Below, in pieces: positions 1-64,000 of a DNA stretch of 64,000 bases. Each line of letters begins with the position of its first letter. Position 1 is the stretch's first letter. The notes below the pieces were generated by a model, which was given only the letters and a program-made list of their open reading frames with translations, did not search any database and was not told the origin of the DNA. The translations under genes were made by a program, and so were the position numbers. Source of the DNA: Verrucomicrobiota bacterium (GTDB lineage: Bacteria > Verrucomicrobiota > Verrucomicrobiia > Verrucomicrobiales > V1-33); NCBI GenBank assembly GCA_040386695.1, contig JAZKFB010000017.1, positions 70,146 to 134,145 of the forward strand, read 5' to 3'.

Positions 1-2
1 GC

Positions 3-251
3 GACTGCAAGCACGGCACCGACGCCGGATGCGCCATCCGCACCGCCCGCGAGGCCGGAAAACTGGATCAGGCGCGCTTTGACGGTTTTCTGAAACTGGA
101 GGTCGAAATTGAAAAACTGCGGGACAGCCGGAAAAAGCGCCAGATGACCATCGAGCGCCGCCACCGCCGCGACCTGCACCAGAAAGGCAAAAAATACGCC
201 GACCGCCGCGACGCCGATCCCGACCGCAAATACGAGCCGCACGGGCGGTGA
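3..251 (+). CDS. rsgA: ribosome small subunit-dependent GTPase A, 3' end (partial)
   Basis: Hand translation gives DCKHGTDAGCAIRTAREAGKLDQARFDGFLKL, the RsgA C-terminal zinc-binding motif (DCxH...GCA); TGA at 249-251. Confidence 0.8.
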   Translation, partial: DCKHGTDAGCAIRTAREAGKLDQARFDGFLKLEVEIEKLRDSRKKRQMTIERRHRRDLHQKGKKYADRRDADPDRKYEPHGR

Positions 252-338
252 GGTCCGGTGAAGCCGCCGATTTTCTCCGTGGCTCCGCCCCGGCGGGAGG
301 CCTTGCGCGCCGGCAGGGAACCCCTTACCGCTGGGCCC

Positions 339-351
339 ATGATCTCGCTTC
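339..351 (+). repeat. attL core ATGATCTCGCTTC
   Basis: Exact 13-bp match to 41588-41600; the sequence becomes AT-rich immediately after it. Confidence 0.88.
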
Positions 352-401
352 ATGTGATTTCATTCAAATTTCTGGAATTTTATTAATGTTATATCGTTCA
401 A

Positions 402-414
402 AATGAATGACTTG
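402..414 (+). promoter_or_regulatory. possible IHF site in att arm
   Basis: AATGAATGACTTG, one mismatch from WATCAANNNNTTR, between core and arm repeats. Confidence 0.4.
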
Positions 415-439
415 CATTAATTTTCACTTTGAAGATTCA

Positions 440-467
440 AAATTTGTGCTCAGAAATTTGTGCTCAG
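440..467 (+). repeat. integrase arm-type sites (tandem AAATTTGTGCTCAG x2)
   Basis: Perfect 14-bp tandem; the TGTGCTCA core also occurs twice at 41490-41510. Confidence 0.75.
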
Positions 468-568
468 TCTCCTTTATACGGCAGAGTGCTTAATTCTAAA
501 TTACCGCTTCTTCCGGTGTGCGCGCCAATGAAGCCTTGCCGAATCAGAGCGCCTCTGTTTGATCCGGC

Positions 569-934
569 ATGGCCTCCGTCAACAAAGTAATCATCATCGG
601 GAACGTCACCCGCGATCCTGAACTTCGCCACACCCCGAAAGGGATGGCTGTTACCGACATCTCCCTTGCGGTAAACCGCACCTACAATACTGCGGATGGC
701 GAACGGCGGGAAGAGGTGACTTTTCTGGATGTGACCTACTGGGGCAAGCAGGCCGAGGTGCTCGCGCAGTACATTAGAAAAGGAAAAACCCTCTATGTTG
801 AAGGCCGCCTTCGGCTTGACACTTGGGACGACAAGGAAACGGGCAAGAAGAACACCCGTCTGAAAATCTCTGGCGAGGAATTCCAATTTCTTGGGCCAAA
901 AGAAGATCGCGGAGGCGATCAGGCAGACGCATAA
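569..934 (+). CDS. ssb: single-stranded DNA-binding protein, lacking acidic C-terminal tail
   Basis: MASVNKVIIIGNVTRDPELR...VEGRL OB-fold; ends GGDQADA with no DIPF tip. Confidence 0.92.
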   Translation: MASVNKVIIIGNVTRDPELRHTPKGMAVTDISLAVNRTYNTADGERREEVTFLDVTYWGKQAEVLAQYIRKGKTLYVEGRLRLDTWDDKETGKKNTRLKISGEEFQFLGPKEDRGGDQADA

Positions 935-1019
935 CGCGTCAGTCTATAACACAAGTTTCCGTTCCAAAACCCCTGTAATCCTGAAAGCATCCCCGAATGT
1001 TGAAAGCTGTCTCCAAACA

Positions 1020-1160
1020 CGCGGAATTGCCCGCAGCGGTGTGGCGGCGAAACGCGTTAGCGATCTGACCCGCCCTCCCCCTCCGTCAAAACCGCCTGAA
1101 ACCTGTTCAAAACCCGTAAAAAGCCGCAAAATGCAATAAAATGGCGAAAAAGCGGGAAAA
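1020..1160 (-). other. candidate cos/packaging initiation region
   Basis: Minus strand GGGGGAGGGCGGGTCAGATC...CGCCGCCACA resembles HK97-like cos regions; eight phased A-tracts at 1088-1160. Confidence 0.5.
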
Positions 1161-1210
1161 TACGGCCCGCACGAACAGTGAAACGACAGGCCGGCAGTGA
1201 ACCTGCCCCC

Positions 1211-3007
1211 TCAATACCCCTCGATCGTAAGCGGGGACGCCAGATACCCGGCGCGGAATGCTCTGGCGTGGAGGAAATCCCCGGCCTCCACGGTCACGGG
1301 GCCGGTGTAGGCGGTGCCGTCGGTCTCCGTCTGCAATGGCGTCACCAGGGGCGCGGGGCTGATGGCCCACCGGATGACGGCTCCGGCGGTGAGCGAGGTG
1401 ATGGTGATATCCGCCGGCAGTGACGGGCCGGACCCTGCGTCCGGGGAATAGACGGGCTGGCTGGTCTGCGGTGTCTTTGCGTTGAGGTCGGCAGGCACGT
1501 TGATGAGCCGCTCATTGGCCAGATCCCACTGGTAAATCTCCGGGGAGTTTTCGAGAAGGGTGAGGGAGATGGCGGGCGCGCCGTCATTGCCGACGCTGAA
1601 CTTTGATTCGACCACGCGGTAAACCGCCCCGTCGAAATACCTCGGGATGTCGAGGATGACATTGCTCCCCACTCTGGCGGGCATGGCCATCAGGTTGCAG
1701 ATGAGCTGCACGGTGCGGCCGTGGCGGGCCTGTTTGAGCTCCATGGAGGCCAGCCGCTGGGCCTGGCTGCCGCTGCCGACCATCTCCAGCGTGAGATCGG
1801 AAACCACCTCCTGTCCATCCATGGCCACGGCGGCGGCATCCGTCACGGCGGGGAAGTCGAACTTCTGCCAGTTGTTGGTTTCGCTCAGGAATGTGCCTTT
1901 GACGATGTTGGCCCGGTCGCGGCGGGCTTGGAGGGAGCTGAACTCAATCGGACCGGCCAGCATGTCGAGACCGATGGTGAAGGTGGGGGTGACGAACTGC
2001 CCGGCCTGAATGGCGTAAATCCCGCCGCTCTGGATCAGGTCGCCGTTCATGCTCTGAATGAAAAGCGAGGCATTGTCCTCCACGGTGGACGAAAGGTCGA
2101 TGGCCCCCTGGCAGGAATACCTCGGCTCGCTGCCCAGCAGGGTGGGCACGGACCCGTCGCAGACGTTCGCCGCGTCGATGAGGGCGGCGGTGTCAATGTC
2201 CGCCTGGGCGATTCCCGGACCGACGAGCGATGTCGTCAGGTAATCGTTGAGACACAGCGCCGGATTGGTGCTGTAGCCCCGCAGATTGGTGCGCGGATCC
2301 CAGATGTTGTTTTTCCCCTTCACGACGGCGGAAATCTCCGGCACGGCGGAGAACAGCTCCAGATTGACGGTGAGGCGCACGTAAAGATACGCGATGCCGG
2401 TCAGCCTGTGGGCGGCGGTCCAGCGCGTGGAGACGGCTGTCAGCAGCGGCTCGGCGGGATCGTCCGGCGTGCCCAGGTGCTTTTTGATCAGTACGGATCC
2501 CGCCCATTTGCCCGTGCCGTTGCCGTCGGCGTCCAGGGTGACCGCCTCGTCGTCAAAATACACCGTCTCAATGGCCTCAACCGGTCCCTCGCACAGGCCC
2601 AGAATCAGATGCAGCGTCTCATTGCTGGCGCCGGTGGTCTCCGGGTAAAACCAGATGCCGCCCAGCCGGGCGCGGCCGTAGGCGATGCGGCGGGAGGCGG
2701 TGGACCGGCGCACCATGGACGTGATGTCCCGGGGGCCGCTGGCGGTGGCGAAGGTGCCGGAGTCAAATCCGACAGGACCGGACGCGCTTTTGCTGAGCTT
2801 TTTAAGTTTCTGCTCGGTCAGGCTGGCCTGCCGCTGCTGCTCGCGGCGCATGCGCTCGGCGGCGGCCTTGGCCTTTTTTTGCTGCTTTTTCTGGTAGGCC
2901 ATCGAGCCCACGGCGGCGCCCACCTGGACAGCGGCGGTGATCAGCGTCGCGGTGGACACGCTGGAGGTTGCCCCGACCGCAAAACCAATAACAGTGAGCA
3001 CTTCCAT
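1211..3007 (-). CDS. tail tip / baseplate hub protein (gpJ-like)
   Basis: RRIAYGRARLGG, HRLTGIAY, YSTNPALCLNDYL motifs; last gene of the tail operon. Confidence 0.8.
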   Translation of the reverse strand: MEVLTVIGFAVGATSSVSTATLITAAVQVGAAVGSMAYQKKQQKKAKAAAERMRREQQRQASLTEQKLKKLSKSASGPVGFDSGTFATASGPRDITSMVRRSTASRRIAYGRARLGGIWFYPETTGASNETLHLILGLCEGPVEAIETVYFDDEAVTLDADGNGTGKWAGSVLIKKHLGTPDDPAEPLLTAVSTRWTAAHRLTGIAYLYVRLTVNLELFSAVPEISAVVKGKNNIWDPRTNLRGYSTNPALCLNDYLTTSLVGPGIAQADIDTAALIDAANVCDGSVPTLLGSEPRYSCQGAIDLSSTVEDNASLFIQSMNGDLIQSGGIYAIQAGQFVTPTFTIGLDMLAGPIEFSSLQARRDRANIVKGTFLSETNNWQKFDFPAVTDAAAVAMDGQEVVSDLTLEMVGSGSQAQRLASMELKQARHGRTVQLICNLMAMPARVGSNVILDIPRYFDGAVYRVVESKFSVGNDGAPAISLTLLENSPEIYQWDLANERLINVPADLNAKTPQTSQPVYSPDAGSGPSLPADITITSLTAGAVIRWAISPAPLVTPLQTETDGTAYTGPVTVEAGDFLHARAFRAGYLASPLTIEGY

Positions 3008-3008
3008 A

Positions 3009-3392
3009 TCAGTAAAAAAACCGGACGTTTGAAATATCCCGGATCACGGCCTTCAGTCCGCGCCGCCCCGGCTGGAGACAGCGGCCCTGCCAGAAAATCC
3101 CCAGCGCGCCCTCGGCGTCCGGGCCGGGAGCCCACCAGACAGCGCCGTCACGCGGCGGGGACGGTTTAAGGCCCACATGCTCCGGCATCCCGCGGAGCTG
3201 GCACGGCAGCACCCTGATTGCCCCCTCCCGGTCGCTGTAGGCGTCGCGGTAGGGCGCGGCGAAGTCGTTGCCCGTCAGAATGGCCAGCACGTCCGCGCAG
3301 AAAATGGCGCAGTCCCACTTTCCGCGCTGCCGCTGTTTTTGGGAGCACGAAAGCAGGTAATCCTCGATCTGCTGTTTCTGGTCAGGCGTCAT
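3009..3392 (-). CDS. tail assembly NlpC/P60-like protein (DUF6950-like)
   Basis: GKWDCAIFCAD motif; directly upstream of the tail tip gene. Confidence 0.65.
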   Translation of the reverse strand: MTPDQKQQIEDYLLSCSQKQRQRGKWDCAIFCADVLAILTGNDFAAPYRDAYSDREGAIRVLPCQLRGMPEHVGLKPSPPRDGAVWWAPGPDAEGALGIFWQGRCLQPGRRGLKAVIRDISNVRFFY

Positions 3393-3393
3393 T

Positions 3394-3689
3394 TCACCAG
3401 GGATTCAAAGGGACGGTTTTCCCGGCAAGGGAATGGCTGGAATCGGTCAGGAATTGAATCTGGCCATCCCTCACGAATGAGTGACAGCAGCGCTCCTGGC
3501 CGTGACTGGAATATCCCGTGAGAAGAAGGGACGGGCTGAAAGTGGGCCTCTCCATGTCGTCATTCCATGTCCATTTGGCCCCGGTCAGATGATTCGGTGT
3601 CCCGGTCCAGCATCCATGCGGCTCGTCACAGCCCGGGCACCAGAACAGAAGAAGACCGTCATCGTTTTTGTAAAGTATGTGTTTCATTG
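3394..3689 (-). CDS. DUF6527-like Cys/His metal-binding protein
   Basis: CPGC..H...WTWN...PTFSPSL...CHSFVRDGQIQFL; start taken at MKHILY, position approximate. Confidence 0.65.
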
Positions 3690-4253
3690 CTGCCCCCACC
3701 GGAGTTGAAGGTTTTGCAGAGCGGCCACGAACTCCAGCCCCTTGTCCCCCGCTCCCGGGTGGCGGGTCTGCTGGTCCTCGTGGGTATATCGGAAAATGCG
3801 CGGCCGGAGCTGGTCGCTCATCACGGACTCCAGGGAGATGGTGACCGACACCTCCGCGCCGCTGTCCCTGACCGTGTCGGAGTCCATCAGTCCCCGGAAC
3901 AGCGGATACGGCGCGCCGGCCGGGTCGCCGTCGGCGTCGAAAACAATCAGCGAGACATCCGCCCGGCGGTTCTGGTAGTTTCCCAGGGTGATGCTGGTGA
4001 AAATTTCGGACGGGATGCCGGAAAGCCTCACGGCCATGCCGCTCTGCGCGCTGTCAGTGGTCTCCGTGATGTCTTCCACGGCCAGCAGATTGCCCACGCC
4101 GGTCCAGTCCTGCCCCTCCGCGAAAAGCGAGCCGAATCCGCTCCAGATATAAACCGGGCCGGACGGGAAATCGGCATACACCAGCAGCGCGAGGCGCACG
4201 GCGGATTCCCCAAGGGCGGCTTTGGTGATCGGATCAAGCGGGCGTTCGGTCAT
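3684..4253 (-). CDS. minor tail protein (gpL-like)
   Basis: WSGFG...WTGVG...RYTHEDQQ.RHPG..DKGLEFV pattern; start re-called at MTERPLD, overlapping the upstream stop. Confidence 0.7.
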   Translation of the reverse strand: MTERPLDPITKAALGESAVRLALLVYADFPSGPVYIWSGFGSLFAEGQDWTGVGNLLAVEDITETTDSAQSGMAVRLSGIPSEIFTSITLGNYQNRRADVSLIVFDADGDPAGAPYPLFRGLMDSDTVRDSGAEVSVTISLESVMSDQLRPRIFRYTHEDQQTRHPGAGDKGLEFVAALQNLQLRWGQQ

Positions 4254-4852
4254 GGTAAAATAGCCTCGCTGGCGGAAAACTGGAATCCGGCCTGCAGCCG
4301 GTTTTTGTCCCACGTGAATTCCGGGACGGACGCCGGACGGAAGACGCCGCGCGGGGCCTGCCACTCCACCGCCATCGAGTCCGGCAGGCTGCGGCAGTGC
4401 GGCCAGCAGCGCACCAGGGCCTTTCCGGCGTCCGTGGAGTAAACATCCTCCAGCACCATCCGGAAGCGGCCGCCGATTTCGATTTTCTGGCCTTTTTTGA
4501 GCACCCGCATATCCGGTGTCCACCCGCGGGTTCTGACGGTGGCTCCGGAGACGTGCGCGCCGTCCAGCTCGGCCAGCCCGAAGTCGATTTCCCGGATGCG
4601 GAGGAAGCTGGTTTCCGGCAGCCAGAATGTTCCGGCCATCGCGTTCAGATCGGCGAAAAACGCCTGCCACGACAGCGCGTCATCCTCCCCCATGGAGGGC
4701 AGTTTCAGGATCACGCCCCACCGCTGCCCGGGCCACACGTAAACCTGCTCGGCCAGGGTGAAGGGCGACTGCGACCGGGAGACGGCGGAGTCCATCACCC
4801 AGGACAGCTCGCGCGTCCCCGGCAGCGGTGGAAGTTCAATGGGGGTTTCCAT
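4250..4852 (-). CDS. distal tail-like protein
   Basis: SQSPFTLAEQV..WPGQRW pattern; position after tape measure. Confidence 0.6.
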   Translation of the reverse strand: METPIELPPLPGTRELSWVMDSAVSRSQSPFTLAEQVYVWPGQRWGVILKLPSMGEDDALSWQAFFADLNAMAGTFWLPETSFLRIREIDFGLAELDGAHVSGATVRTRGWTPDMRVLKKGQKIEIGGRFRMVLEDVYSTDAGKALVRCWPHCRSLPDSMAVEWQAPRGVFRPASVPEFTWDKNRLQAGFQFSASEAILP

Positions 4853-4868
4853 GGGCGGATGGGGCTGG

Positions 4869-6518
4869 TTAAACGATCACCGTCTCCGCCTTGCAGGCAA
4901 ATCCCGCCGTCCAGGAGGTGGCCACGTCCCCGGGGCCGGTCACGATCACCTGAAGCTGGCCGGCCGCAAAGTCCAAGGCCACTTCGAAAACCGCAGGGCC
5001 CACCACGATGTCGGTGGCCGGCGTCACCGGATCCCCGATCTGATGGGTCCCGCCGTAGCGGACCACCTGGACCGTCCGCCGCATAATGGCGTAGTCGCTG
5101 CCGTTGGCGCAGAGGGCGCAGACCGCGACCTCCCAGAGCTGGAGATAATCCCCCGTCACGGCCGGGCCATACAGGATCGCGGGCGTGTCATCCGGGGTGA
5201 CAATGCCGCGCACACAGTCGCGCCTGCGGTGGGCCCCATTGTCGGCCCCGCTGTGGGCGTCCATCACGATCTGGTTGAGCGGGCCGGTCTGCCGCAGCGT
5301 GCCGCCCGGCGTCGTCTCCGTGGCGTAGGTGCCGTAGCGGATCGGCTGGGAGGCGATGGTCCGGGTCCGCTCCACGCGGACGGTGGAGGGAGTGAGGTAT
5401 TCAAGGATTCGGTCCACCGCCGACTGCCCGCCGCCCGCGCCCGTGCTCCACGCCAGGTAATTGCCCTCGCACGCGGGCAGGAAAGGATCACCGGCCGCCG
5501 TGACAATGTAACCGGTCTGGCTGGCGGTAAACTGGATGACCTGGCGGAAACCGAAAAGACCGTCGCCGCCGTTGTTCCAGCGCATAGCCTCCGATTTCGG
5601 CCACGACGGGCCAACCTCGATGCGGACGCTTCCATTCGCCTCGGGATCACCGGGAATCGCATAGGGGATTTCCAGATTCAGGCCCGTGAACGTGTTGCAG
5701 CCCAGTGCTGCCCCGTTTCCGCCGGCCAGGGCGTAAAACTGACTCACTCCGGCGTAGCCCGGAGTTGAGAAATAAGTGTGGGAGTGATGGGCCTGCGCCA
5801 TGCCTGTCATATTCAGATCAGCCACATCCCCATCGGTTTTTAGAATGTGGGCGTTGAATCCGTTGGCCACCGGCGACCGGCTCAGGAATCTGACACGGGA
5901 ATCCACGGACCCCGCGCCGCCCGGAACGCCGATCAGCTGCCCTGACAGGTTGACGGGTCCCGTGAACACCGGACTCTCCTTGTCCGCCTTGTTCTCAAGA
6001 TCAGTGCCCGCCGCGCCCTTGAAGTCGAACCGGCCGTCGGCCTCCTCCTTGTTCCAGTATCCGGGCGGCGCGGGCGGGGAAAACACCGCGGTGGACAGCG
6101 TGGGGATGGTGACCGCCTCCACCAGGCCGCTGGCGAAGATGGAGTCCTGACCATTCTGATTGGCCCACACCTCCAAAGTGAAAAATCCGGCCGGCAGTCC
6201 TCCCGTGCCGGACCCGATCACCAGCAGCCTCACCAGCGCGGCGGCGCCGGTCCTCCACTGCGCGGCGGTGATCGACGCCGCCATGTCGAGATTGCTGATG
6301 TTTTTCGTCATGATCAGGGCATTGGCCGCATTGAAGAATTTGACGGTCATCGTGCTGACATCGGCGCGGCCGAGCATGCGGCGGTTCTGAAACAGCCCCA
6401 GTTCGAAAATAGTGTCCTCCCCCCGGTGGAGGAAGGCGGGGACTCCGGTGCGCTGGTCAATAAGATTCCCGCCTGTCCGGGCGCGCTGCTCACATTCGAT
6501 TCTGACAAGTCTGGCCAT
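4869..6518 (-). CDS. tail fibre / receptor-binding protein candidate
   Basis: Gly/Thr-rich beta-type sequence, KADKESPVFTG fibre motif, N-terminal domain shared with 12348-14876. Confidence 0.55.
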   Translation of the reverse strand: MARLVRIECEQRARTGGNLIDQRTGVPAFLHRGEDTIFELGLFQNRRMLGRADVSTMTVKFFNAANALIMTKNISNLDMAASITAAQWRTGAAALVRLLVIGSGTGGLPAGFFTLEVWANQNGQDSIFASGLVEAVTIPTLSTAVFSPPAPPGYWNKEEADGRFDFKGAAGTDLENKADKESPVFTGPVNLSGQLIGVPGGAGSVDSRVRFLSRSPVANGFNAHILKTDGDVADLNMTGMAQAHHSHTYFSTPGYAGVSQFYALAGGNGAALGCNTFTGLNLEIPYAIPGDPEANGSVRIEVGPSWPKSEAMRWNNGGDGLFGFRQVIQFTASQTGYIVTAAGDPFLPACEGNYLAWSTGAGGGQSAVDRILEYLTPSTVRVERTRTIASQPIRYGTYATETTPGGTLRQTGPLNQIVMDAHSGADNGAHRRRDCVRGIVTPDDTPAILYGPAVTGDYLQLWEVAVCALCANGSDYAIMRRTVQVVRYGGTHQIGDPVTPATDIVVGPAVFEVALDFAAGQLQVIVTGPGDVATSWTAGFACKAETVIV

Positions 6519-6530
6519 ATTTTTAAAGTG

Positions 6531-8840
6531 TTAAGACTGCATCCCTCTGCGGTAGCCTCCCCCGCGCCGCACGGCATCGAGCACCGCGCCCCGGGTGGCG
6601 TCCTGCATCTGGTCCATGGCTCCCGCGAGTTCGTGGGCGGTGACGCCGGTGGTGAAGGTCTGGTGGATGACGATGGGGCTTTCGATGTGCGCCCCGCCGC
6701 CGCCTGATCCGCCGCCACCGGCACCCGGCGCGGCGGATGCCGCCGCCTGATGATTGGGAATGATCCTCCCGGCGGAGTCGGGCACGAAAAGCTCCGGACC
6801 GCGCTCGCCGACCACGGAGATTTTCCCCATCGGCGGGCGGCCGCCGTCCGCGAAAAATCCGCCCATCAGGGAGCCAAGGGCGCTGACCCACCCGCCGGTG
6901 CCGCCGGCCGATCCCGCCAGCGATCCGACCAGGCCGGTGATGCTTCCGCCGCCCGACGCGGTTTTGTTGCCGAAAAGCGCGAGCTGAATAAACTGCCTGA
7001 TCATCTGGTTCGCCCACTGGCTGACGATGTCGGAAATTTTGCCGGTGCCGGTTGCCCACGCCGAAACGATGTCCGTCACCGTGTCGCGGTTCAGGGATTT
7101 AAACTGATCGTAGGTCTGCTGGTTGGCTTTGCGGATCTCCTCCTGCGCCTCGTATTGAGCCACGAACGCGTCAAGATGCGCCTTCTTCTTCGCCTTCATC
7201 TCCTCGGAGTTGAGATCAATCCTGGCCTTCGCGGCGGTCTGCTCGACGGCCAGCACTTGGGCGGCTCCGGTCTGGGCCGTCGTCACGGAATGCTGCATGG
7301 CCTGACTCTCCAGCGCATACTGCTGCCGGATCCGGTCGCCCAGGAAATCCCCGTCATGGATCTCATTCAGCTTTTTGCCGGTGTCCTCGGCGGAATTCTG
7401 AATAACCTTGTTGGCCTCGACGGCGGTGCTGGTGAAATCATCAATCCCAGCCTCGAACGCGGAGAAATCAATCTCCTCCGGACCGTTGGGGAAAAGCAGC
7501 GAGCTGGGACTGTTGGGGGCGGATCCGGCCGGCAGATCGGCAACGACCTTTTTCGGATCGAAATTCTTTTGGGCGATCTTCAGCTGATCAATTCCGATAT
7601 CAAACATCCACGCGTCCTTCGGCTGGAGCGCTTTTGCAATATTGGCGGCGGCGATGGTGGCCGCCGTCTCCAGATCGTTGAACACCTTCAGTCCGCCGTT
7701 CTTCAGGCCATTGAGCGCGGAATGAATCCCTTCCCCCCATTCGGCCAGAATGCTCCGGATGCCGATGGATACCCCCCGGATGAAAACCTCACATCCTTTG
7801 AGCGCCAGCTTGAAGCCCTCGAACAGGGTGATGCCCAGGGAGGTCGCGGTCGTCAGGCCGGTGCCGATGGCTGACGCCATCACCCCGGCGAACTGCGCGC
7901 ACGTGGCGATTTTGGCGGCGGCATCAACCAGCCAGTCAACAATACCCTTCATTCCGCCGGCGGATTTGTAAATTTCAGTGCCCCATTTCCCGATTTCCGC
8001 GCCGATGTTCCTCGTGCTTGGGCCCAGGTTTCCAATCTCTTTGGTTATATCTTCGATGACCGGTTTCAGGGCACTGTTGATCCCGGTCCCGATGTTGATC
8101 ATGCCGGCGCTGATGGTGCCGGTGAGCTTGGACATTTTGCCTGTGAATGTCTTTGCGCCCTCCTCAAGCGCGCCAAAGAAGCGGCCGCCCGGGGATGTGG
8201 CATCCATGAAGGCCTGCCTCACTTCGCGGATTGAGATTTTGCCGTCCGACATTCGGGCCGTCAGTTGGGCCATCGTCTCGCCTGTCCGCTTGGCGATATA
8301 TTCAAGCGGGTTGAATCCAAGCTCCGTCAGCTGCCGAAGCTCCGTCCCTGCCAGCCTTCCAAGAGAGCTGATCTGCCCGAATGCGTAAACGAGACGGCCA
8401 AACCGCTCGGAGTTGCCCAGGGAAACTTCTCCCAGCAGACTCATGGTCGGGATCATCTCCTCGGCGGAAATGCCCATGGCCAGCAGCTGCTTCCCGCCCT
8501 CCGCCAGCGCATTGAAACTCAGTGGACTCTGCTGATCAAGAATCCGGATCTCAGCCAGCGCCTTCTTCGCTTTCTCCGCGTCCCCCAGCAGAACCTTGAA
8601 CATGACGGACGTCATTTCACTGTCTGCCGCCTGGTTGATGGCGCTGCCGATTTGTTCCGTCAGGAAGTTTTTCAGCGACCCCAGCCCGGACTGGATGCCG
8701 CTGGAAATGAGATTGCCGATGGCCACGGACTGCGCGCCCAGCGAGTTCCGCGCCGCGCTGAGGTCGCGGTTCAGATCGCCGGCCAAACCGGCGGCGGTCG
8801 CGCGGATGCGCAGGAAAAGGTCTCCGATGGATTCGGCCAT
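6531..8840 (-). CDS. tail tape measure protein
   Basis: 769 aa, Ala/Gly-rich helical; tape-measure domain (AFGQISSLGRL) and C-terminal FADGG..VGERGPE. Confidence 0.92.
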   Translation of the reverse strand: MAESIGDLFLRIRATAAGLAGDLNRDLSAARNSLGAQSVAIGNLISSGIQSGLGSLKNFLTEQIGSAINQAADSEMTSVMFKVLLGDAEKAKKALAEIRILDQQSPLSFNALAEGGKQLLAMGISAEEMIPTMSLLGEVSLGNSERFGRLVYAFGQISSLGRLAGTELRQLTELGFNPLEYIAKRTGETMAQLTARMSDGKISIREVRQAFMDATSPGGRFFGALEEGAKTFTGKMSKLTGTISAGMINIGTGINSALKPVIEDITKEIGNLGPSTRNIGAEIGKWGTEIYKSAGGMKGIVDWLVDAAAKIATCAQFAGVMASAIGTGLTTATSLGITLFEGFKLALKGCEVFIRGVSIGIRSILAEWGEGIHSALNGLKNGGLKVFNDLETAATIAAANIAKALQPKDAWMFDIGIDQLKIAQKNFDPKKVVADLPAGSAPNSPSSLLFPNGPEEIDFSAFEAGIDDFTSTAVEANKVIQNSAEDTGKKLNEIHDGDFLGDRIRQQYALESQAMQHSVTTAQTGAAQVLAVEQTAAKARIDLNSEEMKAKKKAHLDAFVAQYEAQEEIRKANQQTYDQFKSLNRDTVTDIVSAWATGTGKISDIVSQWANQMIRQFIQLALFGNKTASGGGSITGLVGSLAGSAGGTGGWVSALGSLMGGFFADGGRPPMGKISVVGERGPELFVPDSAGRIIPNHQAAASAAPGAGGGGSGGGGAHIESPIVIHQTFTTGVTAHELAGAMDQMQDATRGAVLDAVRRGGGYRRGMQS

Positions 8841-8846
8841 GATGGG

Positions 8847-9350
8847 TCAGCGGATGGATGCCCGGACGCGGGCGGCGGCCCGCTGGATGGCGGGGATCAT
8901 TTCGACTTTGAAGCGGGCGGCGGCGGCGGCCCGGCTGGCCTCCCAGGCGGACCGCATGAAGGGATTGGGCGCATTGCCCGGTGTGACTTTGACGCCCTTG
9001 TGATACGCCCCGCGCGAGGCGGTGCCGAACTCGACAAGATGCGCGTATTTATGCGGGCGGACCGTCACAATCTCGCCGGTGCCGTGCAGATCATACTGGC
9101 CGGACGTGTTTTTCGACGGGCCGATGATGGCGGTGACGGAGCCCTTCCGGGTGTTGGTGCTGATCTTCTGACGGATGCTCTTTTTCAGGAGGCCCGTCAG
9201 TCCCTTCGGCGCGTTCCGTTTCGCCGCCGCCGTGACCGGACGCGCCGCTTTGGTCAGTGCCTCGCGCATGGCCCCGCGCTGGATCTTGTTTTCCAGGGCG
9301 CGGATGCGGAGCTGCAGCTGCTGGAATCCGATGACGTTGGATGTGCTCAT
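8847..9350 (-). CDS. HK97 gp10-family tail component
   Basis: TGLLKKSI, YAHLVEFGT, PFMRSAW motifs. Confidence 0.85.
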   Translation of the reverse strand: MSTSNVIGFQQLQLRIRALENKIQRGAMREALTKAARPVTAAAKRNAPKGLTGLLKKSIRQKISTNTRKGSVTAIIGPSKNTSGQYDLHGTGEIVTVRPHKYAHLVEFGTASRGAYHKGVKVTPGNAPNPFMRSAWEASRAAAAARFKVEMIPAIQRAAARVRASIR

Positions 9351-9670
9351 TTCTGCGAATTGATGAGGGAGACGGTTTTCATGGCGGTTTTGATCTTCGT
9401 GGCCACCTCGGCGGAAGTCGGTTCCCGGGGCGGCTGTGGCGGCGTTTGCCTCGGCAGAAAATCCTCGGGGGTGAACGGCTCGGGATGCTTTTTGGGGTCG
9501 CGGTGGCAGTTGTAGAGAGTGGCGACAATCATGGCCTGCCCGTAGGCGGCGGACCTTTCACGGGCCCGCCATTCGTCGATGGCCTCGCGCAGAATCTCAT
9601 CGGTCTCACCAGGGGTGAGATTCCAGAAATGGGATTCAGGGAGGGACGCCACGCGGCGGGCGCGGGCCAC
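9347..9670 (-). CDS. tail assembly chaperone, gpT-like
   Basis: FWNLTPGE motif; frame open upstream to ~9779. Confidence 0.7.
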   Translation of the reverse strand: MARARRVASLPESHFWNLTPGETDEILREAIDEWRARERSAAYGQAMIVATLYNCHRDPKKHPEPFTPEDFLPRQTPPQPPREPTSAEVATKIKTAMKTVSLINSQK

Positions 9671-9716
9671 ACATCCGGCCCACCAGGCGGCGGACTGTCC
9701 CTCCCTGAAATGGTTT

Positions 9717-10010
9717 TCACGGCGCGCTTTTGTCCGGGGCGGCGGCCCTCGCTGTCGCCTCCCGGATGGACGCCGGAATCAGGTCGCGGCGCAGGGCTTC
9801 GGTCAGAAGGTCGATGTGCTCGCCGGGCGTGAGGTCATCGCACGCGCTGGCGACATCCGCCGGCGCGGCATCGGGATGCCCTGCGATGGTGATTTTGACG
9901 CGCGTGGCATCATCCGTGATGGCGTCGCCCGCCAGTTTCATCAGGTCAATCTGATGAGCCTCGAAAAGCTGGCGGATGGAGCGGTTTGTGAACCGTGGAT
10001 TCAGAGTCAT
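9717..10010 (-). CDS. tail assembly chaperone, gpG-like
   Basis: Small ORF between tail tube and gpT-like ORF. Confidence 0.55.
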   Translation of the reverse strand: MTLNPRFTNRSIRQLFEAHQIDLMKLAGDAITDDATRVKITIAGHPDAAPADVASACDDLTPGEHIDLLTEALRRDLIPASIREATARAAAPDKSAP

Positions 10011-10046
10011 GTGGCGGTGTGGTTTTGTGTGGTGGTGGCCGGGCGG

Positions 10047-10484
10047 TCAGACAAACTTGGTGAAGACCGGTTTTCCGGAAACCTTGATGGACATGCCCAT
10101 GCCGATTTTGTCCTTTACCGGGAACGAGGCCCCGGCCTTGGTGAAAAGCCCGGCGAACTGGAAATACCCGCCGCCGGCCGTGTTCGTGAATCCGGGCAGC
10201 TGCACCTGGAAGTTGTGCAGCAGCCGCGCGGCCACCGCATTGTAAAGCGTCTCGTGTGCGGCGGCGGCGCTGTTGAACACGAGATCGAAACTCACCTCCC
10301 CGCCGTCGGCCATGCCCGCCAGGAACTCGTTGAAGTGGTCCGCGCTGTCATGCGTGGTGACGTCGATGGTCTCGACACTGATTTCCGGGCCGGTGAAATC
10401 CCCGACGCTCGCAATCGCCGTGTAACTGCCGGTCTGCGCGTATTGAACCGCCAGAGCGCTGCCGTATGCTGCCTTTTTTGCCAT
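10047..10484 (-). CDS. tail tube protein, copy 2
   Basis: GPEISVETIDVTTHDS...DGGEVSF..., C-terminal IKVSGKP. Confidence 0.85.
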   Translation of the reverse strand: MAKKAAYGSALAVQYAQTGSYTAIASVGDFTGPEISVETIDVTTHDSADHFNEFLAGMADGGEVSFDLVFNSAAAAHETLYNAVAARLLHNFQVQLPGFTNTAGGGYFQFAGLFTKAGASFPVKDKIGMGMSIKVSGKPVFTKFV

Positions 10485-10510
10485 AATTTTTGATGGGTTG
10501 CTGATTGATT

Positions 10511-10960
10511 TTAGGCAGGCGGGGTGAACACCGGACTGCCGGAAACTTTGATGGACACGGAAGCCTTGAGCGCGTCTTTGACGGGGAATGTCTGTCCGGC
10601 CTTCGTGAAAAGGCCGGCGAAGGCGAAGTTCCCCGAATCCCCCGGAAGCGTGATGGTGAAATCCAGAGGAATGCGGCGTTTGACGAGATCAAGAATGCGG
10701 TCATGGCCGCCCTCACCGGGATCAAAGAGCAGATCGAAGGAAAGCTCTCCGCCGTCGGCCATGCCTGGAAGGAACTCGTTGAATCCGTCCGGTGAATCAT
10801 GCGTGGTGACGTCGATGGTCTCCACGCTGATCTCGGGGCCGGTGATGTCCCCGACCTGGTGGATCACAACATCCCCGGTTTCCTCCGGTGTCTCCGGATC
10901 AAAAATGAAATCCGGATCAATGTAGGAAAGGGATGTCCCGTAAGCGGCTTGTTTTCCCAT
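10511..10960 (-). CDS. tail tube protein, copy 1
   Basis: Same motifs as 10047-10484; C-terminal IKVSGSP. Confidence 0.85.
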   Translation of the reverse strand: MGKQAAYGTSLSYIDPDFIFDPETPEETGDVVIHQVGDITGPEISVETIDVTTHDSPDGFNEFLPGMADGGELSFDLLFDPGEGGHDRILDLVKRRIPLDFTITLPGDSGNFAFAGLFTKAGQTFPVKDALKASVSIKVSGSPVFTPPA

Positions 10961-10974
10961 GGTCTTTTAAATCG

Positions 10975-11421
10975 TTATGCGTCCCTCCAGAGGATGCGGT
11001 AGGTGACGGAAATCCGGTGGGCCTCCGCGACGCCGTCGCCGGTGTCGCGGTCCATCGGCTGGGCGAATCCGCCCGGCTCCCGGAAGCAGCCCTGAAGATC
11101 GGCGGGCGATCCCCCGGGGGCCGCGCCGTTGAGCACTCCGGCGATGGCGTCGGTGACGGCGCGGGCGGCGGACAGTGTGCGGGCCTCGCAGTCAAACTGG
11201 ATCAGCGTCTCATCGATTCCCGGATCCTCCGTCGTGGCGCTGTCATGCTGATGGTCGTTGTTGCTGGAAATCTCGTGGAAAATGATTCTGGGCATCGCGC
11301 TGCCCTGCGCGGCCATGCCTCCGAAAATGCGCGCGCCAACCAGCGCCGCCAGCGGGGCATGATTCCGAAGGACCGCCACAAGGGAGACGGCCAGATTGGC
11401 GCTGTGATTGACGGCGGGCAT
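10975..11421 (-). CDS. tail terminator (DUF3168-like)
   Basis: LAALVGARIF...P.I.F..IS...IQFDC pattern; directly upstream of tube genes. Confidence 0.8.
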   Translation of the reverse strand: MPAVNHSANLAVSLVAVLRNHAPLAALVGARIFGGMAAQGSAMPRIIFHEISSNNDHQHDSATTEDPGIDETLIQFDCEARTLSAARAVTDAIAGVLNGAAPGGSPADLQGCFREPGGFAQPMDRDTGDGVAEAHRISVTYRILWRDA

Positions 11422-11424
11422 GGT

Positions 11425-12333
11425 TTACTGGGCGTTGACCAGATTGGTGAGGTCGATCCGTTCCTGCGATGTGAGATCCCGCGCACTGCCGTCATAGAGC
11501 AGATAAAAAACGGAGATGACCGACTTGGTGCCGGACGACACAACGCCGGTGAGGCGGCGGGCGTTGAAATAAACCGTGTTGTCCGTCGTGTATCCGGCGG
11601 CCGCCGGACTCATGCTGGTGGTGGTGTTCTGCGCCAGATCGAGAGTGATCTGCGTGGTATTTTTCCAGAGCGCTGTGTTGCCCCCGTTGGCGGCGCGCCA
11701 GACGATGGTCGCCTCCTCGCCGATGGCCCCGGTGAGCAGCGTGGTGGCGATAATCGGCGGGCTGAATCCGGTGTCACTGACAGCCATCGTCGCGGTTTCC
11801 GTGCTCCAGGCGGAGACCCCTCCCCCCTGCGTCCATCCCCGGTTCTCACCGGGCACGCTGCTTCCCAGGTGGCCGATGAACAGGCTCGCGTCCTCAGGGG
11901 CATTGCCCGCAATGGCGGATTGGAGAATGCGCCGGCGGAAGGTGTAAAGATTGGTGCTGGCGCGGATGCCGGGAACCGTGGCGGTGCCGTATTTGAGGTT
12001 GGCGAGCTGAAGGCCGGTCGCTCCCCACACGGGGGAACCGGTCAGCGCGATGTCGGCGGAGGAATCCGCCCGCAGGCCCCCCAGCGTGTAAAGCGTCGCG
12101 CCGCTTCCTTTGTTGGAGGCCGCCTTGCAGGGGGCGATCAGGCAACGCGCCCAGAGTCCCTGCCGCTTGAGGTAGGCCACCAGCGAATTGAGCGCCCCGT
12201 AATTGGCGGACGCTCCCGCGCGGGTGATGAACTCGGCGGTTTCCGCCTCATAGGTCGAGGTGACCGGCAGCGTCGGAAGCGTGGGGTCGCCGAAGTCCTC
12301 ACTTTCCCGGTAGATTACAAGAGTGTCAGCCAT
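11425..12333 (-). CDS. putative virion structural protein
   Basis: Thr/Gly-rich; FITRAG...LNSLVAYLKRQGLW segment; within the morphogenesis operon. Confidence 0.5.
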   Translation of the reverse strand: MADTLVIYRESEDFGDPTLPTLPVTSTYEAETAEFITRAGASANYGALNSLVAYLKRQGLWARCLIAPCKAASNKGSGATLYTLGGLRADSSADIALTGSPVWGATGLQLANLKYGTATVPGIRASTNLYTFRRRILQSAIAGNAPEDASLFIGHLGSSVPGENRGWTQGGGVSAWSTETATMAVSDTGFSPPIIATTLLTGAIGEEATIVWRAANGGNTALWKNTTQITLDLAQNTTTSMSPAAAGYTTDNTVYFNARRLTGVVSSGTKSVISVFYLLYDGSARDLTSQERIDLTNLVNAQ

Positions 12334-12347
12334 GGTTTTAAAAAAGG

Positions 12348-14876
12348 TCAGCCGATCATTTCAAACGGCAGGCAGTATTGGCGCAGAATGTTTCCGTCGA
12401 TGACGGCGGCGGTGCTGTCCCGCAGTCCGCAGGAGCCCGTCGTGAACCCCGGCGTGCTGCGGGTTTTCGCGATGCCCCCCGTCACTTTCCAGCCGCCGGT
12501 CAGATTGCGCGTCACGGTGATCTGGAGCGTGTCCGGGGCCACGACGGCAATCGAGGCGATGGTGAGGATCCCGACGGAATCCGTCACCTGAAAACCGTGA
12601 TCCGCGAGGCCGGGCAGCAGCGAGTCGTCCAGCACGATGGGGAGCTTCGGCGCGGCAAAAATAATCCGGATCGTTCTCGCCTGGCCGAAAACCCTCACAG
12701 GCTGAAGTGCCCGGAAATGAAGCTTGTCCACGAACCAGAGCCTGAAGGCGTAGGAGAGGTAATACCCCATCAGCCGGTGGCCCGCCGCCGTGCGGTGCAG
12801 CCCGTTGGGCGTCGGCAGGAAATAATCCGGCATCACCAGCATCACATTGGGATGGTCGCGCAGGTCCCACTGGGCCAGGGCGATGTCCGGCCAGACGGTG
12901 GAGTTGTAGCCGACGGTCACAATCATCACCAGGGGGTCAAAATCCTGGCCATGGGCGGCGCGGGCGTCGGCGCACATTTTATCCACCAGGGCGGCAAGCC
13001 TGGCGCGGTAGGTGGCGCGGGGCGTGTGGCGGGAATCCGCGGCGTCCGTCTCCCCCTGATCATAAACGATGGCCAGACAGGTGACGCTGTCGCCGGTGGC
13101 GTTGATCAGGGATTTTGCTGCCGCCATGTGGCTGGTGAGCAGGGGATACCAGCCGCTGGTGCCGGTGGGCGATCCGTCCAGCACGCTGATTTCCGATCCG
13201 CCCTTGCCCGCCGTCGATACGAACATTTTGAACGGGAAGCTGGAGGGCGAGAGGGAGGCGGAAAACTGGATGCTGACGCCGTTGGCCAGCCCGCTGCAGA
13301 AGCTCTCCCCCCGCCCGCTGTCCCCGTCCGGCGCGGGGTCGATGGCCGTCTCCACCAGCGGCGCCAGCGCGGTCAGGTCGCCGCTTCCGGCGCGGGGGCC
13401 GACACCAAAGGAGATGTTTCCGTAAACCTGGGTTGTGGACAGCAGCGGCAGGCCGTCCGCGCCGATGACATTGGATTGCCCGTAGCCATACACGGCGGCG
13501 AACTTGCCGATGACCTCCGTAATGACAGTGCGCGGGGAGAGGCTGGTGGCCGCGCCGGAGCTTGCCCCCTGGAGGGGCCGCCAGTGCCCGTTTTTGTCAG
13601 CCTCGATGACGGCCGGCGCTCCGGCGACGTCAAGCATCATCACCTTGCCGCCGGCCGGGAATTCCACCCATCCGTTTTCCACGCGCGGGAGGAGTTTGGC
13701 TCCCTGCTCCGTGATTTTCGCGGGCGTCGCATAATCGAAAACGTAGTCGGCGGCGGTGGTGGTCGGCTTGAAAAACGTGCGCCCGGCGGGGGTCACCCCG
13801 AGCGCCACGCTGGCCATTCCGTTGTTGTAGCCTCCCGCCATCACCAGGGGGAAAAGGAACTGATCCGCGCCGGAGGTTGTCAGGGTGATGGTGCTCACAA
13901 GTTTTGATGCGCTTCCGGCGCTCTGGACCTCGACGGCGGCGATCCGCTGCGTGGGATCGCCCGCCACGGAGTGCCAGGCGGACGCGCCGCTCTCCTGGTA
14001 GTATCTCCCGTTGCTGGCCGGTGCCGGATCGGCATAAACTGACGCATACCGGGTTTTTCCGGTGGCATTGGCGGCGGCGGGCAGGAGCGCGGCCGTCGCC
14101 ACCGTGAACGCGTCGCCAACCTCCAAACCGGTCACGGCCCCCTGGAGCGCGGCGATCTGCGCGGTCTTCGCCCCGTCTGAATTCAGCAGCGTCGAAATAT
14201 CCGCCCCCATCGCCGCGTCGGCATTCCCCAGCACCGCCAGTTCGGCGCTCAGGGCGTCCTGCGTCACGCGCGACCCCAGGGCATCGGTCAGGACGCTGTC
14301 CGCCGTGGCGCGGGCCGCCGCCTCCTGCTCCAATGCGGCCTCGGTGGCCACAGGATCACCGGTCAGGCCGTTGACCTTTTCCGTGAAGGCGGAAATCTGC
14401 GCCAGCGTGGGATACAGCGGATCAAGCTCCCCCGGAGGGCCGTCCGCCCCGGCGCTCACATCGCGGAAAATAATCTCGCCCGCGCCGAAGGTCCTCCGCG
14501 TCCCTCCGGTGATGGTGCCGTAAATGACGGCCCAGAGGACGCCCTGGCGGGTGCCGAGCGCGATATTGGTGTGCACCGACGTCAGCGGGAAGCGTCCATG
14601 CTGGGCGGTCCCGGCGGACCACTGCGCCAGCGTCAGGGAGTCATTCAGATCGGCCTGCGTCAGTGTCAGTGCCGCCAGCGCGGAATCAGCGCCTTCCCTG
14701 ACGTAAAGCTCGAAAGTCAGATCCTCCAGCCCGTCCAGCGATTCCAGATCGGAAGCGCCCCCGATGAAAAGGGCGACATCAATCCACGTCTCATCCCCCC
14801 GCGAAATCACGGGCCTGCCGAGAGCGGACGGGGAACTGACGCCGCTGAGGGCGATGCGGATTTGAGCGGGGGTCAT
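12348..14876 (-). CDS. virion appendage with SGNH/SASA-type carbohydrate esterase domain
   Basis: GQSN, DQGETD and NGLH catalytic blocks; coiled-coil stalk; N-terminal anchor domain. Confidence 0.7.
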   Translation of the reverse strand: MTPAQIRIALSGVSSPSALGRPVISRGDETWIDVALFIGGASDLESLDGLEDLTFELYVREGADSALAALTLTQADLNDSLTLAQWSAGTAQHGRFPLTSVHTNIALGTRQGVLWAVIYGTITGGTRRTFGAGEIIFRDVSAGADGPPGELDPLYPTLAQISAFTEKVNGLTGDPVATEAALEQEAAARATADSVLTDALGSRVTQDALSAELAVLGNADAAMGADISTLLNSDGAKTAQIAALQGAVTGLEVGDAFTVATAALLPAAANATGKTRYASVYADPAPASNGRYYQESGASAWHSVAGDPTQRIAAVEVQSAGSASKLVSTITLTTSGADQFLFPLVMAGGYNNGMASVALGVTPAGRTFFKPTTTAADYVFDYATPAKITEQGAKLLPRVENGWVEFPAGGKVMMLDVAGAPAVIEADKNGHWRPLQGASSGAATSLSPRTVITEVIGKFAAVYGYGQSNVIGADGLPLLSTTQVYGNISFGVGPRAGSGDLTALAPLVETAIDPAPDGDSGRGESFCSGLANGVSIQFSASLSPSSFPFKMFVSTAGKGGSEISVLDGSPTGTSGWYPLLTSHMAAAKSLINATGDSVTCLAIVYDQGETDAADSRHTPRATYRARLAALVDKMCADARAAHGQDFDPLVMIVTVGYNSTVWPDIALAQWDLRDHPNVMLVMPDYFLPTPNGLHRTAAGHRLMGYYLSYAFRLWFVDKLHFRALQPVRVFGQARTIRIIFAAPKLPIVLDDSLLPGLADHGFQVTDSVGILTIASIAVVAPDTLQITVTRNLTGGWKVTGGIAKTRSTPGFTTGSCGLRDSTAAVIDGNILRQYCLPFEMIG

Positions 14877-15217
14877 GCGCGGCGGCGGGCGGTGATGATG
14901 ATGGTGTCAGGCCGCCCCTCGGGCATGGGGACGGCGGCGAGAATGTCGTAATGTTTCCCCTGCCAGACGATCCGGTCAGTGACGGTGAGTGATTCCAGCG
15001 CGGACTGATGGCGGATCGTGAATCTGTAGTCCTGCGACCCGTGGCGCTCGCGGTCTTTGGCGGCCTCCTGGGTAACCACGCTTGGCACGGCCTCGGCTTT
15101 GGCCCAGACGGACGCCAGCCCGGCCCACGAATCGATCACGCTGCCCTGCGCGTCCGGCACCGGGGCCGGCCGCTGGAGCGTGATCCGGATGTCCATTCTG
15201 CCGATGGCCGGAATCAT
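14873..15217 (-). CDS. head closure protein (SPP1 gp16-like)
   Basis: IGRMDIRITLQ...VWA...FTIRH...DRIVWQGKHYDI. Confidence 0.85.
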   Translation of the reverse strand: MIPAIGRMDIRITLQRPAPVPDAQGSVIDSWAGLASVWAKAEAVPSVVTQEAAKDRERHGSQDYRFTIRHQSALESLTVTDRIVWQGKHYDILAAVPMPEGRPDTIIITARRRA

Positions 15218-15828
15218 TTGATGCCGCCTCCCCACGGCACCCGGCAAGGGTCGAGCATCCAGTCCAGGGATTTCGGGATTTCGGAGACGGACGCGCCGGT
15301 GCTGACAATCTCCCGGTTTTTCTCAAGATGGGCGGACAGCAGCAGGATGGCGTGTTTCAGCGGACCCGGCACGGCGGCGGAATCGGATCCGTAGCCGCTC
15401 CAGTAGGTCACCCGCCAAACGGCATCCTCGGGGCTGCGCGGGCTGTCGATGCCGGAGGGGGAGGCCGTGATCCAGAGCAGCGCGGGCTCGCGGGCGCTCT
15501 GGACCATGAAATCCGTGGAGGCGTGCCACGCTCCGGCGGTGTCCCGGTATTCCAGCAGCACCCCGTCCGGCATCAGGCGCGGGCGGGGCAGCTCCACCGG
15601 CAGATTCCCGCAGCCCGCGTTTTTGATATACGCCGTCCACTGCTGGCGGATCAGGGCGCGCCGGGTTTCCTGCTCGATGCGCTCCCGGGCGGCTGTGAGG
15701 ATCATCGACAGGAGGTTGTCCTCGTCGCTGCCGTCCACGCGCAGATGCGCCTTCAGCTCAAAGAGGGAGACAGGCTCCTCTTCGGGCTGGGTGACACAGA
15801 TGCAGGTGGAGGCGTCGGGGCGGGACAC
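15214..15828 (-). CDS. head-tail connector (HK97 gp6-like)
   Basis: EPVSLFELKAHLRVD...VPGPLKHAILLLSAHL..NRE; start re-called at GTG 15828. Confidence 0.85.
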   Translation of the reverse strand: MSRPDASTCICVTQPEEEPVSLFELKAHLRVDGSDEDNLLSMILTAARERIEQETRRALIRQQWTAYIKNAGCGNLPVELPRPRLMPDGVLLEYRDTAGAWHASTDFMVQSAREPALLWITASPSGIDSPRSPEDAVWRVTYWSGYGSDSAAVPGPLKHAILLLSAHLEKNREIVSTGASVSEIPKSLDWMLDPCRVPWGGGIK

Positions 15829-15832
15829 GGGA

Positions 15833-16090
15833 TTATTTCTTCGGTTTCGCGGGGTTTTTGACGGGCTGCTGCGGGGCGGCGGGATTCTCCGGATCACCTT
15901 CTTCAGGCTCGGATTCACCCTCCGCGGCGACAGGAGGGAGCGGCAGCTCAGCGGGCAGTATGTGGCCACGGCCGGCGCTCTGCAGATCGGTGATTTCCTG
16001 CCCTGTGCAGTCCTCCAGCACATCGCCGGCGGACACGGACACGCCTCCCGCGCGGTAACAATCGGATGTGATTTTGAATTTTAGTTTCAC
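15833..16090 (-). CDS. small head-associated hypothetical protein
   Basis: Usual position after the capsid gene; acidic/Pro/Lys tail. Confidence 0.6.
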   Translation of the reverse strand: MKLKFKITSDCYRAGGVSVSAGDVLEDCTGQEITDLQSAGRGHILPAELPLPPVAAEGESEPEEGDPENPAAPQQPVKNPAKPKK

Positions 16091-16107
16091 GTTTCAGTTC
16101 TGGTTGC

Positions 16108-16137
16108 GATGGCCGGGCGACGTATCACCCGGCCATC
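16108..16137 (-). other. hairpin downstream of capsid gene
   Basis: GATGGCCGGG-N10-CCCGGCCATC; no U-tract. Confidence 0.45.
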
Positions 16138-16160
16138 AGTTTCCCCTGTGCGCCAATTGA

Positions 16161-17591
16161 TCAGGCCGGGAGGCTGGCCATGTCCTTGCACAGCGCGAAG
16201 CTCGCGGCGCGGCGGACGAGAATGTCGTAAAAACCCTCCATCACGAGGCTGTAGAGCCCGGTGATCGCCTGCGCGCGGTCCTGCACCCCTTTGATGTCCA
16301 CCCCGCCCCAGAAACCGAGGATGAAATCAGCCCAGTTTCCGAAAATCAAAGCCGTAGCCGTGGTCAGATCCCCTTTGGTGAGATTGGAGGGAATGAGATT
16401 CGTGGCGTCCGCATGGTAGCCGTTGATCTCGTTATTCTCCCAGAGCATCGCGGACTGACCGGAAACCCGCTGGGTTGTTTTCAGGACGCCCTTGCCGTTT
16501 TTGCTGGTCAGGTAGCCCAGACGGCCCATTGCCGCGTTGGCGACATCCACGGACGTCTCAAGCGCCACAACCTTTCCCCATGTGGGAGCGCCCCCGTTCG
16601 TTCCGATAGCGACAGAGCCGGTTCCGGCGGTGGTCAGGAGACCGGTGGGGTTCTGGCCCGAGCCGGAGCCAGCCAGTCCCTGGCGGTCCACAACGACGGA
16701 GAACTGACGGCGGAGATCCCCCAGAATGAAACCCTCGACATCCGTGGAGGACTGCCGCAGAAGCTGGGTTGTCACATCCACCACGGCGGGAAGACGGCGG
16801 GGCGACATCGTCTTGACGGTGGTGGTCGCGGTCAGCTCATCGGCGCTGCCGGTTTCCGATTTGGTGGCGGGTTCCGCACTGGAATTGGAAAGCGTGGTGA
16901 TGACCGGCATTTCAAGATTCCCCTGAAGGTCACCCAGAACGGTCGCGCCCATGCCGACCAGCACCGCCTGATCCACGAGGGGAAGGATGATCCCCCGGTA
17001 TTCGGTGCGCACAAGCTTGCCGCCCTCGCTGCCGGAGCTGCCCCCTGTCGCGCTCATATCGTTGCGGAAACGCATGTGCTTCATGGCGGCGGCCGGAATG
17101 CCAAGACCCTGAATGTCGATGCCGCGCCCCTGCGCCTCGGAGACCGCCATGTCATGCACATACCGCTCCGCTGGAGTCAGACGGCTGAAATCACCGGTCA
17201 CTTTGGCGAGCATCATTTTGACAATGCTGAAACTGCGGATCGCCTTCGCCTCCTCGCCATTGATGCCGTCCAGCTCCAGCGAGAGGTCGGGACGCTGCCC
17301 TTCCGGGACGCTGGCCAGGTGCTTGGCGTTGTCGGCATTCTTTTCCAGAAGAGCCTCGGTGCCCCGCAGCCTGTCAATCTGATTCAGGATCGTTTCGACC
17401 TGGGTATTGACCTCCTCCGTGAAACCGCCCGGCTTGGCGGAGGAATCGGCAATCAGCTTGTCAGCCTGAGCCTGGAGGGTGGCCATGTCGCGGCGGAGAC
17501 CGGCAAGGGCGCTGATATCCATGAGGACGGGGCCGGTGAAGGCCAGCGCGAGAACGGCGGCGGAGAGGAGGATAAGCGGTTTCTTTTTCAT
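16161..17591 (-). CDS. major capsid protein, HK97 fold
   Basis: Coiled-coil delta domain, GGKLV, GSGSGQNPTGLL, IFGNWADF. Confidence 0.92.
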   Translation of the reverse strand: MKKKPLILLSAAVLALAFTGPVLMDISALAGLRRDMATLQAQADKLIADSSAKPGGFTEEVNTQVETILNQIDRLRGTEALLEKNADNAKHLASVPEGQRPDLSLELDGINGEEAKAIRSFSIVKMMLAKVTGDFSRLTPAERYVHDMAVSEAQGRGIDIQGLGIPAAAMKHMRFRNDMSATGGSSGSEGGKLVRTEYRGIILPLVDQAVLVGMGATVLGDLQGNLEMPVITTLSNSSAEPATKSETGSADELTATTTVKTMSPRRLPAVVDVTTQLLRQSSTDVEGFILGDLRRQFSVVVDRQGLAGSGSGQNPTGLLTTAGTGSVAIGTNGGAPTWGKVVALETSVDVANAAMGRLGYLTSKNGKGVLKTTQRVSGQSAMLWENNEINGYHADATNLIPSNLTKGDLTTATALIFGNWADFILGFWGGVDIKGVQDRAQAITGLYSLVMEGFYDILVRRAASFALCKDMASLPA

Positions 17592-17615
17592 CGTGATTCG
17601 GGTTTGAATTATTGG

Positions 17616-18377
17616 TCAGCGTTTGGCTCTCAGGTGTGCGGCAACTCCGCTCAGCCGCATCTGCGCGGAGCGGAGCCGGGCGGCGGCAAGCCTCGCCCCG
17701 GATTGGTTGTCAGGCTCCGGCGCGGGTGCCGGTTCCGGCTTTGATTTCAAAGCTTCGGCGCGGTCGGCGAAGCCGCGGGCGACGGATTCCTCCGCCGTCA
17801 TGAAGGTTTCCGCGTCCATCCAGCCTTTAATGTCGGCTTCCGCCTGCTCGGCGCGCGCGGCGTAGGTGGCCAGAATGGTGCCGTCGATCTGATCAAGGAG
17901 GGTGGCGGACTGGCGGTGATTTTCCGCTGTGCCCCAGGTCACCGTGGACGCCGGATGAATCATCATCATAGCGTTTCCGGCGATCACAATATCATCCCCG
18001 GCCATGGCGATCACGGAGGCGATGCTGGCCGCGATGGCGTCAATCCTGACCTCGATTTTCCGCCCGGCCTGCGCTGTCTGCCAAGTGATCAGGGCATTGT
18101 AGATGCCCACACCCTCGAAGACGTCGCCGCCCGGCGAATTGATGCGGACGGTGATGGACGCGGAGTCGGCGGGAAGAGCTTTCAGCCAGTCCGTCACATA
18201 CTGGTGGGTGAGTCCGCCACCGTCCCAGTAATCATGCCCGATGCGGTCATACAGCAGCAGCTCGCCGGCGGCGGCTTTGGGACGAGGCAGCCGGGCGGCA
18301 TCGTTCCAGAGCGTGCGCAGACGCTCCGGCATTCCGTTTTTCATCTCCGCGATGTTCGTGATTCTTCCGGGTTTCAT
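17616..18377 (-). CDS. ClpP-like prohead maturation protease
   Basis: INSPGGDVFEG, AASIASVIAMAG, MMIHPA, ETFMTAEE. Confidence 0.93.
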   Translation of the reverse strand: MKPGRITNIAEMKNGMPERLRTLWNDAARLPRPKAAAGELLLYDRIGHDYWDGGGLTHQYVTDWLKALPADSASITVRINSPGGDVFEGVGIYNALITWQTAQAGRKIEVRIDAIAASIASVIAMAGDDIVIAGNAMMMIHPASTVTWGTAENHRQSATLLDQIDGTILATYAARAEQAEADIKGWMDAETFMTAEESVARGFADRAEALKSKPEPAPAPEPDNQSGARLAAARLRSAQMRLSGVAAHLRAKR

Positions 18378-19657
18378 GCGGCGTTTTGAGCTGGTTTTGG
18401 CGGGGCTGTCGGCGCGTTGATGTCGGCCATGTTGAGCTGGCGGACGTGCGCGTCACCGCCCTTGATCGGGTCGCGGTCCTCCATCTCGCGGACCTCATTG
18501 ATACTGAGCACGCCGTTCTGGAGCCAAGTGGACTGGGCCTGTGTCCGGGTGACGATGTCGCCGCGCAGCAGGCCGTCGAGCTTGTGCTTGAAATAGTAAA
18601 TGTCCTGCTCCTCCGGCGTCAGCAGCGCGCCGCCGAACGCCTCCTCCCATCGTTTGCACCACGGCAGAAACAGGTCCTGCACGGCCTGAATCTGCTGCTG
18701 CTCGATGTTGGAAAACGTGGCGTTGTCCAGGATTCCGACCTTATGCGGAGGGACGCCGAAGAACTGGCAAATCTGCTGATGTGTGCGCCGGGTAATCTGC
18801 TCGAACTGGCTGGCGTCGTTGTTGGCGCGCGCAAGCTCGATCTTGCCGCCACCCTCCAGCACCATCGTTTTATAAAAGTTCTCAACCCCCTCATAAGCCG
18901 CCTTGAGCTGCGTCTTCATGGCGTCGCGCTGCGGCTCCGTCAGATTCACTCCCGGGGCCGTGGTGTAGATCATTCCCGGCCGGGACCCGTTGGCGAAAAA
19001 TCGGCTGGCGTTCTCCTCCAGCGCCTGCGCCAGCCCGATGAGATTGGCGGCAAGAAACTGAGGGCCGATCCCCTTAATGCCGTCGCATGACATTCCGCGA
19101 AGGTGCAGGATGTGCTTAAAATCCATGGGCCTGCCGCCCAGATCACTGGTGACATAAAATTCCGGGAAGATGTTTCCCGGCCTCGTGGTCATGGTCACAT
19201 TGCGCGTGCGCAGCGGATAAATCTCGGCGGCGCGTCCGGAGCGGGCATAAACAAGCTGGGCGTAGGCGTTGCCGTGGAGCGCCTGATTGTAGGCCAGCGC
19301 GTAACGCACATCACTGGAGACCATGATGGGATTCGGGCGGCTCTTCATCAGCCGCCGGACCGGATGACCGACGGCGGCCTCCCGCGAGTTATTCGGCAGG
19401 GTGCGGTAAAGCTCCAGAGGCAGGGTGCTGACAATGGACGCGATGTAATGGACGCATGCAAAAACCGTGGAGACTCCCAGCGCCGTGATTTCCGTGACCC
19501 TGGATCCGAGCGGCGACACATTCAGGCCGATGGCCGAAAGAAAATCCGCGCCGGGATTCAGAAGATTCCCCTCATTCCTGATCGGCGCGAAGCGTGGACG
19601 GACCGCCGATGGTGTCGGCGGTCCGGCTTCGCGGAGCGTTGGAAGGGAGTGGGTCAT
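18374..19657 (-). CDS. portal protein, HK97 family
   Basis: VFACV..IA, HGNAY, ILHLR, FGVPPHKVG, FSNIEQQ, SINEVR. Confidence 0.95.
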   Translation of the reverse strand: MTHSLPTLREAGPPTPSAVRPRFAPIRNEGNLLNPGADFLSAIGLNVSPLGSRVTEITALGVSTVFACVHYIASIVSTLPLELYRTLPNNSREAAVGHPVRRLMKSRPNPIMVSSDVRYALAYNQALHGNAYAQLVYARSGRAAEIYPLRTRNVTMTTRPGNIFPEFYVTSDLGGRPMDFKHILHLRGMSCDGIKGIGPQFLAANLIGLAQALEENASRFFANGSRPGMIYTTAPGVNLTEPQRDAMKTQLKAAYEGVENFYKTMVLEGGGKIELARANNDASQFEQITRRTHQQICQFFGVPPHKVGILDNATFSNIEQQQIQAVQDLFLPWCKRWEEAFGGALLTPEEQDIYYFKHKLDGLLRGDIVTRTQAQSTWLQNGVLSINEVREMEDRDPIKGGDAHVRQLNMADINAPTAPPKPAQNAA

Positions 19658-19661
19658 CCGG

Positions 19662-20150
19662 TTATTTCAGCTTTTCGCGGAGGTCGTTGTTCCGGTTGAG
19701 CCAGCCTTTGAGGAATTTGGAAAACTGGGCCGTGTCCCCGAGATTGCGGTAATGCCCTTCCCGTGAATCAAGAATGCGGGCGGCTGCGCCGGCGTCATTG
19801 GAGGTCATGGCGGCGGCAATGGTTTTCGGACCGATGACGCCATCCTGAGAAGCGCACACGGCCTCCTGCAGCCATCTGGCGGCACGGGACTTCCCGCAGT
19901 TGACGCCGCAGTCCATCACAGCCCACGCGGTGCGCGGGGGCAGCTTGTCGGCGGAAACCGGCAGCCAGTAATCAGACCGGTAAATGGCTTTGGCCTGAGC
20001 CTTGGTCAGGGTGCGGATATTGACGTCCGGGTGACTCCGCCGATCGATACCATATTTGGTCGCGCCGCCGGGGTCGCCGGAGACGTCTTCAAAAACCGAT
20101 CCCTCCCACGGAACCAGCCAATTGAAGTAATTGTCGAAAGTGAGGTCCAT
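19662..20150 (-). CDS. endolysin, glycosyl hydrolase family 108
   Basis: EG...DPGGATKYGI, DGVIGPKT, FLKGWLNR. Confidence 0.9.
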   Translation of the reverse strand: MDLTFDNYFNWLVPWEGSVFEDVSGDPGGATKYGIDRRSHPDVNIRTLTKAQAKAIYRSDYWLPVSADKLPPRTAWAVMDCGVNCGKSRAARWLQEAVCASQDGVIGPKTIAAAMTSNDAGAAARILDSREGHYRNLGDTAQFSKFLKGWLNRNNDLREKLK

Positions 20151-20153
20151 GGG

Positions 20154-20420
20154 TCAGCTTCCGCCCTCCGGCTTGACAGTGAAGGTGCGGGGACGCGGGG
20201 GACGCAGAGGACAGTTTCTCGCCGGGCATTCGCCCATGCGGTCCTCAAGCCGCTCGATTTTCACCAGCAGCGTCCGGCGGTCCTCCTCGCACTTTCCGGC
20301 CGCCTCGCTCATGCCGTCATAGAGTTTCGCCTGCCGGGTATAGAGGATTCTGATGGCTCCGATCAGGGCGGCCACGATACTCCCCATGAGGCTCAGCGTG
20401 GCGTTGTCTGTTAAGGTCAC
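20154..20420 (-). CDS. holin-like single-TM coiled-coil protein (start uncertain)
   Basis: LSLMGSIVAALIGAIRILY TM segment; directly upstream of the endolysin. Confidence 0.5.
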   Translation of the reverse strand: MTLTDNATLSLMGSIVAALIGAIRILYTRQAKLYDGMSEAAGKCEEDRRTLLVKIERLEDRMGECPARNCPLRPPRPRTFTVKPEGGS

Positions 20421-20474
20421 GCGGCCCTTAAACCCGCAAAACTCCGCAGGCTCAACGTCCGACGCATCCAATTA

Positions 20475-20537
20475 CGCAGAAAACAGAAAGAACGGAAAGA
20501 ACGGAAAGGATTGAAAAGACGGAAAGAATAGAAAGCC
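20475..20537. repeat. 9-bp-period purine array (consensus CGGAAAGAA) between divergent operons
   Basis: cagaaagaa cggaaagaa cggaaagga ttgaaaaga cggaaagaa tagaaagcc. Confidence 0.7.
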
Positions 20538-20572
20538 ACTTGCCCTGAAAACAGACCTGGTGTCTGTCCCTC

Positions 20573-20737
20573 ATGCCCAGAAGACTCAGCACCAGTCAGG
20601 CTGCAAAAGAGCTTGGAATAACCAAGCAGCGGGTTGGCCAGTTATGTGTCGCCGGGAAGCTTCCCGCGCAGCGGGTTGGCGAGCGCGGATGGTGGCAGGT
20701 CAATCTTCCCGCGAAACAGAAACAGGAGGCCCCATGA
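20573..20737 (+). CDS. 54-aa excisionase/MerR-type HTH protein (below ORF-track cutoff)
   Basis: Hand translation MPRRLSTSQAAKELGITKQRVGQLCVAGKLPAQRVGERGWWQVNLPAKQKQEAP; stop overlaps next ATG (ATGA). Confidence 0.8.
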   Translation: MPRRLSTSQAAKELGITKQRVGQLCVAGKLPAQRVGERGWWQVNLPAKQKQEAP

Positions 20738-20895
20738 AAATTCTGAACCTCATCCTCGACGGATTCCTGAACCTTCTGGCCTGCGCCTGCGTGCTCTGCG
20801 CCCTGCCGCCGGCCGCCGCCGCGACCTCCTTTTTCCTGCTCGGCCGTTTCACCCAGGACCTGATCAAATCCAGCCATGCCCGCGAAAACTCATGA
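20734..20895 (+). CDS. small hydrophobic protein
   Basis: MKILNLILDGFLNLLACACVLCAL...; AGGAGG upstream; coupled to HTH gene and overlapping terS. Confidence 0.6.
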   Translation: MKILNLILDGFLNLLACACVLCALPPAAAATSFFLLGRFTQDLIKSSHARENS

Positions 20896-21349
20896 TTCAA
20901 AGGGGCGCGTCCGCCGCGTCACCCAGGGCGGCGCCGGGCCGAAAAAGCTTCCCAGCAAAGACGCTCCGAAAGCGGGAACCTTCATCGCCGATGCTCCTGA
21001 AACCCTTGGCGAGCACGGCAGGGCATTCTGGAAGGAAGCCGTCTCCCATCTCCTTGCCATGGGGTTTATTGATGCCGCCGACAGAATTTTCCTCATCCAC
21101 ACGGCGGAGGCCTTCGAACTTTACAAAAGCTGCCAGGCTCAAATTCAGCTCGACGGCAAGGTGATGATGGATTTCCACGGAAACAGCAAGGCCCACCCGC
21201 TCATGACCACCATGATAAAGGCCGGGAAGGATTGCTTTTCGTATTTGTCCAGTCTTGGCCTGACGCCCTCCGCCCGCGCCAAATTCGGGAGCACGGAAAA
21301 AGAGGACGACCCGTTCCAGGACCTCGTCAACGACAGCAAGCGGAACTGA
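20876..21349 (+). CDS. terminase small subunit, P27 family
   Basis: APETL...W...HPL...LGLTPSARAK. Confidence 0.88.
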   Translation: MPAKTHDSKGRVRRVTQGGAGPKKLPSKDAPKAGTFIADAPETLGEHGRAFWKEAVSHLLAMGFIDAADRIFLIHTAEAFELYKSCQAQIQLDGKVMMDFHGNSKAHPLMTTMIKAGKDCFSYLSSLGLTPSARAKFGSTEKEDDPFQDLVNDSKRN

Positions 21350-21351
21350 TC

Positions 21352-21693
21352 ATGGCCACCCGTCCGCCCAAACATTCCCTGCCGCGCATCGCCGCCCGGT
21401 CGCACTCCCGCGAGGTTTACGACCGGCAGACACGCCGGATGACCTTCGGGCTCAAAACAGCGGCTGACGTCCGGAATTCGTCATTCTGGAAAAAGGTCCG
21501 CCTGACATTTCTGTCCCGCAATCCCATCTGCGAAAACCCCCACGGCTGGCACGGCGAATACCCTCCGGTCGCCCGCGAGGTTCACCACCGGCAGAGCATC
21601 CAGTCCGCGCCGCATCTGGCCTACGTCCATTCAAACCTGATGGCGCTGTGTTCGCGGTGCCACGCGAAATTCAGCATGGAGGAAAGAGGGTGA
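21352..21693 (+). CDS. HNH endonuclease (packaging cofactor, HK97 gp74-like)
   Basis: WKKVR..FL.RNPIC...VHH...NLMALCSRCH; start re-called at ATG 21352. Confidence 0.88.
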   Translation: MATRPPKHSLPRIAARSHSREVYDRQTRRMTFGLKTAADVRNSSFWKKVRLTFLSRNPICENPHGWHGEYPPVAREVHHRQSIQSAPHLAYVHSNLMALCSRCHAKFSMEERG

Positions 21694-21696
21694 TTC

Positions 21697-23409
21697 ATGC
21701 CCGCGAAACGATCCGCAGCACCGGCAGACGATCCGGCCACCGCCTACGCCCGCGCTGTCATTGCGGGCACCGCCGCCGCCGGGAAGCTTGTGCGGCAGGC
21801 CTGCGAACGGCATCTGCGGGATCTGGAGCGGCAGGGCACGGCGGAGTTTCCCTTCGTGTGGGAGCCGGCGCGCGGTGACATCTTCGCCCGGTTCTGCCTG
21901 CTGCTGCGGCACTACAAGGGACGGTTCAAAAATCAGCCGTTCGAGCTGGCTCCGTTTCAGCAGTTCATTTCCGGCAACGTTTTCGGCTGGGTGCACAAGG
22001 ACACCAAACTGCGCCGGTTCCGGACGGCCGTGATCCGGGTTCCGCGCAAAAACGGAAAGACGGCGTTCGCGGCCGCGCTGGCGCTCTACCTCCTTTCCAT
22101 GGACGGCGAGTCCGGGGCGGAGGTCTATTTCGCGGCCACCCGGCGGGATCAGGCGCGCCTCGGCTGGTCGGACGCCACCAAGTTTCTCAAATACTCCCCG
22201 AAGATCGTCCGCGCCCGCTTCGTGGAGAAACAGAACCTGCTGGAGTTTCCGAGCACGGACGGAAAGCTGGTGCCGCTCTCCGGGGATTCGGAGACTCAGG
22301 ACGGCCTGAATCCCCACGCGGCCCTCTGCGATGAAACGCACCAGTGGCCGGACCGCTCGCTCTGGGACGCGCTGGAGGACGGCATGGGCGCGCGGGAGCA
22401 GCCGCTGATGGTGGACATCTCCACGGCCGGCACGAACACGGCCAGCTTCGCCTACGAGACCCACAAGCGGGGCGAGGACGTCCTTTCGGGCACCCTGGAG
22501 GACGATTCCTTTTTCTGTTATATCGCGATGGCGGACAAGGAGGATGAGGGGAATTTCAAGGATCCGGCCGTGTGGGAAAAGGCGAACCCGGGCCTCGGCG
22601 CCATCAAAAGCTACGACTACATGCGCCAGCAGCTCAAGGTGGTGGAGGCCACTCCGTCAAAGCTGACAACATTTCTCACTAAACAGCTCAACGTCTGGAC
22701 AAACTCCGCCGAGCGCTGGCTGGATCCGGATGACTGGAAGCGCGGGAACATGGCGGACCTGATGGAAAAACTGAAGGGCCGGAAGTGCCACGGCGCGCTG
22801 GACCTCGGAAAAGTGAACGACCTTTCCGCCTTCACGCTGACGTTTCCACCGGAGGAGGTGTTCGCGGTGCTGGGCGTCAAAAAGCACGCGCTGCTGGCGT
22901 GGCACTTCTGCCCGGCCGACGACATCCCCAGACGGAGCAAGGAGCACCGCGTTCCGTATGACGCCTGGCAGCGCGCCGGCCTCATCGAGATGATGCCCGG
23001 GAACACGACGGATTTCGGATTCATCCGCCACCGCATCACGGAAATCTGCCCGGGGTATCAGGTGCAGGACGTGGCCTTTGACCGCATGTTCGCGGGCGAG
23101 ACGGTGCAGGGTTTGCAGGAGGCGGGAATCACCATGGTGGAGTTTGGACAGGGCTTTGTCTCCATGGCCGGGCCGACGTCGGAGTTTGAGCGGCTGGTGA
23201 AAGCTGGGAACCTGCTGCACGCGGACTCTCCGCTGCTGGCGTGGGAGGCTGGGAATGTGTGCTGCGAGCTGGACGCTGCCGGGAACATCAAGCCCAGCAA
23301 GAAAAAGAGCCGCGAGAAGATCGACGGCATCGTTTCCGGAATCATGTCCCTGGGGCGGTGCATGGCCCAGGAGAAGGCGGCCGTGGTGCCGACGGTGTGG
23401 GTGGCGTGA
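21697..23409 (+). CDS. terminase large subunit
   Basis: VPRKNGKT Walker A, DGLNP..ALCDE Walker B, C-terminal KIDG. Confidence 0.95.
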   Translation: MPAKRSAAPADDPATAYARAVIAGTAAAGKLVRQACERHLRDLERQGTAEFPFVWEPARGDIFARFCLLLRHYKGRFKNQPFELAPFQQFISGNVFGWVHKDTKLRRFRTAVIRVPRKNGKTAFAAALALYLLSMDGESGAEVYFAATRRDQARLGWSDATKFLKYSPKIVRARFVEKQNLLEFPSTDGKLVPLSGDSETQDGLNPHAALCDETHQWPDRSLWDALEDGMGAREQPLMVDISTAGTNTASFAYETHKRGEDVLSGTLEDDSFFCYIAMADKEDEGNFKDPAVWEKANPGLGAIKSYDYMRQQLKVVEATPSKLTTFLTKQLNVWTNSAERWLDPDDWKRGNMADLMEKLKGRKCHGALDLGKVNDLSAFTLTFPPEEVFAVLGVKKHALLAWHFCPADDIPRRSKEHRVPYDAWQRAGLIEMMPGNTTDFGFIRHRITEICPGYQVQDVAFDRMFAGETVQGLQEAGITMVEFGQGFVSMAGPTSEFERLVKAGNLLHADSPLLAWEAGNVCCELDAAGNIKPSKKKSREKIDGIVSGIMSLGRCMAQEKAAVVPTVWVA

Positions 23410-23487
23410 GAAGAGCCGCCCGACATTTCCGACGGACGGCCCGGAATTCTGAATCCTGATGCATAACATCAAGGCGGCAAGTGACTA

Positions 23488-23503
23488 CGGCACGGGTTTG
23501 GCA
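23488..23503 (+). promoter_or_regulatory. sigma54-like -24/-12 promoter
   Basis: cGGCACG-ggtt-TGGCA, correct GG-N10-GC spacing, ~120 bp upstream of the PEP-CTERM gene. Confidence 0.5.
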
Positions 23504-23623
23504 TCTAGGGAAATGCTCTATATTGTTTAAGCTTGTTTGTTCTATCCGCTTTGGATAAATCAGATTCGCGTCATATTGCGCCACTCCCGGCGTTGAAGCG
23601 CTTCATCCCTCACTCCCCCTCCT

Positions 23624-24316
23624 GTGAAAATCCCGCACTCCAAAACTCCTCTGATTCTTGTTTTTCTGCTGGCCGGCCTGCAGGCTGAGGCGGCCACCAT
23701 CGCGGACAATCCCTCCGGAAGTTTTATTGTCGGTCCGGCCGGAGACCGAATCCGCTACACCTTCTCAAACTTTCTTGTCCTGAACTCTTCAATAACCGGA
23801 ACAGGCATACTTTACGAAGCTGATGATGTGGTGGTGGCCTTTTCCTCCGGGCACTTTCAGGGAGGTGTGATGGGGGACTATTACTACACCACAGTGGAAT
23901 TTTCTGAATCTTCCGGCGTTGGCTTTAACGGTGGAACAGGCCGTGGTTCGTCATTCACTATATCCTACGATGTGGTGGTGGAGCGCGCTGAGGGCGCCGG
24001 GCCCGTCAGTCCGGGCCGTGCAAGTTACGTCGCCTCCGAATACCATACTCCACTTTCCGGAGTGGGCCTGACGCTGACCGCCTCGGATGGGTTTAATACA
24101 GTTGATATCAAAAAACCATATCCCGGAGCTAATCTCAGCAGCCTTGCACCCCAATTTACAGTGGTTGATCAAATAAAATTTCCCGATAGCCCGCCCCCAG
24201 GTAACGGACATTCTTACCTTTATGGCTTGCGATCTACTTTTATCGCTGTCCCCGAAATCCACTCCGCATCCCTTCTGCTGTCTTTGAGCGCTCTCGCCTG
24301 CCGCCGTCGGCGCTGA
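23624..24316 (+). CDS. PEP-CTERM-like sorting-signal surface protein (moron)
   Basis: Signal peptide ending AEA; C-terminus AVPEIHSASLLLSLSALACRRRR; lower GC than neighbours. Confidence 0.8.
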   Translation: MKIPHSKTPLILVFLLAGLQAEAATIADNPSGSFIVGPAGDRIRYTFSNFLVLNSSITGTGILYEADDVVVAFSSGHFQGGVMGDYYYTTVEFSESSGVGFNGGTGRGSSFTISYDVVVERAEGAGPVSPGRASYVASEYHTPLSGVGLTLTASDGFNTVDIKKPYPGANLSSLAPQFTVVDQIKFPDSPPPGNGHSYLYGLRSTFIAVPEIHSASLLLSLSALACRRRR

Positions 24317-24408
24317 GCCGGAGAAATTTAATTCAGAGGCCAAGCTGAAAAGCGCTCATTGTTTGAGGCCTCTGCTTCAAATCCGGCTTCCGCCGTCCCT
24401 CACTCCAG

Positions 24409-24439
24409 ACCCCTCGGCTTCACGGCTGAGGGGTTTTTT
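24409..24439 (+). terminator. intrinsic terminator
   Basis: ACCCCTCGGC-ttcacg-GCTGAGGGGT followed by a T-run. Confidence 0.75.
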
Positions 24440-24595
24440 GTGGGCGGCAAAAGTCTGGTGGCATCCTGCGCCCGGCAACGGCGCAGGAAAGGCGCTCCGG
24501 CCGCCCACTGCTCACCGCCTCTCCGTGTAAGTAAACTCCCACTGCGGCATGGTCAGCAGCCTGCCGCCGGTCATCGTGCATTTCCCCTGCCGGAA

Positions 24596-25192
24596 TCATA
24601 TCGGTCGCCGCGTCGCAAAATCCACCGTCGCACAGCAGACGTGCCGGTTGTCCCCGCGGATCATCCGCGACGAAATCCGCTCGTCCACCTCCCGCCACCG
24701 GTCCGGCGAATGATTGGTGGTGATGACGGTCCACCGCCCCAGCCGCGCCTGAAGCAGTCCGTGCAGCAGTCCCACCGTGCCCGCCGTCTGGTGCTCGGCT
24801 CCGATGTCGTCGATGATCAGGAGCGGCGCCTCTGCGGCTCTCTCCAGCCGGCCGGCGTAATCCTCGCGGCTCTGGAACCGGCGGCACAGTTTGACCCAGT
24901 CCAGCCAGTGGGCCTTTCCCGGGCGCATGCCGTGCAGCTGCCGGGCCAGAAAGGTTTTGCCGGTGCCGGACGATCCCCAGAAGGTGAGCCAGTGCGGCGG
25001 CTGTCCGGAGCGCATGGCCCGCTCGAAGTCACCAGTAGCTTTTGCCATTTTCATCAGGATCGGGTCGCCCATACTTTGCCAGATCAGCGGCACTTCCGTT
25101 GACGGCGGTGGCGTTGAGGCTGGGGCGGTTCGGGTCGAGGGGGGCCGCATTGCGGCTGACAGGCGGGCGATTCGTTCGGCTATCGGTTCCAT
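24596..25192 (-). CDS. DnaC/IstB-like AAA+ helicase loader
   Basis: GSSGTGKT, LLIIDDIGAE, TVITTN, RISSR. Confidence 0.85.
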   Translation of the reverse strand: MEPIAERIARLSAAMRPPSTRTAPASTPPPSTEVPLIWQSMGDPILMKMAKATGDFERAMRSGQPPHWLTFWGSSGTGKTFLARQLHGMRPGKAHWLDWVKLCRRFQSREDYAGRLERAAEAPLLIIDDIGAEHQTAGTVGLLHGLLQARLGRWTVITTNHSPDRWREVDERISSRMIRGDNRHVCCATVDFATRRPI

Positions 25193-25799
25193 TCTTCGGG
25201 GTGTTGACGGTTTTCAGGAAATCCTCGGAGCGCTCCACCTCGGCCTGCCAGTTGTTGAGCAGGGTGAGGGTGTCCCGGCGGTAAAACTCCCACCCGGCGG
25301 CCCGCGCTTTGCCGAAAAGCTCCAGATCGGCGAGGAGCTGGGCCTCGGTGGCGCGCAGACGGCGGGCGGCGGCGGTTTCCTTCGGGCTCCAGGCGGTGGT
25401 GGCGCGGCGGTTGAAATGCTTTTGCAGGGCGGCGGCCACCGGTGGCGAAAGCGGGAAGCGGGAGGGTTTGGATTCCTTTCCGTCCGGAGGTTCCGAATCC
25501 GGAAATTCCGGAGCCTCGCACACGCGTGTATGTTCCCCGGGTGTGGGGGTGGGGATAGGGGGTGTGGGGGAAAGGGGCGGGGGAGAGGGTGGCGTTACTT
25601 TTTTGGTAACGCCGGTAACGCTTTCCCCGTCGGGCGTTACTTTTCCGGTAACGCCGGTAACGTTTTTCCGGCGGTCGCGGTAAGCCTGCTGCTTTTCCGC
25701 CGCCGTCATCGGGCGCTTGCCGGTGCCTATGGCCGCCGTGACCGCCTGAGCGATGATCTGCGCCAGTTCGGCGTGGGTGAGGGTGATGGTGTCGCTCAT
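25029..25799 (-). CDS. phage replication initiator
   Basis: MTAAEKQQAYRDRRK, internal iterons, Pro-rich linker; upstream of DnaC-like gene. Confidence 0.65.
   Translation of the reverse strand: MSDTITLTHAELAQIIAQAVTAAIGTGKRPMTAAEKQQAYRDRRKNVTGVTGKVTPDGESVTGVTKKVTPPSPPPLSPTPPIPTPTPGEHTRVCEAPEFPDSEPPDGKESKPSRFPLSPPVAAALQKHFNRRATTAWSPKETAAARRLRATEAQLLADLELFGKARAAGWEFYRRDTLTLLNNWQAEVERSEDFLKTVNTPKNGTDSRTNRPPVSRNAAPLDPNRPSLNATAVNGSAADLAKYGRPDPDENGKSYW
25591..25662. repeat. origin iterons: two 30-bp direct repeats
   Basis: GGCGTTACTTTT(TT/CC)GGTAACGCCGGTAACG at 25591 and 25633; six GTAACG/CGTTAC hexamers. Confidence 0.7.
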
Positions 25800-26803
25800 C
25801 AGAGTGCAAGTCCGGGGGTGATGCTGGTGCGGCGGCGGATAAGTTCCGCGTATTTCGGATTCAGCTCGATGAGCACCGCGCGGCGTCCCAGCTCGATCGC
25901 GACTTCGCCGGTCGTGCCGCTGCCGCCGAATGGATCAAGGACCACATCCCCCGGCCGCGAGCCCGCGAGAATGCACGGCTTGATAAGGTCCGGCGGGTAG
26001 GTGGCGAAATGCGCCTCCTTGTAGGGCGCGGACGGCACAGTCCACACGCTGCGCTTGTTGCGGGAATCGACCCGGAGACAGGTCCCGGCCGCGAAGCTGG
26101 GATTATTCTTCGATCCTCCCGACTCCGCGCCGGTCTTCCCTTTTTTGAAAACAGCCTTCATGCGGCCGTTTGTTTTCGCTCCACCATTCGCCCGCTCGCT
26201 TCCGAGCTGGGCCTCCAGATTTTGAGAAATCCGGGAATGGGTGTTCGGTGAGCACGGTTCCGCGATCGAGCTTTGATCGAAATAATAATTCGGGGATTTC
26301 GTCAGCAGGAAAATATACTCGTGGGCCTTCGCGCACCGGTCGGTGACGCTTTCCGGCATCGGATTCGGTTTTGACCAGATGATGTCCTGCCGCAGCCACC
26401 AGCCGTCCGCCTGCAGGGCGAGGGCGACCCGCCACGGCATTCCCATGAGCTGCTTTGCCGCGAGGCCTCCGGGAATCAGGCTTCCCTTTGTCCGCGCCGT
26501 GAATGTGCGTGATGCCCGCTGGCCGGTTTGCCCCTGGAATCCGCCGGCCGCTCCCGCGTAGGAATCACCCAGATTCATCCAGCATGTGCCATCCGGCCGG
26601 AGAACGCGCCGGACTTCCCGGAAAACGTCCACCATGATTTCAACAAAGGCCTCCGGGGATTCCTCCTGCCCGATCTGTCCGGAGACACCGTAATCCCGGA
26701 GCCCGAAATAAGGCGGACTGGTGACGCAGCATTGCACGGAGGATTCCGGCATGGACCGCATGACTTCGCGGCAGTCGCCGACGTGGAGAGTGAAGGCGCT
26801 CAT
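25799..26803 (-). CDS. N4-cytosine/N6-adenine DNA methyltransferase (beta class)
   Basis: TSPPY first, then HFATYP and DPFGGSGTT; start re-called at ATG overlapping the upstream TGA. Confidence 0.92.
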   Translation of the reverse strand: MSAFTLHVGDCREVMRSMPESSVQCCVTSPPYFGLRDYGVSGQIGQEESPEAFVEIMVDVFREVRRVLRPDGTCWMNLGDSYAGAAGGFQGQTGQRASRTFTARTKGSLIPGGLAAKQLMGMPWRVALALQADGWWLRQDIIWSKPNPMPESVTDRCAKAHEYIFLLTKSPNYYFDQSSIAEPCSPNTHSRISQNLEAQLGSERANGGAKTNGRMKAVFKKGKTGAESGGSKNNPSFAAGTCLRVDSRNKRSVWTVPSAPYKEAHFATYPPDLIKPCILAGSRPGDVVLDPFGGSGTTGEVAIELGRRAVLIELNPKYAELIRRRTSITPGLAL

Positions 26804-28122
26804 ATCAGGACGCGGGTGAGAAGTTGGGTGAAGGCACATTCAGCCTGCCATGGGACGACGCCGTTTCCGGCAATCCGGAGCATATCGGCACGGGCACGCA
26901 CCAGGTCGGGGGCCAGCCCATCAGCCAGGCCGTGAACAGAGGATTCAGTTTCCACCGCATCTCCGGGCGCCAGTCGATCCCCAGCAAACCGCAGAGCATC
27001 ATCTGGTAATGCGGGAGCGAGCCAGGGGCAGGCCTCAAGGATTCCAAGCCAGGCGGGATCAGAGGGACCGGGGGCGAAAACTGGCAGGCCTGCCCCGCCA
27101 GCACCATGCCGTGCGTCTCGCCATGTGACGGCGCAATTTTCGTAGTGCGGTTGCTGTTCTCGCTGGAGGTTGGCGTTGCCCAGTTCGCGGCCTGCGCAGG
27201 AAGCGGAATCCCTCCCGCTCCGAATTGCTGGTTGGGTCCACCCTTCTCCCCGTCGCTCCCCCGTGGAGTGCTCCAGTTCGCCGCCGCTCCGGGCAGCAGC
27301 AACTCCGAGTCCCGGCTCCCGCTCCGCCGGCTCTGTCCCCCGTTTGGAACAAGGACCGTCGGCCAAAAACTGATCGCGGCCACCGTCAGCGGAAGCCCGT
27401 TGTTCGCTCCCGTCTCCTTCTTCGTGCGCGGCGCGCGGGCCGCGAAACTCTCCGGGCTCTCCCTGTCGTTCGCGATCGCCGCGCTCGTTGTCGGCCAGAA
27501 TGAGACCGCCCGCCGCTCCAGGCACTGATCGGTCAGCCGGGCCCGCAATTTTCCGTCTCCACGATTCAATCCCGCATTGGGCCCGCCCGGACAGGTGTTG
27601 GCGGTGGGCCACGCAGAACCAGCGGTCGCGGCGGTGGCCGGCTCCAGTGTCGGACGCGCGGAGAGTTCCCCATTCGCAATTCCACCCCCTTTGAAGCAGG
27701 AGATCGGCGATGTAATCGAATTCCTTTTTGAGCCCGGCGACGTTTTCGAGGAATAAAGCCCAAGCTCCAACTGCGTCCGCGATGCCGAGAATCGCGGGCA
27801 GGAGGTTCCGGTCGTCCTCCCGGCCCTCCCTTTTGCCCGCGACGCTGTGGGGCTGGCACGGGAAGCCCGCAGCGATGCCGTCCACCAGTCCGTGAAATCC
27901 GCTGACCGGGAAGTTCTCCAGACAGCCGCTCCAAATAGGGGCTGGCTCCAGGCCCTTGTCCTCCATACGCGATCTGAGGACGGCGCACGGCGCGGCTTCC
28001 CGCTCACTGTAAGCCACAACCCGGGACCGGACTCCATGCCGGGCAAGGGCCCGCTCGATTCCGATGTCGAGCATTCCGGCTCCGCTGCAAAGCGAGAGGA
28101 TATTAAAGATGGCAGTATCCAC
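26800..28122 (-). CDS. C5 cytosine DNA methyltransferase, catalytic chain (motifs I-VIII, X)
   Basis: LSLCSGAG, AGFPCQPHS, FLENV, HRRDRWF, GNGVVP. Confidence 0.9.
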   Translation of the reverse strand: MDTAIFNILSLCSGAGMLDIGIERALARHGVRSRVVAYSEREAAPCAVLRSRMEDKGLEPAPIWSGCLENFPVSGFHGLVDGIAAGFPCQPHSVAGKREGREDDRNLLPAILGIADAVGAWALFLENVAGLKKEFDYIADLLLQRGWNCEWGTLRASDTGAGHRRDRWFCVAHRQHLSGRAQCGIESWRRKIAGPADRSVPGAAGGLILADNERGDRERQGEPGEFRGPRAAHEEGDGSEQRASADGGRDQFLADGPCSKRGTEPAEREPGLGVAAARSGGELEHSTGERRGEGWTQPAIRSGRDSASCAGRELGNANLQREQQPHYENCAVTWRDARHGAGGAGLPVFAPGPSDPAWLGILEACPWLAPALPDDALRFAGDRLAPGDAVETESSVHGLADGLAPDLVRARADMLRIAGNGVVPWQAECAFTQLLTRVLI

Positions 28123-28124
28123 AT
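26805..28124 (-). CDS. overlapping +1-frame partner of the C5 methyltransferase (TRD-like modules and motif IX)
   Basis: 439 codons open, ATG 2 nt from partner's GTG; five W-[PSA]-T modules; LNPLFTAWLMGWP. Confidence 0.75.
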   Translation of the reverse strand: MWILPSLISSRFAAEPECSTSESSGPLPGMESGPGLWLTVSGKPRRAPSSDRVWRTRAWSQPLFGAAVWRTSRSADFTDWWTASLRASRASPTASRAKGRAGRTTGTSCPRFSASRTQLELGLYSSKTSPGSKRNSITSPISCFKGGGIANGELSARPTLEPATAATAGSAWPTANTCPGGPNAGLNRGDGKLRARLTDQCLERRAVSFWPTTSAAIANDRESPESFAARAPRTKKETGANNGLPLTVAAISFWPTVLVPNGGQSRRSGSRDSELLLPGAAANWSTPRGSDGEKGGPNQQFGAGGIPLPAQAANWATPTSSENSNRTTKIAPSHGETHGMVLAGQACQFSPPVPLIPPGLESLRPAPGSLPHYQMMLCGLLGIDWRPEMRWKLNPLFTAWLMGWPPTWCVPVPICSGLPETASSHGRLNVPSPNFSPAS

Positions 28125-28538
28125 TCAGTCCCTTTCAGTGATGGTTATCCGGCAGCCCGCGAAGTCCGCGTAGGCCTTGCTTGCGCTCAGGCTGATCACG
28201 GCCGCGTCGTTAGGGAACGCCTTCTCGTCACCGAGCGCGTCCATCACCGCCTTCGCGAGATTGTCCACGTCGGGACGGCCGACGGGGTGAGCCGGCGCGC
28301 CTTTGACAAGCGCGCCGCGTTTGGTGAGGTGACCGGCGGGACGGGCGAGGAAGAACTCCAGCCGCATCCGGATGTGCCGGGCGAAGGGCGGATTGCCGGA
28401 CTCGCGCCAGGCGGTGCGGACGGCGGCTTTCCACGCGTCGGCGGACGGTGGATTGTAGGTGTGGCCGCGTTTTGTCATGCGCGGGCGGGGCTGCGGCGCG
28501 GGCGTGCCGGTGACATGGAAATGGGCGGTCTTGTTCAT
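28125..28538 (-). CDS. RusA-family Holliday junction resolvase
   Basis: PQPRPR, RPDVDNLAKAVMDAL, NDAAV; start at MNKTAHF. Confidence 0.88.
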   Translation of the reverse strand: MNKTAHFHVTGTPAPQPRPRMTKRGHTYNPPSADAWKAAVRTAWRESGNPPFARHIRMRLEFFLARPAGHLTKRGALVKGAPAHPVGRPDVDNLAKAVMDALGDEKAFPNDAAVISLSASKAYADFAGCRITITERD

Positions 28539-29257
28539 GCCTCGCCTCCTTCCAGTTTGCGGAATTCGACGACCCAGACCCGCGGATTCAAAGGCCAGGA
28601 GCCGGGGCCGTTGATTGATTCCCAAAGGTCGGCGTATTCATCCTTCGCGGAGATTGGATCAGGGCCGAAGCCGCTGTCCGGATCTCTGTAGGAAGGAGCC
28701 CATCCGGAAGTCGGAATGCACCCTTCGGCAATGGCGTCTTCCTCGCTAATCTCCTTCAGTCGTTCCAGGCGCGCACTGGCTATCTCCAGCGCGATCCGGG
28801 AGGCCCAGCGGGGCAGGAATATTGAAGGCCGCCACGCTTTCCAGTATGCGGTCAGATAATCGGCGTAATCATAGCCATCCTCCCCCTTCTTCCTTTGCCG
28901 CTGCCTGGGAAGCCCTTTTGGATCCGACGATCCGTGAGGGAGCGGGAAATCCATTAATGCTCCGTCGGCCTTATATTGGATCACATGGACATCATCGCCA
29001 TGCTTTCCGGGACCGAGGGAATTATAGGATCTGCTGCTCATGCGATAGCCCCAGGTCTCGCGCACCCAGAGCCGATCTCCCGGCTGCCCGTAAGGACAAG
29101 CCAGCGCCGCGTTCGGATCATCCGGGTGCCAACGGCGGTGAGCCAGCCGCACGTGGCCATCATCGGCCAGCTTGGCGATCCGCCGCGTCTGAGTCTTTCG
29201 CCCGCCCAGAATGGCCCGGATCATTGGCGCGCTGAATAAGATAGGTTTTTCTTTCAT
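28535..29257 (-). CDS. ASCH-like phage protein
   Basis: PILFSAPMIRAILGGRKTQTRR, GDRLWVRETW, WRPSIFLPRWASRI, NPRVWVVEF. Confidence 0.8.
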   Translation of the reverse strand: MKEKPILFSAPMIRAILGGRKTQTRRIAKLADDGHVRLAHRRWHPDDPNAALACPYGQPGDRLWVRETWGYRMSSRSYNSLGPGKHGDDVHVIQYKADGALMDFPLPHGSSDPKGLPRQRQRKKGEDGYDYADYLTAYWKAWRPSIFLPRWASRIALEIASARLERLKEISEEDAIAEGCIPTSGWAPSYRDPDSGFGPDPISAKDEYADLWESINGPGSWPLNPRVWVVEFRKLEGGEA

Positions 29258-29261
29258 AAAA

Positions 29262-30938
29262 TCAGAACCGGGACTTTCCGCCCCGGCCATTGTTGAGGGT
29301 GGAAATGGCCAGCATCTTCCGGCGGGTGCGGTGGACCATCCGCTCGGAGAGAGTCCCGGCGACGCACGGGATGAACTGGAGGCTTTTGGATTTGCCGCCC
29401 ACGCGGTCCACGCGGCCGGTGGCCTGCTCCATCTGCACGACGTGGTCCGTCGGGAAAATGTAGGCGGTGCGCGGCCGCCAGCCGTTGATGTCGTGGAGGC
29501 TCACGGAGGCCCCGCCCGCGCCGATGTTGGAGATCAGAATGTGCTGGCGGTCGGCCTGGAACTCCGCCTCCCAGTGCTGGCGCCGTTTGAGATTCTGCCC
29601 GCCGTAGAATCCGGCATTCGTGTTCAGAAGGCGGCTCAGCTGCTGCCGCGTGTCCGTGAAATTGACAAACAGGGCGACGCTCCGGCCGTCCCGCACGTCC
29701 GCTTTGACCAGATCGGCCACCGCCGGGACCAGCGCGGCCTCCGACGCCTGCCAAATGCGCATCATCGCCTGCCGTTCAATCATCTTCGTGTTTCCGTTCC
29801 CCTGGGCTGTCAGCCGCTCCAGCATGTCCTGCGTCTCCCTCCACTGCCGCTCGATCTCCGATGCGGCGGCACATTGGATGGGAAGCACGCTGATTTCCGT
29901 TTCCGGACACTCCGCGCCCAGATCCTCCTTCCGGACCCGGCAGCCCCGTCCGGGGAAGAGCCGGGCATGGATGGCGGCGAGGTGGCGGGTTTCTCCGTCC
30001 CATTTCCAGCCCTCCGCGCCGGTCCGCCGCCGGCAGCCGTGCGCCAGCAGAAACCGCGTCCAGTCATCCGCTCCCCGGTGCAGGCCCACAATGCGGCCGG
30101 CGAATCTCATCTCCAAAGGGCTAATGGCCACGGTGGCGGAGGCCACGATGATCGGGACTTTCTGCATCACGGCCGCACTGCACAGCCGCACGTTCAGGGT
30201 CTCGTCGTGCCGCAGGGCCTGCGCCTCATCGAGAATGAGAATGATTTCCCCGTGCTGTTTCCAGCGGAAGGTCCCGTCCAGCATCTGCTCGACAATGTGC
30301 GGCCGGTTCCCCGCCCGCAGGCCCTCATAGGTGCCGATGAAATGCGCGTCCGCGCCAAAGTGGGCGAAAGCCCGCTCCCAGCCCGCCCGGCCCACGACCG
30401 GGCACAGGACGATGACCGCCTTCCCGGTGGCCAGGGCGGCCGCGAGAGCCATGTAGGTTTTCCCGGTGCCCATGTCCGAAAGGTCCACGGCTCCGGGGTA
30501 TCCCCATTCCTGCGGTCCGCGGGTGATGGCCCGGTAAAGCTGGCGGGCGGGAGTGACCTGGTAATCCCGCAGCTTCCGCTCCAGTGCCTCCGGGAGCGGA
30601 TCCAGAACAAGGGGGGCCTCCTCCAGCGGCAGGGACATCTGGCGGGCCGCGTCCATCCGGGCGACCTTTTCCGCGCTGATCGGCGTCAGGCCGCCGCCCA
30701 TCAGCAGCCACTGGGTGAGGCGGCTCTTGCCGTTGAAAATGGAGAGCTGCCAGCCCGCGCGGATCATGGCGGCGGAGTTCTCCTTCCACCACCGGGAGAA
30801 CATATCGTCCCGGTGGAGCGGAATGGCGGACTCCCGGAACATGCGGTATCCTCCCGCCGTGCTCCGCTGGATAAGAACAGGGACGGGCTCAAGAAATTCC
30901 GGCCACAAAGGGCGGGGGCTGGCAGCTGTCGCGCTCAT
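29262..30938 (-). CDS. superfamily II (SNF2-like) helicase
   Basis: DMGTGKT, ILDEAQ, SAT, QATGRVDR. Confidence 0.85.
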   Translation of the reverse strand: MSATAASPRPLWPEFLEPVPVLIQRSTAGGYRMFRESAIPLHRDDMFSRWWKENSAAMIRAGWQLSIFNGKSRLTQWLLMGGGLTPISAEKVARMDAARQMSLPLEEAPLVLDPLPEALERKLRDYQVTPARQLYRAITRGPQEWGYPGAVDLSDMGTGKTYMALAAALATGKAVIVLCPVVGRAGWERAFAHFGADAHFIGTYEGLRAGNRPHIVEQMLDGTFRWKQHGEIILILDEAQALRHDETLNVRLCSAAVMQKVPIIVASATVAISPLEMRFAGRIVGLHRGADDWTRFLLAHGCRRRTGAEGWKWDGETRHLAAIHARLFPGRGCRVRKEDLGAECPETEISVLPIQCAAASEIERQWRETQDMLERLTAQGNGNTKMIERQAMMRIWQASEAALVPAVADLVKADVRDGRSVALFVNFTDTRQQLSRLLNTNAGFYGGQNLKRRQHWEAEFQADRQHILISNIGAGGASVSLHDINGWRPRTAYIFPTDHVVQMEQATGRVDRVGGKSKSLQFIPCVAGTLSERMVHRTRRKMLAISTLNNGRGGKSRF

Positions 30939-30944
30939 GGATGG

Positions 30945-31688
30945 TCAGGCGGCCTCGTTGGTGGTTTCGGCGTCGGCATCAGCCCAGCCTTTACTCCACG
31001 CCTCGGAGGTGGGCATTCCATCCGGATAGGGATTCTCGTGGACCAGCAGTCCGCCATGGGCGCGGGCCACAAATCCCTTGTCGTAAGCGGCGCCGACAGC
31101 GGATTCGGAGATTTCGGGCTCCTCCTCCGCGGGCGCGGCCGCCTCCTCCAGCGGAAGCCCCATCTGCCGCTCGTCCGCCGTGATCGGCTTCGTCTCCACA
31201 ACCCCGCCGGTGTCCAGCCGGATCAGGGTTTTGTAGTTCCCGTCCCGGATGAACGCGCCGGTGTCATCGCGGCCGGCGATCTCCCACATCCAGCGGCAGG
31301 GCACGGGCTTGGCCTCCGTTCCCCGGCGGATCAGATCGGACTGACGGTTCTGAATCTTCTCCTGATCCGTGATGAGTCCCTTATAATGGTCGGCGCTCGC
31401 TTTTTTGGCCGCCTCCAGCTCGCGGATTTCCGTCACGGTGTCAGCCAGCAGATTGGCCGCCTGGCTGATTTCCTCTTTTGTCAGCGGCACTCCGATCTCG
31501 CGGGTTTCCGTCTTCTCGTTCCAGTTGATCTGGAGACTGAGGATTTCCTCGGAGTCCCAGGCCTCGAATGCGGCGACAAGTGCGGCTTCCTCGGGTGGAC
31601 TATTTTCGGCGGTGGCCCCGGCGGATTCGTTCAGCGGCTGCGCGGTGTCGGGTTTCTGTTCATCGGTCTGTTTTGGTCTTCTGGCCAT
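30945..31688 (-). CDS. hypothetical protein with C-terminal Rmf/CrpP-like motif
   Basis: AYDKGFVA...NPY...AWSKGWADA. Confidence 0.6.
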   Translation of the reverse strand: MARRPKQTDEQKPDTAQPLNESAGATAENSPPEEAALVAAFEAWDSEEILSLQINWNEKTETREIGVPLTKEEISQAANLLADTVTEIRELEAAKKASADHYKGLITDQEKIQNRQSDLIRRGTEAKPVPCRWMWEIAGRDDTGAFIRDGNYKTLIRLDTGGVVETKPITADERQMGLPLEEAAAPAEEEPEISESAVGAAYDKGFVARAHGGLLVHENPYPDGMPTSEAWSKGWADADAETTNEAA

Positions 31689-31729
31689 GATGTTGGTTTG
31701 TTTGGTTTGGGTTTGGGTGTGGGGTGAAA

Positions 31730-32827
31730 TCAGAGGTCGGCGGCGGACTTGGCGATCTGTTCGCCGAGCACGCGGAGCCGGGCGGAAAGCCAGTCGGAGA
31801 TGTGACCGGCGGCGGGCGAGAGCTGCGGCAGCGGCAGGGCGGCCAGGGCGGCCGCGAAGGCGGTGAGCTTTTCCCGGTCGGGCGCGGCGGCTGCTTTACG
31901 GGCGGCTTCAGCTTCGGCGTCGATGCGCTGGCGCTCGGCCTCGGCGCGATCCGATTCACGTTTGTCAGCCTCCTGTTTTTGCCTCCTTGCCTCCGCCAGC
32001 TTTCTATTGGCCTCCGCCTGCTGCCTCCGCAGCTTTTCATCCGCCTCTTTCCGGGCGGCATCCGCCCGCTGCTGGATTTCGAGATTCCGCGCAGTGAGTG
32101 CCGCCGCCTCATCGCGCAGCCGATCATTCTCCAGCCGGTCCCGCTCCCGCTGGTCGGCTTCTTCTTTTTCCTTCGCCAGCCGGTCCGCCTTTTCTTTGGC
32201 TTCCCTGGCCAGCTTCAGCTCGCGCAGGTCTCGCGCATCAGACAGCACGGCCTGATACTCGTCCTCGGTGATTTTGCCCAGATCGACGGCCGGGAAGGAG
32301 GTGAGATAAGGCCGGATTTCATTGGAGCGGGCGGTCCGGCGCTCATCCTCCAGCCGGGCGGTTTCGATTTCGATAAAATCCTCCTGCTCCTGCAGCCGCT
32401 TTTCCAGCCGGGTGGCACCGTCCCAGATTTCCTTGAATCCGGCATTGATGCGGCGGACCTCCTTCGTCATCCCGTCCACCATGCCCTCGCGCTTTTTATC
32501 GGAGGCGATGCGGATCTGGCGGATCTGGAGCCGGGTTTCCCGGGCGAGTTTCTGGCCCGCGAGGTCGGTGATGTCCGTCACATTCAGCGTTTCCGCCGTC
32601 CTGCGGAGAGATTCAATTTTGCTCTGGAACTCTGTCAGGATAACGGCCGTGTCCGCTCTCGGCAGCAGGGACTCATTGACGGCTTCGGCGGCGGATTCGA
32701 TCTCCGTTTCCGGCTCAGCGGGAATCAGCTGGAGCTCGACCGGCGGGGCCACTCTGGCGGCGGGCTTGACGGCGGCGGGGGCGGGTTTTGTGGTGCGCCA
32801 GGGCGCGGGTGCGGTGGTGGTGGTCAT
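31730..32827 (-). CDS. long coiled-coil phage protein
   Basis: E/R/K/A-rich heptads; in the recombination operon. Confidence 0.7.
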   Translation of the reverse strand: MTTTTAPAPWRTTKPAPAAVKPAARVAPPVELQLIPAEPETEIESAAEAVNESLLPRADTAVILTEFQSKIESLRRTAETLNVTDITDLAGQKLARETRLQIRQIRIASDKKREGMVDGMTKEVRRINAGFKEIWDGATRLEKRLQEQEDFIEIETARLEDERRTARSNEIRPYLTSFPAVDLGKITEDEYQAVLSDARDLRELKLAREAKEKADRLAKEKEEADQRERDRLENDRLRDEAAALTARNLEIQQRADAARKEADEKLRRQQAEANRKLAEARRQKQEADKRESDRAEAERQRIDAEAEAARKAAAAPDREKLTAFAAALAALPLPQLSPAAGHISDWLSARLRVLGEQIAKSAADL

Positions 32828-32850
32828 GGTTGGTTTGTTCTGGTTTCGGG

Positions 32851-33801
32851 TTAATAAATTTCCTGGACTCCGGCCTGCTCGTAGGCGGTCCAGACGCGGC
32901 GCATGGTGGTCTGATCGAGTTCCAGCCCGTCGGCGCGGAGGGCCTCGGTCTCGCGGGCGGCGGCGAGGAATGCGGGCAGTCGGCCGATGCGCGGACTGTC
33001 ATCCAGCCCCAGCCGCTCGCGGGCCTGCCGCAGCTTGCTGGCCTCGTTGTAAAGGACGTGACCGCGGGGGATGTTCCGCATGAAGTAGAGTGCGGACATG
33101 AACGGCTCCGTGTTTGTCACCACCAGCCAGACCCACATGTCCGGGCGGTGCCCGGTCATCAGCTCGTGGGTGTCGAGATACCAGGCGGCCTGCGTGTAAT
33201 AGCCGAGTTTCCAGGCCTCGCGCTCGAACTCATGGAGCGGCTTCCGGGTGGTCTTGATGTCGAGCAGGTAGTTCCCGAAAGCGGCGCCGTTCCGCGGGAG
33301 ATAATCCACGCGCATTTTCCGGGGGCACTGGAAGTCCGGATCCCAGACAATGCCGGTGGCCTCCTTCATGCCGTCCGGGGAGGACAGGTATCTGATGGCG
33401 TCCGGGTTTGTCTCAATGGCCTCATGACGGATTCTGACGGCGAGGTCCAGCAGGTCGGGAGTCACCAGCAGCTTGCCGGGATTCAGTTTCCGCTCCGCGG
33501 CCGCAGCTTTCGTGTCGAGCGCGCCGGTGGGGCACAGCGCGAAATGCTTCTCCCATTCATCCGCGCCAAACTTCCAGGGCTCCAGGCAGACGGCGTGAGT
33601 CAGCGTTCCCAGCACCAGCGCCGGTTTTGAATCGCTGGCCTCCGGCGGCTGCATTTTCCCGTGCAGCATCTCCGCCTGGGTCGGAGGCTTCAGAAGAGTG
33701 GAATTGACAGCCGGAAAGGCATGGTAGGCCGCTCCGTCCATCTGATGATAACCCTTCGGCGCGGCCGGCGGGCGGAGGTAGCCGCTGAAGTCGGGAATCA
33801 T
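32851..33801 (-). CDS. RecE/DUF3799-like PD-(D/E)XK exonuclease
   Basis: YHA..AVNST.LK, LGT.TH...LEP, KMRVD, DIKT, GYYTQAAWY. Confidence 0.85.
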   Translation of the reverse strand: MIPDFSGYLRPPAAPKGYHQMDGAAYHAFPAVNSTLLKPPTQAEMLHGKMQPPEASDSKPALVLGTLTHAVCLEPWKFGADEWEKHFALCPTGALDTKAAAAERKLNPGKLLVTPDLLDLAVRIRHEAIETNPDAIRYLSSPDGMKEATGIVWDPDFQCPRKMRVDYLPRNGAAFGNYLLDIKTTRKPLHEFEREAWKLGYYTQAAWYLDTHELMTGHRPDMWVWLVVTNTEPFMSALYFMRNIPRGHVLYNEASKLRQARERLGLDDSPRIGRLPAFLAAARETEALRADGLELDQTTMRRVWTAYEQAGVQEIY

Positions 33802-34598
33802 GACGGCGCGCCCTCCCTGGCTTTCTCCTGGGTTTTGGCCCACGCGTAGAGGTCGCGGACCTGGGCGTGACTGCATTCCCTCCAGTCATCCGGCCAGCCG
33901 CGGCCCGGCTTCGGCGCGGACTCGTAGGTCAGGTCCATTCCCCAGAGGATGGTCTGGACATCGTCCCACAGGCTGGCGCACACGGCGGCGCTGTCCCGCC
34001 AGTGGTCGCGGCGCATGGCGCTGTATTCCGGCGGGCTCAGCTCGTCGATGGCTTTGCCCGGGTGGCAGGGAGCCTCCTCGGCCTGCCACAGGTTGCCGGC
34101 GAGGGCGTGCCAGGGAGGGGATTCCTTGAAACTCACCTCCGGCGCGCCGCTGTGAAGCTTGTCCTCCAGCTTCTGGGCGTCGTCGTCGTCACCGGTGGCG
34201 ATGCCCAGGAAGCTCAGCAGGGCATACCGGCGGCCGTAGGTGATGACCACGCCGTCCGTCTGGCTGGCGTTCAGGATGTCCTTTCCCTGACCGCTTTTCG
34301 GCGGGGCGGGCAGCTCGAACTCCGCCGCCGCCGCCATGAACTCGCCGGAGGAGTGCTGGAGCCGGGTGGTGATGGAACGGAAGGTTTTCCCGCCCTCGGT
34401 GCGGCAGGGCCCGAGCGGCTGCATCAGGGCCATGCCGTTGCGGGTGATTTCCGGAATGACCGTCAGGATGATTTCCGACAGTTTGGCGTATTTGGAATTC
34501 GTCTGGCTGTTCTTCGCCTTGGCGACGGCGGTGAGGCCGACGCTCTGGACGGCGTGGACCGCCGCGGCGATGGCGGTGATGGAGTCGCTGGTTTTCAA
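33798..34598 (-). CDS. ERF-family single-strand annealing protein
   Basis: KYAKL, TRLQHSSGEF, ITYGRRYAL...GI..DDDDA. Confidence 0.85.
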   Translation of the reverse strand: MKTSDSITAIAAAVHAVQSVGLTAVAKAKNSQTNSKYAKLSEIILTVIPEITRNGMALMQPLGPCRTEGGKTFRSITTRLQHSSGEFMAAAAEFELPAPPKSGQGKDILNASQTDGVVITYGRRYALLSFLGIATGDDDDAQKLEDKLHSGAPEVSFKESPPWHALAGNLWQAEEAPCHPGKAIDELSPPEYSAMRRDHWRDSAAVCASLWDDVQTILWGMDLTYESAPKPGRGWPDDWRECSHAQVRDLYAWAKTQEKAREGAPS

Positions 34599-34930
34599 GC
34601 AGCGCCTCCTTTCCGCGCTTCCAGCATGGCGTCGGCGTAGCCGTAGCAGCTGCGGGCAAACCGCTGAGACGACGTTTCGTTTATCCTCCAGCCGCCTCCG
34701 CCAGCCGGGTGAGATCCTGCGGAGCAGAACATTATTTCACCGGCGTCATTGATCCACTCGTAGCTGTAGGTTACATCGTTGGACAGCTGGCCCTGCAATG
34801 CCTTTCCGGCGAACCAGTCGCGGAGGGTCATTCCGTCGAGATTCTTAGGCCCGTAAACCGGCGTTCCGTCCTGGCGGTAATCGTCCGGTGCGGGGAAGGC
34901 CGCCCCGCCATCGTTGATTGGCGCGCTCAT
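34595..34930 (-). CDS. conserved phage hypothetical protein
   Basis: INDGGAAFP...GMTLRDWFAGKAL...YADAMLEAR. Confidence 0.75.
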   Translation of the reverse strand: MSAPINDGGAAFPAPDDYRQDGTPVYGPKNLDGMTLRDWFAGKALQGQLSNDVTYSYEWINDAGEIMFCSAGSHPAGGGGWRINETSSQRFARSCYGYADAMLEARKGGAA

Positions 34931-35304
34931 GCGGCACCCCCTTCCGCTTTGGCGATGGCGGCATCATGCATCCGGATGAATGAGCAGGCCGGGCATTCAA
35001 CCAGATCGCGATATTCATTCCCAGTAAGCGGGCCGGTGGCGTAGCAGTCATTTGGCGCAAAATGATCACCGATGGCTCGCCGCCCCTCATGGAGCGCCGC
35101 CAGCATATCAGGCACCGCCTCCGGATTGATCCCGGTGCAGGCGTTGACGCAGGCGACGATTCGGGCGGCGTTGGCGTGAGCCTGCCAGCGCTCGGGATAT
35201 AGGCCCGGGGCGCTCGCTCTGGCGACAATTCCGCGCTCGGATTCGACGTAATCAAGATCCTGAGTCCAGGGCTCAGGCGTGTGTTCTTGGTTATTCGTGG
35301 ACAT
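34927..35304 (-). CDS. conserved phage hypothetical protein
   Basis: HTPEPW...ANAARIVACVNAC...AIAKAEG. Confidence 0.75.
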   Translation of the reverse strand: MSTNNQEHTPEPWTQDLDYVESERGIVARASAPGLYPERWQAHANAARIVACVNACTGINPEAVPDMLAALHEGRRAIGDHFAPNDCYATGPLTGNEYRDLVECPACSFIRMHDAAIAKAEGGAA

Positions 35305-35339
35305 AGTGCTGACTTTTGTGTTGTGGTTTTCGCCGTTTT

Positions 35340-35639
35340 TCAGTCCGCCCGCCGGGCGGGGAAGTAGGAATTCGGAACGGGTCCGAACGGCACCATTAGG
35401 GAATGGCGTCTCCCGAAGGATGAGAGAATGATCCGGTAGAGGACCGTGAACTGCCAGATCGCGCCGCCTTTGAACGGGGTGATCCGGGTGATGGTTTCAG
35501 GCGGGCGCGCCCAGATCGTGAAGGGGGCCTCGGGCTGGAGCGGATAAATCCCGCCGCGCTCATCCTGGCACGACGGGCAGGGACCGTGGCCGCGTTCGGA
35601 CCAGTGACTGATGGAGCAGATGGGACAGAGAGTTTCCAT
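35340..35639 (-). CDS. hypothetical protein with two CxxC motifs
   Basis: METLCPIC...CPSC; start re-called. Confidence 0.5.
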   Translation of the reverse strand: METLCPICSISHWSERGHGPCPSCQDERGGIYPLQPEAPFTIWARPPETITRITPFKGGAIWQFTVLYRIILSSFGRRHSLMVPFGPVPNSYFPARRAD

Positions 35640-35659
35640 GGTGGTGAGGTGGTTGGGAA

Positions 35660-35915
35660 ATTTGCCCGGCGGGAGGGGTTTGCCCCGCCGGGCGGGTATA
35701 GTGATGGCGAGTGGCCGTCTCTCCGGCTGTCGCACCACTTTTGAGGCTCGGTGTCTCCTGATCCGGTCCGCCGCCGGATCTGAGCTTCCCGGCACGCCGG
35801 GAACGGGGGGATTGGGCGGACACGGTAGGGAGCGACCCAGATTCCGGAGCCCCGGGTAATTACTCCCGGCTGCATCCAGACCGACGCGGTTACGAGCCGC
35901 GCCGCCGCATCCAAA
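35660..35915 (-). ncRNA. candidate structured RNA in early-operon intergenic region
   Basis: At least six consecutive hairpins visible by eye. Confidence 0.35.
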
Positions 35916-35918
35916 ATT

Positions 35919-36206
35919 TCAGACCCGCGCGGAGGTCTCGATGATCAGCGCGAGGAAAAAGACGAATCCGGAAACCAGCACCAGCACGAGGAGCCAGCCG
36001 GTCAGCCTGGAGGAATCGGTTTCAGGAGCCTGAACCGGCCATCCGTTCCGCATTTCGTATTCGTGATCCTCCTCCGTCTTCGGGTGCCGGAAGATCAGCG
36101 CGAGCGCCAGCAGCAGCACCCAGCGGCGGACGAGGAGCCAGACGCCGTATCCGGCGAGGGCAAACAGCGCGCCGTGAAAGAGGCCGGAAAGAATGGCGGT
36201 GGTCAT
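35919..36206 (-). CDS. small membrane protein
   Basis: Hydrophobic N- and C-terminal segments; coupled to upstream gene. Confidence 0.6.
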   Translation of the reverse strand: MTTAILSGLFHGALFALAGYGVWLLVRRWVLLLALALIFRHPKTEEDHEYEMRNGWPVQAPETDSSRLTGWLLVLVLVSGFVFFLALIIETSARV

Positions 36207-36472
36207 GATGTGGCACCGCCTTTCGGTTGAGGATATTCACCGCAGAGAATGCGGTCCTCAACGGCTTCCACGTCATCCAGCGCGAACAGCCGGCGGGGTT
36301 TCTGGCGGACGGAGGTTACTTTTTCGCAGCGGTGCTTGAGCCAGCCAGCGGCAATGGCGTCATCCGTGATCTGTTGCCCGAGCTTGCGCTCCACGTCCAT
36401 CAGGGAGAGGATGCGGGGCGGCGGGATCTGACGGGCCCGGCAGTCAGGTTTTTTGACGGGCGGCTTCATCAC
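36203..36472 (-). CDS. excisionase-like DNA-binding protein
   Basis: RILSLMDVER..G...AIAAGWL...RRLFALDDV winged-helix pattern; second gene of the early operon. Confidence 0.5.
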   Translation of the reverse strand: MMKPPVKKPDCRARQIPPPRILSLMDVERKLGQQITDDAIAAGWLKHRCEKVTSVRQKPRRLFALDDVEAVEDRILCGEYPQPKGGATS

Positions 36473-36681
36473 GCGGCCTCCTGAGTGCGGGTTTTGCGGC
36501 GGGCGGGAGCTTTGGGGGCGTTGTGCGGCGAAGGCTTAGGCACAGAAACAAATTCAAGAACCAGCTCCTTAAGGAGCGCAGCTTTGCTCAGACCTCGTTC
36601 TGCGGCTCGAATCCCAAGCTGACGGCAAGAGTCGCTCGGAAGCAGAGTTCCAACATAAGTTGAATGGGTTGGTGTTTTCAT
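36469..36681 (-). CDS. ribbon-helix-helix regulator in Cro position
   Basis: YVGTLLP-SDSCRQLGIRAAERGLSKAALLKELV. Confidence 0.65.
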   Translation of the reverse strand: MKTPTHSTYVGTLLPSDSCRQLGIRAAERGLSKAALLKELVLEFVSVPKPSPHNAPKAPARRKTRTQEAA

Positions 36682-36684
36682 AAA

Positions 36685-36789
36685 GGTGATATATCACCCA
36701 TCCAAGCAGGTGGTATATCACCCGTCAAGATGGAATTTTGTTTTTTTGTGAAATTGGATTGCAGCTCGCCAGACGGGTGATATGTCACC
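36685..36789. promoter_or_regulatory. three palindromic operators, consensus GGTGATATATCACC
   Basis: 36685-36698 perfect; 36709-36722 and 36776-36789 one mismatch each; minus-strand TTGACG abuts the second. Confidence 0.85.
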
Positions 36790-36791
36790 CC

Positions 36792-37001
36792 ATGGCAAAC
36801 CAAAGAGACAAATCAAAAAGATTGGTCGGATTCTTCGCGACTCCCGAGGAAAAGGCAGCTATTCAAGCTGCCGCTAATTCGCGCGGTATCAGTGTCGCGG
36901 AATTACTACGAGGAATCGCTCTTGGCACATTGAAGCCCGAGGCTCCCGGTGCTGACATTGAAAGCGAGCGCAGATCGGCTGCAAAAAAGAAACCGAAATA
37001 G
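36792..37001 (+). CDS. ribbon-helix-helix regulator in CI position
   Basis: RLVGFFATPEEKAAIQAAANSRGISVAELLR; ATG 3 nt after the third operator. Confidence 0.7.
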   Translation: MANQRDKSKRLVGFFATPEEKAAIQAAANSRGISVAELLRGIALGTLKPEAPGADIESERRSAAKKKPK

Positions 37002-37277
37002 ATTACCCCTTATCGCCAGCCTCTTCTGAAGCAGTTCCGACGCCCCACGTCATCGACGCACGGGGGAAAATAATGAGGACGGGCAGGTGTGTGGGCTGCA
37101 TTTGCGAGTAGTTGACGTGCGTTACAAGGTCGGTGAATCCCCCGTCAATTAAGCGAGGGTGAGCATTAGATTTGTTGATACGGGCCACTAAGGCAAGGTG
37201 TTTCAACGGGAATTCATCTTTTATTTTTTCGGCCTTAATGTCTTGCGCTTCATTTTCCGAAAAGGTATGGCTCCGCA

Positions 37278-37802
37278 ATGAAGCTCTGGACTCTCCTTGC
37301 CCCTTTCGTGATTCTGTCGGCAGCTTCGGCTCAGGAAAAAATAGAATCCGCCTTCGGAAAAAAGCTCGGGGATGCGTTCGATGTCAAAAAAGCCGTCGGA
37401 AAAGGCGCGCTGACAGACGGAACCCCGATGTTTCAATTTGCGCCAGAGAAGCCGTTCAGGTCGCTCAAAAAATACTTCGTCCTCGTTACCCCCACGACGA
37501 ACAAAATTTACTGCATATGGGCGATAGGGGGCGCGGCGAATACCGAGGCGGGAAAAAAGGAGCAGGCCGTCATAATGGCTTTGCTTGAGAAGAAATACGG
37601 AGCCCCGGTAAAGCCTGATTTATCCGACAATCTTTACGATTTGAAGAAAATCATTCAGGGCGAGCGGATGGTTATGACAAAGGTCACAGGCATCACCGAT
37701 GTGACCTTGGAGCTGCGGTATTGGGATTTTGCCCTGAAGGAAGTCGCCGAAAAGGAGAGGATCGCCATTGAGGCCGCAAAAGCGGGCGGCGACGGACTTT
37801 AA
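37278..37802 (+). CDS. secreted/periplasmic protein
   Basis: Signal peptide MKLWTLLAPFVILSAASA. Confidence 0.75.
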   Translation: MKLWTLLAPFVILSAASAQEKIESAFGKKLGDAFDVKKAVGKGALTDGTPMFQFAPEKPFRSLKKYFVLVTPTTNKIYCIWAIGGAANTEAGKKEQAVIMALLEKKYGAPVKPDLSDNLYDLKKIIQGERMVMTKVTGITDVTLELRYWDFALKEVAEKERIAIEAAKAGGDGL

Positions 37803-37816
37803 GGCAGAACCGGGGC

Positions 37817-38542
37817 GTGATTTTGAAAAAGCTGAAGGGATTCATCCTGAAGGTCTTTGGAGCTCTGGCCATTTTTATGGGAGCTTCCCTCATCTTGGGA
37901 GAAACTATCATCAGCGATCCAACGTCCAGAGATGCATCGGCTTTTGTGGTTGGTTTAGGCGCTGTTTTTTGCTTCGTCGGGTGGGGAATGTGGGCGCGGG
38001 GCAAAAGAATGTCGCGGGGCGCGCCATCCGAAAGAAGGCAAGGCGCATACACCCTCAAAAAAGTAAGCATTCTGACCGTGGACGATAAAGCGGAGGCAGG
38101 GCTCGGTCGCTGGTATCGGCTTCGGCATTGGCGGACTGACAATTTCCTGATGATGGGCGTCACGTGGCCGGACGAATGGAAGAAGTTTTCCGACCATGAG
38201 GACGTGGCCGGAGGGTCTTTCGAAGGACGGGACAAGGCATTTTTCAAAATTTGGCAGGCTCCCGACTTCGGAATTTACCTTCAGAGAGAGGAGGATAATC
38301 GGCATGATCCCAATGCGATCCAAGTGATGGGCCGCGCCACAATCAGGGGGAGGCTGGAATCATATCGCCTGGGATACATCGAAAGGGATACCGCCCTCTT
38401 TTTGGCTGGAATTCCGGAACTGGACGCGCGCCTGCATAGCGTCTGGTTGCCGGTGAGAAATCTCCACTTCAGCCTGCGGATAATCGTCCTGGTGCGGGCT
38501 ACGCCAAAAAAGCGGAGCGGGCCGCCACCATTACCGACATGA
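37817..38542 (+). CDS. membrane-anchored HIRAN-domain protein
   Basis: Two N-terminal TM segments; VAG.SF, LQREEDNRHDPNAIQV, LGYI. Confidence 0.75.
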   Translation: MILKKLKGFILKVFGALAIFMGASLILGETIISDPTSRDASAFVVGLGAVFCFVGWGMWARGKRMSRGAPSERRQGAYTLKKVSILTVDDKAEAGLGRWYRLRHWRTDNFLMMGVTWPDEWKKFSDHEDVAGGSFEGRDKAFFKIWQAPDFGIYLQREEDNRHDPNAIQVMGRATIRGRLESYRLGYIERDTALFLAGIPELDARLHSVWLPVRNLHFSLRIIVLVRATPKKRSGPPPLPT

Positions 38543-38616
38543 AACCCTCATTCCCGCGATAATGTGAGATTAAGGCCGTCGATTCAAGACGCTTTGCAGC
38601 GGAGCGGGCAGGAACT

Positions 38617-39534
38617 TCAGGATTGCGACGCGGGAGCTGCATCCTCTTGTTTTTTTGGCAAATACTTCGCCCATTTTTCCTGAAGATATTCCCAGAAACC
38701 TTCGACAGGAAGGAATTGATTAATTTGCGCAAGTTCTCTGCCAGTATTAGTCAGCAATGCGGAGCCCATTTCAAGTTGACTAAAATTAGTATCAGGGCGT
38801 TCCAAATTTAAAGTTTTATCAAAATATCGCACTGGAATCACTGGGGCACTAAAGCGAAGGGCGAATTTTTGCTGGTTAAAGCTTAAAACGCCAATGCTTT
38901 CCAAGTAAATTAATGAACCGAAGGCAACCTTGTTATTTGTATAAATAGGATCTTGCCAATTGAAAATCGCAAGAGTAACTTCTTCGCCGACGGTTAAGCA
39001 AAACCCGAAAATTTTAGATATGAGTTCTGCATCTGATTTCTCTAGTTCAGATATAAAATTTATAGTCCTTTTCGAAAAAGAGCCTGGTGAGTTTGCCTCA
39101 CCGGCGAGCACTCGCGCCCAGAGATCCTGCATTTCAGAATCAGAAACTATGCGGCATTTATCGAAGAAATTAGTTATCCAATCACTGTTGACTGCCTCCG
39201 GTTTAGCATCCGCGTTTAAGTGTAAAATAGCTGTCCCGGCGATGGATTCCATATTCAATTGTCGTTGTATATCTTCTTCCTCGCGCCTGTGTTTTGCTCG
39301 ACGGCGCACATCCTCCTCATATACATCAGTATGAACTCTAATCGCGGAGGCAGTGGCGGCGGCTTGCTCAATTATGATTCTTGCCTCGCCTATGGCTTTT
39401 GCCATTTGGACAGTATATTTAGGCTTGCAACAACTTCCGATGGCTTTGCAAAAATTTTCAGTGACAATTTCAAGTGATTTTGAAACGTCTCCAAGATTTA
39501 AATTTAGTAACGCAGGGGAGTTATCTTCTGGCAT
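38617..39534 (-). CDS. DUF2806-like protein (AT-rich moron)
   Basis: RQLNMESI, DWITNFFDKCRIVSDSEMQDLWARVLAGEANSPGSFSKRT. Confidence 0.75.
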   Translation of the reverse strand: MPEDNSPALLNLNLGDVSKSLEIVTENFCKAIGSCCKPKYTVQMAKAIGEARIIIEQAAATASAIRVHTDVYEEDVRRRAKHRREEEDIQRQLNMESIAGTAILHLNADAKPEAVNSDWITNFFDKCRIVSDSEMQDLWARVLAGEANSPGSFSKRTINFISELEKSDAELISKIFGFCLTVGEEVTLAIFNWQDPIYTNNKVAFGSLIYLESIGVLSFNQQKFALRFSAPVIPVRYFDKTLNLERPDTNFSQLEMGSALLTNTGRELAQINQFLPVEGFWEYLQEKWAKYLPKKQEDAAPASQS

Positions 39535-39649
39535 GATGATATAAAAAGGAAAAACTCCCTTTTTTCGAGGAGTGAGAAATCATTGCTTAATTAAGCTTGC
39601 GTGCACGTAAAATCTGCGCGCAGATGAAAATTTCCTAAAATCGACACGA

Positions 39650-39677
39650 AAAAGGGGAGACCCGGAAGCCTCCCCCG
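39650..39677 (-). terminator. intrinsic terminator
   Basis: Minus strand GGGGGAGGC-ttccgg-GTCTCCCC followed by a T-run. Confidence 0.5.
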
Positions 39678-39746
39678 CACTCGGCCATTTTACCCCGCCG
39701 CAGGGGGCGGCGGTTTAACCCGCTGCTAAATGATCAGAGCCAAGTC

Positions 39747-39896
39747 CTAGGAATGACGGCGGCGGCCGGGGCACAAAGGGTTCTTGCAAATGCAATACCA
39801 CTTTTCGTCCTCGACGCGAAAGCCATCTTTCCAGCGGACATTGGACATCGTCGCGGAGCTGCCGCATCTGCGGCAAATCGTTGGGAATGCGCCCAT
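39747..39896 (-). CDS. small C4 zinc-finger protein, Ogr/Delta-like
   Basis: CRRC...WYCICKNPLC. Confidence 0.4.
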   Translation of the reverse strand: MGAFPTICRRCGSSATMSNVRWKDGFRVEDEKWYCICKNPLCPGRRRHS

Positions 39897-39939
39897 AAGG
39901 TCTGTTGAAAATTGGGATTCGAATTGAATTACCAATTGA

Positions 39940-40066
39940 CCCTGGTGACCTGTGGCCGCATACTACGGTGTCTCCCACAGATATCACCCCACTCAGGGGG
40001 CGGCCGTCAATCCTTCGGCCGCGCTTCGAATTCAAGGGCCCGAAGTTAGCGCTTCGGGCCCTTTTT
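39940..40066 (+). ncRNA. candidate small RNA ending in an intrinsic terminator
   Basis: Nested stem 39940-39998, GCGGCCG/CGGCCGC stem, AAGGGCCCGAAG/CTTCGGGCCCTT followed by a T-run. Confidence 0.4.
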
Positions 40067-40342
40067 ACGCTCCGGCGGAAAGCCGCAGCAAATTTTACGA
40101 TGAAATTCAGCACGAGGGAAACTTGCCTTAATTATTTAAGTCCCTCAAGAGGCAATTCCAAAATTCGACCGAAAAATATTATCAAATCAACACATCTGGA
40201 TACGTTGATTTGAACTAAAAGCCCCACCTGGTGCGCGCTAAGAGCTTCCGAAACACAAGATATTGGTCAATCCGCATTCGCGTATTTTTTAAAAGAATGC
40301 GGAATTTTACTTATTTTTGAATTCGCTTTTCTCCGATCAAAT

Positions 40343-41479
40343 CTACCCCATCAAATCCGGCAGCCCTTCCGCCGCCTTCCGCATGGACTCATCGGAAACG
40401 GTGGCGCGGCTCGGCTGCGACCATGAGCGGTTGATGTCGCTGTCATTGGCGATCAGGTGGCCGTAGTGCCGCTCGACGATCTCAATGCCATCCCCCAGCC
40501 ATTTGGCCACCTTGTAGCAGCTCACTCCGGAGGAAACCAGCAGACTGGCGAACGTCCGCCGCAGATCGTGGAAGGTGAATTCCTCCAGCCCCAGGGCCAG
40601 CATGTGCGAGTCAAACCAGTATTTGAAGTTGAACCGGTAAGGTCCCCTGCCCTTCACGGCGTCGGGCGCGAGCATGTAGGGCGAGCGCAGACCGTATTCC
40701 TTGAGAAAGGCCAGAAACTCCGGGGTCAGCGGCACGGTGCGGTTCTCCCGGTCCTTGATCAGAAAATCCTCCTCGTTCTGGATGTGCAGCAGCCCCGCCT
40801 CCAGATCAAACCACTTCGGCCGGCAGGCGATCACCTCGGCTTTCCGGAGGCCCGCATGAAGCGCGGCAAAGAGGCAGAACCTCAGCTCCACCGCCTTTTT
40901 CCCGTCAACCGCCGTGCGCGCGTTGAGCGCCAGCAGTGCCTGCTCCCTGCTCAGGAAGACCTTCCGCAGCGCCGGCGAAGTTTTCGGAACCTCGATTCCC
41001 TCGAAGGGGCTCTTCAGAATAACCCCCTCCTGAATCAGCCACACGAAAAACGGCTTCACCCATGCCGCGTAGGTTGCCGCCGTCCTGGCGTTCACCGGCG
41101 GCTTCTTCGTCGGGGTTTTCCGGTGCTTGTAATACCGGTCCCCGGAGGTGATTCCCTCCTGCCACGCCCGCGCCTGCGCCTGTGTCACGCGCCGGGGTGA
41201 CGGATCGAAATATTCCGCGGCCTCCTCCAGGCAGAGCCGCAGGTTTTGCATCCACCACTCAGTGCATCCCTTCCTTTTTTTGTGGGCTATGTATTTCCCG
41301 ATCCACTCCGTCAGACTTCCGGTGGCGGTGTGGGCGTGAGGACGAGCCTTGATTTTGCGGGCGGCGGCAATAGCCTCCATTTCGTCGCCGGTGCGCAGAT
41401 TGATCCGAACCTGCGCCGCCTTTTCGGCCGGCCTGAAGCGGAACCAGTATGTTTTCCCCCGAAGATAAACGCCCTCCAT
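40343..41479 (-). CDS. int: tyrosine integrase
   Basis: AGLRKAE, K in LIKDRENRTVP, HDLRRTFAS, WLGD, HYGH; adjacent to attR. Confidence 0.95.
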   Translation of the reverse strand: MEGVYLRGKTYWFRFRPAEKAAQVRINLRTGDEMEAIAAARKIKARPHAHTATGSLTEWIGKYIAHKKRKGCTEWWMQNLRLCLEEAAEYFDPSPRRVTQAQARAWQEGITSGDRYYKHRKTPTKKPPVNARTAATYAAWVKPFFVWLIQEGVILKSPFEGIEVPKTSPALRKVFLSREQALLALNARTAVDGKKAVELRFCLFAALHAGLRKAEVIACRPKWFDLEAGLLHIQNEEDFLIKDRENRTVPLTPEFLAFLKEYGLRSPYMLAPDAVKGRGPYRFNFKYWFDSHMLALGLEEFTFHDLRRTFASLLVSSGVSCYKVAKWLGDGIEIVERHYGHLIANDSDINRSWSQPSRATVSDESMRKAAEGLPDLMG

Positions 41480-41489
41480 GATTCCTAAC

Positions 41490-41510
41490 TGTGCTCAGCG
41501 CTTGTGCTCA
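41490..41510 (+). repeat. integrase arm-type sites (TGTGCTCA x2)
   Basis: Same core as 440-467; ~10 bp upstream of the int start. Confidence 0.72.
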
Positions 41511-41587
41511 AATCAAGCAAAATCACCGTTTTAACCGCACAATTTTCCGGATTCACCCGGTAAAAACGGTGTAAAAACATCAAATCT

Positions 41588-41600
41588 ATGATCTCGCTTC
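41588..41600 (+). repeat. attR core ATGATCTCGCTTC
   Basis: Identical to 339-351; first 13 nt of the ABC ATPase gene. Confidence 0.88.
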
Positions 41601-42358
41601 GTGAACTCACCAAGGTCTTTGCCGGGAAGCCGGCGGTGGACCGGCTGTCGCTGGAGATTCCGGGCGGGCAGATTGTTGGTTTTCTGGGACCCAACGGAGC
41701 CGGGAAATCGACGACGCTGAAGATGCTGACGGGCATGCTGCGGCCGACTTCGGGCACGGCCGTGATCGCCGGGCACGATCTGCTGACGGATCCGCTGGCG
41801 GTGAAGCGCAGTGTGGGGTTTGTGCCGGAAAGCGGGGCGCTCTATGAATCCCTGACGGGCTTGGAGTATTTGCGCATGGTGGCCGCGCTGTATGGCCTGG
41901 AAAGTCATCAGGCGGACGCCCGCATCCGGGAGTTCATCCAGTTTTTCGAGCTCACGTGGGACACTCTGACGGACAAGCTGCTGGGAGCCTACAGCAAGGG
42001 CATGAGGCGCAAGGTGGTGATCATCTCCTCGCTGCTGCACAATCCGCCGGTGATTCTTTTCGACGAGCCGCTGGACGGTCTGGACGCGAATGCGGCCGTC
42101 GGTTTCAAGGCGCTGATCCAGACGCTGGCCAAACAGGGACGGACGGTGGTTTACAGCTCCCACATTCTGGATGTGGTGGAGCGGGTCTGCGACCGGGTGG
42201 TCATCATCAACCAGGGGGTGCTCGCGCTGGATGGCGCGCCGGACGCCCTGATGGCCGCGCACGGCGGCATTCCGCTGGAGGAGATTTTCACCCGGCTGAC
42301 GGGCGGTGATCAGCTCCGCGAGCGCGCCGAGGCCTTTGCGAAAACCTTTGAAGCATGA
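41588..42358 (+). CDS. ABC transporter ATP-binding protein
   Basis: GPNGAGKST, YSKGM, LFDEP, SSH. Confidence 0.95.
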   Translation: MISLRELTKVFAGKPAVDRLSLEIPGGQIVGFLGPNGAGKSTTLKMLTGMLRPTSGTAVIAGHDLLTDPLAVKRSVGFVPESGALYESLTGLEYLRMVAALYGLESHQADARIREFIQFFELTWDTLTDKLLGAYSKGMRRKVVIISSLLHNPPVILFDEPLDGLDANAAVGFKALIQTLAKQGRTVVYSSHILDVVERVCDRVVIINQGVLALDGAPDALMAAHGGIPLEEIFTRLTGGDQLRERAEAFAKTFEA

Positions 42359-44010
42359 GCGCCGGCACGGGAACCGGACCACGGTCAGGCACGGGAACGC
42401 CGAAGGAGGTGGAGAAACTTCAGCGGGCCGCGCTTTACCGGCTTTTCACCGCTCTCTACTGGCGCGGACGGCAGACGCTGCGGAACCAGAGCGCCGCCAA
42501 AAGCACGATCATGGCCCGGAAGTATGTGCCGCTGCTGCTTTATATCCTGATCGGCATGGCCCTGCTGCCCTTCGCGGCCATGAAGGTGCCGCCCATGGTT
42601 TTCGCCACCATGCCCCATGCCATGACCCTGATGCTGGCGGGCATGGCCATGGCCTCGGCCTGCGGCACGCTGCTTTTCAATGATCAGGAATCCGATATTC
42701 TCCTGCACCGTCCGGTCCCGGCGCGGCTGATTCTCATCGCCAAAGTCCGGGTGCTGTTTGTCCAGACGGTGAGCCTGGCGCTGGCGCTGAACACGGTGAT
42801 CATGATCGCCTCGCCTCTCAGGGGCGGCGGATCGTGGCGTTATGTTCCGGCCCACATTTTCTCGGTGGCCCTGGAGGCCCTGTTCTGTGTCGGCGCGGTG
42901 GTGCTGGCGTTCCAGCTCTGTGTGAAACTGTTCGGTCAGGCGCGGCTCCAGAGCCTTATCACCATCTCGCAGGTGCTCATGGCCATGTTCCTGATGCTGG
43001 GCAGCCAGCTGGCCCCGCGCCTGATGCGGACCACGGATTTTGTGCACTGGGACACCAGCCCGTGGCTGATGGCTCTGCCGCCGGCGTGGTTCGGCGCCCT
43101 AGACACGCTGGCGGTGACGCTTCAGCCCACCCCGCCGCTGCTGGCCGGGGCGGGACTGGCCCTGGGGCTCACGGCCCTGATCACCTGGCTGGCTTTTGTC
43201 AGGCTCGCGGGAACTTATGAGGAGGCGGTGGTCACGCTGAACGAGCACACCTCCTCCCCCGGCCCCGTGACCGGCGGCAAAAAGCGCTGGGCGGAGCGGC
43301 TGGCGCACCTGCCGGGCATGCGCTGGTGGCTGCGGGATCCCGTGGAGCGCATCGGCTTCCTGCTCACCGCCGTGCAGCTGACCCGCGCCCGCGATGTCAA
43401 ACTGCGGGTTTACCCCCAGATCGCCCAGTTCATCCTCTATCCGATTATTTTCAGCATCGGCACGCGCGGCGATTCCTCGGGATTCGCCGGGGGCGCGGTG
43501 GCCGGATTCCTGGGCATCATTCCCCTGACCGCCGTGAGTCTGCTGCGTTATTCCGAGGAATACCGGGGGGCGGAGCTGTTCCGCTTCGCCCCGCTGACCT
43601 CTCCGGCGGCTCTGTTTTTCGGCGCGAGGAAAGCGGCGATGGTGCTGGTGGTGCTGCCGGTGGTGGTGGTGTGGTCGGTGCTGCTGCTGGTGATTTCCCG
43701 GGATGCCTCCGTGCTCCTCCTGCTGCTGCCGGGGCTGATCGTGGCCCACGTCATCAGCCTGCTGCCCTCCGTGAACTCGCCGTTCCTGCCCTTTTCCGAA
43801 ACCCAGGCGGACAGCAAAAGCATGGGGCTGGGCTGTCTCACCATGATCCTCGGGCTGGGCAGCGCGCTGGCCATCGGAGTCGTCTCCGCCATCGCCAGAT
43901 CCTACGGGTATTTCACCGTCTGGCTGCTTTTTCTGATGATCACCGGAGCGGCCTGCGATTGGGTCTTCCGCCGCGCCATCCGCCGCCATGCCATTGCCTC
44001 CGATGAGTGA
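42355..44010 (+). CDS. ABC transporter permease
   Basis: Many TM segments; coupled to the ATPase gene. Confidence 0.8.
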   Translation: MSAGTGTGPRSGTGTPKEVEKLQRAALYRLFTALYWRGRQTLRNQSAAKSTIMARKYVPLLLYILIGMALLPFAAMKVPPMVFATMPHAMTLMLAGMAMASACGTLLFNDQESDILLHRPVPARLILIAKVRVLFVQTVSLALALNTVIMIASPLRGGGSWRYVPAHIFSVALEALFCVGAVVLAFQLCVKLFGQARLQSLITISQVLMAMFLMLGSQLAPRLMRTTDFVHWDTSPWLMALPPAWFGALDTLAVTLQPTPPLLAGAGLALGLTALITWLAFVRLAGTYEEAVVTLNEHTSSPGPVTGGKKRWAERLAHLPGMRWWLRDPVERIGFLLTAVQLTRARDVKLRVYPQIAQFILYPIIFSIGTRGDSSGFAGGAVAGFLGIIPLTAVSLLRYSEEYRGAELFRFAPLTSPAALFFGARKAAMVLVVLPVVVVWSVLLLVISRDASVLLLLLPGLIVAHVISLLPSVNSPFLPFSETQADSKSMGLGCLTMILGLGSALAIGVVSAIARSYGYFTVWLLFLMITGAACDWVFRRAIRRHAIASDE

Positions 44011-44644
44011 GAACGAACCCCCCGGGGCCTCCGCCGCCCGTTCCGGTCCGCCCGCCGGCATCACCCTTGAATGCCACACCGGCGGCGCCATCCAGCCGTT
44101 CATTGCCGACGCCGCGCGCCTGCGCATCGCCGTGTTCCGGGAATGGCCCTATCTTTACGCCGGTGACGACGCCTATGAGCGCGATTACCTGCTGACCTAC
44201 AGCAGCCATCCGGACAGCCTGTTTGTCGTCGCCAAAGCCGGCGGTGAAGTCGTCGGCATCTCCACCGGCATCCCGCTGCGCGACGAGACCGCCGAGGTCA
44301 AAGCGCCCTTCCCCGCCGCCGGCATGGATCCGGACAGCGTGTTTTATTTCGGGGAAAGCGTGCTCCTCCCCGCCTGGCGCGGGCGCGGCATCGGCGTCCG
44401 GTTTTTTGAGGAACGCGAGCGTTTCGCCCGCTCCCTGCCCGGCATCCGCCACGCCGCGTTCTGCGCCGTGGACCGGCCGGCTGATCATCCGGCGCGGCCC
44501 GCGGATTACGTGCCGCTGGACGTTTTCTGGGGAAAACGCGGTTTTCAGAAAACCACGCTCCGCACGCAGTTCACCTGGAAGGAGACCGGCGGGGCGGAGG
44601 AGTCTCCGAAGTGGCTGACGTTCTGGATGAAAGCGTTATCCTGA
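44003..44644 (+). CDS. GNAT-family acetyltransferase
   Basis: LRIAVFREWPYLY, YFGESVLLPAWRGRGIG. Confidence 0.85.
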   Translation: MSENEPPGASAARSGPPAGITLECHTGGAIQPFIADAARLRIAVFREWPYLYAGDDAYERDYLLTYSSHPDSLFVVAKAGGEVVGISTGIPLRDETAEVKAPFPAAGMDPDSVFYFGESVLLPAWRGRGIGVRFFEERERFARSLPGIRHAAFCAVDRPADHPARPADYVPLDVFWGKRGFQKTTLRTQFTWKETGGAEESPKWLTFWMKALS

Positions 44645-44789
44645 GCCGGCCTCCTTCCGGCGGGCGCCGGCCGCCATTTCCGGAAAGCCTGTGCCCGGGC
44701 ACTGCGGGAGGGGGAAACCGGCCATTCCGGAAATCGTGGAATTTTTCCAGGGATTTCCGGCGGGCTCCGTGATGCTGGGAAAGAACGCC

Positions 44790-45344
44790 ATGCCCTCCCC
44801 CGCTGACCGCCTCGACCCTGTGCTCGCCCGATACGAGCGTCCTCTGCTCGGTTATGCCGTGGTGCGCTGCGGCGATCACGGCATGGCCCAGGACGCGGTG
44901 CAGGAGACGATGCTGCGCTTTCTCCGGCACGGGCCGGCGGGGGACGTGGAATCGCTGGCCCCCTGGCTTTTCACCACCTGCCGGAATGTCCTGACGGATC
45001 TCCGGCGGAAATCCTCACGCCATCCCCTCATGGAATTCCCCGCCGATCCCTCCGCCGCGTCCGCCGTCACCGAAACCGTTTCGCCCGAATCCGCTCCCGA
45101 TGAGGCGCTTGCCGAGAAGGAAACCGCCCGCGCCCTCCGCCGGCTGATCACCGCGCTTCCCGAAATCCAGCAGGAGGTGGTGCGGCTGAAATTCGAAACC
45201 GGCCTCGCCTACCGCGACATCGCCACCGCCACCGGCCTCTCCACCGCCAACGTCGGCTGGCTCCTGCACCAGGCCGTGGCCACCCTCCGCCAGGACTGGC
45301 GGCGGCTGGAGAACGCCGGGCCGCTGTCCCCGATTTCCTGTTAA
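44790..45344 (+). CDS. ECF RNA polymerase sigma factor
   Basis: AQDAVQETML, WLFTTCRN, LP..QQEVVRL...YRDIA. Confidence 0.9.
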   Translation: MPSPADRLDPVLARYERPLLGYAVVRCGDHGMAQDAVQETMLRFLRHGPAGDVESLAPWLFTTCRNVLTDLRRKSSRHPLMEFPADPSAASAVTETVSPESAPDEALAEKETARALRRLITALPEIQQEVVRLKFETGLAYRDIATATGLSTANVGWLLHQAVATLRQDWRRLENAGPLSPISC

Positions 45345-45508
45345 AGGAATCCACGCCGTCCTTTCCGTTCTGCCCTTCCGGACCCTTCACGCCGTTCCGC
45401 ACGCCCTCACGCTCCTCCTCTCTCCGGAAGGATGCCGCCAGGCAACTGCCCGGCCCGCCCCGGCCTGCCCGGCCCCGCTTTCAAAACCCAAAAAACTCCA
45501 CCGCCGCC

Positions 45509-48034
45509 ATGAAATCCCCCGCCGAACCCACCACCGACCAAAGCGCCGCCGCCCGGCTGACCGCCTGGGCGCTGGATGAAATCCCCGCTTCCGGTCAGCC
45601 TGACATGCAGGCGGACCTCACCCGCGATCCGGCGCTTCTCTCCGAGGCCGAAGCCACGCGCGCTTTCTGCCAAATGCTCGGATCCCGGCTGCGGAATCCG
45701 GAAAATCCGCCGCTTCAGTTAAGCCCGGAAGCCCGCCGGACGCTTGAAGCCACCGCCGCCAAACCAGCGCCGCGCCGGCTTTCCCTGTGGATGCCCGCTT
45801 TGGCGGCGGCGGCGGGTTTGGCGGTGATGATTGGCGTTCTCGCTCAAAACCGCCGCCAGGTCACCATGGCCCGGAATCCGGCCGGGTCTGAATCCGAATC
45901 CGCCAAAACCCGCCATGAGGAGACAACGCGCCTTTTCCGGATCGGTCTTGGTTATTTTGACCTTGGGGAATTCAAACAGGCGCAGGCTTACTTTAAACAG
46001 GTGCTGGCCCTCGAACCCGGGAACACCGCCGCCCAAAGAGAACTGGAGCGCAGCCGGCTGGACAGCACGGATACCGCTCCGGAAGTGGCGGAAATTCCGT
46101 CCGAACCCGGCGCCAGAACTTCAAAAAAGAATGCTGAAGTGACCCGTCTTTTCAGAACCGGTCTCGGGTATTACGATTTAGGCCAGTTCAGCAAGGCGGA
46201 GGAGCAGTTCAACGAGCTTCTGGCTTTGGATCCCACCAATACCGCCGCCCGCCGCCAGCTTGAAAGAACCCAGCGGGATGTGAACAGTTACGTGCGCACG
46301 GCCCGGGACCATACCCGGCTGAAGATGCTGAATGATATTGACCGACTGTGGGAAACCGCCGTCCCCGGCACGGCGCGGGTGCCGGCGGCGGATAAGAATT
46401 CAGCGGAAACCGTGCAGGACTGGCCGGAGCGGCCGGATGATTTCACGGATCTGAACCGGCCGGTTTACAGCTCCGCGGACCCCGCGCTGACAGCGGCGGC
46501 GGATGCTTATTATCATGAAAGCGGCAAAGCCGGTGAAAAAACCACGGCGGAATCCTACCGCGGCCTTCCGGAAAACAAATTCCTCAGTCCCGCCGTCCAG
46601 CCGCTGAGCACTTTCAGCATCGACGTGGACACGGCCTCCTACGCCATCGTGCGGCGGCATCTCAATGAGGGTCAGCGCCCGCCCGCCGCCGTGCGGCTGG
46701 AGGAGCTGATCAATTATTTCCCGATGGATGACGCGCCGCCGGCGGACGGCAAACCCTTCGCCGTGCATGTGGAGACCGCCTCCGCGCCGTGGGCGGCGGA
46801 TCACCGGCTGGTGCGGGTGGCGCTGAAAGGCAAAACCATGGCCGCCGCCGAACGGCCGGCCGCGAATCTGGTGTTCCTGGTCGACACCTCCGGCTCCATG
46901 GCTCAGCCGAACAAACTCCCGCTGGTGCAGCAAAGTCTTCAGCTCCTGCTCTCGCAGCTGGAACCCCGCGACCGGGTGGCGCTGGTCACCTACGCCGGGG
47001 AAAGCCGTGTGGTTCTGCCCTCCACGCCGGTCAGTGAGCGCGCCGCTATCAGCGCCGCCATCGACGCTTTGGCCTCCAGCGGCGGCACCAACGGCGCGGG
47101 CGGCATCACGGCGGCTTACGAAGTGGCGCGCGGCGGATTTCTAAAAGGCGGGGTGAACCGCGTCATTCTGGCCACGGACGGGGATTTCAACATCGGTGTC
47201 ACCAGTGAGGAGGGTCTGGAGGCCCTGATCACCAAGGAGGCGAAATCCGGCGTTTATCTCAGCGTTCTGGCCTACGGCAGCGACAACCTGAAGGACACCA
47301 CCGCCGAGCTTCTCGCGGACAAAGGCAACGGGAACTACGCCTACATCGACAGCCTCAGCGAAGCCCGCCGCGCCCTGGTCGGCCAGCTGAGCGGCACTCT
47401 GGTCACCATCGCCAAAGATGTGAAGATCCAGGTCGAGTTCAATCCCGCCCGGGTCAGCGCCTACCGCCTGCTGGGGTATGAGAACCGCGCTCTGGCCGAC
47501 CGGGATTTCAACGACGACACCAAGGACGCCGGGGAAATCGGCGCGGGGCACAGTGTGACCGCGCTTTATGAGATCATCCCGGCCGGAACCGGCGCGCCGG
47601 TTTCCAGGCCCGGCACGGATCCTTTAAAATACCAGACGCCGGCCGTGGCTCCCGGCCCTGATCCCCGCAGCCTCACGCCGGAGGCCGCGAACGGCGAGAT
47701 GCTCACCGTCAAACTCCGCTGGCAGCAGCCGGAGGGCGCCGCCCCCAGCGAGCTGATGGAAATTCCCGTCAAAGACTCCGGCACCGCCTGGGCGCAGGCC
47801 GGGGAGAACTTCCGCTGGACCGCCGCCGCCGCCGGTTACGGCCTGCTGCTGCGCGGGAGCGCCCACGCCGGAAGTCTCACCTGGGAGACGGTGCGCGGTC
47901 TCGCCGCCGGAGCCAAAGGCGCGGACCCCGACGGATTCCGGGGGGAATTCCTCCAGCTGATCGATAAAGCGGCTGGTTTGGCCCCCCGGCCTGAGCCGCG
48001 GACTCCCCTGCCCGTGTCGAAGGAAAAACCGTGA
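45509..48034 (+). CDS. YfbK-like vWA protein with anti-sigma-like N-terminus, TM and two TPR modules
   Basis: STFSIDVDTASY, DTSGSM MIDAS, ATDGDFN, YRLLGYENR. Confidence 0.88.
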   Translation: MKSPAEPTTDQSAAARLTAWALDEIPASGQPDMQADLTRDPALLSEAEATRAFCQMLGSRLRNPENPPLQLSPEARRTLEATAAKPAPRRLSLWMPALAAAAGLAVMIGVLAQNRRQVTMARNPAGSESESAKTRHEETTRLFRIGLGYFDLGEFKQAQAYFKQVLALEPGNTAAQRELERSRLDSTDTAPEVAEIPSEPGARTSKKNAEVTRLFRTGLGYYDLGQFSKAEEQFNELLALDPTNTAARRQLERTQRDVNSYVRTARDHTRLKMLNDIDRLWETAVPGTARVPAADKNSAETVQDWPERPDDFTDLNRPVYSSADPALTAAADAYYHESGKAGEKTTAESYRGLPENKFLSPAVQPLSTFSIDVDTASYAIVRRHLNEGQRPPAAVRLEELINYFPMDDAPPADGKPFAVHVETASAPWAADHRLVRVALKGKTMAAAERPAANLVFLVDTSGSMAQPNKLPLVQQSLQLLLSQLEPRDRVALVTYAGESRVVLPSTPVSERAAISAAIDALASSGGTNGAGGITAAYEVARGGFLKGGVNRVILATDGDFNIGVTSEEGLEALITKEAKSGVYLSVLAYGSDNLKDTTAELLADKGNGNYAYIDSLSEARRALVGQLSGTLVTIAKDVKIQVEFNPARVSAYRLLGYENRALADRDFNDDTKDAGEIGAGHSVTALYEIIPAGTGAPVSRPGTDPLKYQTPAVAPGPDPRSLTPEAANGEMLTVKLRWQQPEGAAPSELMEIPVKDSGTAWAQAGENFRWTAAAAGYGLLLRGSAHAGSLTWETVRGLAAGAKGADPDGFRGEFLQLIDKAAGLAPRPEPRTPLPVSKEKP

Positions 48035-48290
48035 TTTTCCGGACCCCATCCGGAAACCGTGGAACCGGAAACCCGCTTCCGCTCCCTGTTGAAGCCGCAG
48101 CGAACCTCCCCGCTGCGGCTTCTTTTTGCGCTTTCATCCGCGCTTCAGAAGTGCGTGTATCCCTGCATTCCCCCGCTGGTCGCGGAAACTTTTTGCCCGG
48201 AAGCGGCTAAATCCCTTGACCGTCCTCCTTTTGCAGGTAAAAACACTGCCCCTTTCCCCGTATTTCAATTTTCCAGTAGGATTCAAATTT

Positions 48291-48554
48291 ATGTCCAAAG
48301 TCTGCATGATCTCCGGTGCCCGTCCCTTCCGTGGCCGCCGCATTCACCACAGCGGTAAAGCCAAGAAAGAAGGCGGTATCGGTCTCAACCACGTCAAAAA
48401 GGTTAACCGCACCTTCAGCCCGAATCTGCGCGAAAAACGCATCTGGGTTCCCGAACTGAACACTTTCGTGAAACTTAAACTCACGGCGCGGTCGTTGAAG
48501 ACCATGAACAAGAACGGGGCCTACAATGTCCTGAAGGGTGCCGGGCTGGTTTAA
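48291..48554 (+). CDS. rpmB: 50S ribosomal protein L28
   Basis: MSKVCMISG...GKAKKEGGIG...RTFSPNL. Confidence 0.93.
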   Translation: MSKVCMISGARPFRGRRIHHSGKAKKEGGIGLNHVKKVNRTFSPNLREKRIWVPELNTFVKLKLTARSLKTMNKNGAYNVLKGAGLV

Positions 48555-48631
48555 TCACCGCCATCCGCCCTTGTTCCTTTTCCCCCCGGAAACCTAAAAA
48601 ATCCAACCGCAGCCCACCCGCTCCAAAAATT

Positions 48632-48832
48632 ATGGCTTTCAGCGTCGTCAGCAAAAAATCCTCGAAGACCTACTATCTTCATATCCGCGAAACACCCCGT
48701 GCCGACGGCAAAGTGACCCGCCTCTTTTACTTCTCCGGCGACGCCAAAGACGCCGCCAAGGAGCTTCCTGAAGGTTACACCGTCGTGGAAAATGAGCGCA
48801 CCGGCCTGCCCTTCCTGAAAAAGAAGGTCTAA
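48632..48832 (+). CDS. small hypothetical protein
   Basis: TYYLH...FYFS...LPEGYTVVENERTGLPFLKK; host-like codon usage. Confidence 0.75.
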   Translation: MAFSVVSKKSSKTYYLHIRETPRADGKVTRLFYFSGDAKDAAKELPEGYTVVENERTGLPFLKKKV

Positions 48833-48854
48833 CTTCCAGACCCTGCTCCTTTCC

Positions 48855-48891
48855 GCCCTCTGTCCCCTTTCGAGGGGCGGAGGGCTTTTTT
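48855..48891 (+). terminator. intrinsic terminator
   Basis: GC-rich stem with TTCG loop followed by a T-run. Confidence 0.75.
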
Positions 48892-48925
48892 GTTTTACCG
48901 GAGCGGTGGACGGGCGGGACTCAGG

Positions 48926-49157
48926 ATTTGAACAGAAGGGCACCAAGGACAGAAAGCATTCAAGGCAGGGTGAGAATCTGAAGGAATATTTCCAGCCAGC
49001 GGCTGGCCGTCGGCATCCGGCGGTAATTTCCCAAGACCGACTTTGCCGGAAAGCTTTTCCTGTCCGTGTCCTTCGTGAGATCCGGGTCCTCCGCAGCCTC
49101 CGCCACTCCCCGGATTCTTCTTCTCTCTTCCTGTCCTTCGCGCCCTTCTGTTCAAAT
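48926..49157. repeat. MITE/REP-like element, copy 1
   Basis: ATTTGAACAGAAGGGC ... GCCCTTCTGTTCAAAT terminal inverted repeats. Confidence 0.7.
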
Positions 49158-49168
49158 TTCTCTTCCCC

Positions 49169-50191
49169 ATGCCCTCCCCACACATTGCCATCGTAGGAGC
49201 CACCGGTGCCGTCGGCATCGAAATGCTCCGTTGCCTGGAACGCCGGAATTTTCCCGTCGGCCGGCTCACGCTTCTTGCCAGTGCCCGCAGCGCCGGTAAA
49301 AAACTCACCTTCCGGGGCGAAGAGCACACAATCAAGGAACTGACGCCGGAGAGCTTTGAAGGCGTGGATATCGCTCTTTTCAGCGCGGGCGGCGGCATTT
49401 CCCGCGATTTTGCCCCCCACGCGGTCAAAGCCGGAGCCGTGGTGGTGGACAATTCCTCCGCCTTCCGCATGGACGACAGCGTTCCGCTCGTGGTGCCCGA
49501 GATCAACGCCGCCGACGCCAAAAATCATAAAGGCATCATCGCCAACCCCAACTGCAGCACGGCCATCGCCCTCATGGCGCTGTACCCGCTGCATCAGGCC
49601 TTCGGCGTGAAACGCGTTTTCGCCAGCACCTACCAGGCCGTCAGCGGCACCGGGGCCCAGGCCATTGAGGAACTCGCCGCGCAGTCCCGCGCGTGGGCGG
49701 CGGAGGAACGGGCCTGGGATGACGCCAAACTGGCCACTCCACCCCAGGTTTATCCGCACCAGATCGCCTTCAATGCCCTGCCCCATGTGGATTCCTTCCT
49801 CGACTCCGGTTACACGAAGGAGGAGATGAAAATGGAGAACGAAGGGCGCAAAATCATGCATCACGCGGACTTCAAAGCCAGCGTCACCTGCGTGCGCATC
49901 CCGGTTTTCCGCAGCCACAGCATCGCCATCAGCGCCGAATTCGAAAAACCCGTCACCGCCGCCGCCGCCCGCGCGGTGCTGGAGAAAGCCGCCGGACTCG
50001 ACGTCATCGACGATCCCGCCGCCAAACAGTATCCTCTGGCCCTCGACATCGCCGGCCGCGACAACTGCGCCGTCGGCCGCCTCCGTGAGGACTGCGCCAT
50101 GGAGAACGGCCTCGCCTTCTGGGTCGTCGGCGATCAGCTCCTCAAAGGCGCCGCCCTGAATGCGGTCCAGATCGCGGAACTGCTGCTCTGA
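49169..50191 (+). CDS. asd: aspartate-semialdehyde dehydrogenase
   Basis: VGATGAVG, DNSSAFRM, ANPNCST, KGAALNAVQIAE. Confidence 0.97.
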   Translation: MPSPHIAIVGATGAVGIEMLRCLERRNFPVGRLTLLASARSAGKKLTFRGEEHTIKELTPESFEGVDIALFSAGGGISRDFAPHAVKAGAVVVDNSSAFRMDDSVPLVVPEINAADAKNHKGIIANPNCSTAIALMALYPLHQAFGVKRVFASTYQAVSGTGAQAIEELAAQSRAWAAEERAWDDAKLATPPQVYPHQIAFNALPHVDSFLDSGYTKEEMKMENEGRKIMHHADFKASVTCVRIPVFRSHSIAISAEFEKPVTAAAARAVLEKAAGLDVIDDPAAKQYPLALDIAGRDNCAVGRLREDCAMENGLAFWVVGDQLLKGAALNAVQIAELLL

Positions 50192-50325
50192 AGCTGCCTG
50201 CCGGGAACTCCCGGCCTTCGCCTGACGGTCATCACGCCACTAAAATTTCCCGCGCCAAACAAGCCGGACGACTCCGGAGAAAGACTTTTTGGCGGCGGGG
50301 ACGATGGATTTCCAGGCCCGGGGAT

Positions 50326-50367
50326 AAAACGCTACTGACAACCGCGCGGATTGTCAGTAGCGTTTTT
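50326..50367. terminator. 16-bp perfect stem, probable bidirectional terminator
   Basis: AAAACGCTACTGACAA-N9-TTGTCAGTAGCGTTTT. Confidence 0.6.
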
Positions 50368-50372
50368 CTGAA

Positions 50373-52226
50373 ATGCGCAAAAAATGCCTCCGCTTTCTGG
50401 GCCGCTGGACATGGCGGGCGGTTCTGCTGACCGGACTTTTCGCGGCGGGCTGGGCGGCGTATGCGCATTTCCACCCCAAACCGCTGCTGCAGGACCGCTG
50501 GGCGGCGCTGGTGCGGGCATCGGACGCGAAGCCCCGCCCCGGCCAGGGCGGAAAACGCGGCGGGATGGACAGTCTGATAAATACCGGAAACGGGGAGGAC
50601 GGAAGGCGGACCGGGAAAGCGGTGGTTTTTTCCATGGAGGACCTGATGGCCATGCGCGATCCCGTCGGTCAGGGCCTGGCGCTGGTGGAGGCGCTGAAAA
50701 CAGCGGATGCGGAGACCTGCGGAAAGTGGCTCAAAATTCTGGAGAAGCATCCCCACCGGGTCATCCGCATGACCGCCATGGGAGCCGTCATCGAGCGCTG
50801 GACGGCGATGGATCCCGGGGGCGCGCTGGCGGCGATGGGGGACGATGAGGAGAAAAAAGGAAATGTGCTGCGGCAATGGGCGCACCGCGATCCGGCGGCG
50901 GCGCTGGCGGCGGGGGACGGGAAATTTCATGACCAGATCCGTCAGGGCATCATGGAGTCCGACCCGGATCACGCCTTCAGCCGCTGGCAGGAAATCGCGC
51001 CCGGCTCGCCCTTCCCCATCACCCTGCTGGAGTTCGCGCTGAAGAGTCAGGTAAAAAAGGACCCGGAGGGCGCGATGCGTCAGGTGCCGGGGGACGATGA
51101 GCAGCAGACGAATGAAATCCGGGGCAATCTCTTCGGCTCGTGGATGGACCGGGACGCCGAGGCCGCTTTGAAATACGCGGACGGTCACGCGGATGCCAAA
51201 GTGCGGAAGCAGCTGCTGCGGGATTTCGCCCAGCGTTTTCCGGACCGCATGGAACCGGTGCTGGCCACGCTGGAGGGCGGTGAAAAAATATCCCTGGCCT
51301 TGGCGATAGCCAAAGGGAAAGCCGGCCAGGACCCGGCGGCGGCCGCCCGCTGGCTGCAGTCGAAGGTGCCGGCGGCGGAATTCGCGGGGGCGCTGGCGGA
51401 TTTTGCGAAAAATCAGTCCGGTCTGACTCCGGAGAAGCTGGGGGAAATCCTGACTCTCTGCCCGGATCCGGCGGCAAAGGACAGACTGCTGAACGAGACC
51501 GCCTCCATGGGATGGTCGCAGCAGACCACGAAAAACTGGCTGAAATCGCAGCCGCCCGGAAGTCTGAGCGCGCAGCAGCAGTTACTGGCTTTCACTGTCC
51601 TGCCGGCGGCCGAGGCGGCCGCGCTCGCGCCCGGCGGGGTGACTTTCCCCCGGGAGGAAGGACTGAAAATGACGCAGCGGCAGGCACGGAGCTGGAATGC
51701 CGGGAATCCTGCGGAGCTGGCGGCGAATCTGTCCGCGCTGCCGGCGGACTTTCAGTCGGCGGCAGCGGGAATTTTTCTCAACCAGCCGCGCTGGGTGGTG
51801 AGGGAAGGGAAATCGACGAGCATTGTGGACAAGCTCCCGGCTTCAGGAATTGACGGGATTTTCTCGGCGCTGACTCCCGCCGCGCAGGGGGAGACGGCGC
51901 TGAGTTTCGCTTGGAAACAGCAGGCGGACCCGGTGGCGGCGGCGCGGTTTCTGGCGGCGTCATCCGCTCCGCCCGATGACCCGGCGGCGGCGGCGGTGTA
52001 TGGGAAAATCGCTCAGAACTGGCTGGCCGCGGACACGGCGGCGGCTTCCGCCTGGATTGAAACTCTGGCTCCCGGCGCCGCCCGCGATGCCGCCGCTCTG
52101 GCGCTCATTCAGAACCAGGCCGTTGGCGATCCCGCCGCCGCGACCGCCTGGGCACGGACGCTTCAGGACCCGGTGGCGGTTCAGGAGGCGCGGCGGCTTC
52201 TGGACTCCACCCCCTCCACCCCATGA
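50373..52226 (+). CDS. membrane-anchored helical-repeat protein A1
   Basis: N-terminal TM; DPxAAxxW repeats; paralog of 54319-56259. Confidence 0.8.
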   Translation: MRKKCLRFLGRWTWRAVLLTGLFAAGWAAYAHFHPKPLLQDRWAALVRASDAKPRPGQGGKRGGMDSLINTGNGEDGRRTGKAVVFSMEDLMAMRDPVGQGLALVEALKTADAETCGKWLKILEKHPHRVIRMTAMGAVIERWTAMDPGGALAAMGDDEEKKGNVLRQWAHRDPAAALAAGDGKFHDQIRQGIMESDPDHAFSRWQEIAPGSPFPITLLEFALKSQVKKDPEGAMRQVPGDDEQQTNEIRGNLFGSWMDRDAEAALKYADGHADAKVRKQLLRDFAQRFPDRMEPVLATLEGGEKISLALAIAKGKAGQDPAAAARWLQSKVPAAEFAGALADFAKNQSGLTPEKLGEILTLCPDPAAKDRLLNETASMGWSQQTTKNWLKSQPPGSLSAQQQLLAFTVLPAAEAAALAPGGVTFPREEGLKMTQRQARSWNAGNPAELAANLSALPADFQSAAAGIFLNQPRWVVREGKSTSIVDKLPASGIDGIFSALTPAAQGETALSFAWKQQADPVAAARFLAASSAPPDDPAAAAVYGKIAQNWLAADTAAASAWIETLAPGAARDAAALALIQNQAVGDPAAATAWARTLQDPVAVQEARRLLDSTPSTP

Positions 52227-54037
52227 CAAAAACAGGTCTCATTCTCCGGTCGGTGATGGCCGCCGGAGCCGTCACCGCCGGCTGGTTCACCGCGCCTTTC
52301 TGGCAGGCCCAGCCGTCGGTCCGCTCCGCCGTGCGGCTGCTGTTCCGCCCGGCGGCGGAGGGCGGCGGAGCGGCGGCCGGCGGGGTGCTGACGCTGAACG
52401 GCATCACGGTTTCCCTGGCGGAGGCGGACGGTCCCGGCCCGCTGCGGGCGATGCTGGAACGGATCCGGGAGGCGGCTTTTGACGCCACGCCGCAGGATGC
52501 CGAGAAATTCCTCATCGCCCTGATGGATCAGCTTTCCAGCCTGCCGCCGGAGAATCTGCGCTCGCTGGCGCTGGCCTTGGCGAGGGACAGGGACCTGCTG
52601 AATCTGCTGGATCAGACCACGCGCGCCGTGAGTACCCGGCTGCTGTCCAAGGATCTGGAAATGCACCTTTCGCTGGAGCTGGCGAAAGTCATCCAGCGCG
52701 ACCCCGACCGCATGCTCCTGCTGGCGGAGGCCCTGCCGCCGTCCCGGACCCGGGATGAGTTTCTGGGGAGAATGCTCACCATTCTGGCCGTGGACCGTCC
52801 GGAGGAGGTGCTGGCCCTGCTGAACGGCCCGGACATGCCTTTAAAAGGCGGAGCGCGCAGCGGCGTCCTGATGTCCGCGCTCCAGACCCTGGCCGCCCGT
52901 TCCTTCACCGGTGCCGCCGAAACATGGAAAAAGCTGGAGGATTCCGAAAAGTGGGAGACCGCCTCCGTGCTGCTGGACCGGGTCAATGAGGAACCGGACC
53001 CGGTGTTCGCCTGGCTGGAAGGGCTTCCGGAGCCGCAGCGGAAACACGGCGCATTTTCCGCCATGTTCTCCGCCACCCCGGACGTGGTCCGGCGCTGGCT
53101 GACCGCCCACCCCTCACCGGCGGCAGGGGACGACGGGGCGTTCCTGATGGCCTGCGGACAGCTGGCCAAAGCGGATCCCGCCGCCGCCATGACGTGGCTG
53201 GCGAAACTGCCGGCCCTGGAGGACAGCCGGGAACTCGCGGGAAGAATCTCTCTGTCCATGTCCACGGTTCCGGTGGCCAGTCTGCTGACGGCTATTCCCG
53301 GAATGCCGCCGGAAAATCAGGCACGGCTGCTGACCGGGGCTTTGGGCGGGTCCCGGCGGACGGTGGGCGAATTGGCCCAACTGGCCGCCACGGTCAGCGA
53401 TCCCGCCGTCCAGGAGAGGATGGCCAAGGTCTGGTCGCAACAGGTTTGGGATAAATGGGCGGTCGAAACGAAGGAGGTGGAATCCCTGCCGCCCGGAGCC
53501 CTGCGCGGATCCGCGCTGACGGCGCTGGGTGAAAAGTGGAGCCGTCTTGATCCTCAAGGCTGGCTGGCCTGGCTGCGCACCGCTCCGGCGGCGGACCAGA
53601 CCGCCGCCATGGCCAAAGCCGATCCCAAAGTGTGGGCGGAACCGGAGAACGCCGCTTTTCTCACCACCCGTCCGGCGGCGGAGCAGCTGCCGTGGCTGGC
53701 CGGTATTTACCACCACGACGCCCGGGCCGCCGCCGCCGTGATCGAGCGCGCCAGTGCCCAGGGAGCCGGCGGCGACGCTTTGGACGCCGCCGCAAAATCG
53801 CTGGCTCAATCCTGGCAGAACCGCGATCCCGCCACCGCGCGGGCCTTTGCGCTTTCCCTCCCCGATCCGCTGATGGCCGACAGCGTTCTTCTCAGCCTCG
53901 CCGCCGACAGCGCCACCGCCGAAGCCCGCGCCGCCGCCACCGCCGCCATTCAGGACCCCGTGAACCGCCGGAAAGCTGAACGCGCCGCCGCCCTGCGCGA
54001 TGCGGGAATCATCCAAGGACCGCCGGTGAAAAAGTAA
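52223..54037 (+). CDS. membrane-anchored helical-repeat protein B1
   Basis: Paralog of 56256-58049; ATGA-coupled to A1. Confidence 0.8.
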   Translation: MTKTGLILRSVMAAGAVTAGWFTAPFWQAQPSVRSAVRLLFRPAAEGGGAAAGGVLTLNGITVSLAEADGPGPLRAMLERIREAAFDATPQDAEKFLIALMDQLSSLPPENLRSLALALARDRDLLNLLDQTTRAVSTRLLSKDLEMHLSLELAKVIQRDPDRMLLLAEALPPSRTRDEFLGRMLTILAVDRPEEVLALLNGPDMPLKGGARSGVLMSALQTLAARSFTGAAETWKKLEDSEKWETASVLLDRVNEEPDPVFAWLEGLPEPQRKHGAFSAMFSATPDVVRRWLTAHPSPAAGDDGAFLMACGQLAKADPAAAMTWLAKLPALEDSRELAGRISLSMSTVPVASLLTAIPGMPPENQARLLTGALGGSRRTVGELAQLAATVSDPAVQERMAKVWSQQVWDKWAVETKEVESLPPGALRGSALTALGEKWSRLDPQGWLAWLRTAPAADQTAAMAKADPKVWAEPENAAFLTTRPAAEQLPWLAGIYHHDARAAAAVIERASAQGAGGDALDAAAKSLAQSWQNRDPATARAFALSLPDPLMADSVLLSLAADSATAEARAAATAAIQDPVNRRKAERAAALRDAGIIQGPPVKK

Positions 54038-54069
54038 ACCCGCATCGGACGGCTGTTCCGGCCATTCAG

Positions 54070-54234
54070 CCTGAATTCCGGAATGAATTTGAACAGAAGG
54101 CCACAAAGGTCACCAAAAGAACGGTTTGTGACTCCACGCCCGCTCACCTGCCGGGTGAGATCATCCGATGCGTGATTTTTTCCGCAAGTGACTTGCCTTG
54201 TGCTCTTTGTGTCCTTCTGTTCAAATTTCCATTT
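54070..54234. repeat. MITE/REP-like element, copy 2
   Basis: AATTTGAACAGAAGG ... CCTTCTGTTCAAATT. Confidence 0.7.
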
Positions 54235-54318
54235 ACTTTTTAGGTTCGGTGGAGGCGCAGGACCGCGTCAAAACGAATTTCGCATGAACAGACGGACGGA
54301 AGTCACTGTCTCTCAGGA

Positions 54319-56259
54319 ATGCCGCCAAGCCGGCACTCCACGATGCGCCGAAGCCGAATTTTTCTCCGTTCCGCAGGCCGCTGGCTGCGGCGGGCAGCCC
54401 TGATATTTGTCGTTTTTGCGGCCGGCTGGGCGGCGCGGGTGGGGTTTCACCCCCAACCGCTGCTCCAGGACCGCTGGGCGGCGCTGGTCGCGGAATCCGG
54501 GAAGCGGCCACCTCCGGGCCAGGGCGGGAGGCGTGCCGGAAGCTGGAGTCTGACAGATGCCGCCGGTGGAAAACTGTCGGGAGGAGCGGCGGCCACGGAC
54601 GGAGCGGTCGTTTTTTCCATGGAGGAACTGCTTTCCATGCGCGACCCCATCGGCCAGGGCGCGGCGCTGGTGGAGGCCCTGAAAACAGCGGACGCGGCCA
54701 CCTGCGGCGAATGGCTGGCGAAGATGGATCCCATCTCCATCCCGGGCATCCGGAATGCGGCCGTGCTGGCCATCATGGAGCGCTGGACGGCGCTGGATCC
54801 GGCGGGCGCGCTGGCGGGGGCGGGCGATGACAAAAGCAGAATATCCATGGTGCTGCGGCAGTGGACGCACCGGGATCCGGCGGCGGCTCTGGCGGCTTCG
54901 GACGGGAAATTCGACGACGCCATCCGTCAGGGTCTTCTGGAGACGGACCCGGACCACGCCTCCGCGCGCTGGCGGGAAATCGCGCCCGGCAGGCCCTTTC
55001 CGGTCCACCTGCTGGAGTTCGCGCTTAAAAGCCAGGTGCGGCACGATCCCGAGGGCGCGCTGCGGCAGATTCCGGCGGATGACGATTATCAGACCAACAG
55101 CATCCGGCGCGGCCTGTTCGGATCGTGGATGGATCAGGATGCCTCCGCCGCTTTGAAATATGCCGAAAACCAGGGCGATCCCCACGCGCGGAGCCAGCTT
55201 CTGAAAGCTTTCGCGGAGCGGTTTCCCGAACGCATGGAGTCGGTGCTGACGACGCTGGAGGGGGCGGACAAAACCGCCATGGCCCTGGCCATCGCCAGGG
55301 GAAAAACCAGTCAGGACCCGCTGGCCGCCGCGCGCTGGCTCCGGTCGCAGGTGCCGGCGGAGGAGTTCGCGGCCGCGCTGACCCGCTTCACGGGCGGGCA
55401 GCAGGGGATTTCGCCGGAGAACCTGAACGCCCTGCTGACCCTGTGCCCCGATTCCGCGGCGGCGGACAAACTGCTGGAGGAGATGGCGGGAGACACGATG
55501 CGGGGCACGGTTCAGGCGTGGCTGAAATCCCGCCCGCCCGGCAGCCTCACTCCCGCGCGGCAGGCTCTGGCTTTTAAAATGCTGCCGGCCGCCGAAGCCG
55601 TGGCTCTGGTGCCGGGCGGCGTGACCTTCAGCCCGGAGGAGGGCCGGGCGGTGATGGCGGAGGCCACCCGGCAGTGGAATCCCGGAGAGCCGGCGGAGCT
55701 GGCGGCCAATCTTTCCGCGCTGCCGGAATCCCTGCGGGCCGCCGCCGCCGGGAGTTTTCTGAACCAGGAGCGTTATCTCTCGCGGAAGGACGGCCAGTTC
55801 ACGTTTCTGGACAAGCTGGCGCCGGAGACCACGGCGGGGATTTTCGCCTCGCTGTCACCGGAGGCCCGGGCGCGGACGGCGCTGAATTTCGCCTGGCGGC
55901 AGCAGCAGTCCGACCCCGCCTCCGCCGCGCGGATGCTGGCGTTCTCGTCCGCGGCGGGCGATGATCCGGCGGCGGCGGCGGTGCATGAGCAGGTGGCGCG
56001 CGCCTGGATAAGCCGCGATCCCGCAGCGGCCTCGGCCTGGATTCAGACCCTGCCCGCCGGGCCCGCCCGGGATGCCGCCGTGCTGACGGTGATTGAGAAT
56101 CAGGCCCCGGGCCATCCCTCCACCGCCGCCGGGTGGGAGCGGACGCTGCGGGATCCGGTGGCCGCTCTCCGGGCGCGGCGGATGCTGGAATCCGTCTCCC
56201 GTCCTGACCTGAACCAGGCCTCCGGCTCAACCTCAACCTCCATCTCCCCGTCCCGATGA
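54319..56259 (+). CDS. membrane-anchored helical-repeat protein A2
   Basis: FHPQPLLQDRWAALV and other blocks shared with A1; start could be a few codons later. Confidence 0.8.
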   Translation: MPPSRHSTMRRSRIFLRSAGRWLRRAALIFVVFAAGWAARVGFHPQPLLQDRWAALVAESGKRPPPGQGGRRAGSWSLTDAAGGKLSGGAAATDGAVVFSMEELLSMRDPIGQGAALVEALKTADAATCGEWLAKMDPISIPGIRNAAVLAIMERWTALDPAGALAGAGDDKSRISMVLRQWTHRDPAAALAASDGKFDDAIRQGLLETDPDHASARWREIAPGRPFPVHLLEFALKSQVRHDPEGALRQIPADDDYQTNSIRRGLFGSWMDQDASAALKYAENQGDPHARSQLLKAFAERFPERMESVLTTLEGADKTAMALAIARGKTSQDPLAAARWLRSQVPAEEFAAALTRFTGGQQGISPENLNALLTLCPDSAAADKLLEEMAGDTMRGTVQAWLKSRPPGSLTPARQALAFKMLPAAEAVALVPGGVTFSPEEGRAVMAEATRQWNPGEPAELAANLSALPESLRAAAAGSFLNQERYLSRKDGQFTFLDKLAPETTAGIFASLSPEARARTALNFAWRQQQSDPASAARMLAFSSAAGDDPAAAAVHEQVARAWISRDPAAASAWIQTLPAGPARDAAVLTVIENQAPGHPSTAAGWERTLRDPVAALRARRMLESVSRPDLNQASGSTSTSISPSR

Positions 56260-58049
56260 TCCGCGCCGCTGTTATTCTCAAAGCGCTGCCGCTGGCGGCG
56301 GCCGGGGCCGCAGGGTGGTTCGCGGCGCCGTTCTGGCAGGCGCAGCCGTCCCTCCGCTCCGCCGTCCGGCTGCTGTTCCGGGCGGCGGCGGGCGGGAATG
56401 CGGACGGTGCCCTGAGTCTGAACGGGAACACGGTTTCCCCGGCGGATCTGCGGGATGCGGCGGCGCTGCGGGCGATGCTGACGCGGATCCGGGACGCGGC
56501 GGCGACGGCATCCCCGCAGGACGCGGAGCATTTCCTGGCCGGTCTGATGGAGCAGCTGGCGGTTCTGCCGCCGGCGGATTTGCGCTCCCTGGCCCTGGCT
56601 CTGGCGCGGGACCGGGATCTGCTGCTCCTGATGGACGAAACCACAAAAGCCGTCGGGCTGCGGCTGCTGTCAAAGGATTTGGAGATGCGCCTTTTCCTGA
56701 CCCTGGCCAAAGTCGTGCGCCGCGATCCCGACCGCATGCTCCTGCTGGCCGAGGCCCTCCCGCCCTCGCGGACGAGGGATGAATTTCTGAGCCGCACCCT
56801 GGCGCTGCTGGGAATGGACCGTCCGGCGGAGCTGATGGCGCTGATGAACGGGCCCGATGCCCCGCTGAAAGGCCGGGCGCGGCTGCTGGCGGTGAAGCCG
56901 GCGCTGAGCACTCTGGCCGCCCGGTCGTTTCCGGACGCGGTGGCGGCTTGGGAGAATCTCCAGGACCCGGAGGTCAAATGGGACGCCGTCTCCGCGCTGT
57001 CGGACCGGATCAATGACGAGCCTGACAGAGTGTTCGACTGGCTCGACCGTCTGCCGGAAAGGGAACGCAACCGCCTGACCTCCGAAGCCCTCCGCCACGC
57101 CACGCCGGAGGTGGCCCGGCGCTGGCTGGAGGCCCATCCCGTTCCCGAAGCCGGGGATATGGGGTTTCTCCAGGCCTGCGGGCGGCTGGCGAAAACCGAT
57201 CCCGCCGGGGCCGTGGCCTGGCTGGCGAAAATCCCCGCCGGCGCGGACAGCCGCCCCTGGCGGATCATGGTGCCCGATGCCCTGCGCGATATGCCGGTCT
57301 CCGGTCTGCTGGCGGTGATTCCGGGAATGCCACCGGAGAATCAGGAACTGTTTCTGCCGGGAATGTTCAGCGGAAAAAACCGGACTGCGGAGGAGCTTTC
57401 CCAGGCCGCCGCCGCCGTCAGTGATCCCTCGCTTCAGGAAAAACTGGGCACGGCCTGGGCCGGCGGCCGCTGGGAGGACACCGCCGCCGCCATGGCCCAG
57501 GCCACCGCCCTGCCGCCGGGGCCGCTGAGGGATTCCGCCCTGACGGAGCTGGGCAGAATGTGGAGTTACTCCAGTCCGGACGAGTGGCTGGCCTGGCTCC
57601 GCACCGCGCCGCCGGAGGACCAGACGGCGGCCATGGCCAAAGCGGAGCCTCAGATCTGGGCCGATCCCAAAAACGCGGCCTTTCTCACGGTCCGCCCGGC
57701 GGCGGAGCAGCTGCCGTGGCTGGCGGGCATTTATCACGACAACGCCCAGGCCGCCGCCGCCGTGATCGAGCGCGCCAGTGCCCAGGGTGCCGGCAACGAG
57801 GCGCTGGACTCGGCGGCGAAATCACTCGCCCAGTCCTGGCAGGACCGCGATCCCGCCACCGCCCGGGCCTTCGCCCTCTCCCTGCCCGACCCCGCCATGG
57901 CCGACAGTGTTCTCCTCAGCCTCGCCGCCAACAGCGCCACCGCCGAAGCCCGCGCCGCCGCCATTGAGGCCATTCAGGATCCCGTGAACCGCCAGCAGGC
58001 CGGGCGCGGGGCCGCTCTGAAGTCCCTGGGAATTTCCGCGCCGCGCTGA
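56256..58049 (+). CDS. membrane-anchored helical-repeat protein B2
   Basis: APFWQAQPS.RSAVRLLFR and other blocks shared with B1. Confidence 0.8.
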   Translation: MIRAAVILKALPLAAAGAAGWFAAPFWQAQPSLRSAVRLLFRAAAGGNADGALSLNGNTVSPADLRDAAALRAMLTRIRDAAATASPQDAEHFLAGLMEQLAVLPPADLRSLALALARDRDLLLLMDETTKAVGLRLLSKDLEMRLFLTLAKVVRRDPDRMLLLAEALPPSRTRDEFLSRTLALLGMDRPAELMALMNGPDAPLKGRARLLAVKPALSTLAARSFPDAVAAWENLQDPEVKWDAVSALSDRINDEPDRVFDWLDRLPERERNRLTSEALRHATPEVARRWLEAHPVPEAGDMGFLQACGRLAKTDPAGAVAWLAKIPAGADSRPWRIMVPDALRDMPVSGLLAVIPGMPPENQELFLPGMFSGKNRTAEELSQAAAAVSDPSLQEKLGTAWAGGRWEDTAAAMAQATALPPGPLRDSALTELGRMWSYSSPDEWLAWLRTAPPEDQTAAMAKAEPQIWADPKNAAFLTVRPAAEQLPWLAGIYHDNAQAAAAVIERASAQGAGNEALDSAAKSLAQSWQDRDPATARAFALSLPDPAMADSVLLSLAANSATAEARAAAIEAIQDPVNRQQAGRGAALKSLGISAPR

Positions 58050-58106
58050 GGCGGGACGTTCAGGGAAAGGCGGCGCTTTTTACCAGGTGACGGCATTTCC
58101 AACGGG

Positions 58107-58261
58107 AAATGGAATTTGAACAGAACGCCACAAAGGTCACGGAGTGATGAACGGATGCAGAAACAGGGCCTCCGGGGATCTCAACGCGGCGGGTGAACCG
58201 GTCCTGAATCTCAAGGGATTGATTTTGTGACCTTCTGTTCAAATCCATTTCGGAATTCAGG
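58107..58261. repeat. MITE/REP-like element, copy 3 (inverted relative to copy 2)
   Basis: ATTTGAACAGAA ... TTCTGTTCAAAT; right end is the reverse complement of copy 2's left end. Confidence 0.7.
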
Positions 58262-58262
58262 T

Positions 58263-59804
58263 TCAATCCCCCCCACCGCCGCCGCATCCGCCACATCCCC
58301 CGCCCCCTCCTTCTCCGCTGCTGCCACAGCCGGAACTGGCGCCGCACCCGCCGCCTGAATTGCCGCCGGCCTCCTGCTGCTGCCGCTGCTGGGCCTGACG
58401 GAAGGCGTCCGCCAGAATGACGGGAACCGCGAGGGAGGTCAGCACCTGGGGACCCTGAAGCGCGAAAACGGCAGAGGGTTGATCCCTTGCCGAGGGCAGA
58501 TTCTGCCGGAGGCGGCTCAGCACCCGTTCCCCGAGGGGCAGCCGGAGGAGTTTCCGCCGGGTCGCCAGAAAACACAGAATACCGGTCACAATCAGCAGAA
58601 CGACCAGAAAACCCACCGGTTTCCCTCTCTCAAACCCGGCGATCAGCCGGATCACGCCGATGGTCAGCATAATCAGCAGCGGCACGGCGGCTTTCCAGAC
58701 CGGCCGCTGATTGGGCTCCGGCAGCAGCCCCGCCCGCACCAGCCTGTCCGTCAGCTGACGGCGGATGTGATACGCGGGGATGCGGCGGCACAGGTCATGG
58801 ACGGGTGTGGGGCCGTTCCTGGCAGCCATTTCATAAAAAGCGCGCTCGACCGGATGCTCCGGAGGACCGCCGGCTTTCTCCAGCATCACTCTGCGCAGCA
58901 GCGTGCGCTTCACCGTCAAAGCGCCCGAGAGAATCAGGCTCACCAGAGCGGTCTGCGCCACCCGGCATTCGCCGCCGCTGAGCATGGCCTGCTCATAAAC
59001 ATCCGTCAGTTCCGGCTCCGCGGACGTCTCCACCGGCAGGGCGCGCTCCGTCTCCCGCTGCTGAAGGGCAAAGGACAGCAGCGCCGCCAGAATCAGGGCC
59101 ACGATGTAAAACACCAGAAACGGCCCCGCGCTCCAGTTGAAAATAAACAGCGTGCCCGGCAGTTCCGCCCGCTGCGTCACGGCGTCCGCCAGGCTGGAAC
59201 CGCCGTGCATCCACGCGGTCCAGCCTCCCGCCGCCGCCAGAATCCCCAGTCCGGCGAGGAGAGGAACTCCCGACCTGACGCGCGGCGGACGCCGGGCACC
59301 GCCGGTCCGCGGAAAACGCGGCCGAGGCAGAATCCAGAACCGCGAGACATCCACCCGCCGGGCATTCCCCGCGCGGGCGGATTCTGTTTCCGGATCCGGC
59401 CAGATGTCCACCGGCGGGCTTTGCCCGAAGATTGCAAAATAGCTTTGCAAAGTCCGGGCGTGCCAGCCCGCGAATTTCTCCCCCTCCTCCCGTCCGCCTG
59501 TGGTGGGACCGTGATGCAGCGGACGGCCCAGCACCTTCCCGCACATTCCGTCCCAGTAGCTCCGGGTGTAAACCAGGTGCAGATGCCAGGCCTGATCCAC
59601 CTCCTCCGACGGCGAGACCGGATGCCCCGCCGTCATCGCCAGATACACAAAACGTTTATACTCAACCACCACCCGCCGGGCAAAATCCCGCGTCCACCCA
59701 TTCTCCCGGGCCAGCCGCGCCGTGAAGGGAAACACCGCCTCCGGATCATCCAGTTCAAAAGCCTCAAGACGTTCCAGCAAAGCGGGATCAGGGACGGCAT
59801 TCAT
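58263..59804 (-). CDS. TIGR04222-like membrane protein with Gly/Cys-rich tail
   Basis: RLARENGW, PSEEVDQAWHLH, C-terminal GGCGGCGGGG. Confidence 0.85.
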   Translation of the reverse strand: MNAVPDPALLERLEAFELDDPEAVFPFTARLARENGWTRDFARRVVVEYKRFVYLAMTAGHPVSPSEEVDQAWHLHLVYTRSYWDGMCGKVLGRPLHHGPTTGGREEGEKFAGWHARTLQSYFAIFGQSPPVDIWPDPETESARAGNARRVDVSRFWILPRPRFPRTGGARRPPRVRSGVPLLAGLGILAAAGGWTAWMHGGSSLADAVTQRAELPGTLFIFNWSAGPFLVFYIVALILAALLSFALQQRETERALPVETSAEPELTDVYEQAMLSGGECRVAQTALVSLILSGALTVKRTLLRRVMLEKAGGPPEHPVERAFYEMAARNGPTPVHDLCRRIPAYHIRRQLTDRLVRAGLLPEPNQRPVWKAAVPLLIMLTIGVIRLIAGFERGKPVGFLVVLLIVTGILCFLATRRKLLRLPLGERVLSRLRQNLPSARDQPSAVFALQGPQVLTSLAVPVILADAFRQAQQRQQQEAGGNSGGGCGASSGCGSSGEGGGGGCGGCGGGGGD

Positions 59805-59915
59805 GTGAGCGCCGCCAGCATCCGCCACCGGTTTCCCCGCGCAAGCCAGGAAACGGCCCGCCGCAGCCCTGCGCTCCCCTCACTCAAAATCCCCCCGCCG
59901 GTCCGGGGCGGCCGG

Positions 59916-61391
59916 TCAGGCTTCTGTCGTCAGGGTGCCGGGCCGGAGTCCGAAGACTTTCCGCAGAGCCGTCAGCGCCGCGTGGTGCCCGCACATGCCG
60001 TGAACGCCGCCGCCGGGGGGCGTGGAGCTGGAGCAGATGAAAATCCCCCTGTCCGGCGTGGTCCACGGATTCCACCGGGCGACCGGGCGGGTGAACATCT
60101 GGGTCAGATCCATCACCCCGCCGATGACATCGCCGCGAACATTGTTGGCGTTGTGCGCCTCAATGGCGGCGGGGCCCATGGCGTGACTGGCCAGAATCGT
60201 CTGCCGGAATCCCGGCGCGTGATGCTCGATGCTTCCGAGAATTTCCTCGGAATAATCGCCTGGGCAGCCCGGCGTCACGTGCGTGTAAGCCCAGACAGTG
60301 TGTTTGCCGGCCGGCGCGCGCCGGGGATCGCAAAGGCTCTGCTGCCCGACCAGCACAAAGGGCTTCTCCGCCCGCCGGCCCTGCCATGCGGCGCGCTCCG
60401 CCTCCGCGATTTCCTCCAGAGTGCCGCCGACATGCACCGTGCCCGCCTTCCGGCAGAGCGGATTCGTCCACGGAATGGGCTCGCTGACCGCGAGATCCAG
60501 CTTAAAAACTCCCGGGCCATAGCGGAATTTCTCCAGCCGCCGCCGGTAGCCCTCCGGCAGCCGGGAGGCCGCGATTCTGCCCATGGCCTGCGGCCCAGTG
60601 TCAAACAGCACCGCCCGGGCTTTGGGCAGATCCCGGATGTCCCTCACTTCGGCCCCGCACACGATTTCGCCGCCCAGAGCTTCAAAATACCGTGCCATGG
60701 CCCGGGTGATGGACGCACTGCCGCCCGCCGCCACCGGCCAGCCGCCCGCGTGCCCGGCCAGCGCCAGGGCCACGCCCACAGCGGCGGTGAAGGGTTTCTC
60801 CAAAGGCCGCACGCTGTGCGCGCAGTTGCCGGCGATCAGAGCGCGCGCCTCCTCCGATTTGAATTTCCCCCGCGCCAGCCAGGTGGCCGGCTTCATGGCG
60901 TCCAGACCGAACCGCGCCAGCAGCAGCGGATGCCGCGGCGTCACCGGCAGGGCACCGAGCAGATCCCCGAAAAGCCCGGCCGCTTTGGGCAGCAGGGGCT
61001 CCAGCCAGTTTTTCCAGGCGGCTCCGTCCCGTCCCGGCAGCGCCGCCGCCGTGCGGTCAATATCCCGCCAGACCGCCGCCGCCCGGCCGTTTTCCAGCGG
61101 ATGCGCCAGCAGGATTTCCGGGTGCGCCCATTCGAGGCCGAATTTCAAAAGATTCAGCGACCGGAAAAACGGCGACACCGCCGCCATGGGGTGGACGGCG
61201 CTGCACACATCGTGATGAAACCCGGGCAGTGTCAGCTCCGCCGTGCGCGTCCCCCCGCCGATCAGCGGCGAGGCCTCCAGCACCAGCACCCGCAGGCCCT
61301 CGCGGGCCAGCGTGATTCCGGCCGCGAGCCCGTTAGGCCCGGAACCCACGATGACGGCTTCATATTCACCGCTTTGCGGAGCATTGGACAT
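59916..61391 (-). CDS. phytoene dehydrogenase-like FAD oxidoreductase
   Basis: VGSGPNGL, HDVCSAVHP, TPPGGGVHGMCG. Confidence 0.9.
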   Translation of the reverse strand: MSNAPQSGEYEAVIVGSGPNGLAAGITLAREGLRVLVLEASPLIGGGTRTAELTLPGFHHDVCSAVHPMAAVSPFFRSLNLLKFGLEWAHPEILLAHPLENGRAAAVWRDIDRTAAALPGRDGAAWKNWLEPLLPKAAGLFGDLLGALPVTPRHPLLLARFGLDAMKPATWLARGKFKSEEARALIAGNCAHSVRPLEKPFTAAVGVALALAGHAGGWPVAAGGSASITRAMARYFEALGGEIVCGAEVRDIRDLPKARAVLFDTGPQAMGRIAASRLPEGYRRRLEKFRYGPGVFKLDLAVSEPIPWTNPLCRKAGTVHVGGTLEEIAEAERAAWQGRRAEKPFVLVGQQSLCDPRRAPAGKHTVWAYTHVTPGCPGDYSEEILGSIEHHAPGFRQTILASHAMGPAAIEAHNANNVRGDVIGGVMDLTQMFTRPVARWNPWTTPDRGIFICSSSTPPGGGVHGMCGHHAALTALRKVFGLRPGTLTTEA

Positions 61392-61523
61392 GGTTGGAAA
61401 TGTATCGGAAGGAAAACTTGCCTCCTGGGGACGGTTCCCGTTGTCTGGCGAAGACAGGCGGCGGCCTCTGATTTGTTGTCAGATTACGCCCCTGTCACGC
61501 GTTTTCGTTTCAACCAATCCCAT

Positions 61524-62843
61524 ATGATGCAACGCCGCCGATTTTTAGCCACCGCCGCCGCCTCCCTCACCGCGCCCGCCTTCATCCGGAATCTCCGCGC
61601 CGCCTCCCCCAACGGCAAGGTCCGCCACGCCAGCTTCGGGGCCAGCGGACAGGCGCTGAGTGATCTCAAAAGCTTCGGCACCAGCCCGAATTTCGAACTG
61701 GTGGCCGTCGCCGATGTGGACACCGGCAACTTCGCGGCCATTAAAGAGATGTGGCCCCAGGTGAAATGTTATCAGGACTGGCGGGAGCTGCTGGACAAGG
61801 AGTCCGGGAACATTGATTCCGTCAACGTCTCCACGCCCGACCACATGCACGCCCCCATCGGCGTGGCCGCGCTCAATCTGGGCAAACATCTCTACGGCCA
61901 GAAACCGCTGACCCAGAATCTCGGCGAATGCCGCTTCATCACGGAGCTGGCGCGGGAGAAAAAGCTGATGACCCAGATGGGCATCCAGGTCTCCAGCGAC
62001 TTCTACGAGCGCTTCGCCGTGCACATGGTGCAGAGCGGCGTCATCGGCAAAATCAAAGAGGTCCACACCTTCAGCAACAAGGAGTGGGGCGATCCCGCGC
62101 CCGTGCCCTCCAGTCAGGATCCGGTGCCCTCCAGCCTGAACTGGAACCTGTGGCTGGGCCCGGCGGCGGAGCGGCCGTTCATCAGCGGCTACTATCATCC
62201 CGGCAACTGGCGCAAGCGCCGTGACTTCGGCACCGGCACCCTCGGCGACATGGGCTGCCACATGTTCAGCGGCTGGATGCGCGCCCTCGCCCTGACCAGC
62301 CCGACGCTGGTGAAGAGCACCGGCCCCGCGCCCGGCAAGGACAACTGGGCCGTCGGCGGCCGAGTGGAATACACCTTCCCGGCCACGCAGTACACCGCCG
62401 GTCCCGAGGTGAAAGTCACCTGGACCGACGGCGACGCCCTTCCACCGCAGGAGATCGCCGATCTCGCCGGCGGCAAGCTCCCCGGCCAGGGCAGCGTGTT
62501 CATCGGCACGGAGGGCGTCATCGTTTTCGGACACATGACCCGCCCCGTGATCCTGCCCGCCGCCAAAGCCGCCGAATACAAATTCCCGGCGCTGGAAAAG
62601 CGGCATCACTATCACGAATTCCTCGACGCCGTGCGCAACGGCGGAGCCAGACCGTCCGCCAACTTCGACTACGCCGGCCCGCTCACCGAAGCCGTGCTCC
62701 TCGGCTGCCTGTCCAGCATCTTCCCGGGCCAGCCGCTGGAATTCGACACGAAGACGCTGAAGTTCAAAAACTTCCCGGACGCCAACGCCTTCGTGAACCG
62801 GTCCTACCGCAAAGGCTGGGAAATTCCCGGCCTGAAAGTCTGA
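61524..62843 (+). CDS. Tat-exported Gfo/Idh/MocA oxidoreductase
   Basis: RRRFL Tat signal, STPDHMH, QKPL, GDMGCH; true start inside the 1454-aa ORF call. Confidence 0.9.
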   Translation: MMQRRRFLATAAASLTAPAFIRNLRAASPNGKVRHASFGASGQALSDLKSFGTSPNFELVAVADVDTGNFAAIKEMWPQVKCYQDWRELLDKESGNIDSVNVSTPDHMHAPIGVAALNLGKHLYGQKPLTQNLGECRFITELAREKKLMTQMGIQVSSDFYERFAVHMVQSGVIGKIKEVHTFSNKEWGDPAPVPSSQDPVPSSLNWNLWLGPAAERPFISGYYHPGNWRKRRDFGTGTLGDMGCHMFSGWMRALALTSPTLVKSTGPAPGKDNWAVGGRVEYTFPATQYTAGPEVKVTWTDGDALPPQEIADLAGGKLPGQGSVFIGTEGVIVFGHMTRPVILPAAKAAEYKFPALEKRHHYHEFLDAVRNGGARPSANFDYAGPLTEAVLLGCLSSIFPGQPLEFDTKTLKFKNFPDANAFVNRSYRKGWEIPGLKV

Positions 62844-62883
62844 GGCCTGTCCCGGCAGGCTGCCTTGCCGCCTCTTGGTGTAA

Positions 62884-62925
62884 ATCCGTGAGGATCCGTC
62901 TTCTCCGTGCCATCCGTGGCCCGTC
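62884..62925. repeat. short TCCGT repeats at ~9-bp period
   Basis: atccgtg, atccgtc, ctccgtg, atccgtg, gcccgtc; intergenic. Confidence 0.5.
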
Positions 62926-63030
62926 TTTTCCAAAGCCCGGAGAAAGGTCCATGCCGTAAAAATGCCGCCGGAACCCGGGCCTTTTGCCTTTGCTTCCGGC
63001 GGCATTCCGCGTTTTAGCGGCTCTCACTTT

Positions 63031-63882
63031 ATGGCGACCGCGATTCTTCTCATTCACTGCCCCGACCAGCCGGGCCTCGTCCGGGCCGTGGCCTCCTTTG
63101 TGGCCGAAAACGGCGGCAACATGGTCCACTTTGACCAGCACGTGGACAGTCAGGAGGGCGTGTTCTTCATGCGCGCGGAGTGGGATCTGGCGAATTTTGT
63201 CATCGCCCGCGGTGATCTGCCGGTTTTCATCCGCGCGCTGGCGGAGCCCCGGCGCATGACCTGGAGCCTGCATTTCTCCGATGAGAGGCACCGTCTGGCC
63301 TTGTTTGTCAGCAAGGACGCGCACTGCCTCTACGACCTTCTCAGCCGTCACGAGGCCGGGGAGCTGGACGCGGATATTCCCCTCATCATCGCCAATCACG
63401 ACACCCTGCGCCCGGCGGCGGAGCGCTTCGGCATTCCCTTCCATCTCATTCCCGTGACCGCCGCCACCAAGGCGGAGGCCGAGGCCAGGCAGCTGGCGCT
63501 TCTTGAGGAGCACAGGGTGGAAACCGTGGTGCTGGCGCGCTACATGCAGATTCTTTCCAACGACATCTGCGCCGCCTGGCCGAACCGCGTGATCAATATC
63601 CATCACAGCTTTCTGCCCGCTTTCCCCGGCGCGAAGCCCTATCACAGCGCCCACCACCGGGGCGTGAAAATCATCGGCGCCACCAGCCACTACGTCACCG
63701 CCGAGCTGGACGAGGGACCGATCATCGAGCAGGACGTCATCCGCGTGACCCACAAGCACACCGTCCAGGACCTCGTCCGCCAGGGCCGCGATCTGGAGAA
63801 AATCGTGCTCTCCCGCGCCGTCCGCTGGCACATCCAGCGCAAGGTGCTGTCCTACAACAACAAGACGGTGGTTTTCGCGTGA
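63031..63882 (+). CDS. purU: formyltetrahydrofolate deformylase
   Basis: CPDQPGLV ACT domain, LARYMQIL, INIHHSFLPAF, DEGPIIEQ. Confidence 0.97.
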   Translation: MATAILLIHCPDQPGLVRAVASFVAENGGNMVHFDQHVDSQEGVFFMRAEWDLANFVIARGDLPVFIRALAEPRRMTWSLHFSDERHRLALFVSKDAHCLYDLLSRHEAGELDADIPLIIANHDTLRPAAERFGIPFHLIPVTAATKAEAEARQLALLEEHRVETVVLARYMQILSNDICAAWPNRVINIHHSFLPAFPGAKPYHSAHHRGVKIIGATSHYVTAELDEGPIIEQDVIRVTHKHTVQDLVRQGRDLEKIVLSRAVRWHIQRKVLSYNNKTVVFA

Positions 63883-64000
63883 GGTTTTGAATCCGTTGCC
63901 GATCGCCCGCGACACTTCCGCGGCCATGAAACCGCCGCCACCGCCGGGATGCTGCGGTTTCAAGGATCCGGCCCGCTTTCTGTCATCCAAATATCAGCGC

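What the first reader, a model, noticed from the sequence alone, without database searches (positions are those of the whole stretch)
26800..28124. Fully dual-coded C5 methyltransferase: two ~440-aa proteins from the same 1.3 kb
Seen: two same-strand ORFs start 2 nt apart in ATGTG, right after the rusA stop, and end 5 nt apart. Frame A has motifs I, IV (PCQ), VI (ENV), VIII (RxR) and X (GNGV), but its variable region is low-complexity G/R/E sequence and has no motif IX. Frame B looks like shifted-frame sequence for its first half, then carries ordered modules and LNPLFTAWLMGWP, resembling motif IX, just upstream in the DNA of frame A's motif X. Constraint therefore appears to alternate A-B-A along the gene. 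Established: M.EcoHK31I is a two-chain C5 MTase whose motif IX chain is encoded in an alternative frame. Inference: a heterodimeric (or doubly frameshifted) phage MTase that single-ORF annotation would miss.
Basis: partly seen in the sequence, partly recalled or inferred. Interest (0 to 1): 0.85.

Follow-up and report, generated by a model that had tools for sequence, protein, structure and literature searches.

The report
Phage cytosine methylase in two overlapping frames
A prophage DNA cytosine methyltransferase gene carries its catalytic domain in one reading frame and its DNA-recognition domain in the overlapping +1 frame, and related phages keep both frames open, so the enzyme is most likely built from two proteins read from the same 1.3 kb.

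Summary
ORF A (26800..28122, minus strand, 440 aa, GTG) and ORF B (26805..28124, 439 aa, ATG) are both open. They start 2 nt apart in ATGTG right after the rusA stop and end 5 nt apart.

Frame A carries C5-methyltransferase motifs I-VIII and X, i.e. the large catalytic domain, around a G/A/R/E-rich stretch. Frame B carries the target-recognition region plus motif IX, i.e. the small domain.

In this 65% GC genome one such ORF pair is not rare, but comparison settles it:
- In 70 of 77 related places the catalytic domain is in frame f and the recognition domain in f+1.
- Frame B has no stop across the catalytic domain in 65 of 70 (11-15 expected).
- Frame A has no stop across the recognition domain in 64 of 70 (3-4 expected).
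- One locus with both frames open has only 49% GC.
- Substitution patterns show constraint alternating B-A-B-A-B-A.
- A start codon of A lies within 13 nt of B's start in 42 of 42 places.

A complex prediction supports A-B binding (0.88; best control 0.00).

Best reading: a two-chain enzyme made by initiation at adjacent start codons. It is a new variant of the M.EcoHK31I principle. Translation of both frames is inferred, not shown.

The parts
26800..28122 (-). ORF A (alpha), 440 aa, GTG start, stop at 26800-26802: the large catalytic domain of a C5 DNA methyltransferase, interrupted by a long linker.
   Evidence: PF00145, E 1.4e-24; residues 81-177 align to M.HhaI 73-175. AF2 pLDDT above 88 for residues 1-180 and 92 for 420-440. 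Foldseek M.HaeIII 1dct_A, E 6.9e-12.
26805..28124 (-). ORF B (beta), 439 aa, ATG start, stop at 26805-26807, in the +1 frame relative to A: carries the recognition (small) domain in its C-terminal half.
   Evidence: 509 homologues of residues 165-439, best E 6.3e-40; 21145 cluster representatives at E <= 0.001.
28120..28135 (-). Shared initiation region: purine-rich AAAGGGA (28135-28129), rusA stop TGA (28127-28125), ATG of B (28124-28122), GTG of A (28122-28120).
   Evidence: sequence; in 42 of 42 places an A-frame start lies -13..+5 nt from B's start, and in 35 of 42 an upstream ORF stops within -16..+1 nt of B's start.
28107..28124 (-). First six codons of B (M-W-I-L-P-S). The family consensus M-W-[LIC]-[YF]-[VIL]-P is conserved in frame B, not in frame A.
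   Evidence: 40 loci: W invariant; Pro codon position entropies 0.34 / 0.17 / 1.78; frame-B residue entropy 0.34 against 3.36 for the overlapping frame-A codon.
27592..28107 (-). Frame-A-coded catalytic core, motifs I-VIII (A residues 6-177). Frame B here is a stop-free 'shadow'.
   Evidence: third positions of frame A are the most variable; residue difference rate 0.25-0.26 in A against 0.43 in B.
27088..27591 (-). Frame-A linker (A residues 178-345), G/A/R/E-rich. It is the stop-free shadow of B's recognition region and is predicted disordered.
   Evidence: composition; pLDDT below 50 for residues 197-344, no secondary structure; no invariant column between A167 and A351 in 37 sequences.
26961..27611 (-). 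Frame-B-coded recognition region (B residues 172-388) with repeated WPTP-type modules and a 'DGEKGGPNQ' block.
   Evidence: third positions of frame B are the most variable; residue difference 0.53-0.55 in B against 0.70 in A; matches the middle of single-frame relatives.
27007..27081 (-). Frame-A-coded block FAPGPSDPAW...P.LAPALP (A residues 348-372), lying upstream of B's motif IX in the DNA.
   Evidence: P351, W358 and P370 invariant in 37 sequences; 4-fold-site difference 0.50-0.52 in A against 0.24-0.28 in B. A368-372 contacts B391-397.
26898..26960 (-). Frame-B-coded motif IX (B residues 389-409, ..LNPLFTAWLMGWPPTW..). Frame A's 'ADGLA' here is its shadow.
   Evidence: L393, F397 and W400-P405 invariant; residue difference 0.06-0.18 in B against 0.26-0.32 in A; phrog_1008 profile positions 262-279.
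26815..26901 (-). Frame-A-coded motif X helix (A residues 408-436, ..RIAGNGVVPWQAECAF..).
   Evidence: G419, N420, G421 and V422 invariant; phrog_1008 profile positions 287-320; pLDDT 92.
28125..28625 (-). Upstream gene rusA. Its stop abuts B's ATG.
   Evidence: PF05866, E 3.8e-22..
25799..26839 (-). Downstream N6/N4 DNA methylase gene. Its start overlaps the 3' ends of A and B by 40 and 35 nt.
   Evidence: PF01555, E 5e-51..

Best explanation
The 1.33-kb gene encodes a two-chain C5 DNA methyltransferase from two co-extensive overlapping reading frames.

Chain alpha (frame A) is the large catalytic domain. It holds motifs I-VIII at the N-terminus and, at the C-terminus, a conserved block plus the motif X helix. 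These are joined by a linker of roughly 150-170 residues, predicted disordered, that exists only because the DNA underneath encodes something else.

Chain beta (frame B, +1) is the small DNA-recognition domain: the variable recognition region plus motif IX. It is preceded by about 165 residues that are mostly the shadow of the catalytic domain.

Both chains are started at one ribosome landing site. Ribosomes that finish rusA, or that bind the purine-rich stretch, begin either at the ATG (beta) or at the GTG two bases later (alpha). The two chains then assemble through motif IX of beta and the C-terminal block plus motif X of alpha. The result has the layout of an ordinary monomeric enzyme such as M.HhaI, and it methylates phage or host DNA.

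Shown here:
- the frame layout and its conservation;
- selection against stops in both frames;
- the region-by-region switch of the frame under protein-level selection;
- the adjacent start codons;
- homology of A+B+A to single-frame enzymes.

Inferred: that both frames are translated, that initiation is dual, that the chains bind, and that the complex is active.
For: (1) Frame layout. Of 77 places examined (74 viral contigs, 2 genomes, and the window), 70 have the catalytic domain in frame f and the recognition domain in f+1. Four are single-frame and 3 lack a detectable catalytic domain. Five further genome loci (L081-L084, L086) and two named phages show the same layout.

(2) Both frames are kept open.
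- Frame B has 0 stops across the catalytic domain in 65 of 70. Expected: 10.7 by codon permutation, 15.1 by synonymous shuffle. The third frame is stop-free in 4 of 70.
- Frame A has 0 stops across the middle domain in 64 of 70. Expected: 2.6 / 3.8. The third frame is stop-free in 1 of 70.
- L044, at 49% GC, has 0 and 0 stops where 5.2 and 10.1 are expected, while the third frame has 11 and 16.

(3) The coding frame switches by region in two independent clusters of 12 and 11 loci. This shows in nucleotide entropy by codon phase and in 4-fold-site and residue difference rates. A frame-A-coded block lies between the frame-B-coded recognition region and frame-B-coded motif IX, so a single chain would need four or five frame changes.

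(4) Invariant columns in 37-sequence alignments. Frame A has none between residues 167 and 351. Frame B's lie at W2, P5 and 393-405.

(5) Starts. In 42 of 42 places an A-frame start lies -13..+5 nt from B's start: NTGAATG in 16, ATGTG/GTGTG in 10. In 35 of 42 an upstream ORF stops within -16..+1 nt of B's start. B's first residues W-L-Y-V-P are conserved with a frame-B substitution pattern in 40 loci.

(6) Single-frame relatives (L049, L059, L070, L076) match frame A with their N-terminal part, frame B with their middle and motif IX, and frame A with motif X. PHROG profile phrog_1008 matches frame B at profile positions 262-279 and frame A at 287-320.

(7) Structure. The AF2 model of frame A has a confident catalytic domain and C-terminal helix and pLDDT below 50 for residues 197-344. 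Foldseek gives M.HaeIII at 6.9e-12.

(8) Complex prediction: score 0.88, best of 3 controls 0.00. This mark was reached by 58 of 80 solved complexes and by 2 of 110 mismatched pairs. The runs agree in at least 37% of contacts, and the partner's pLDDT is at least 43. The tightest contacts are A368-372 and A414-423 with B391-403. Because C5 methyltransferases with both domains in one chain are solved, this pass may reflect likeness to them rather than show that these chains bind.

(9) Precedents. M.EcoHK31I needs two chains, one of them encoded in another frame inside the other's gene (passages in PMC2836561 and PMC3404938). In E. coli reporters AUGUG sites can start both frames (abstract and passages of PMC9841429).
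Against: - No direct evidence of translation of either frame, of binding or of activity was available.
- The arrangement looks wasteful: about 165 shadow residues in beta and about 150-170 linker residues in alpha.
- In cluster 2 the first codons of B do not show a clear frame-B pattern.
- Two related loci (L048, L056) have 8 and 15 stops in frame A in the middle region yet keep the frame-A C-terminal piece. A continuous alpha is therefore not obligatory. Those loci need either a third start or recoding.
- Two of the best 150 cluster representatives (P0040, P0205) join the catalytic domain and the B-type C-half in one chain.
- Beta's own fold is poorly predicted: mean pLDDT 50.7 alone and 44-46 in the complex.
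- The loci are related to one another, so the counts overstate the number of independent observations.
Confidence: 0.65

Rival explanations
1. One chain by programmed frameshifting. Ribosomes start in frame A, shift +1 after motif VIII into B, and shift -1 after motif IX back into A, giving an ordinary monomeric methyltransferase.
For: The order of motifs along the DNA (I-VIII, recognition region, IX, X) is that of single-frame relatives. L048 and L056 keep the frame-A motif X piece although frame A is closed upstream of it. That would fit a return shift.
Against: - The A-to-B junction is the least conserved part of the gene: entropy is about 1.2-1.6 bits in all three phases and the alignment is gappy. 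No conserved slippery site or stimulator is visible there.
- Frame A does not stop after the junction in 64 of 70 places, and frame B is open from the 5' end in 65 of 70. Frameshifting does not require either.
- A frame-A-coded, invariant block (P351, W358, P370) lies between frame-B-coded parts. A single chain would skip it or would need four or more shifts.
- B has its own conserved start and N-terminal residues.
Confidence: 0.1
2. One start, early shift. All ribosomes start at B's ATG, read M-W-L-Y-V-P, and a fraction then slips -1 into frame A. Alpha and beta would share an N-terminus.
For: The first five or six codons are conserved in frame B and the frame-A-coded region begins right after them (cluster 1).
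Against: The base before the Pro codon, which a -1 slip of the Pro tRNA would need to be C, is highly variable (entropy 1.80). No X_XXY_YYZ heptamer is present in the conserved stretch. An A-frame start codon is present next to B's start in 42 of 42 places, which this model does not need.
Confidence: 0.08
3. Two chains, but beta is started internally, just upstream of the recognition region. The 5' half of frame B is not translated.
For: Gene callers often predict short B-type proteins: 74 of the best 150 representatives are under 330 aa. M.EcoHK31I beta uses internal starts (PMC2836561 passage). L063, L064 and L066 have an internally started B frame.
Against: Stop-free frame B across the catalytic domain in 65 of 70 places against 11-15 expected. 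The B-frame start and W-L-Y-V-P are conserved at the 5' end. No conserved Met column is seen near the start of the recognition region in the 37-sequence alignment (consensus).
Confidence: 0.1
4. Only frame A (or only frame B) is functional. The other long ORF is a compositional by-product of a GC-rich gene, or the gene is decaying.
For: In this genome long same-strand overlapping open frames are not rare: 43 pairs. The GC3 profile of the window gene alone is not decisive.
Against: Both frames carry parts homologous to a single-frame enzyme. Stop avoidance far exceeds the shuffles and the third frame, also at 49-60% GC. Frame A alone lacks a recognition region and motif IX. Frame B alone lacks every catalytic motif.
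Confidence: 0.04

Closest known systems
M.EcoHK31I (two-chain C5 methyltransferase; Lee, Kam & Shaw 1995, as described in passages of PMC2836561 and PMC3404938)
   Same: Two polypeptides are needed. One is encoded in a different reading frame inside the gene of the other. Motif IX is on the second chain, and motifs I-VIII and X are on the first.
   Different: In M.EcoHK31I the recognition domain stays on alpha and beta is a small internal ORF carrying motif IX only. Here the whole small domain (recognition region plus IX) is in the second frame. The two ORFs are co-extensive (440 and 439 codons), start 2 nt apart and end 5 nt apart, and alpha carries a long linker predicted to be disordered. 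Sequence relatedness to M.EcoHK31I was not tested because no sequence was at hand.
M.AquI (two-chain C5 methyltransferase; passage in PMC3404938)
   Same: A natural split of a C5 methyltransferase within the variable region into two chains that assemble.
   Different: In M.AquI the second chain carries IX and X, and the passage read does not describe an overlap of whole genes. The window gene keeps X on the first chain. The relatives L063, L064 and L066 (catalytic domain in one frame; recognition region, IX and X together in the +1 frame) resemble M.AquI more closely.
Monomeric C5 methyltransferases (M.HhaI, M.HaeIII; PF00145)
   Same: Motifs I, IV, VI, VIII and X are present, and the fold of frame A matches. 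The motif order along the DNA is the same. Single-frame phage relatives exist (L049, L059, L070, L076).
   Different: No single reading frame holds all the motifs. The recognition region and IX are in the +1 frame.
Ambiguous AUGUG / GUGUG initiation sites in E. coli (Kohl et al. 2022, PMC9841429; abstract and passages read)
   Same: Two start codons 2 nt apart behind one Shine-Dalgarno sequence can both be used and give two overlapping frames. The window has ATGTG 4 and 6 nt behind AAGGGA.
   Different: In that work the second frames were mostly short or reporter constructs. Here both frames run for about 440 codons and each carries part of one enzyme. Use of both starts in this gene is untested.
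Annotated homologues: Burkholderia phage phi1026b 'DNA methyltransferase' (NP_945098.1) and Acidovorax phage Alfacinha3 gp46 'cytosine-specific methyltransferase'
   Same: Same gene family and the same two-frame layout.
   Different: Each record annotates one frame only: frame A in phi1026b and frame B in Alfacinha3. In phi1026b-like phages frame B runs on into the ParB-like gene (706-aa ORF), and some records name it 'chromosome partitioning protein'.

Membership tests
C5 DNA methyltransferase (PF00145) | Motif I (AdoMet-binding loop), motif IV (Pro-Cys catalytic dipeptide), motif VI (ENV) and motif VIII (R.R). | tested here: met
   Frame A residues 6-177 match PF00145, E 1.4e-24. C89, E126, N127, R165 and R167 are invariant in 37 sequences. 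Alignment to M.HhaI 73-175. Foldseek M.HaeIII 6.9e-12. The motif names are recalled standard nomenclature.
C5 DNA methyltransferase (PF00145) | Motif X (GN.V) closing the large domain. | tested here: met
   Frame A G419-N420-G421-V422 are invariant. phrog_1008 profile positions 287-320. pLDDT 92.
C5 DNA methyltransferase (PF00145) | Recognition region and motif IX in the same polypeptide as the catalytic motifs. | tested here: not met
   They are in the +1 frame. Frame B 392-409 matches phrog_1008 positions 262-279. Frame A has no invariant column between residues 167 and 351. Only 2 of the 150 best representatives of the B-type domain carry the catalytic domain in the same chain, and none carries a motif X pattern.
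Two-chain C5 methyltransferase with the second chain in an alternative frame (M.EcoHK31I type) | Second chain encoded in another frame within the first chain's gene. | tested here: met
   (sequence level only).
Two-chain C5 methyltransferase with the second chain in an alternative frame (M.EcoHK31I type) | Both chains are made and both are required for activity. | not testable with these tools
   Only indirect support: stop avoidance in both frames and the complex prediction, 0.88 against 0.00.
Two-chain C5 methyltransferase with the second chain in an alternative frame (M.EcoHK31I type) | Recognition domain on alpha; beta carries motif IX only. | tested here: not met
   The recognition region is frame-B-coded and homologous to the middle part of single-frame relatives.
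Programmed ribosomal frameshift genes | Conserved slippery sequence and stimulator at the shift site. | tested here: not met
   The junction after motif VIII is gappy and has about 1.2-1.6 bits of entropy in all phases in both clusters. No formal search for RNA structure was run.
Programmed ribosomal frameshift genes | The alternative frame need be open only downstream of the shift site. | tested here: not met
   Frame B is stop-free from the 5' end in 65 of 70 places. Frame A is stop-free past the junction in 64 of 70.
Ambiguous AUGUG initiation site | AUG and GUG 2 nt apart behind one Shine-Dalgarno-like sequence. | tested here: met
   AAGGGA, then 4 nt, then ATGTG. Ten of 42 places have the +2 arrangement and 16 of 42 have NTGAATG.
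Ambiguous AUGUG initiation site | Both starts are used by ribosomes. | not testable with these tools
   No ribosome profiling or proteomics was at hand.

The most novel reading that the evidence does not exclude
A large family of phage and prophage cytosine methyltransferases is obligately encoded as two full-length, co-extensive overlapping genes. The profile of the frame-B domain finds 7161 cluster representatives at E <= 1e-10. In this reading the catalytic domain is in one frame and the DNA-recognition domain in the +1 frame, both are translated from adjacent start codons at one ribosome landing site, and they assemble into a heterodimer. That would be a conserved same-strand overlap of about 1.0-1.6 kb in which each frame alternately carries function and filler. 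The conserved N-terminal W-L-Y-V-P of beta and the frame-A block that contacts motif IX would be adaptations to the two-chain state.
Probability: 0.55. Interest if true: 0.9.

Novelty: new variant of a known kind. Interest (0 to 1): 0.85.

Why it matters
If both frames are translated, this is a large natural set of long same-strand overlapping genes in which both products are parts of one enzyme. That gives a clean system for several questions: how ribosomes choose between adjacent starts, how overlapping frames evolve under alternating constraint, and how methyltransferase domains assemble in trans.

It also has a practical side. Gene callers and curators annotate only one of the two ORFs, sometimes the 'wrong' one and sometimes under another name such as 'chromosome partitioning protein'. 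Frame B's domain has no Pfam model. Methylome studies that clone only the annotated ORF of such a gene would then find no activity. The recognition domain sits on a separate chain, which may also make specificity swaps by exchange of beta easy to test.

Tried and rejected
- A search of genome contigs with frame B as a single protein gave only 2 loci. The alignment-based scan of viral contigs was needed.
- A profile of the B-type C-half found nothing among PDB sequences at E <= 10, so no solved relative of the recognition region could be named by sequence.
- The AF2 model of frame B is of low confidence (mean pLDDT 50.7, pTM 0.27). I therefore did not run a fold search with it. Its moderately confident segment 35-90 lies in the shadow of the catalytic domain and I do not interpret it.
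- The GC-by-codon-position profile of the window gene alone does not resolve the frames cleanly.
- A -1 slip of the Pro tRNA after W-L-Y-V-P was considered and set aside, because the preceding base is variable.
- The frame-B pattern of the first codons is clear across 40 loci and in cluster 1, but not in cluster 2.
- Sequencing error or a pseudogene was rejected because of the conserved layout in 70 places and the stop avoidance.
- Six literature searches found no paper that describes this arrangement. The Atkins et al. 2016 recoding review (PMC5009743, term search only, first 300,000 characters held) mentions no DNA methyltransferase case. These searches cover only the held library. Papers outside it, REBASE notes and paper supplements (closed, not seen) may still bear on novelty.
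- RNA-seq tools were not used, because reads cannot tell which frame is translated.

Full report
**What is in the window.** On the minus strand two ORFs overlap completely: A at 26800..28122 (440 aa, GTG start) and B at 26805..28124 (439 aa, ATG start). The sequence reads AAAGGGA-CTGA-ATGTGG. The rusA stop (TGA, 28127-28125) abuts B's ATG, and A's GTG begins two bases later. The upstream ORF is RusA, PF05866, E 3.8e-22. The two stops are 5 nt apart. Both ORF ends overlap the start of an N6/N4 DNA methylase gene (25799..26839; PF01555, E 5e-51).

Frame A residues 6-177 match PF00145 positions 1-165 of 324 (E 1.4e-24), whereas frame B has no Pfam hit. Frame A 81-177 aligns to M.HhaI 73-175.

**Is one such pair surprising?** Not by itself. 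The window's own 6.8-Mb genome is about 65% GC. It holds 43 same-strand pairs of open frames of 400 codons or more that overlap by at least 1200 nt, among 3696 such frames. For the window gene, shuffles that keep codons or residues expect 2.6 / 1.4 stops in B across the catalytic domain (P of none 0.02 / 0.17). They expect 4.6 / 4.5 stops in A across the middle (P of none 0.00 / 0.01). The case rests on comparison.

**Frame B's C-terminal half is a real, widespread domain.**
- Residues 165-439 of B find 509 proteins at E <= 0.001 among 5799 candidates, best 6.3e-40. Of the 120 listed, 3 carry PF00145, 4 carry PF17762 and 113 carry no Pfam domain.
- A profile of 12 such sequences (A1) finds 21145 cluster representatives at E <= 0.001 in the 1.84-billion library, 7161 at 1e-10 and 657 at 1e-30.
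- Among the best 150, 76 are 330 aa or longer. Of these, 57 have a frame-B-type N-half, 2 (P0040, P0205) have the catalytic domain in the same chain, and 17 have neither.
- The other 74 are shorter than 330 aa. None of the 150 has a motif X pattern in its last 80 residues.

In public protein sets this domain is thus almost never in frame with the catalytic domain it belongs to.

**The layout is conserved.** I cut each into stop-to-stop pieces in three frames. I then searched them with A 1-185 and with the A1 profile.
- Of 77 places including the window, 70 have the catalytic domain in frame f and the B-type domain in f+1.
- Four (L049, L059, L070, L076) have everything in one frame.
- Three (L024, L069, L073) show no catalytic domain.
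- In most places frame A's tail carries a clear motif X (R.DRLR.LGNGVVP...) and frame B's tail carries motif IX (LNP.F.EWLMGWP.GW) just upstream of it.
- The same layout is seen in five more genome loci, found in 5 of 401 genomes of the same class, G000 included. One of them is a second gene in the window's own genome. It is also seen in Burkholderia phage phi1026b and Acidovorax phage Alfacinha3.

**Both frames are kept open by selection.**
- Frame B has no stop across the catalytic domain in 65 of 70 places. Expected: 10.7 by codon permutation, 15.1 by synonymous shuffle. The third frame is stop-free in 4 of 70.
- Frame A has no stop across the middle domain in 64 of 70. Expected: 2.6 / 3.8. 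The third frame is stop-free in 1 of 70.
- Thirteen of the places have GC of 0.62 or less. Twelve are below 0.62, and L004 is listed at 0.62 after rounding.
- L044, at 49% GC, has 0 and 0 stops where 5.2 and 10.1 are expected, and 11 and 16 in the third frame.

The exceptions are informative.
- L006, L038 and L022 are boundary effects: the single stop lies at the ORF's own end or start.
- In L063 and L064, B has 7 and 6 stops across the catalytic-domain region and A has 4 stops across the middle domain. L066 shows only the 4 stops in A. In all three the recognition region, IX and X sit together in the +1 frame, like M.AquI.
- L048 and L056 have 8 and 15 stops in frame A's middle. Yet they retain a conserved frame-A C-terminal piece (WPPGP...GNGVVP) after an in-frame Met.

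The loci are related to each other, so these counts are not independent trials. Between clusters, however, DNA identity is only about 50%.

**Which frame is under protein-level selection, and where?** I used two clusters of 12 and 11 loci aligned as DNA. Nucleotide entropy by codon phase, together with 4-fold-site and residue difference rates, gives the same map in both.

| Region | Coded in | Residue difference, A vs B | Other evidence |
|---|---|---|---|
| Catalytic domain | A | 0.25-0.26 vs 0.43 | |
| Recognition region | B | 0.70 vs 0.53-0.55 | |
| Block 'FPPGP.D..W....P.LAPA' | A | | 4-fold difference 0.50-0.52 in A vs 0.24-0.28 in B |
| Motif IX | B | 0.26-0.32 vs 0.06-0.18 | the other two codon positions nearly frozen |
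| Motif X | A | | |

In the 37-sequence alignments, frame A has invariant columns up to R167 and again from P351, with none between them. Frame B's invariant columns are W2, P5, G65, G359 and 393-405. By codon arithmetic G359 is the shadow of A's W358. Likewise A's 'ADGLA' is the shadow of B's 'EWLMGWP', and B's tail after motif IX is the shadow of motif X (direct reading).

**The 5' end.** Across 40 loci, B begins M(x)-W-[LIC]-[YF]-[VIL]-P.
- The Trp codon is invariant.
- The Pro codon has entropies 0.34 / 0.17 / 1.78 by position.
- The overlapping frame-A codons are far more variable: residue entropy 3.36 against 0.34 at the Pro position.

These residues are therefore selected in frame B, which argues that B is translated from its 5' end. 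In 42 of 42 places an A-frame start codon lies within -13..+5 nt of B's start: -4 in 16, +2 in 10, -7 in 6, +5 in 6, -10 in 2 and -13 in 2. In 35 of 42 an upstream ORF of 50 codons or more stops within -16..+1 nt of B's start. A loose Shine-Dalgarno-like word is present in 31 of 42 and a core one in 21 of 42. Kohl et al. 2022 showed in E. coli reporters that AUGUG and GUGUG sites at suitable spacing start both frames. They also discuss termination-reinitiation at start-stop overlaps (PMC9841429, abstract and passages).

**Relation to ordinary enzymes.** The four single-frame relatives match frame A with their N-terminal part, frame B with their middle and motif IX, and frame A again with motif X (blastp). 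PHROG profile phrog_1008 ('DNA methyltransferase') matches frame B 392-409 at profile positions 262-279 and frame A 404-437 at positions 287-320. In the known fold, the large domain is made of motifs I-VIII plus X and the small domain of the variable region plus IX. The domain description comes from the passage in PMC3404938 and from recalled knowledge of M.HhaI. Frame A therefore encodes the large domain and frame B the small domain.

**Structure predictions.**
- AF2 on the frame-A alignment gives pLDDT above 88 for residues 1-180. It gives below 50, with no secondary structure, for 197-344, then 53-75 for about 341-370 and 92 for 420-440. Foldseek places the model with M.HaeIII (1dct_A, 6.9e-12) and M.HhaI.
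- The complex job used frame A full length and frame B 165-430, each as an alignment of 37 rows. The verdict was 'supports binding; does not show it': score 0.88, best of 3 controls 0.00. This mark was reached by 58 of 80 solved complexes and by 2 of 110 mismatched pairs.
- The runs agree in at least 37% of contacts, and the partner's pLDDT is at least 43. The tightest contacts join A368-372 and A414-423 to B391-403. That is, the frame-A block and motif X contact motif IX.
- Both domains of such enzymes are solved in single chains, so the pass may reflect that likeness. My own alignments were used, so the calibration holds only roughly.

**Mechanism.** I commit to a two-chain enzyme. Alpha (frame A) and beta (frame B) start at adjacent codons of one initiation site, probably coupled to termination of the upstream gene. 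They assemble through motif IX, the C-terminal block and motif X.

Double frameshifting is much less likely, for three reasons. The main junction is the least conserved part of the gene. Both frames are open far beyond what a shift needs. And the frame under selection changes five or six times.

An early -1 slip after W-L-Y-V-P is not supported by the sequence. Internal initiation of beta remains possible. L048 and L056 show that alpha need not be continuous, so a three-piece form or some recoding exists in at least that clade. None of the translation or binding steps has been observed.

**Known or new?** M.EcoHK31I is the precedent for a second chain in another frame. There, however, the recognition domain stays on alpha and beta is a small internal ORF. 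I found no description of the present arrangement in six searches of the held library.

Database records annotate one frame only.
- phi1026b annotates frame A as 'DNA methyltransferase'.
- Alfacinha3 annotates frame B as 'cytosine-specific methyltransferase'.
- Other records name the 706-aa frame-B ORF that runs on into ParB as 'chromosome partitioning protein'.
- For the window's own genome, the protein collection holds a 424-aa frame-A product. No 100%-identity frame-B entry appeared among the 120 listed hits, so frame B was apparently not called. No exact-sequence lookup was run.

I rate this a new variant of a known kind, with high interest.

Noticed in passing
L086:915-2100 (G000 contig C24, about 30915-32100; outside the window): The window's own genome holds a second methyltransferase gene with the same two-frame layout, from a different subfamily. 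Frame A begins 'MNYYNEFD...', like the Lysobacter locus L001. Frame A occupies 915-2042 and frame B 982-2100 of the locus.
   Followed up: partly
L078:1772-3892 (Burkholderia phage phi1026b, NC_005284.1 45808-47928): Frame B has no stop at the end of the methyltransferase gene and runs on in frame into the annotated ParB-like gene, giving a 706-aa ORF. Several related phage records annotate this ORF as 'chromosome partitioning protein'. L005 and L018 also have long frame-B run-ons. Whether a beta-ParB fusion is made is unknown.
   Followed up: no
window 28107-28124 (minus strand) and 40 related loci: The first residues of frame B (M-W-[LIC]-[YF]-[VIL]-P) are conserved at the protein level, although the next ~160 residues of B look unconstrained. 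No function is known for this N-terminal peptide.
   Followed up: partly
L048:1329-2975 and L056:1515-3041: In two lower-GC relatives (0.57-0.59) frame A is closed by 8 and 15 stops in the middle. A conserved frame-A C-terminal piece with motif X follows an in-frame Met. This could be a three-piece variant of the enzyme.
   Followed up: partly
L052, L060, L068, L074 (viral contigs, GC 0.68-0.74): In these relatives the WPTP-type recognition repeats are in the +1 frame, but motifs IX and X are together back in the catalytic frame. The point of return differs between clades.
   Followed up: no
window frame B residues 35-90 (about 27855-28022, minus strand): AF2 gives moderate confidence (pLDDT 58-78, two short strands and three helices) for a part of frame B that overlaps motifs I-IV of frame A. 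This may be an artefact of shadow conservation in the alignment.
   Followed up: no
window 28535-29290 (minus strand): A 251-aa ORF upstream of rusA overlaps it by about 90 nt and has no Pfam hit at E <= 0.001.
   Followed up: no
P0040 and P0205 (public predicted proteins): Two predicted proteins join the catalytic domain (frame-A type) to the B-type C-half in a single chain. The switch falls inside motif VIII and there is no motif X. They may be natural fusions or assembly indels.
   Followed up: no

Follow-up and report, generated by a model that had tools for sequence, protein, structure and literature searches.

The locus lies on the minus strand of the window, by which we mean the whole 64,000-nucleotide stretch of DNA analysed here (Verrucomicrobiota contig JAZKFB010000017.1), and consists of two open reading frames that occupy almost exactly the same DNA. 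The frame A ORF, here called alpha, extends over 26800..28122 (GTG start, stop at 26802-26800) and encodes 440 amino acids, while the frame B ORF, beta, is shifted by +1 relative to alpha, extends over 26805..28124 (ATG at 28124, stop at 26805-26807) and encodes 439. Reading of the sequence and comparison of loci placed both starts in a short region (28120..28136, minus strand) comprising an SD-like GAAAGGGA (28136-28129), a frame-B TGA (28127-28125), the beta ATG (28124) and the alpha GTG (28122). This twin start is a family trait, since the nearest alpha and beta start codons were 2, 4 or 5 nt apart in 87/87 loci examined. Internal initiation of beta may be an alternative, given that in 74/141 loci an ATG lies no more than 40 codons from the first of the beta cassettes described below; an internal ATG accompanied by an SD-like site ahead of that cassette was present in only 8/141. 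A second copy of the gene is present in the same genome.

Alpha contains, in this order, C5-methylase motifs I-VIII, a linker, a C-terminal block and motif X. Its catalytic N-domain (27607..28122), in which the frame A wobble position is the most variable, is predicted with a pLDDT above 90 and carries the motifs that characterise a C5 methyltransferase large domain, namely I (LCSGAGM), IV (FPCQPHS), VI (ENV) and VIII (HRRDRWFCVA). In Pfam, PF00145 matched frame A aa 6-177 (1.4e-24), covering only profile positions 1-165 of 324, and phrog_29583 matched frame A as well (1e-50). The G/A/R/E-rich linker (aa 181-344, 27091..27582) is overprinted on the cassettes and is followed by the C-terminal block FAPGPSDPAWLGILEACPWLAPALP (FPPGP..W..P.L.PA; aa 349-373, 27004..27078), marked by its wobble pattern, by its place in a predicted interface and by conservation, with P351, G352, P353, W358, P366, P370 and A371 at least 90% conserved. 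Motif X and a C-terminal helix (RADMLRIAGNGVVP..; aa 411-440, 26803..26892) complete the chain; this segment also shows the wobble signature, and its GNGVVP motif matches phrog_1008 positions 287-320, with G419 and V422 invariant. In three loci the alpha C-terminus was kept despite stops in the linker. Motifs IX and X do not follow the variable region in the same polypeptide: motif IX lies in frame B and motif X in frame A.

Beta consists of a leader, five cassettes, motif IX and a tail. The leader (aa 1-171, 27612..28124) is S/A/R/T/G/P-rich and open, and has no wobble signature of its own. The preliminary description had reported five W-x-T cassettes at 27090..27615, an interval that does enclose the array, and all of them were found in the minus-strand frame B translation. 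Cassette 1 (WPTANT.., 38 aa; 27498..27611) begins with W at aa 172 (motif 27611-27594), which overlaps the final residues of alpha motif VIII, and also occurs in database protein P0005. Cassette 2 (WPTTSA.., 44 aa, type J; 27366..27497) has its W at aa 210 (motif 27497-27480), and cassette 3 (WPTVLV.., 30 aa, type F; 27276..27365) at aa 254 (motif 27365-27348). Cassette 4 (WSTPRG.. WSTPRGSDGEKGGPNQ.., 31 aa, type B; 27183..27275), with W at aa 284 (motif 27275-27258), is entered by a phrog_27243 match (frame B aa 271-352), and the frame B wobble signature at this cassette was seen in the blastn partners of the window itself. Cassette 5 (WATPTS.. WATPTSSENSNRTT.., ~33 aa, type G; 27084..27182) has its W at aa 315 (motif 27182-27165). 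The W284, T286 and W315/T317/P318 columns were invariant or nearly so in alignments. At the cassette boundaries frame A reads VAH, LAD, LAD, LEH and LGN, again as described. Motif IX KLNPLFTAWLMGWPPTW (LNPLF..WLMGWP; aa 392-408, 26901..26951) matches phrog_1008 positions 262-279, shows the frame B wobble pattern and contributes to the predicted interface, with L393 and P395 invariant in alignments.

The homologs, which included 326 database proteins for frame B aa 168-412, gave a broader view of the cassettes. Over 612 cassette starts the units share the core W-P(50%)-T-P(85%)-x-A(52%)-x-D(45%)-G..GG, and the tendency of units to end in L...A before the next W, first noted in the window, holds family-wide (L at -7 in 53%, A at -3 in 43%). 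In the variable regions of frame B from 148 genes, 618 instances of the pattern W.T[PASTVCM] were counted; the same regions with shuffled residues gave 52.7. Homologs carry 3-7 cassettes in 144/148 genes. The 615 cassettes typed from these genes fell into at least 12 types, with the caveat that typing by a regular expression and graph communities misses variants (such as W-P-M-P in L085) and that some type differences are artefactual.

Comparison of cassette number and order across homologs had been set beforehand as a test of the proposal that cassettes are gained and lost while frame A stays open, and the cassettes proved variable rather than invariant. Number, type and order all differ among close relatives, and only 3 of 48 pairs with N-domains 90-98% identical had the same type string. 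Between close relatives we found clean whole-cassette indels and replacements at W-x-T-P boundaries, with natural pairs that are one cassette apart (L090 vs L083, L003 vs L007). As judged from these comparisons, the cassettes are modular, exchangeable units.

We then asked how general the two-frame arrangement is. Both tblastn matches, to the methylase N-domain and to the cassette domain, were obtained in 158 of 161 sources, which come from many phyla and isolated phages. In 155 of these 158 the N-domain stands at the same frame offset to the cassette domain as in the window, with the motif X piece again in frame A, while three loci have a different offset. Neither frame A nor frame B is interrupted over the full length of the gene in 148/158 sources (157 homologous loci plus the window), one full frame being missing in the other 10. 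Over the cassette segment frame A is open in 147/151 loci, compared with 5.3 expected from codon shuffling and 2.1 from synonymous resampling, and the third frame in 0/151; over the N segment frame B is open in 148/151 (expected 14.4 / 23.7) and the third frame in 4. Since the openness of both frames far exceeds the shuffle expectation, frame B is not accidental.

Selection was located by the mismatch rate at each codon phase in all-against-all blastn comparisons of the 148 genes at 75-85% identity. The third position of frame A was the most variable in the N region (0.315 vs 0.172 and 0.108) and in the C region (0.299 vs 0.158 and 0.100), and the third position of frame B in the cassette region (0.353 vs 0.145 and 0.150). 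On a finer scale the signature belongs to frame A up to motif VIII and then to frame B across the cassettes; around WLMGW it is that of frame A at -90..-30 nt, of frame B at -30..+30 and of frame A at +30..+150. The wobble blocks are therefore A over motifs I-VIII, B over the cassettes, A over the FPPGP block, B over motif IX and A over motif X, which amounts to four switches. A map made from 30 blastn partners of the window had four bins with enough sites, and these agree with the family map. Across the cassettes purifying selection thus acts on the hidden frame B, as had been supposed. The idea of frame A as a passive linker held across the cassettes, where it is open, unconstrained and predicted to be disordered, and did not hold for frame A as a whole, which carries the catalytic domain and motif X. 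What the preliminary description overlooked is that the cassettes probably sit on a chain of their own, the beta polypeptide of an enzyme encoded in two frames. A point against this is that a few proteins in the database (P0029, P0042 and P0058) have the N-domain fused in frame to cassettes.

The structure predictions follow the same division. Alpha alone, modelled with AlphaFold2, has a pLDDT above 90 over aa 1-195, of 31-41 over aa 197-343, where no secondary structure is seen, and of 63-95 in the C-terminal blocks, so that frame A across the cassettes is predicted to be an unconstrained, disordered linker. The beta domain alone was modelled with low confidence (pLDDT 65.5, pTM 0.35). Its model had no Foldseek match in the PDB at E <= 0.001, a PDB profile search with the beta profile returned only the Pax5 paired domain (E 0.39, not significant), and its closest clusters in the ESM Atlas were viral 'hypothetical protein' entries without Pfam families.

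The predicted alpha/beta complex scored 0.86, compared with 0.00 for the best control. This mark was reached by 116/157 solved complexes and 2/215 mismatched pairs, counts that apply only approximately here because the prediction used alignments made for this analysis. Contact agreement between runs was at least 32% and partner pLDDT at least 43, with beta reaching only 43-47 in the complex, and part of the score may come from resemblance to known structures of single-chain C5 methylases, where motif IX is packed against the large domain. The predicted interface joins alpha 155-165, 346-384 and 403-425 to beta motif IX, which forms its core, and to the start of cassette 5, which contacts the alpha motif VIII region. 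These segments coincide with the blocks under selection, which, together with the four switches and the twin starts, argues for two polypeptides.

Alternating selection, dual openness, twin starts and cassette turnover are the observations from which our interpretation starts. With a probability of roughly 0.7, we propose that the locus encodes the two-chain C5 DNA methyltransferase of a prophage, read from co-extensive frames, with the cassettes as modular units at the target-recognition position. Specifically, alpha would provide the catalytic large domain, with motifs I-VIII in its N-terminal part and the conserved block and motif X in its C-terminal part, its two ends connected by a disordered linker of ~165 residues whose sequence is free to vary. 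Beta would initiate 2 nt upstream of alpha from a shared ribosome-binding site and lead, through an unconstrained leader, to a small domain formed by the W-x-T-P cassette array and then motif IX. The model of the complex suggests that the two chains assemble, with motif IX and the C-terminal blocks of alpha forming the contact by which beta docks. The cassettes would then fill the variable, target-recognition position of the enzyme and would probably determine the sequences that it methylates. Recombination at the repeated W-x-T-P boundaries could insert, delete or swap whole cassettes in multiples of three bases, and consequently both frames would remain open. That each cassette adds its own specificity, giving an evolvable multispecific anti-restriction methylase, is the part of the proposal we advance most cautiously. 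In a two-chain enzyme a leader of ~170 residues and a linker of ~165, both unconstrained, are a costly and odd feature.

The assignment of the cassettes as candidate target-recognition domains (TRDs), already made in the preliminary description, was only partly borne out. Their position between motifs VIII and IX agrees with it, and the comparison is with the multispecific Bacillus phage C5 methyltransferases (SPR, phi3T, H2 and SPbeta), in which, in the account available from PMC8936443, tandem TRDs between motifs VIII and IX provide several recognition sequences. The two share a phage context, the scale of the unit, the tandem arrangement between the same motifs (five units in the window, 3-7 in homologs) and units that are exchangeable, which for the window family is suggested by the comparative evidence. 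The Bacillus enzymes differ in being single polypeptides read in one frame, and one specificity per unit is established for them, whereas for the cassettes it would be an extrapolation. An hhalign comparison of the beta-domain profile with the M.SPbeta ORF gave a probability of 0.1%, that is, no similarity, and the Pfam search of frame B returned no family. Because the profile lacks similarity to M.SPbeta, the TRD identity of the cassettes rests on position.

The same result is compatible with another two-chain enzyme, in which the cassettes would be structural repeats that jointly build one small DNA-binding domain, of single or relaxed specificity, and their turnover would tune affinity or be nearly neutral. 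We regard this as a serious but rather unlikely possibility. Every unit has the common W-P-T-P-x-A-x-D-G..GG core, type B alone has 92 members among the 615 cassettes of the 148 genes, the units fold as a loop and a short helix in a repeat-like manner (AlphaFold2), and in the predicted complex the last cassette is the only one that contacts alpha. A domain of this kind would not readily explain at least 12 types whose order and content shift between enzymes with 90-98% identical catalytic domains. Moreover, whole-unit replacements (L155 vs L103) look more like the diversifying exchange of specificity modules than like the drift of a scaffold.

Production of a single polypeptide by programmed ribosomal frameshifting, from A to B and back to A, seems improbable to us. 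Here one or two fixed sites would be expected, with the off-frame segments free to acquire stops, and what we found was a selection map that requires four switches rather than two and off-frame segments that are open, frame B through the N-domain and frame A through the cassettes. Neither this openness nor the twin start codons would be explained, and at the first switch in the window there is no stop codon or other pause site. The attraction of frameshifting is that the selected segments, joined A-B-A, would give the motif order of a canonical C5 methylase (I-VIII, variable region, IX, X) and that phrog_1008 has motifs IX and X in one frame.

It is very improbable that frame A is the sole gene and frame B an open shadow frame of GC-rich DNA, conserved only as DNA. 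The GC content is indeed 0.58-0.73 in all loci, the RefSeq annotation of phage phi1026b contains frame A only and frame B has no Pfam family, but across the cassettes variation is greatest at the third position of frame B rather than of frame A, the tblastn matches there are stronger in frame B than in frame A, the third frame is never open, frame A is predicted to be disordered and a beta domain is annotated as a CDS in a Paenibacillus phage. A chance origin of the open frame B is ruled out by the phase analysis and the shuffles. An assembly error or a pseudogene with two compensating indels has a negligible probability, since, even though the window comes from a metagenome-type assembly and its own source may be the one DNA run in which all sampled words occur (shares in other sequencing runs were at most 0.13, and no RNA run was listed as containing sampled words of the window), the same frame arrangement recurs across phyla and isolated phages and the genome holds a second copy; this conserved arrangement also rules out sequencing error.

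For the two-frame arrangement itself M.EcoHK31I is the closest precedent, likened to the window by architecture and not by sequence. In the account available to us it is a heterodimeric C5 methyltransferase whose alpha gene also contains, in another frame, the coding sequence of the beta chain, and it shares with the window both this placement, which in our family recurs in 155/158 sources, and the division of motifs, with I-VIII and X in alpha and IX in beta. In contrast to the window, its predicted TRD is in alpha and its beta ORF is small and embedded. In the window, by comparison, alpha has an unconstrained linker as its variable region, beta holds the cassettes as the candidate TRD, and the two ORFs span the same DNA, with twin starts and with selection alternating between frames over five blocks.

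A second group, formed by M.AquI (as described in the part of PMC3404938 available) and by actinophage pairs (Mycobacterium phage Arissanae gp80/gp79 and Streptomyces phage Vash gp32/gp33), is split directly after motif VIII. The second part of the Arissanae enzyme overlaps the first in the +1 frame and has L-P-T-P units and an ..EWMMG.. motif IX, but alpha ends after motif VIII and motif X is in the second chain, whereas in the window motif X is in the full-length frame A. A further relative is the gp56/gp57 pair of Paenibacillus phage Jacopo (both annotated 'DNA cytosine methyltransferase'), in which an embedded +1 CDS carries three W-x-T-P units and LNPDWVECLMGFPIGW (LMGFP), the middle of alpha is junk-like and motif X stands at the alpha end. 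The beta profile of the window matched this CDS with an hhalign probability of 97.5% (E 5.5e-12). Unlike the beta of the window, that of Jacopo begins 202 nt inside alpha and does not reach as far as the C-terminal block of alpha; the annotated overlap goes undiscussed in the accessible part of PMC6070908. Literature searches of main texts returned no description of this two-frame cassette methylase family, and PMC8788219 does not mention methyltransferases.

Extended overlaps between genes on the same strand are uncommon in bacteria and phages, and most claims of them are disputed. In this family both frames appear to be used over ~1.3 kb, with comparative support from 148 sources that include many phyla and isolated phages, and the pattern of constraint is unusual in that selection on either frame is confined to stretches where the other is free. 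Gene callers retain one frame and drop the other or label it a hypothetical protein, and for this reason the candidate DNA-recognition half of these methylases is absent from annotation and from Pfam.

Tentatively, the locus may represent a large and mostly unannotated class of phage and prophage C5 methylases, in which overprinted co-extensive genes with one RBS, starts 2-5 nt apart and alternating constraint carry shuffled mini-TRDs, each adding a methylated motif, and which would act as a fast-evolving multispecific anti-restriction device. In such a class the overlap would force cassette changes to be in frame for both products and would tie the two subunits together as one inheritable unit. 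Should the cassettes indeed set specificity, the rapid turnover of whole units would reflect phages retuning methylation to evade host restriction, and they would constitute a natural toolkit of small exchangeable recognition modules. A minor observation concerns M.SPbeta, whose variable region contains, by eye, two P..T[LV].T sites that resemble W-P-T-P-x-A.

On the minus strand of the window, positions 26800-28124 hold two reading frames without stops over their full length, and numerous stops in the third. Frame A (alpha, P0001, 440 aa) runs from a GTG at 28122 to the stop at 26800-26802, and frame B (beta, P0002, 439 aa), in +1 relative to A, from an ATG at 28124 to the stop at 26805-26807. 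The preliminary description had placed five W-x-T cassettes in frame B, and this observation is confirmed: the motifs lie at aa 172, 210, 254, 284 and 315 (window 27611 to 27165), with frame A reading VAH, LAD, LAD, LEH and LGN at the cassette boundaries. A C5 cytosine methylase is represented in frame A aa 6-177 by its N-terminal half (PF00145, 1.4e-24, profile positions 1-165 of 324 only; phrog_29583, 1e-50). Motif X also lies in frame A (aa 404-437, aligned to phrog_1008 positions 287-320), and motif IX is in frame B (aa 392-409, positions 262-279 of the same profile). Frame B matched no family in Pfam; a database search with its aa 168-412 returned 326 proteins at E <= 1e-3 from 4022 candidates, and among the 12 matches listed six are frame-B-like end to end, N-terminus included, three fuse a methylase N-domain in frame with the cassette domain and three are lone cassette domains of ~250 aa.

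From its sequence and predicted structure, we read the window gene as a C5 methylase of the M.EcoHK31I kind that is encoded in two frames and putatively made of two chains. In the relevant sections of two papers, M.EcoHK31I is described as a natural heterodimer whose beta lies wholly within the alpha gene in another frame, alpha carrying motifs I-VIII, motif X and what is predicted to be the target-recognition domain (TRD), with beta carrying motif IX (PMC2836561, PMC3404938); M.AquI is described there as split inside the variable region (PMC3404938). The two-frame form of the window is new, widespread and largely unannotated, and our literature search found neither the co-extensive form nor the cassettes described.

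Using tblastn with pieces of both frames, we compared 160 homologous loci, half of them (80) taken from species genomes of several phyla and the other 80 from IMG/VR. Matches to both the N-domain and the cassette domain were found in 158 of the 161 sources (loci plus window), the remaining three being truncated by contig ends, and in 155 of the 158, all except L012, L078 and L101, the frame offset is that of the window and the motif X piece returns to frame A. Both frames are open gene-wide in 148 of the 158. In the segment spanning the cassettes, 147 of 151 loci have a stop-free frame A, where codon shuffling would leave 5.3 and synonymous resampling 2.1, and none has an open third frame; over the N-domain frame B is stop-free in 148 of 151 (expected 14.4 and 23.7), the third frame being open in four. 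All 158 analysed genes have a GC of 0.58-0.73, and dual openness as a side effect of this composition is ruled out by these expectations and the closed third frame. Stops in the beta leader, where frame B overlaps the methylase N-domain, are confined to three actinobacterial loci (L058, L066 and L076).

Which frame is selected in each segment was read from mismatches per codon phase in an all-against-all blastn of the 148 dual-open genes, leaving out 10 genes, pairs at least 99% identical and columns with sequences in different phase. At 75-85% identity the third position of frame A varies most in the N region (0.315 vs 0.172 and 0.108) and downstream of motif IX (0.299 vs 0.158 and 0.100), and that of frame B in the cassette region (0.353 vs 0.145 and 0.150). 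A finer map, in 30-nt bins over the 134 genes having both landmarks, shows the frame A signature through motif VIII inclusive, then an abrupt change within 30 nt to frame B, which holds throughout the cassettes; frame A returns 90-30 nt upstream of WLMGW, the stretch from -30 to +30 around it (RRLNPLFVEWLMGWP) again follows frame B, and +30 to +150 is once more frame A. The extra frame A block upstream of WLMGW is confirmed by the frame A alignment (102 sequences), where conservation reaches at least 90% at P351, G352, P353, W358, P366, P370 and A371. In the window gene itself the GC-phase plot changes frame at aa 180, and all four bins in which blastn sites sufficed are consistent with the family map. 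Just 5' of the first switch, the beta leader contains ..KGGGIANGELSARP.. at window ~27625-27690 (frame B aa 146-167), similar to ..PTSGMMRGGRLSPLP.. in the second chain of Mycobacterium phage Arissanae and to ..PTAGGMRNGSLY.. in proteins P0014 and P0048; some 20-25 codons that overlap alpha motifs VII-VIII may genuinely code in both frames, and the -60 bin of the finer map shows a weaker phase contrast.

The four switches, together with the openness selected in the 'off' segments, are consistent with two full-length translation products and inconsistent with frameshifting. The alpha and beta start codons are spaced 2, 4 or 5 nt apart in all 87 loci with motif I anchored; in the window an SD-like GAAAGGGA is followed by TGA-ATG(B)/GTG(A). 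No conserved internal start stands out for beta: only 8 of 141 loci have an SD-like site and an ATG ahead of the first cassette, although 74 have some ATG within 40 codons of it. The gene's first ~20 nt show unusual conservation at the nucleotide level, both at window 28100-28136 and where the genes of L001-L084 start (xTGAATGTGGCTCTACGTCCC, with ATGACATGG in another subgroup); possibly both N-termini are dual-coded, or a signal here fixes how often each start is used relative to the other.

When alpha was modelled alone with AlphaFold2, aa 1-195 were confident (pLDDT mostly >90) and the C-terminal blocks reached 63-95, the middle 147 residues staying at 31-41 without secondary structure. Frame A over the cassettes had been proposed to be a passive linker, and its openness in 147 of 151 loci, this low pLDDT and the selection on frame B there bear this out. 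In three related loci from alphaproteobacterial MAGs (L059, L061 and L065) stops fall directly past motif VIII and again in the linker, suggesting that the linker is dispensable as a tether; the frame A block WPPGP..GNGVVP (C-terminal block plus motif X) is retained with an ATG ahead of it, and these loci could represent a three-chain version (alpha-N, beta, alpha-C). Complex prediction of alpha with beta aa 165-439 (alignments A3 and A2) scored 0.86 over three runs, with at least 32% contact agreement and partner pLDDT of at least 43, the best control scoring 0.00. Of solved complexes 116 of 157 attain this mark, as do 2 of 215 mismatched pairs, counts that apply only roughly here because own alignments were used. 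The confident part of the interface joins alpha 155-165, 346-384 and 403-425, the blocks with the selection signal, to motif IX of beta and to the beginning of cassette 5. Since motif IX packs against the large domain in solved single-chain C5 methylases, this result may partly reflect likeness rather than independent evidence.

The 148 variable regions hold 618 matches to W.T[PASTVCM], against 52.7 after residue shuffling, with a logo of L(-7), A(-3), W-P-T-P-x-A-x-D-G..GG. Most genes have three (36 genes), four (56), five (33) or six (18) cassettes, and the others none (2), one (1), two (1) or seven (1). Clustering of 615 cassettes gave at least 12 types, and the type strings are highly diverse (x-J-F-B-G in the window), the most frequent being seen three times. 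At 98-100% identity of the catalytic N-domain all 14 pairs have the same string, at 90-98% 3 of 48 do and at 80-90% 2 of 222, although some differences are artefactual, as the regex-based typing misses W-P-M-P variants (e.g. in L085). The alignments show clean whole-unit changes limited by W-x-T-P: L090 lacks one 35-aa cassette found in L083 and L085, L003 has one cassette more than L007, and the type B cassette of L103 is replaced by a different one in L155. The cassettes vary across homologs in number, type and order, so the proposal in the preliminary description survives the refuting condition it set itself, that they be invariant. The whole-unit events and dual openness also support the idea that recombination adds and removes cassettes while keeping the two frames open.

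The interpretation in the preliminary description is partly supported: modularity and the passive linker have support, and multispecific target recognition is a putative function of the cassettes. In C5 methylases the variable region sits between motifs VIII and IX, and by gene order and the beta chain the cassettes occupy this TRD position. The beta model is weak (pLDDT 65.5) and had no match in a PDB fold search; the beta profile found in PDB only Pax5, not significantly (E 0.39). That match, to the N-terminal part of the paired domain, shares ..TPR.S....GG.NQ.GG...G.PLP with cassette 4 (27183-27275, type B). Aligned by hhalign to the multispecific M.SPbeta ORF, the beta profile showed no similarity (probability 0.1%). 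The TRDs of C5 methylases typically contain a conserved T-L dipeptide. By eye, the M.SPbeta variable region has two P..T[LV].T sites, and a canonical methylase has PSPTITT ~25 residues ahead of motif IX (PMC11954522); their apparent resemblance to W-P-T-P-x-A offers a lead. That each cassette has a specificity of its own is therefore an inference.

The cassette domain also occurs in Burkholderia phage phi1026b, three of its relatives and Acidovorax phage Alfacinha3, in all of which annotation covers frame A only. In phi1026b (L161 1768-3892) and in L085, L087, L088, L090 and L091 frame B continues for ~927 nt into an annotated ParB-like gene, and the Burkholderia phage beta may be fused to a ParB-like domain; the database protein P0013 (709 aa) carries PF17762. 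For Paenibacillus phage Jacopo the annotation includes an embedded +1 CDS that holds three W-x-T-P units as well as LMGFP, and hhalign relates this CDS to the window's beta family (97.5% probability, E 5.5e-12); the part of its genome paper that names two cytosine methyltransferase genes gives them uncommented (PMC6070908). Arissanae has a split pair, its +1 chain carrying L-P-T-P units, motif IX and motif X. In Streptococcus phage MM1 (L163 1309-2466) a 141-aa 'C5 methyltransferase beta subunit' is annotated in +1 inside the alpha gene; motifs IX and X are already encoded in frame by this alpha, and W-x-T-P units are absent from the ORF within it.

The window gene sits in a phage-type replication module, with RusA (28125-28625) upstream and an IstB/DnaC-like ATPase nearby. 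Directly downstream on the minus strand lies an N6_N4 DNA methylase (25799-26803; PF01555, 4.4e-51), whose probable ATG, at 26803 and in frame, shares ATGA with the stop codon of alpha, suggestive of translational coupling; its longest ORF call starts at 26839, within the alpha and beta ends. A second two-frame C5 methylase is present on another contig of the same genome (C24, L172 1041-2220). Its alpha' (373 aa) differs in N-terminal type, its +1 ORF (357 aa) starts 106 nt downstream and has four W-x-T-[PA] cassettes and LNPLFSLWLMGFPSGW, and its neighbour genes are similar to those of the window.
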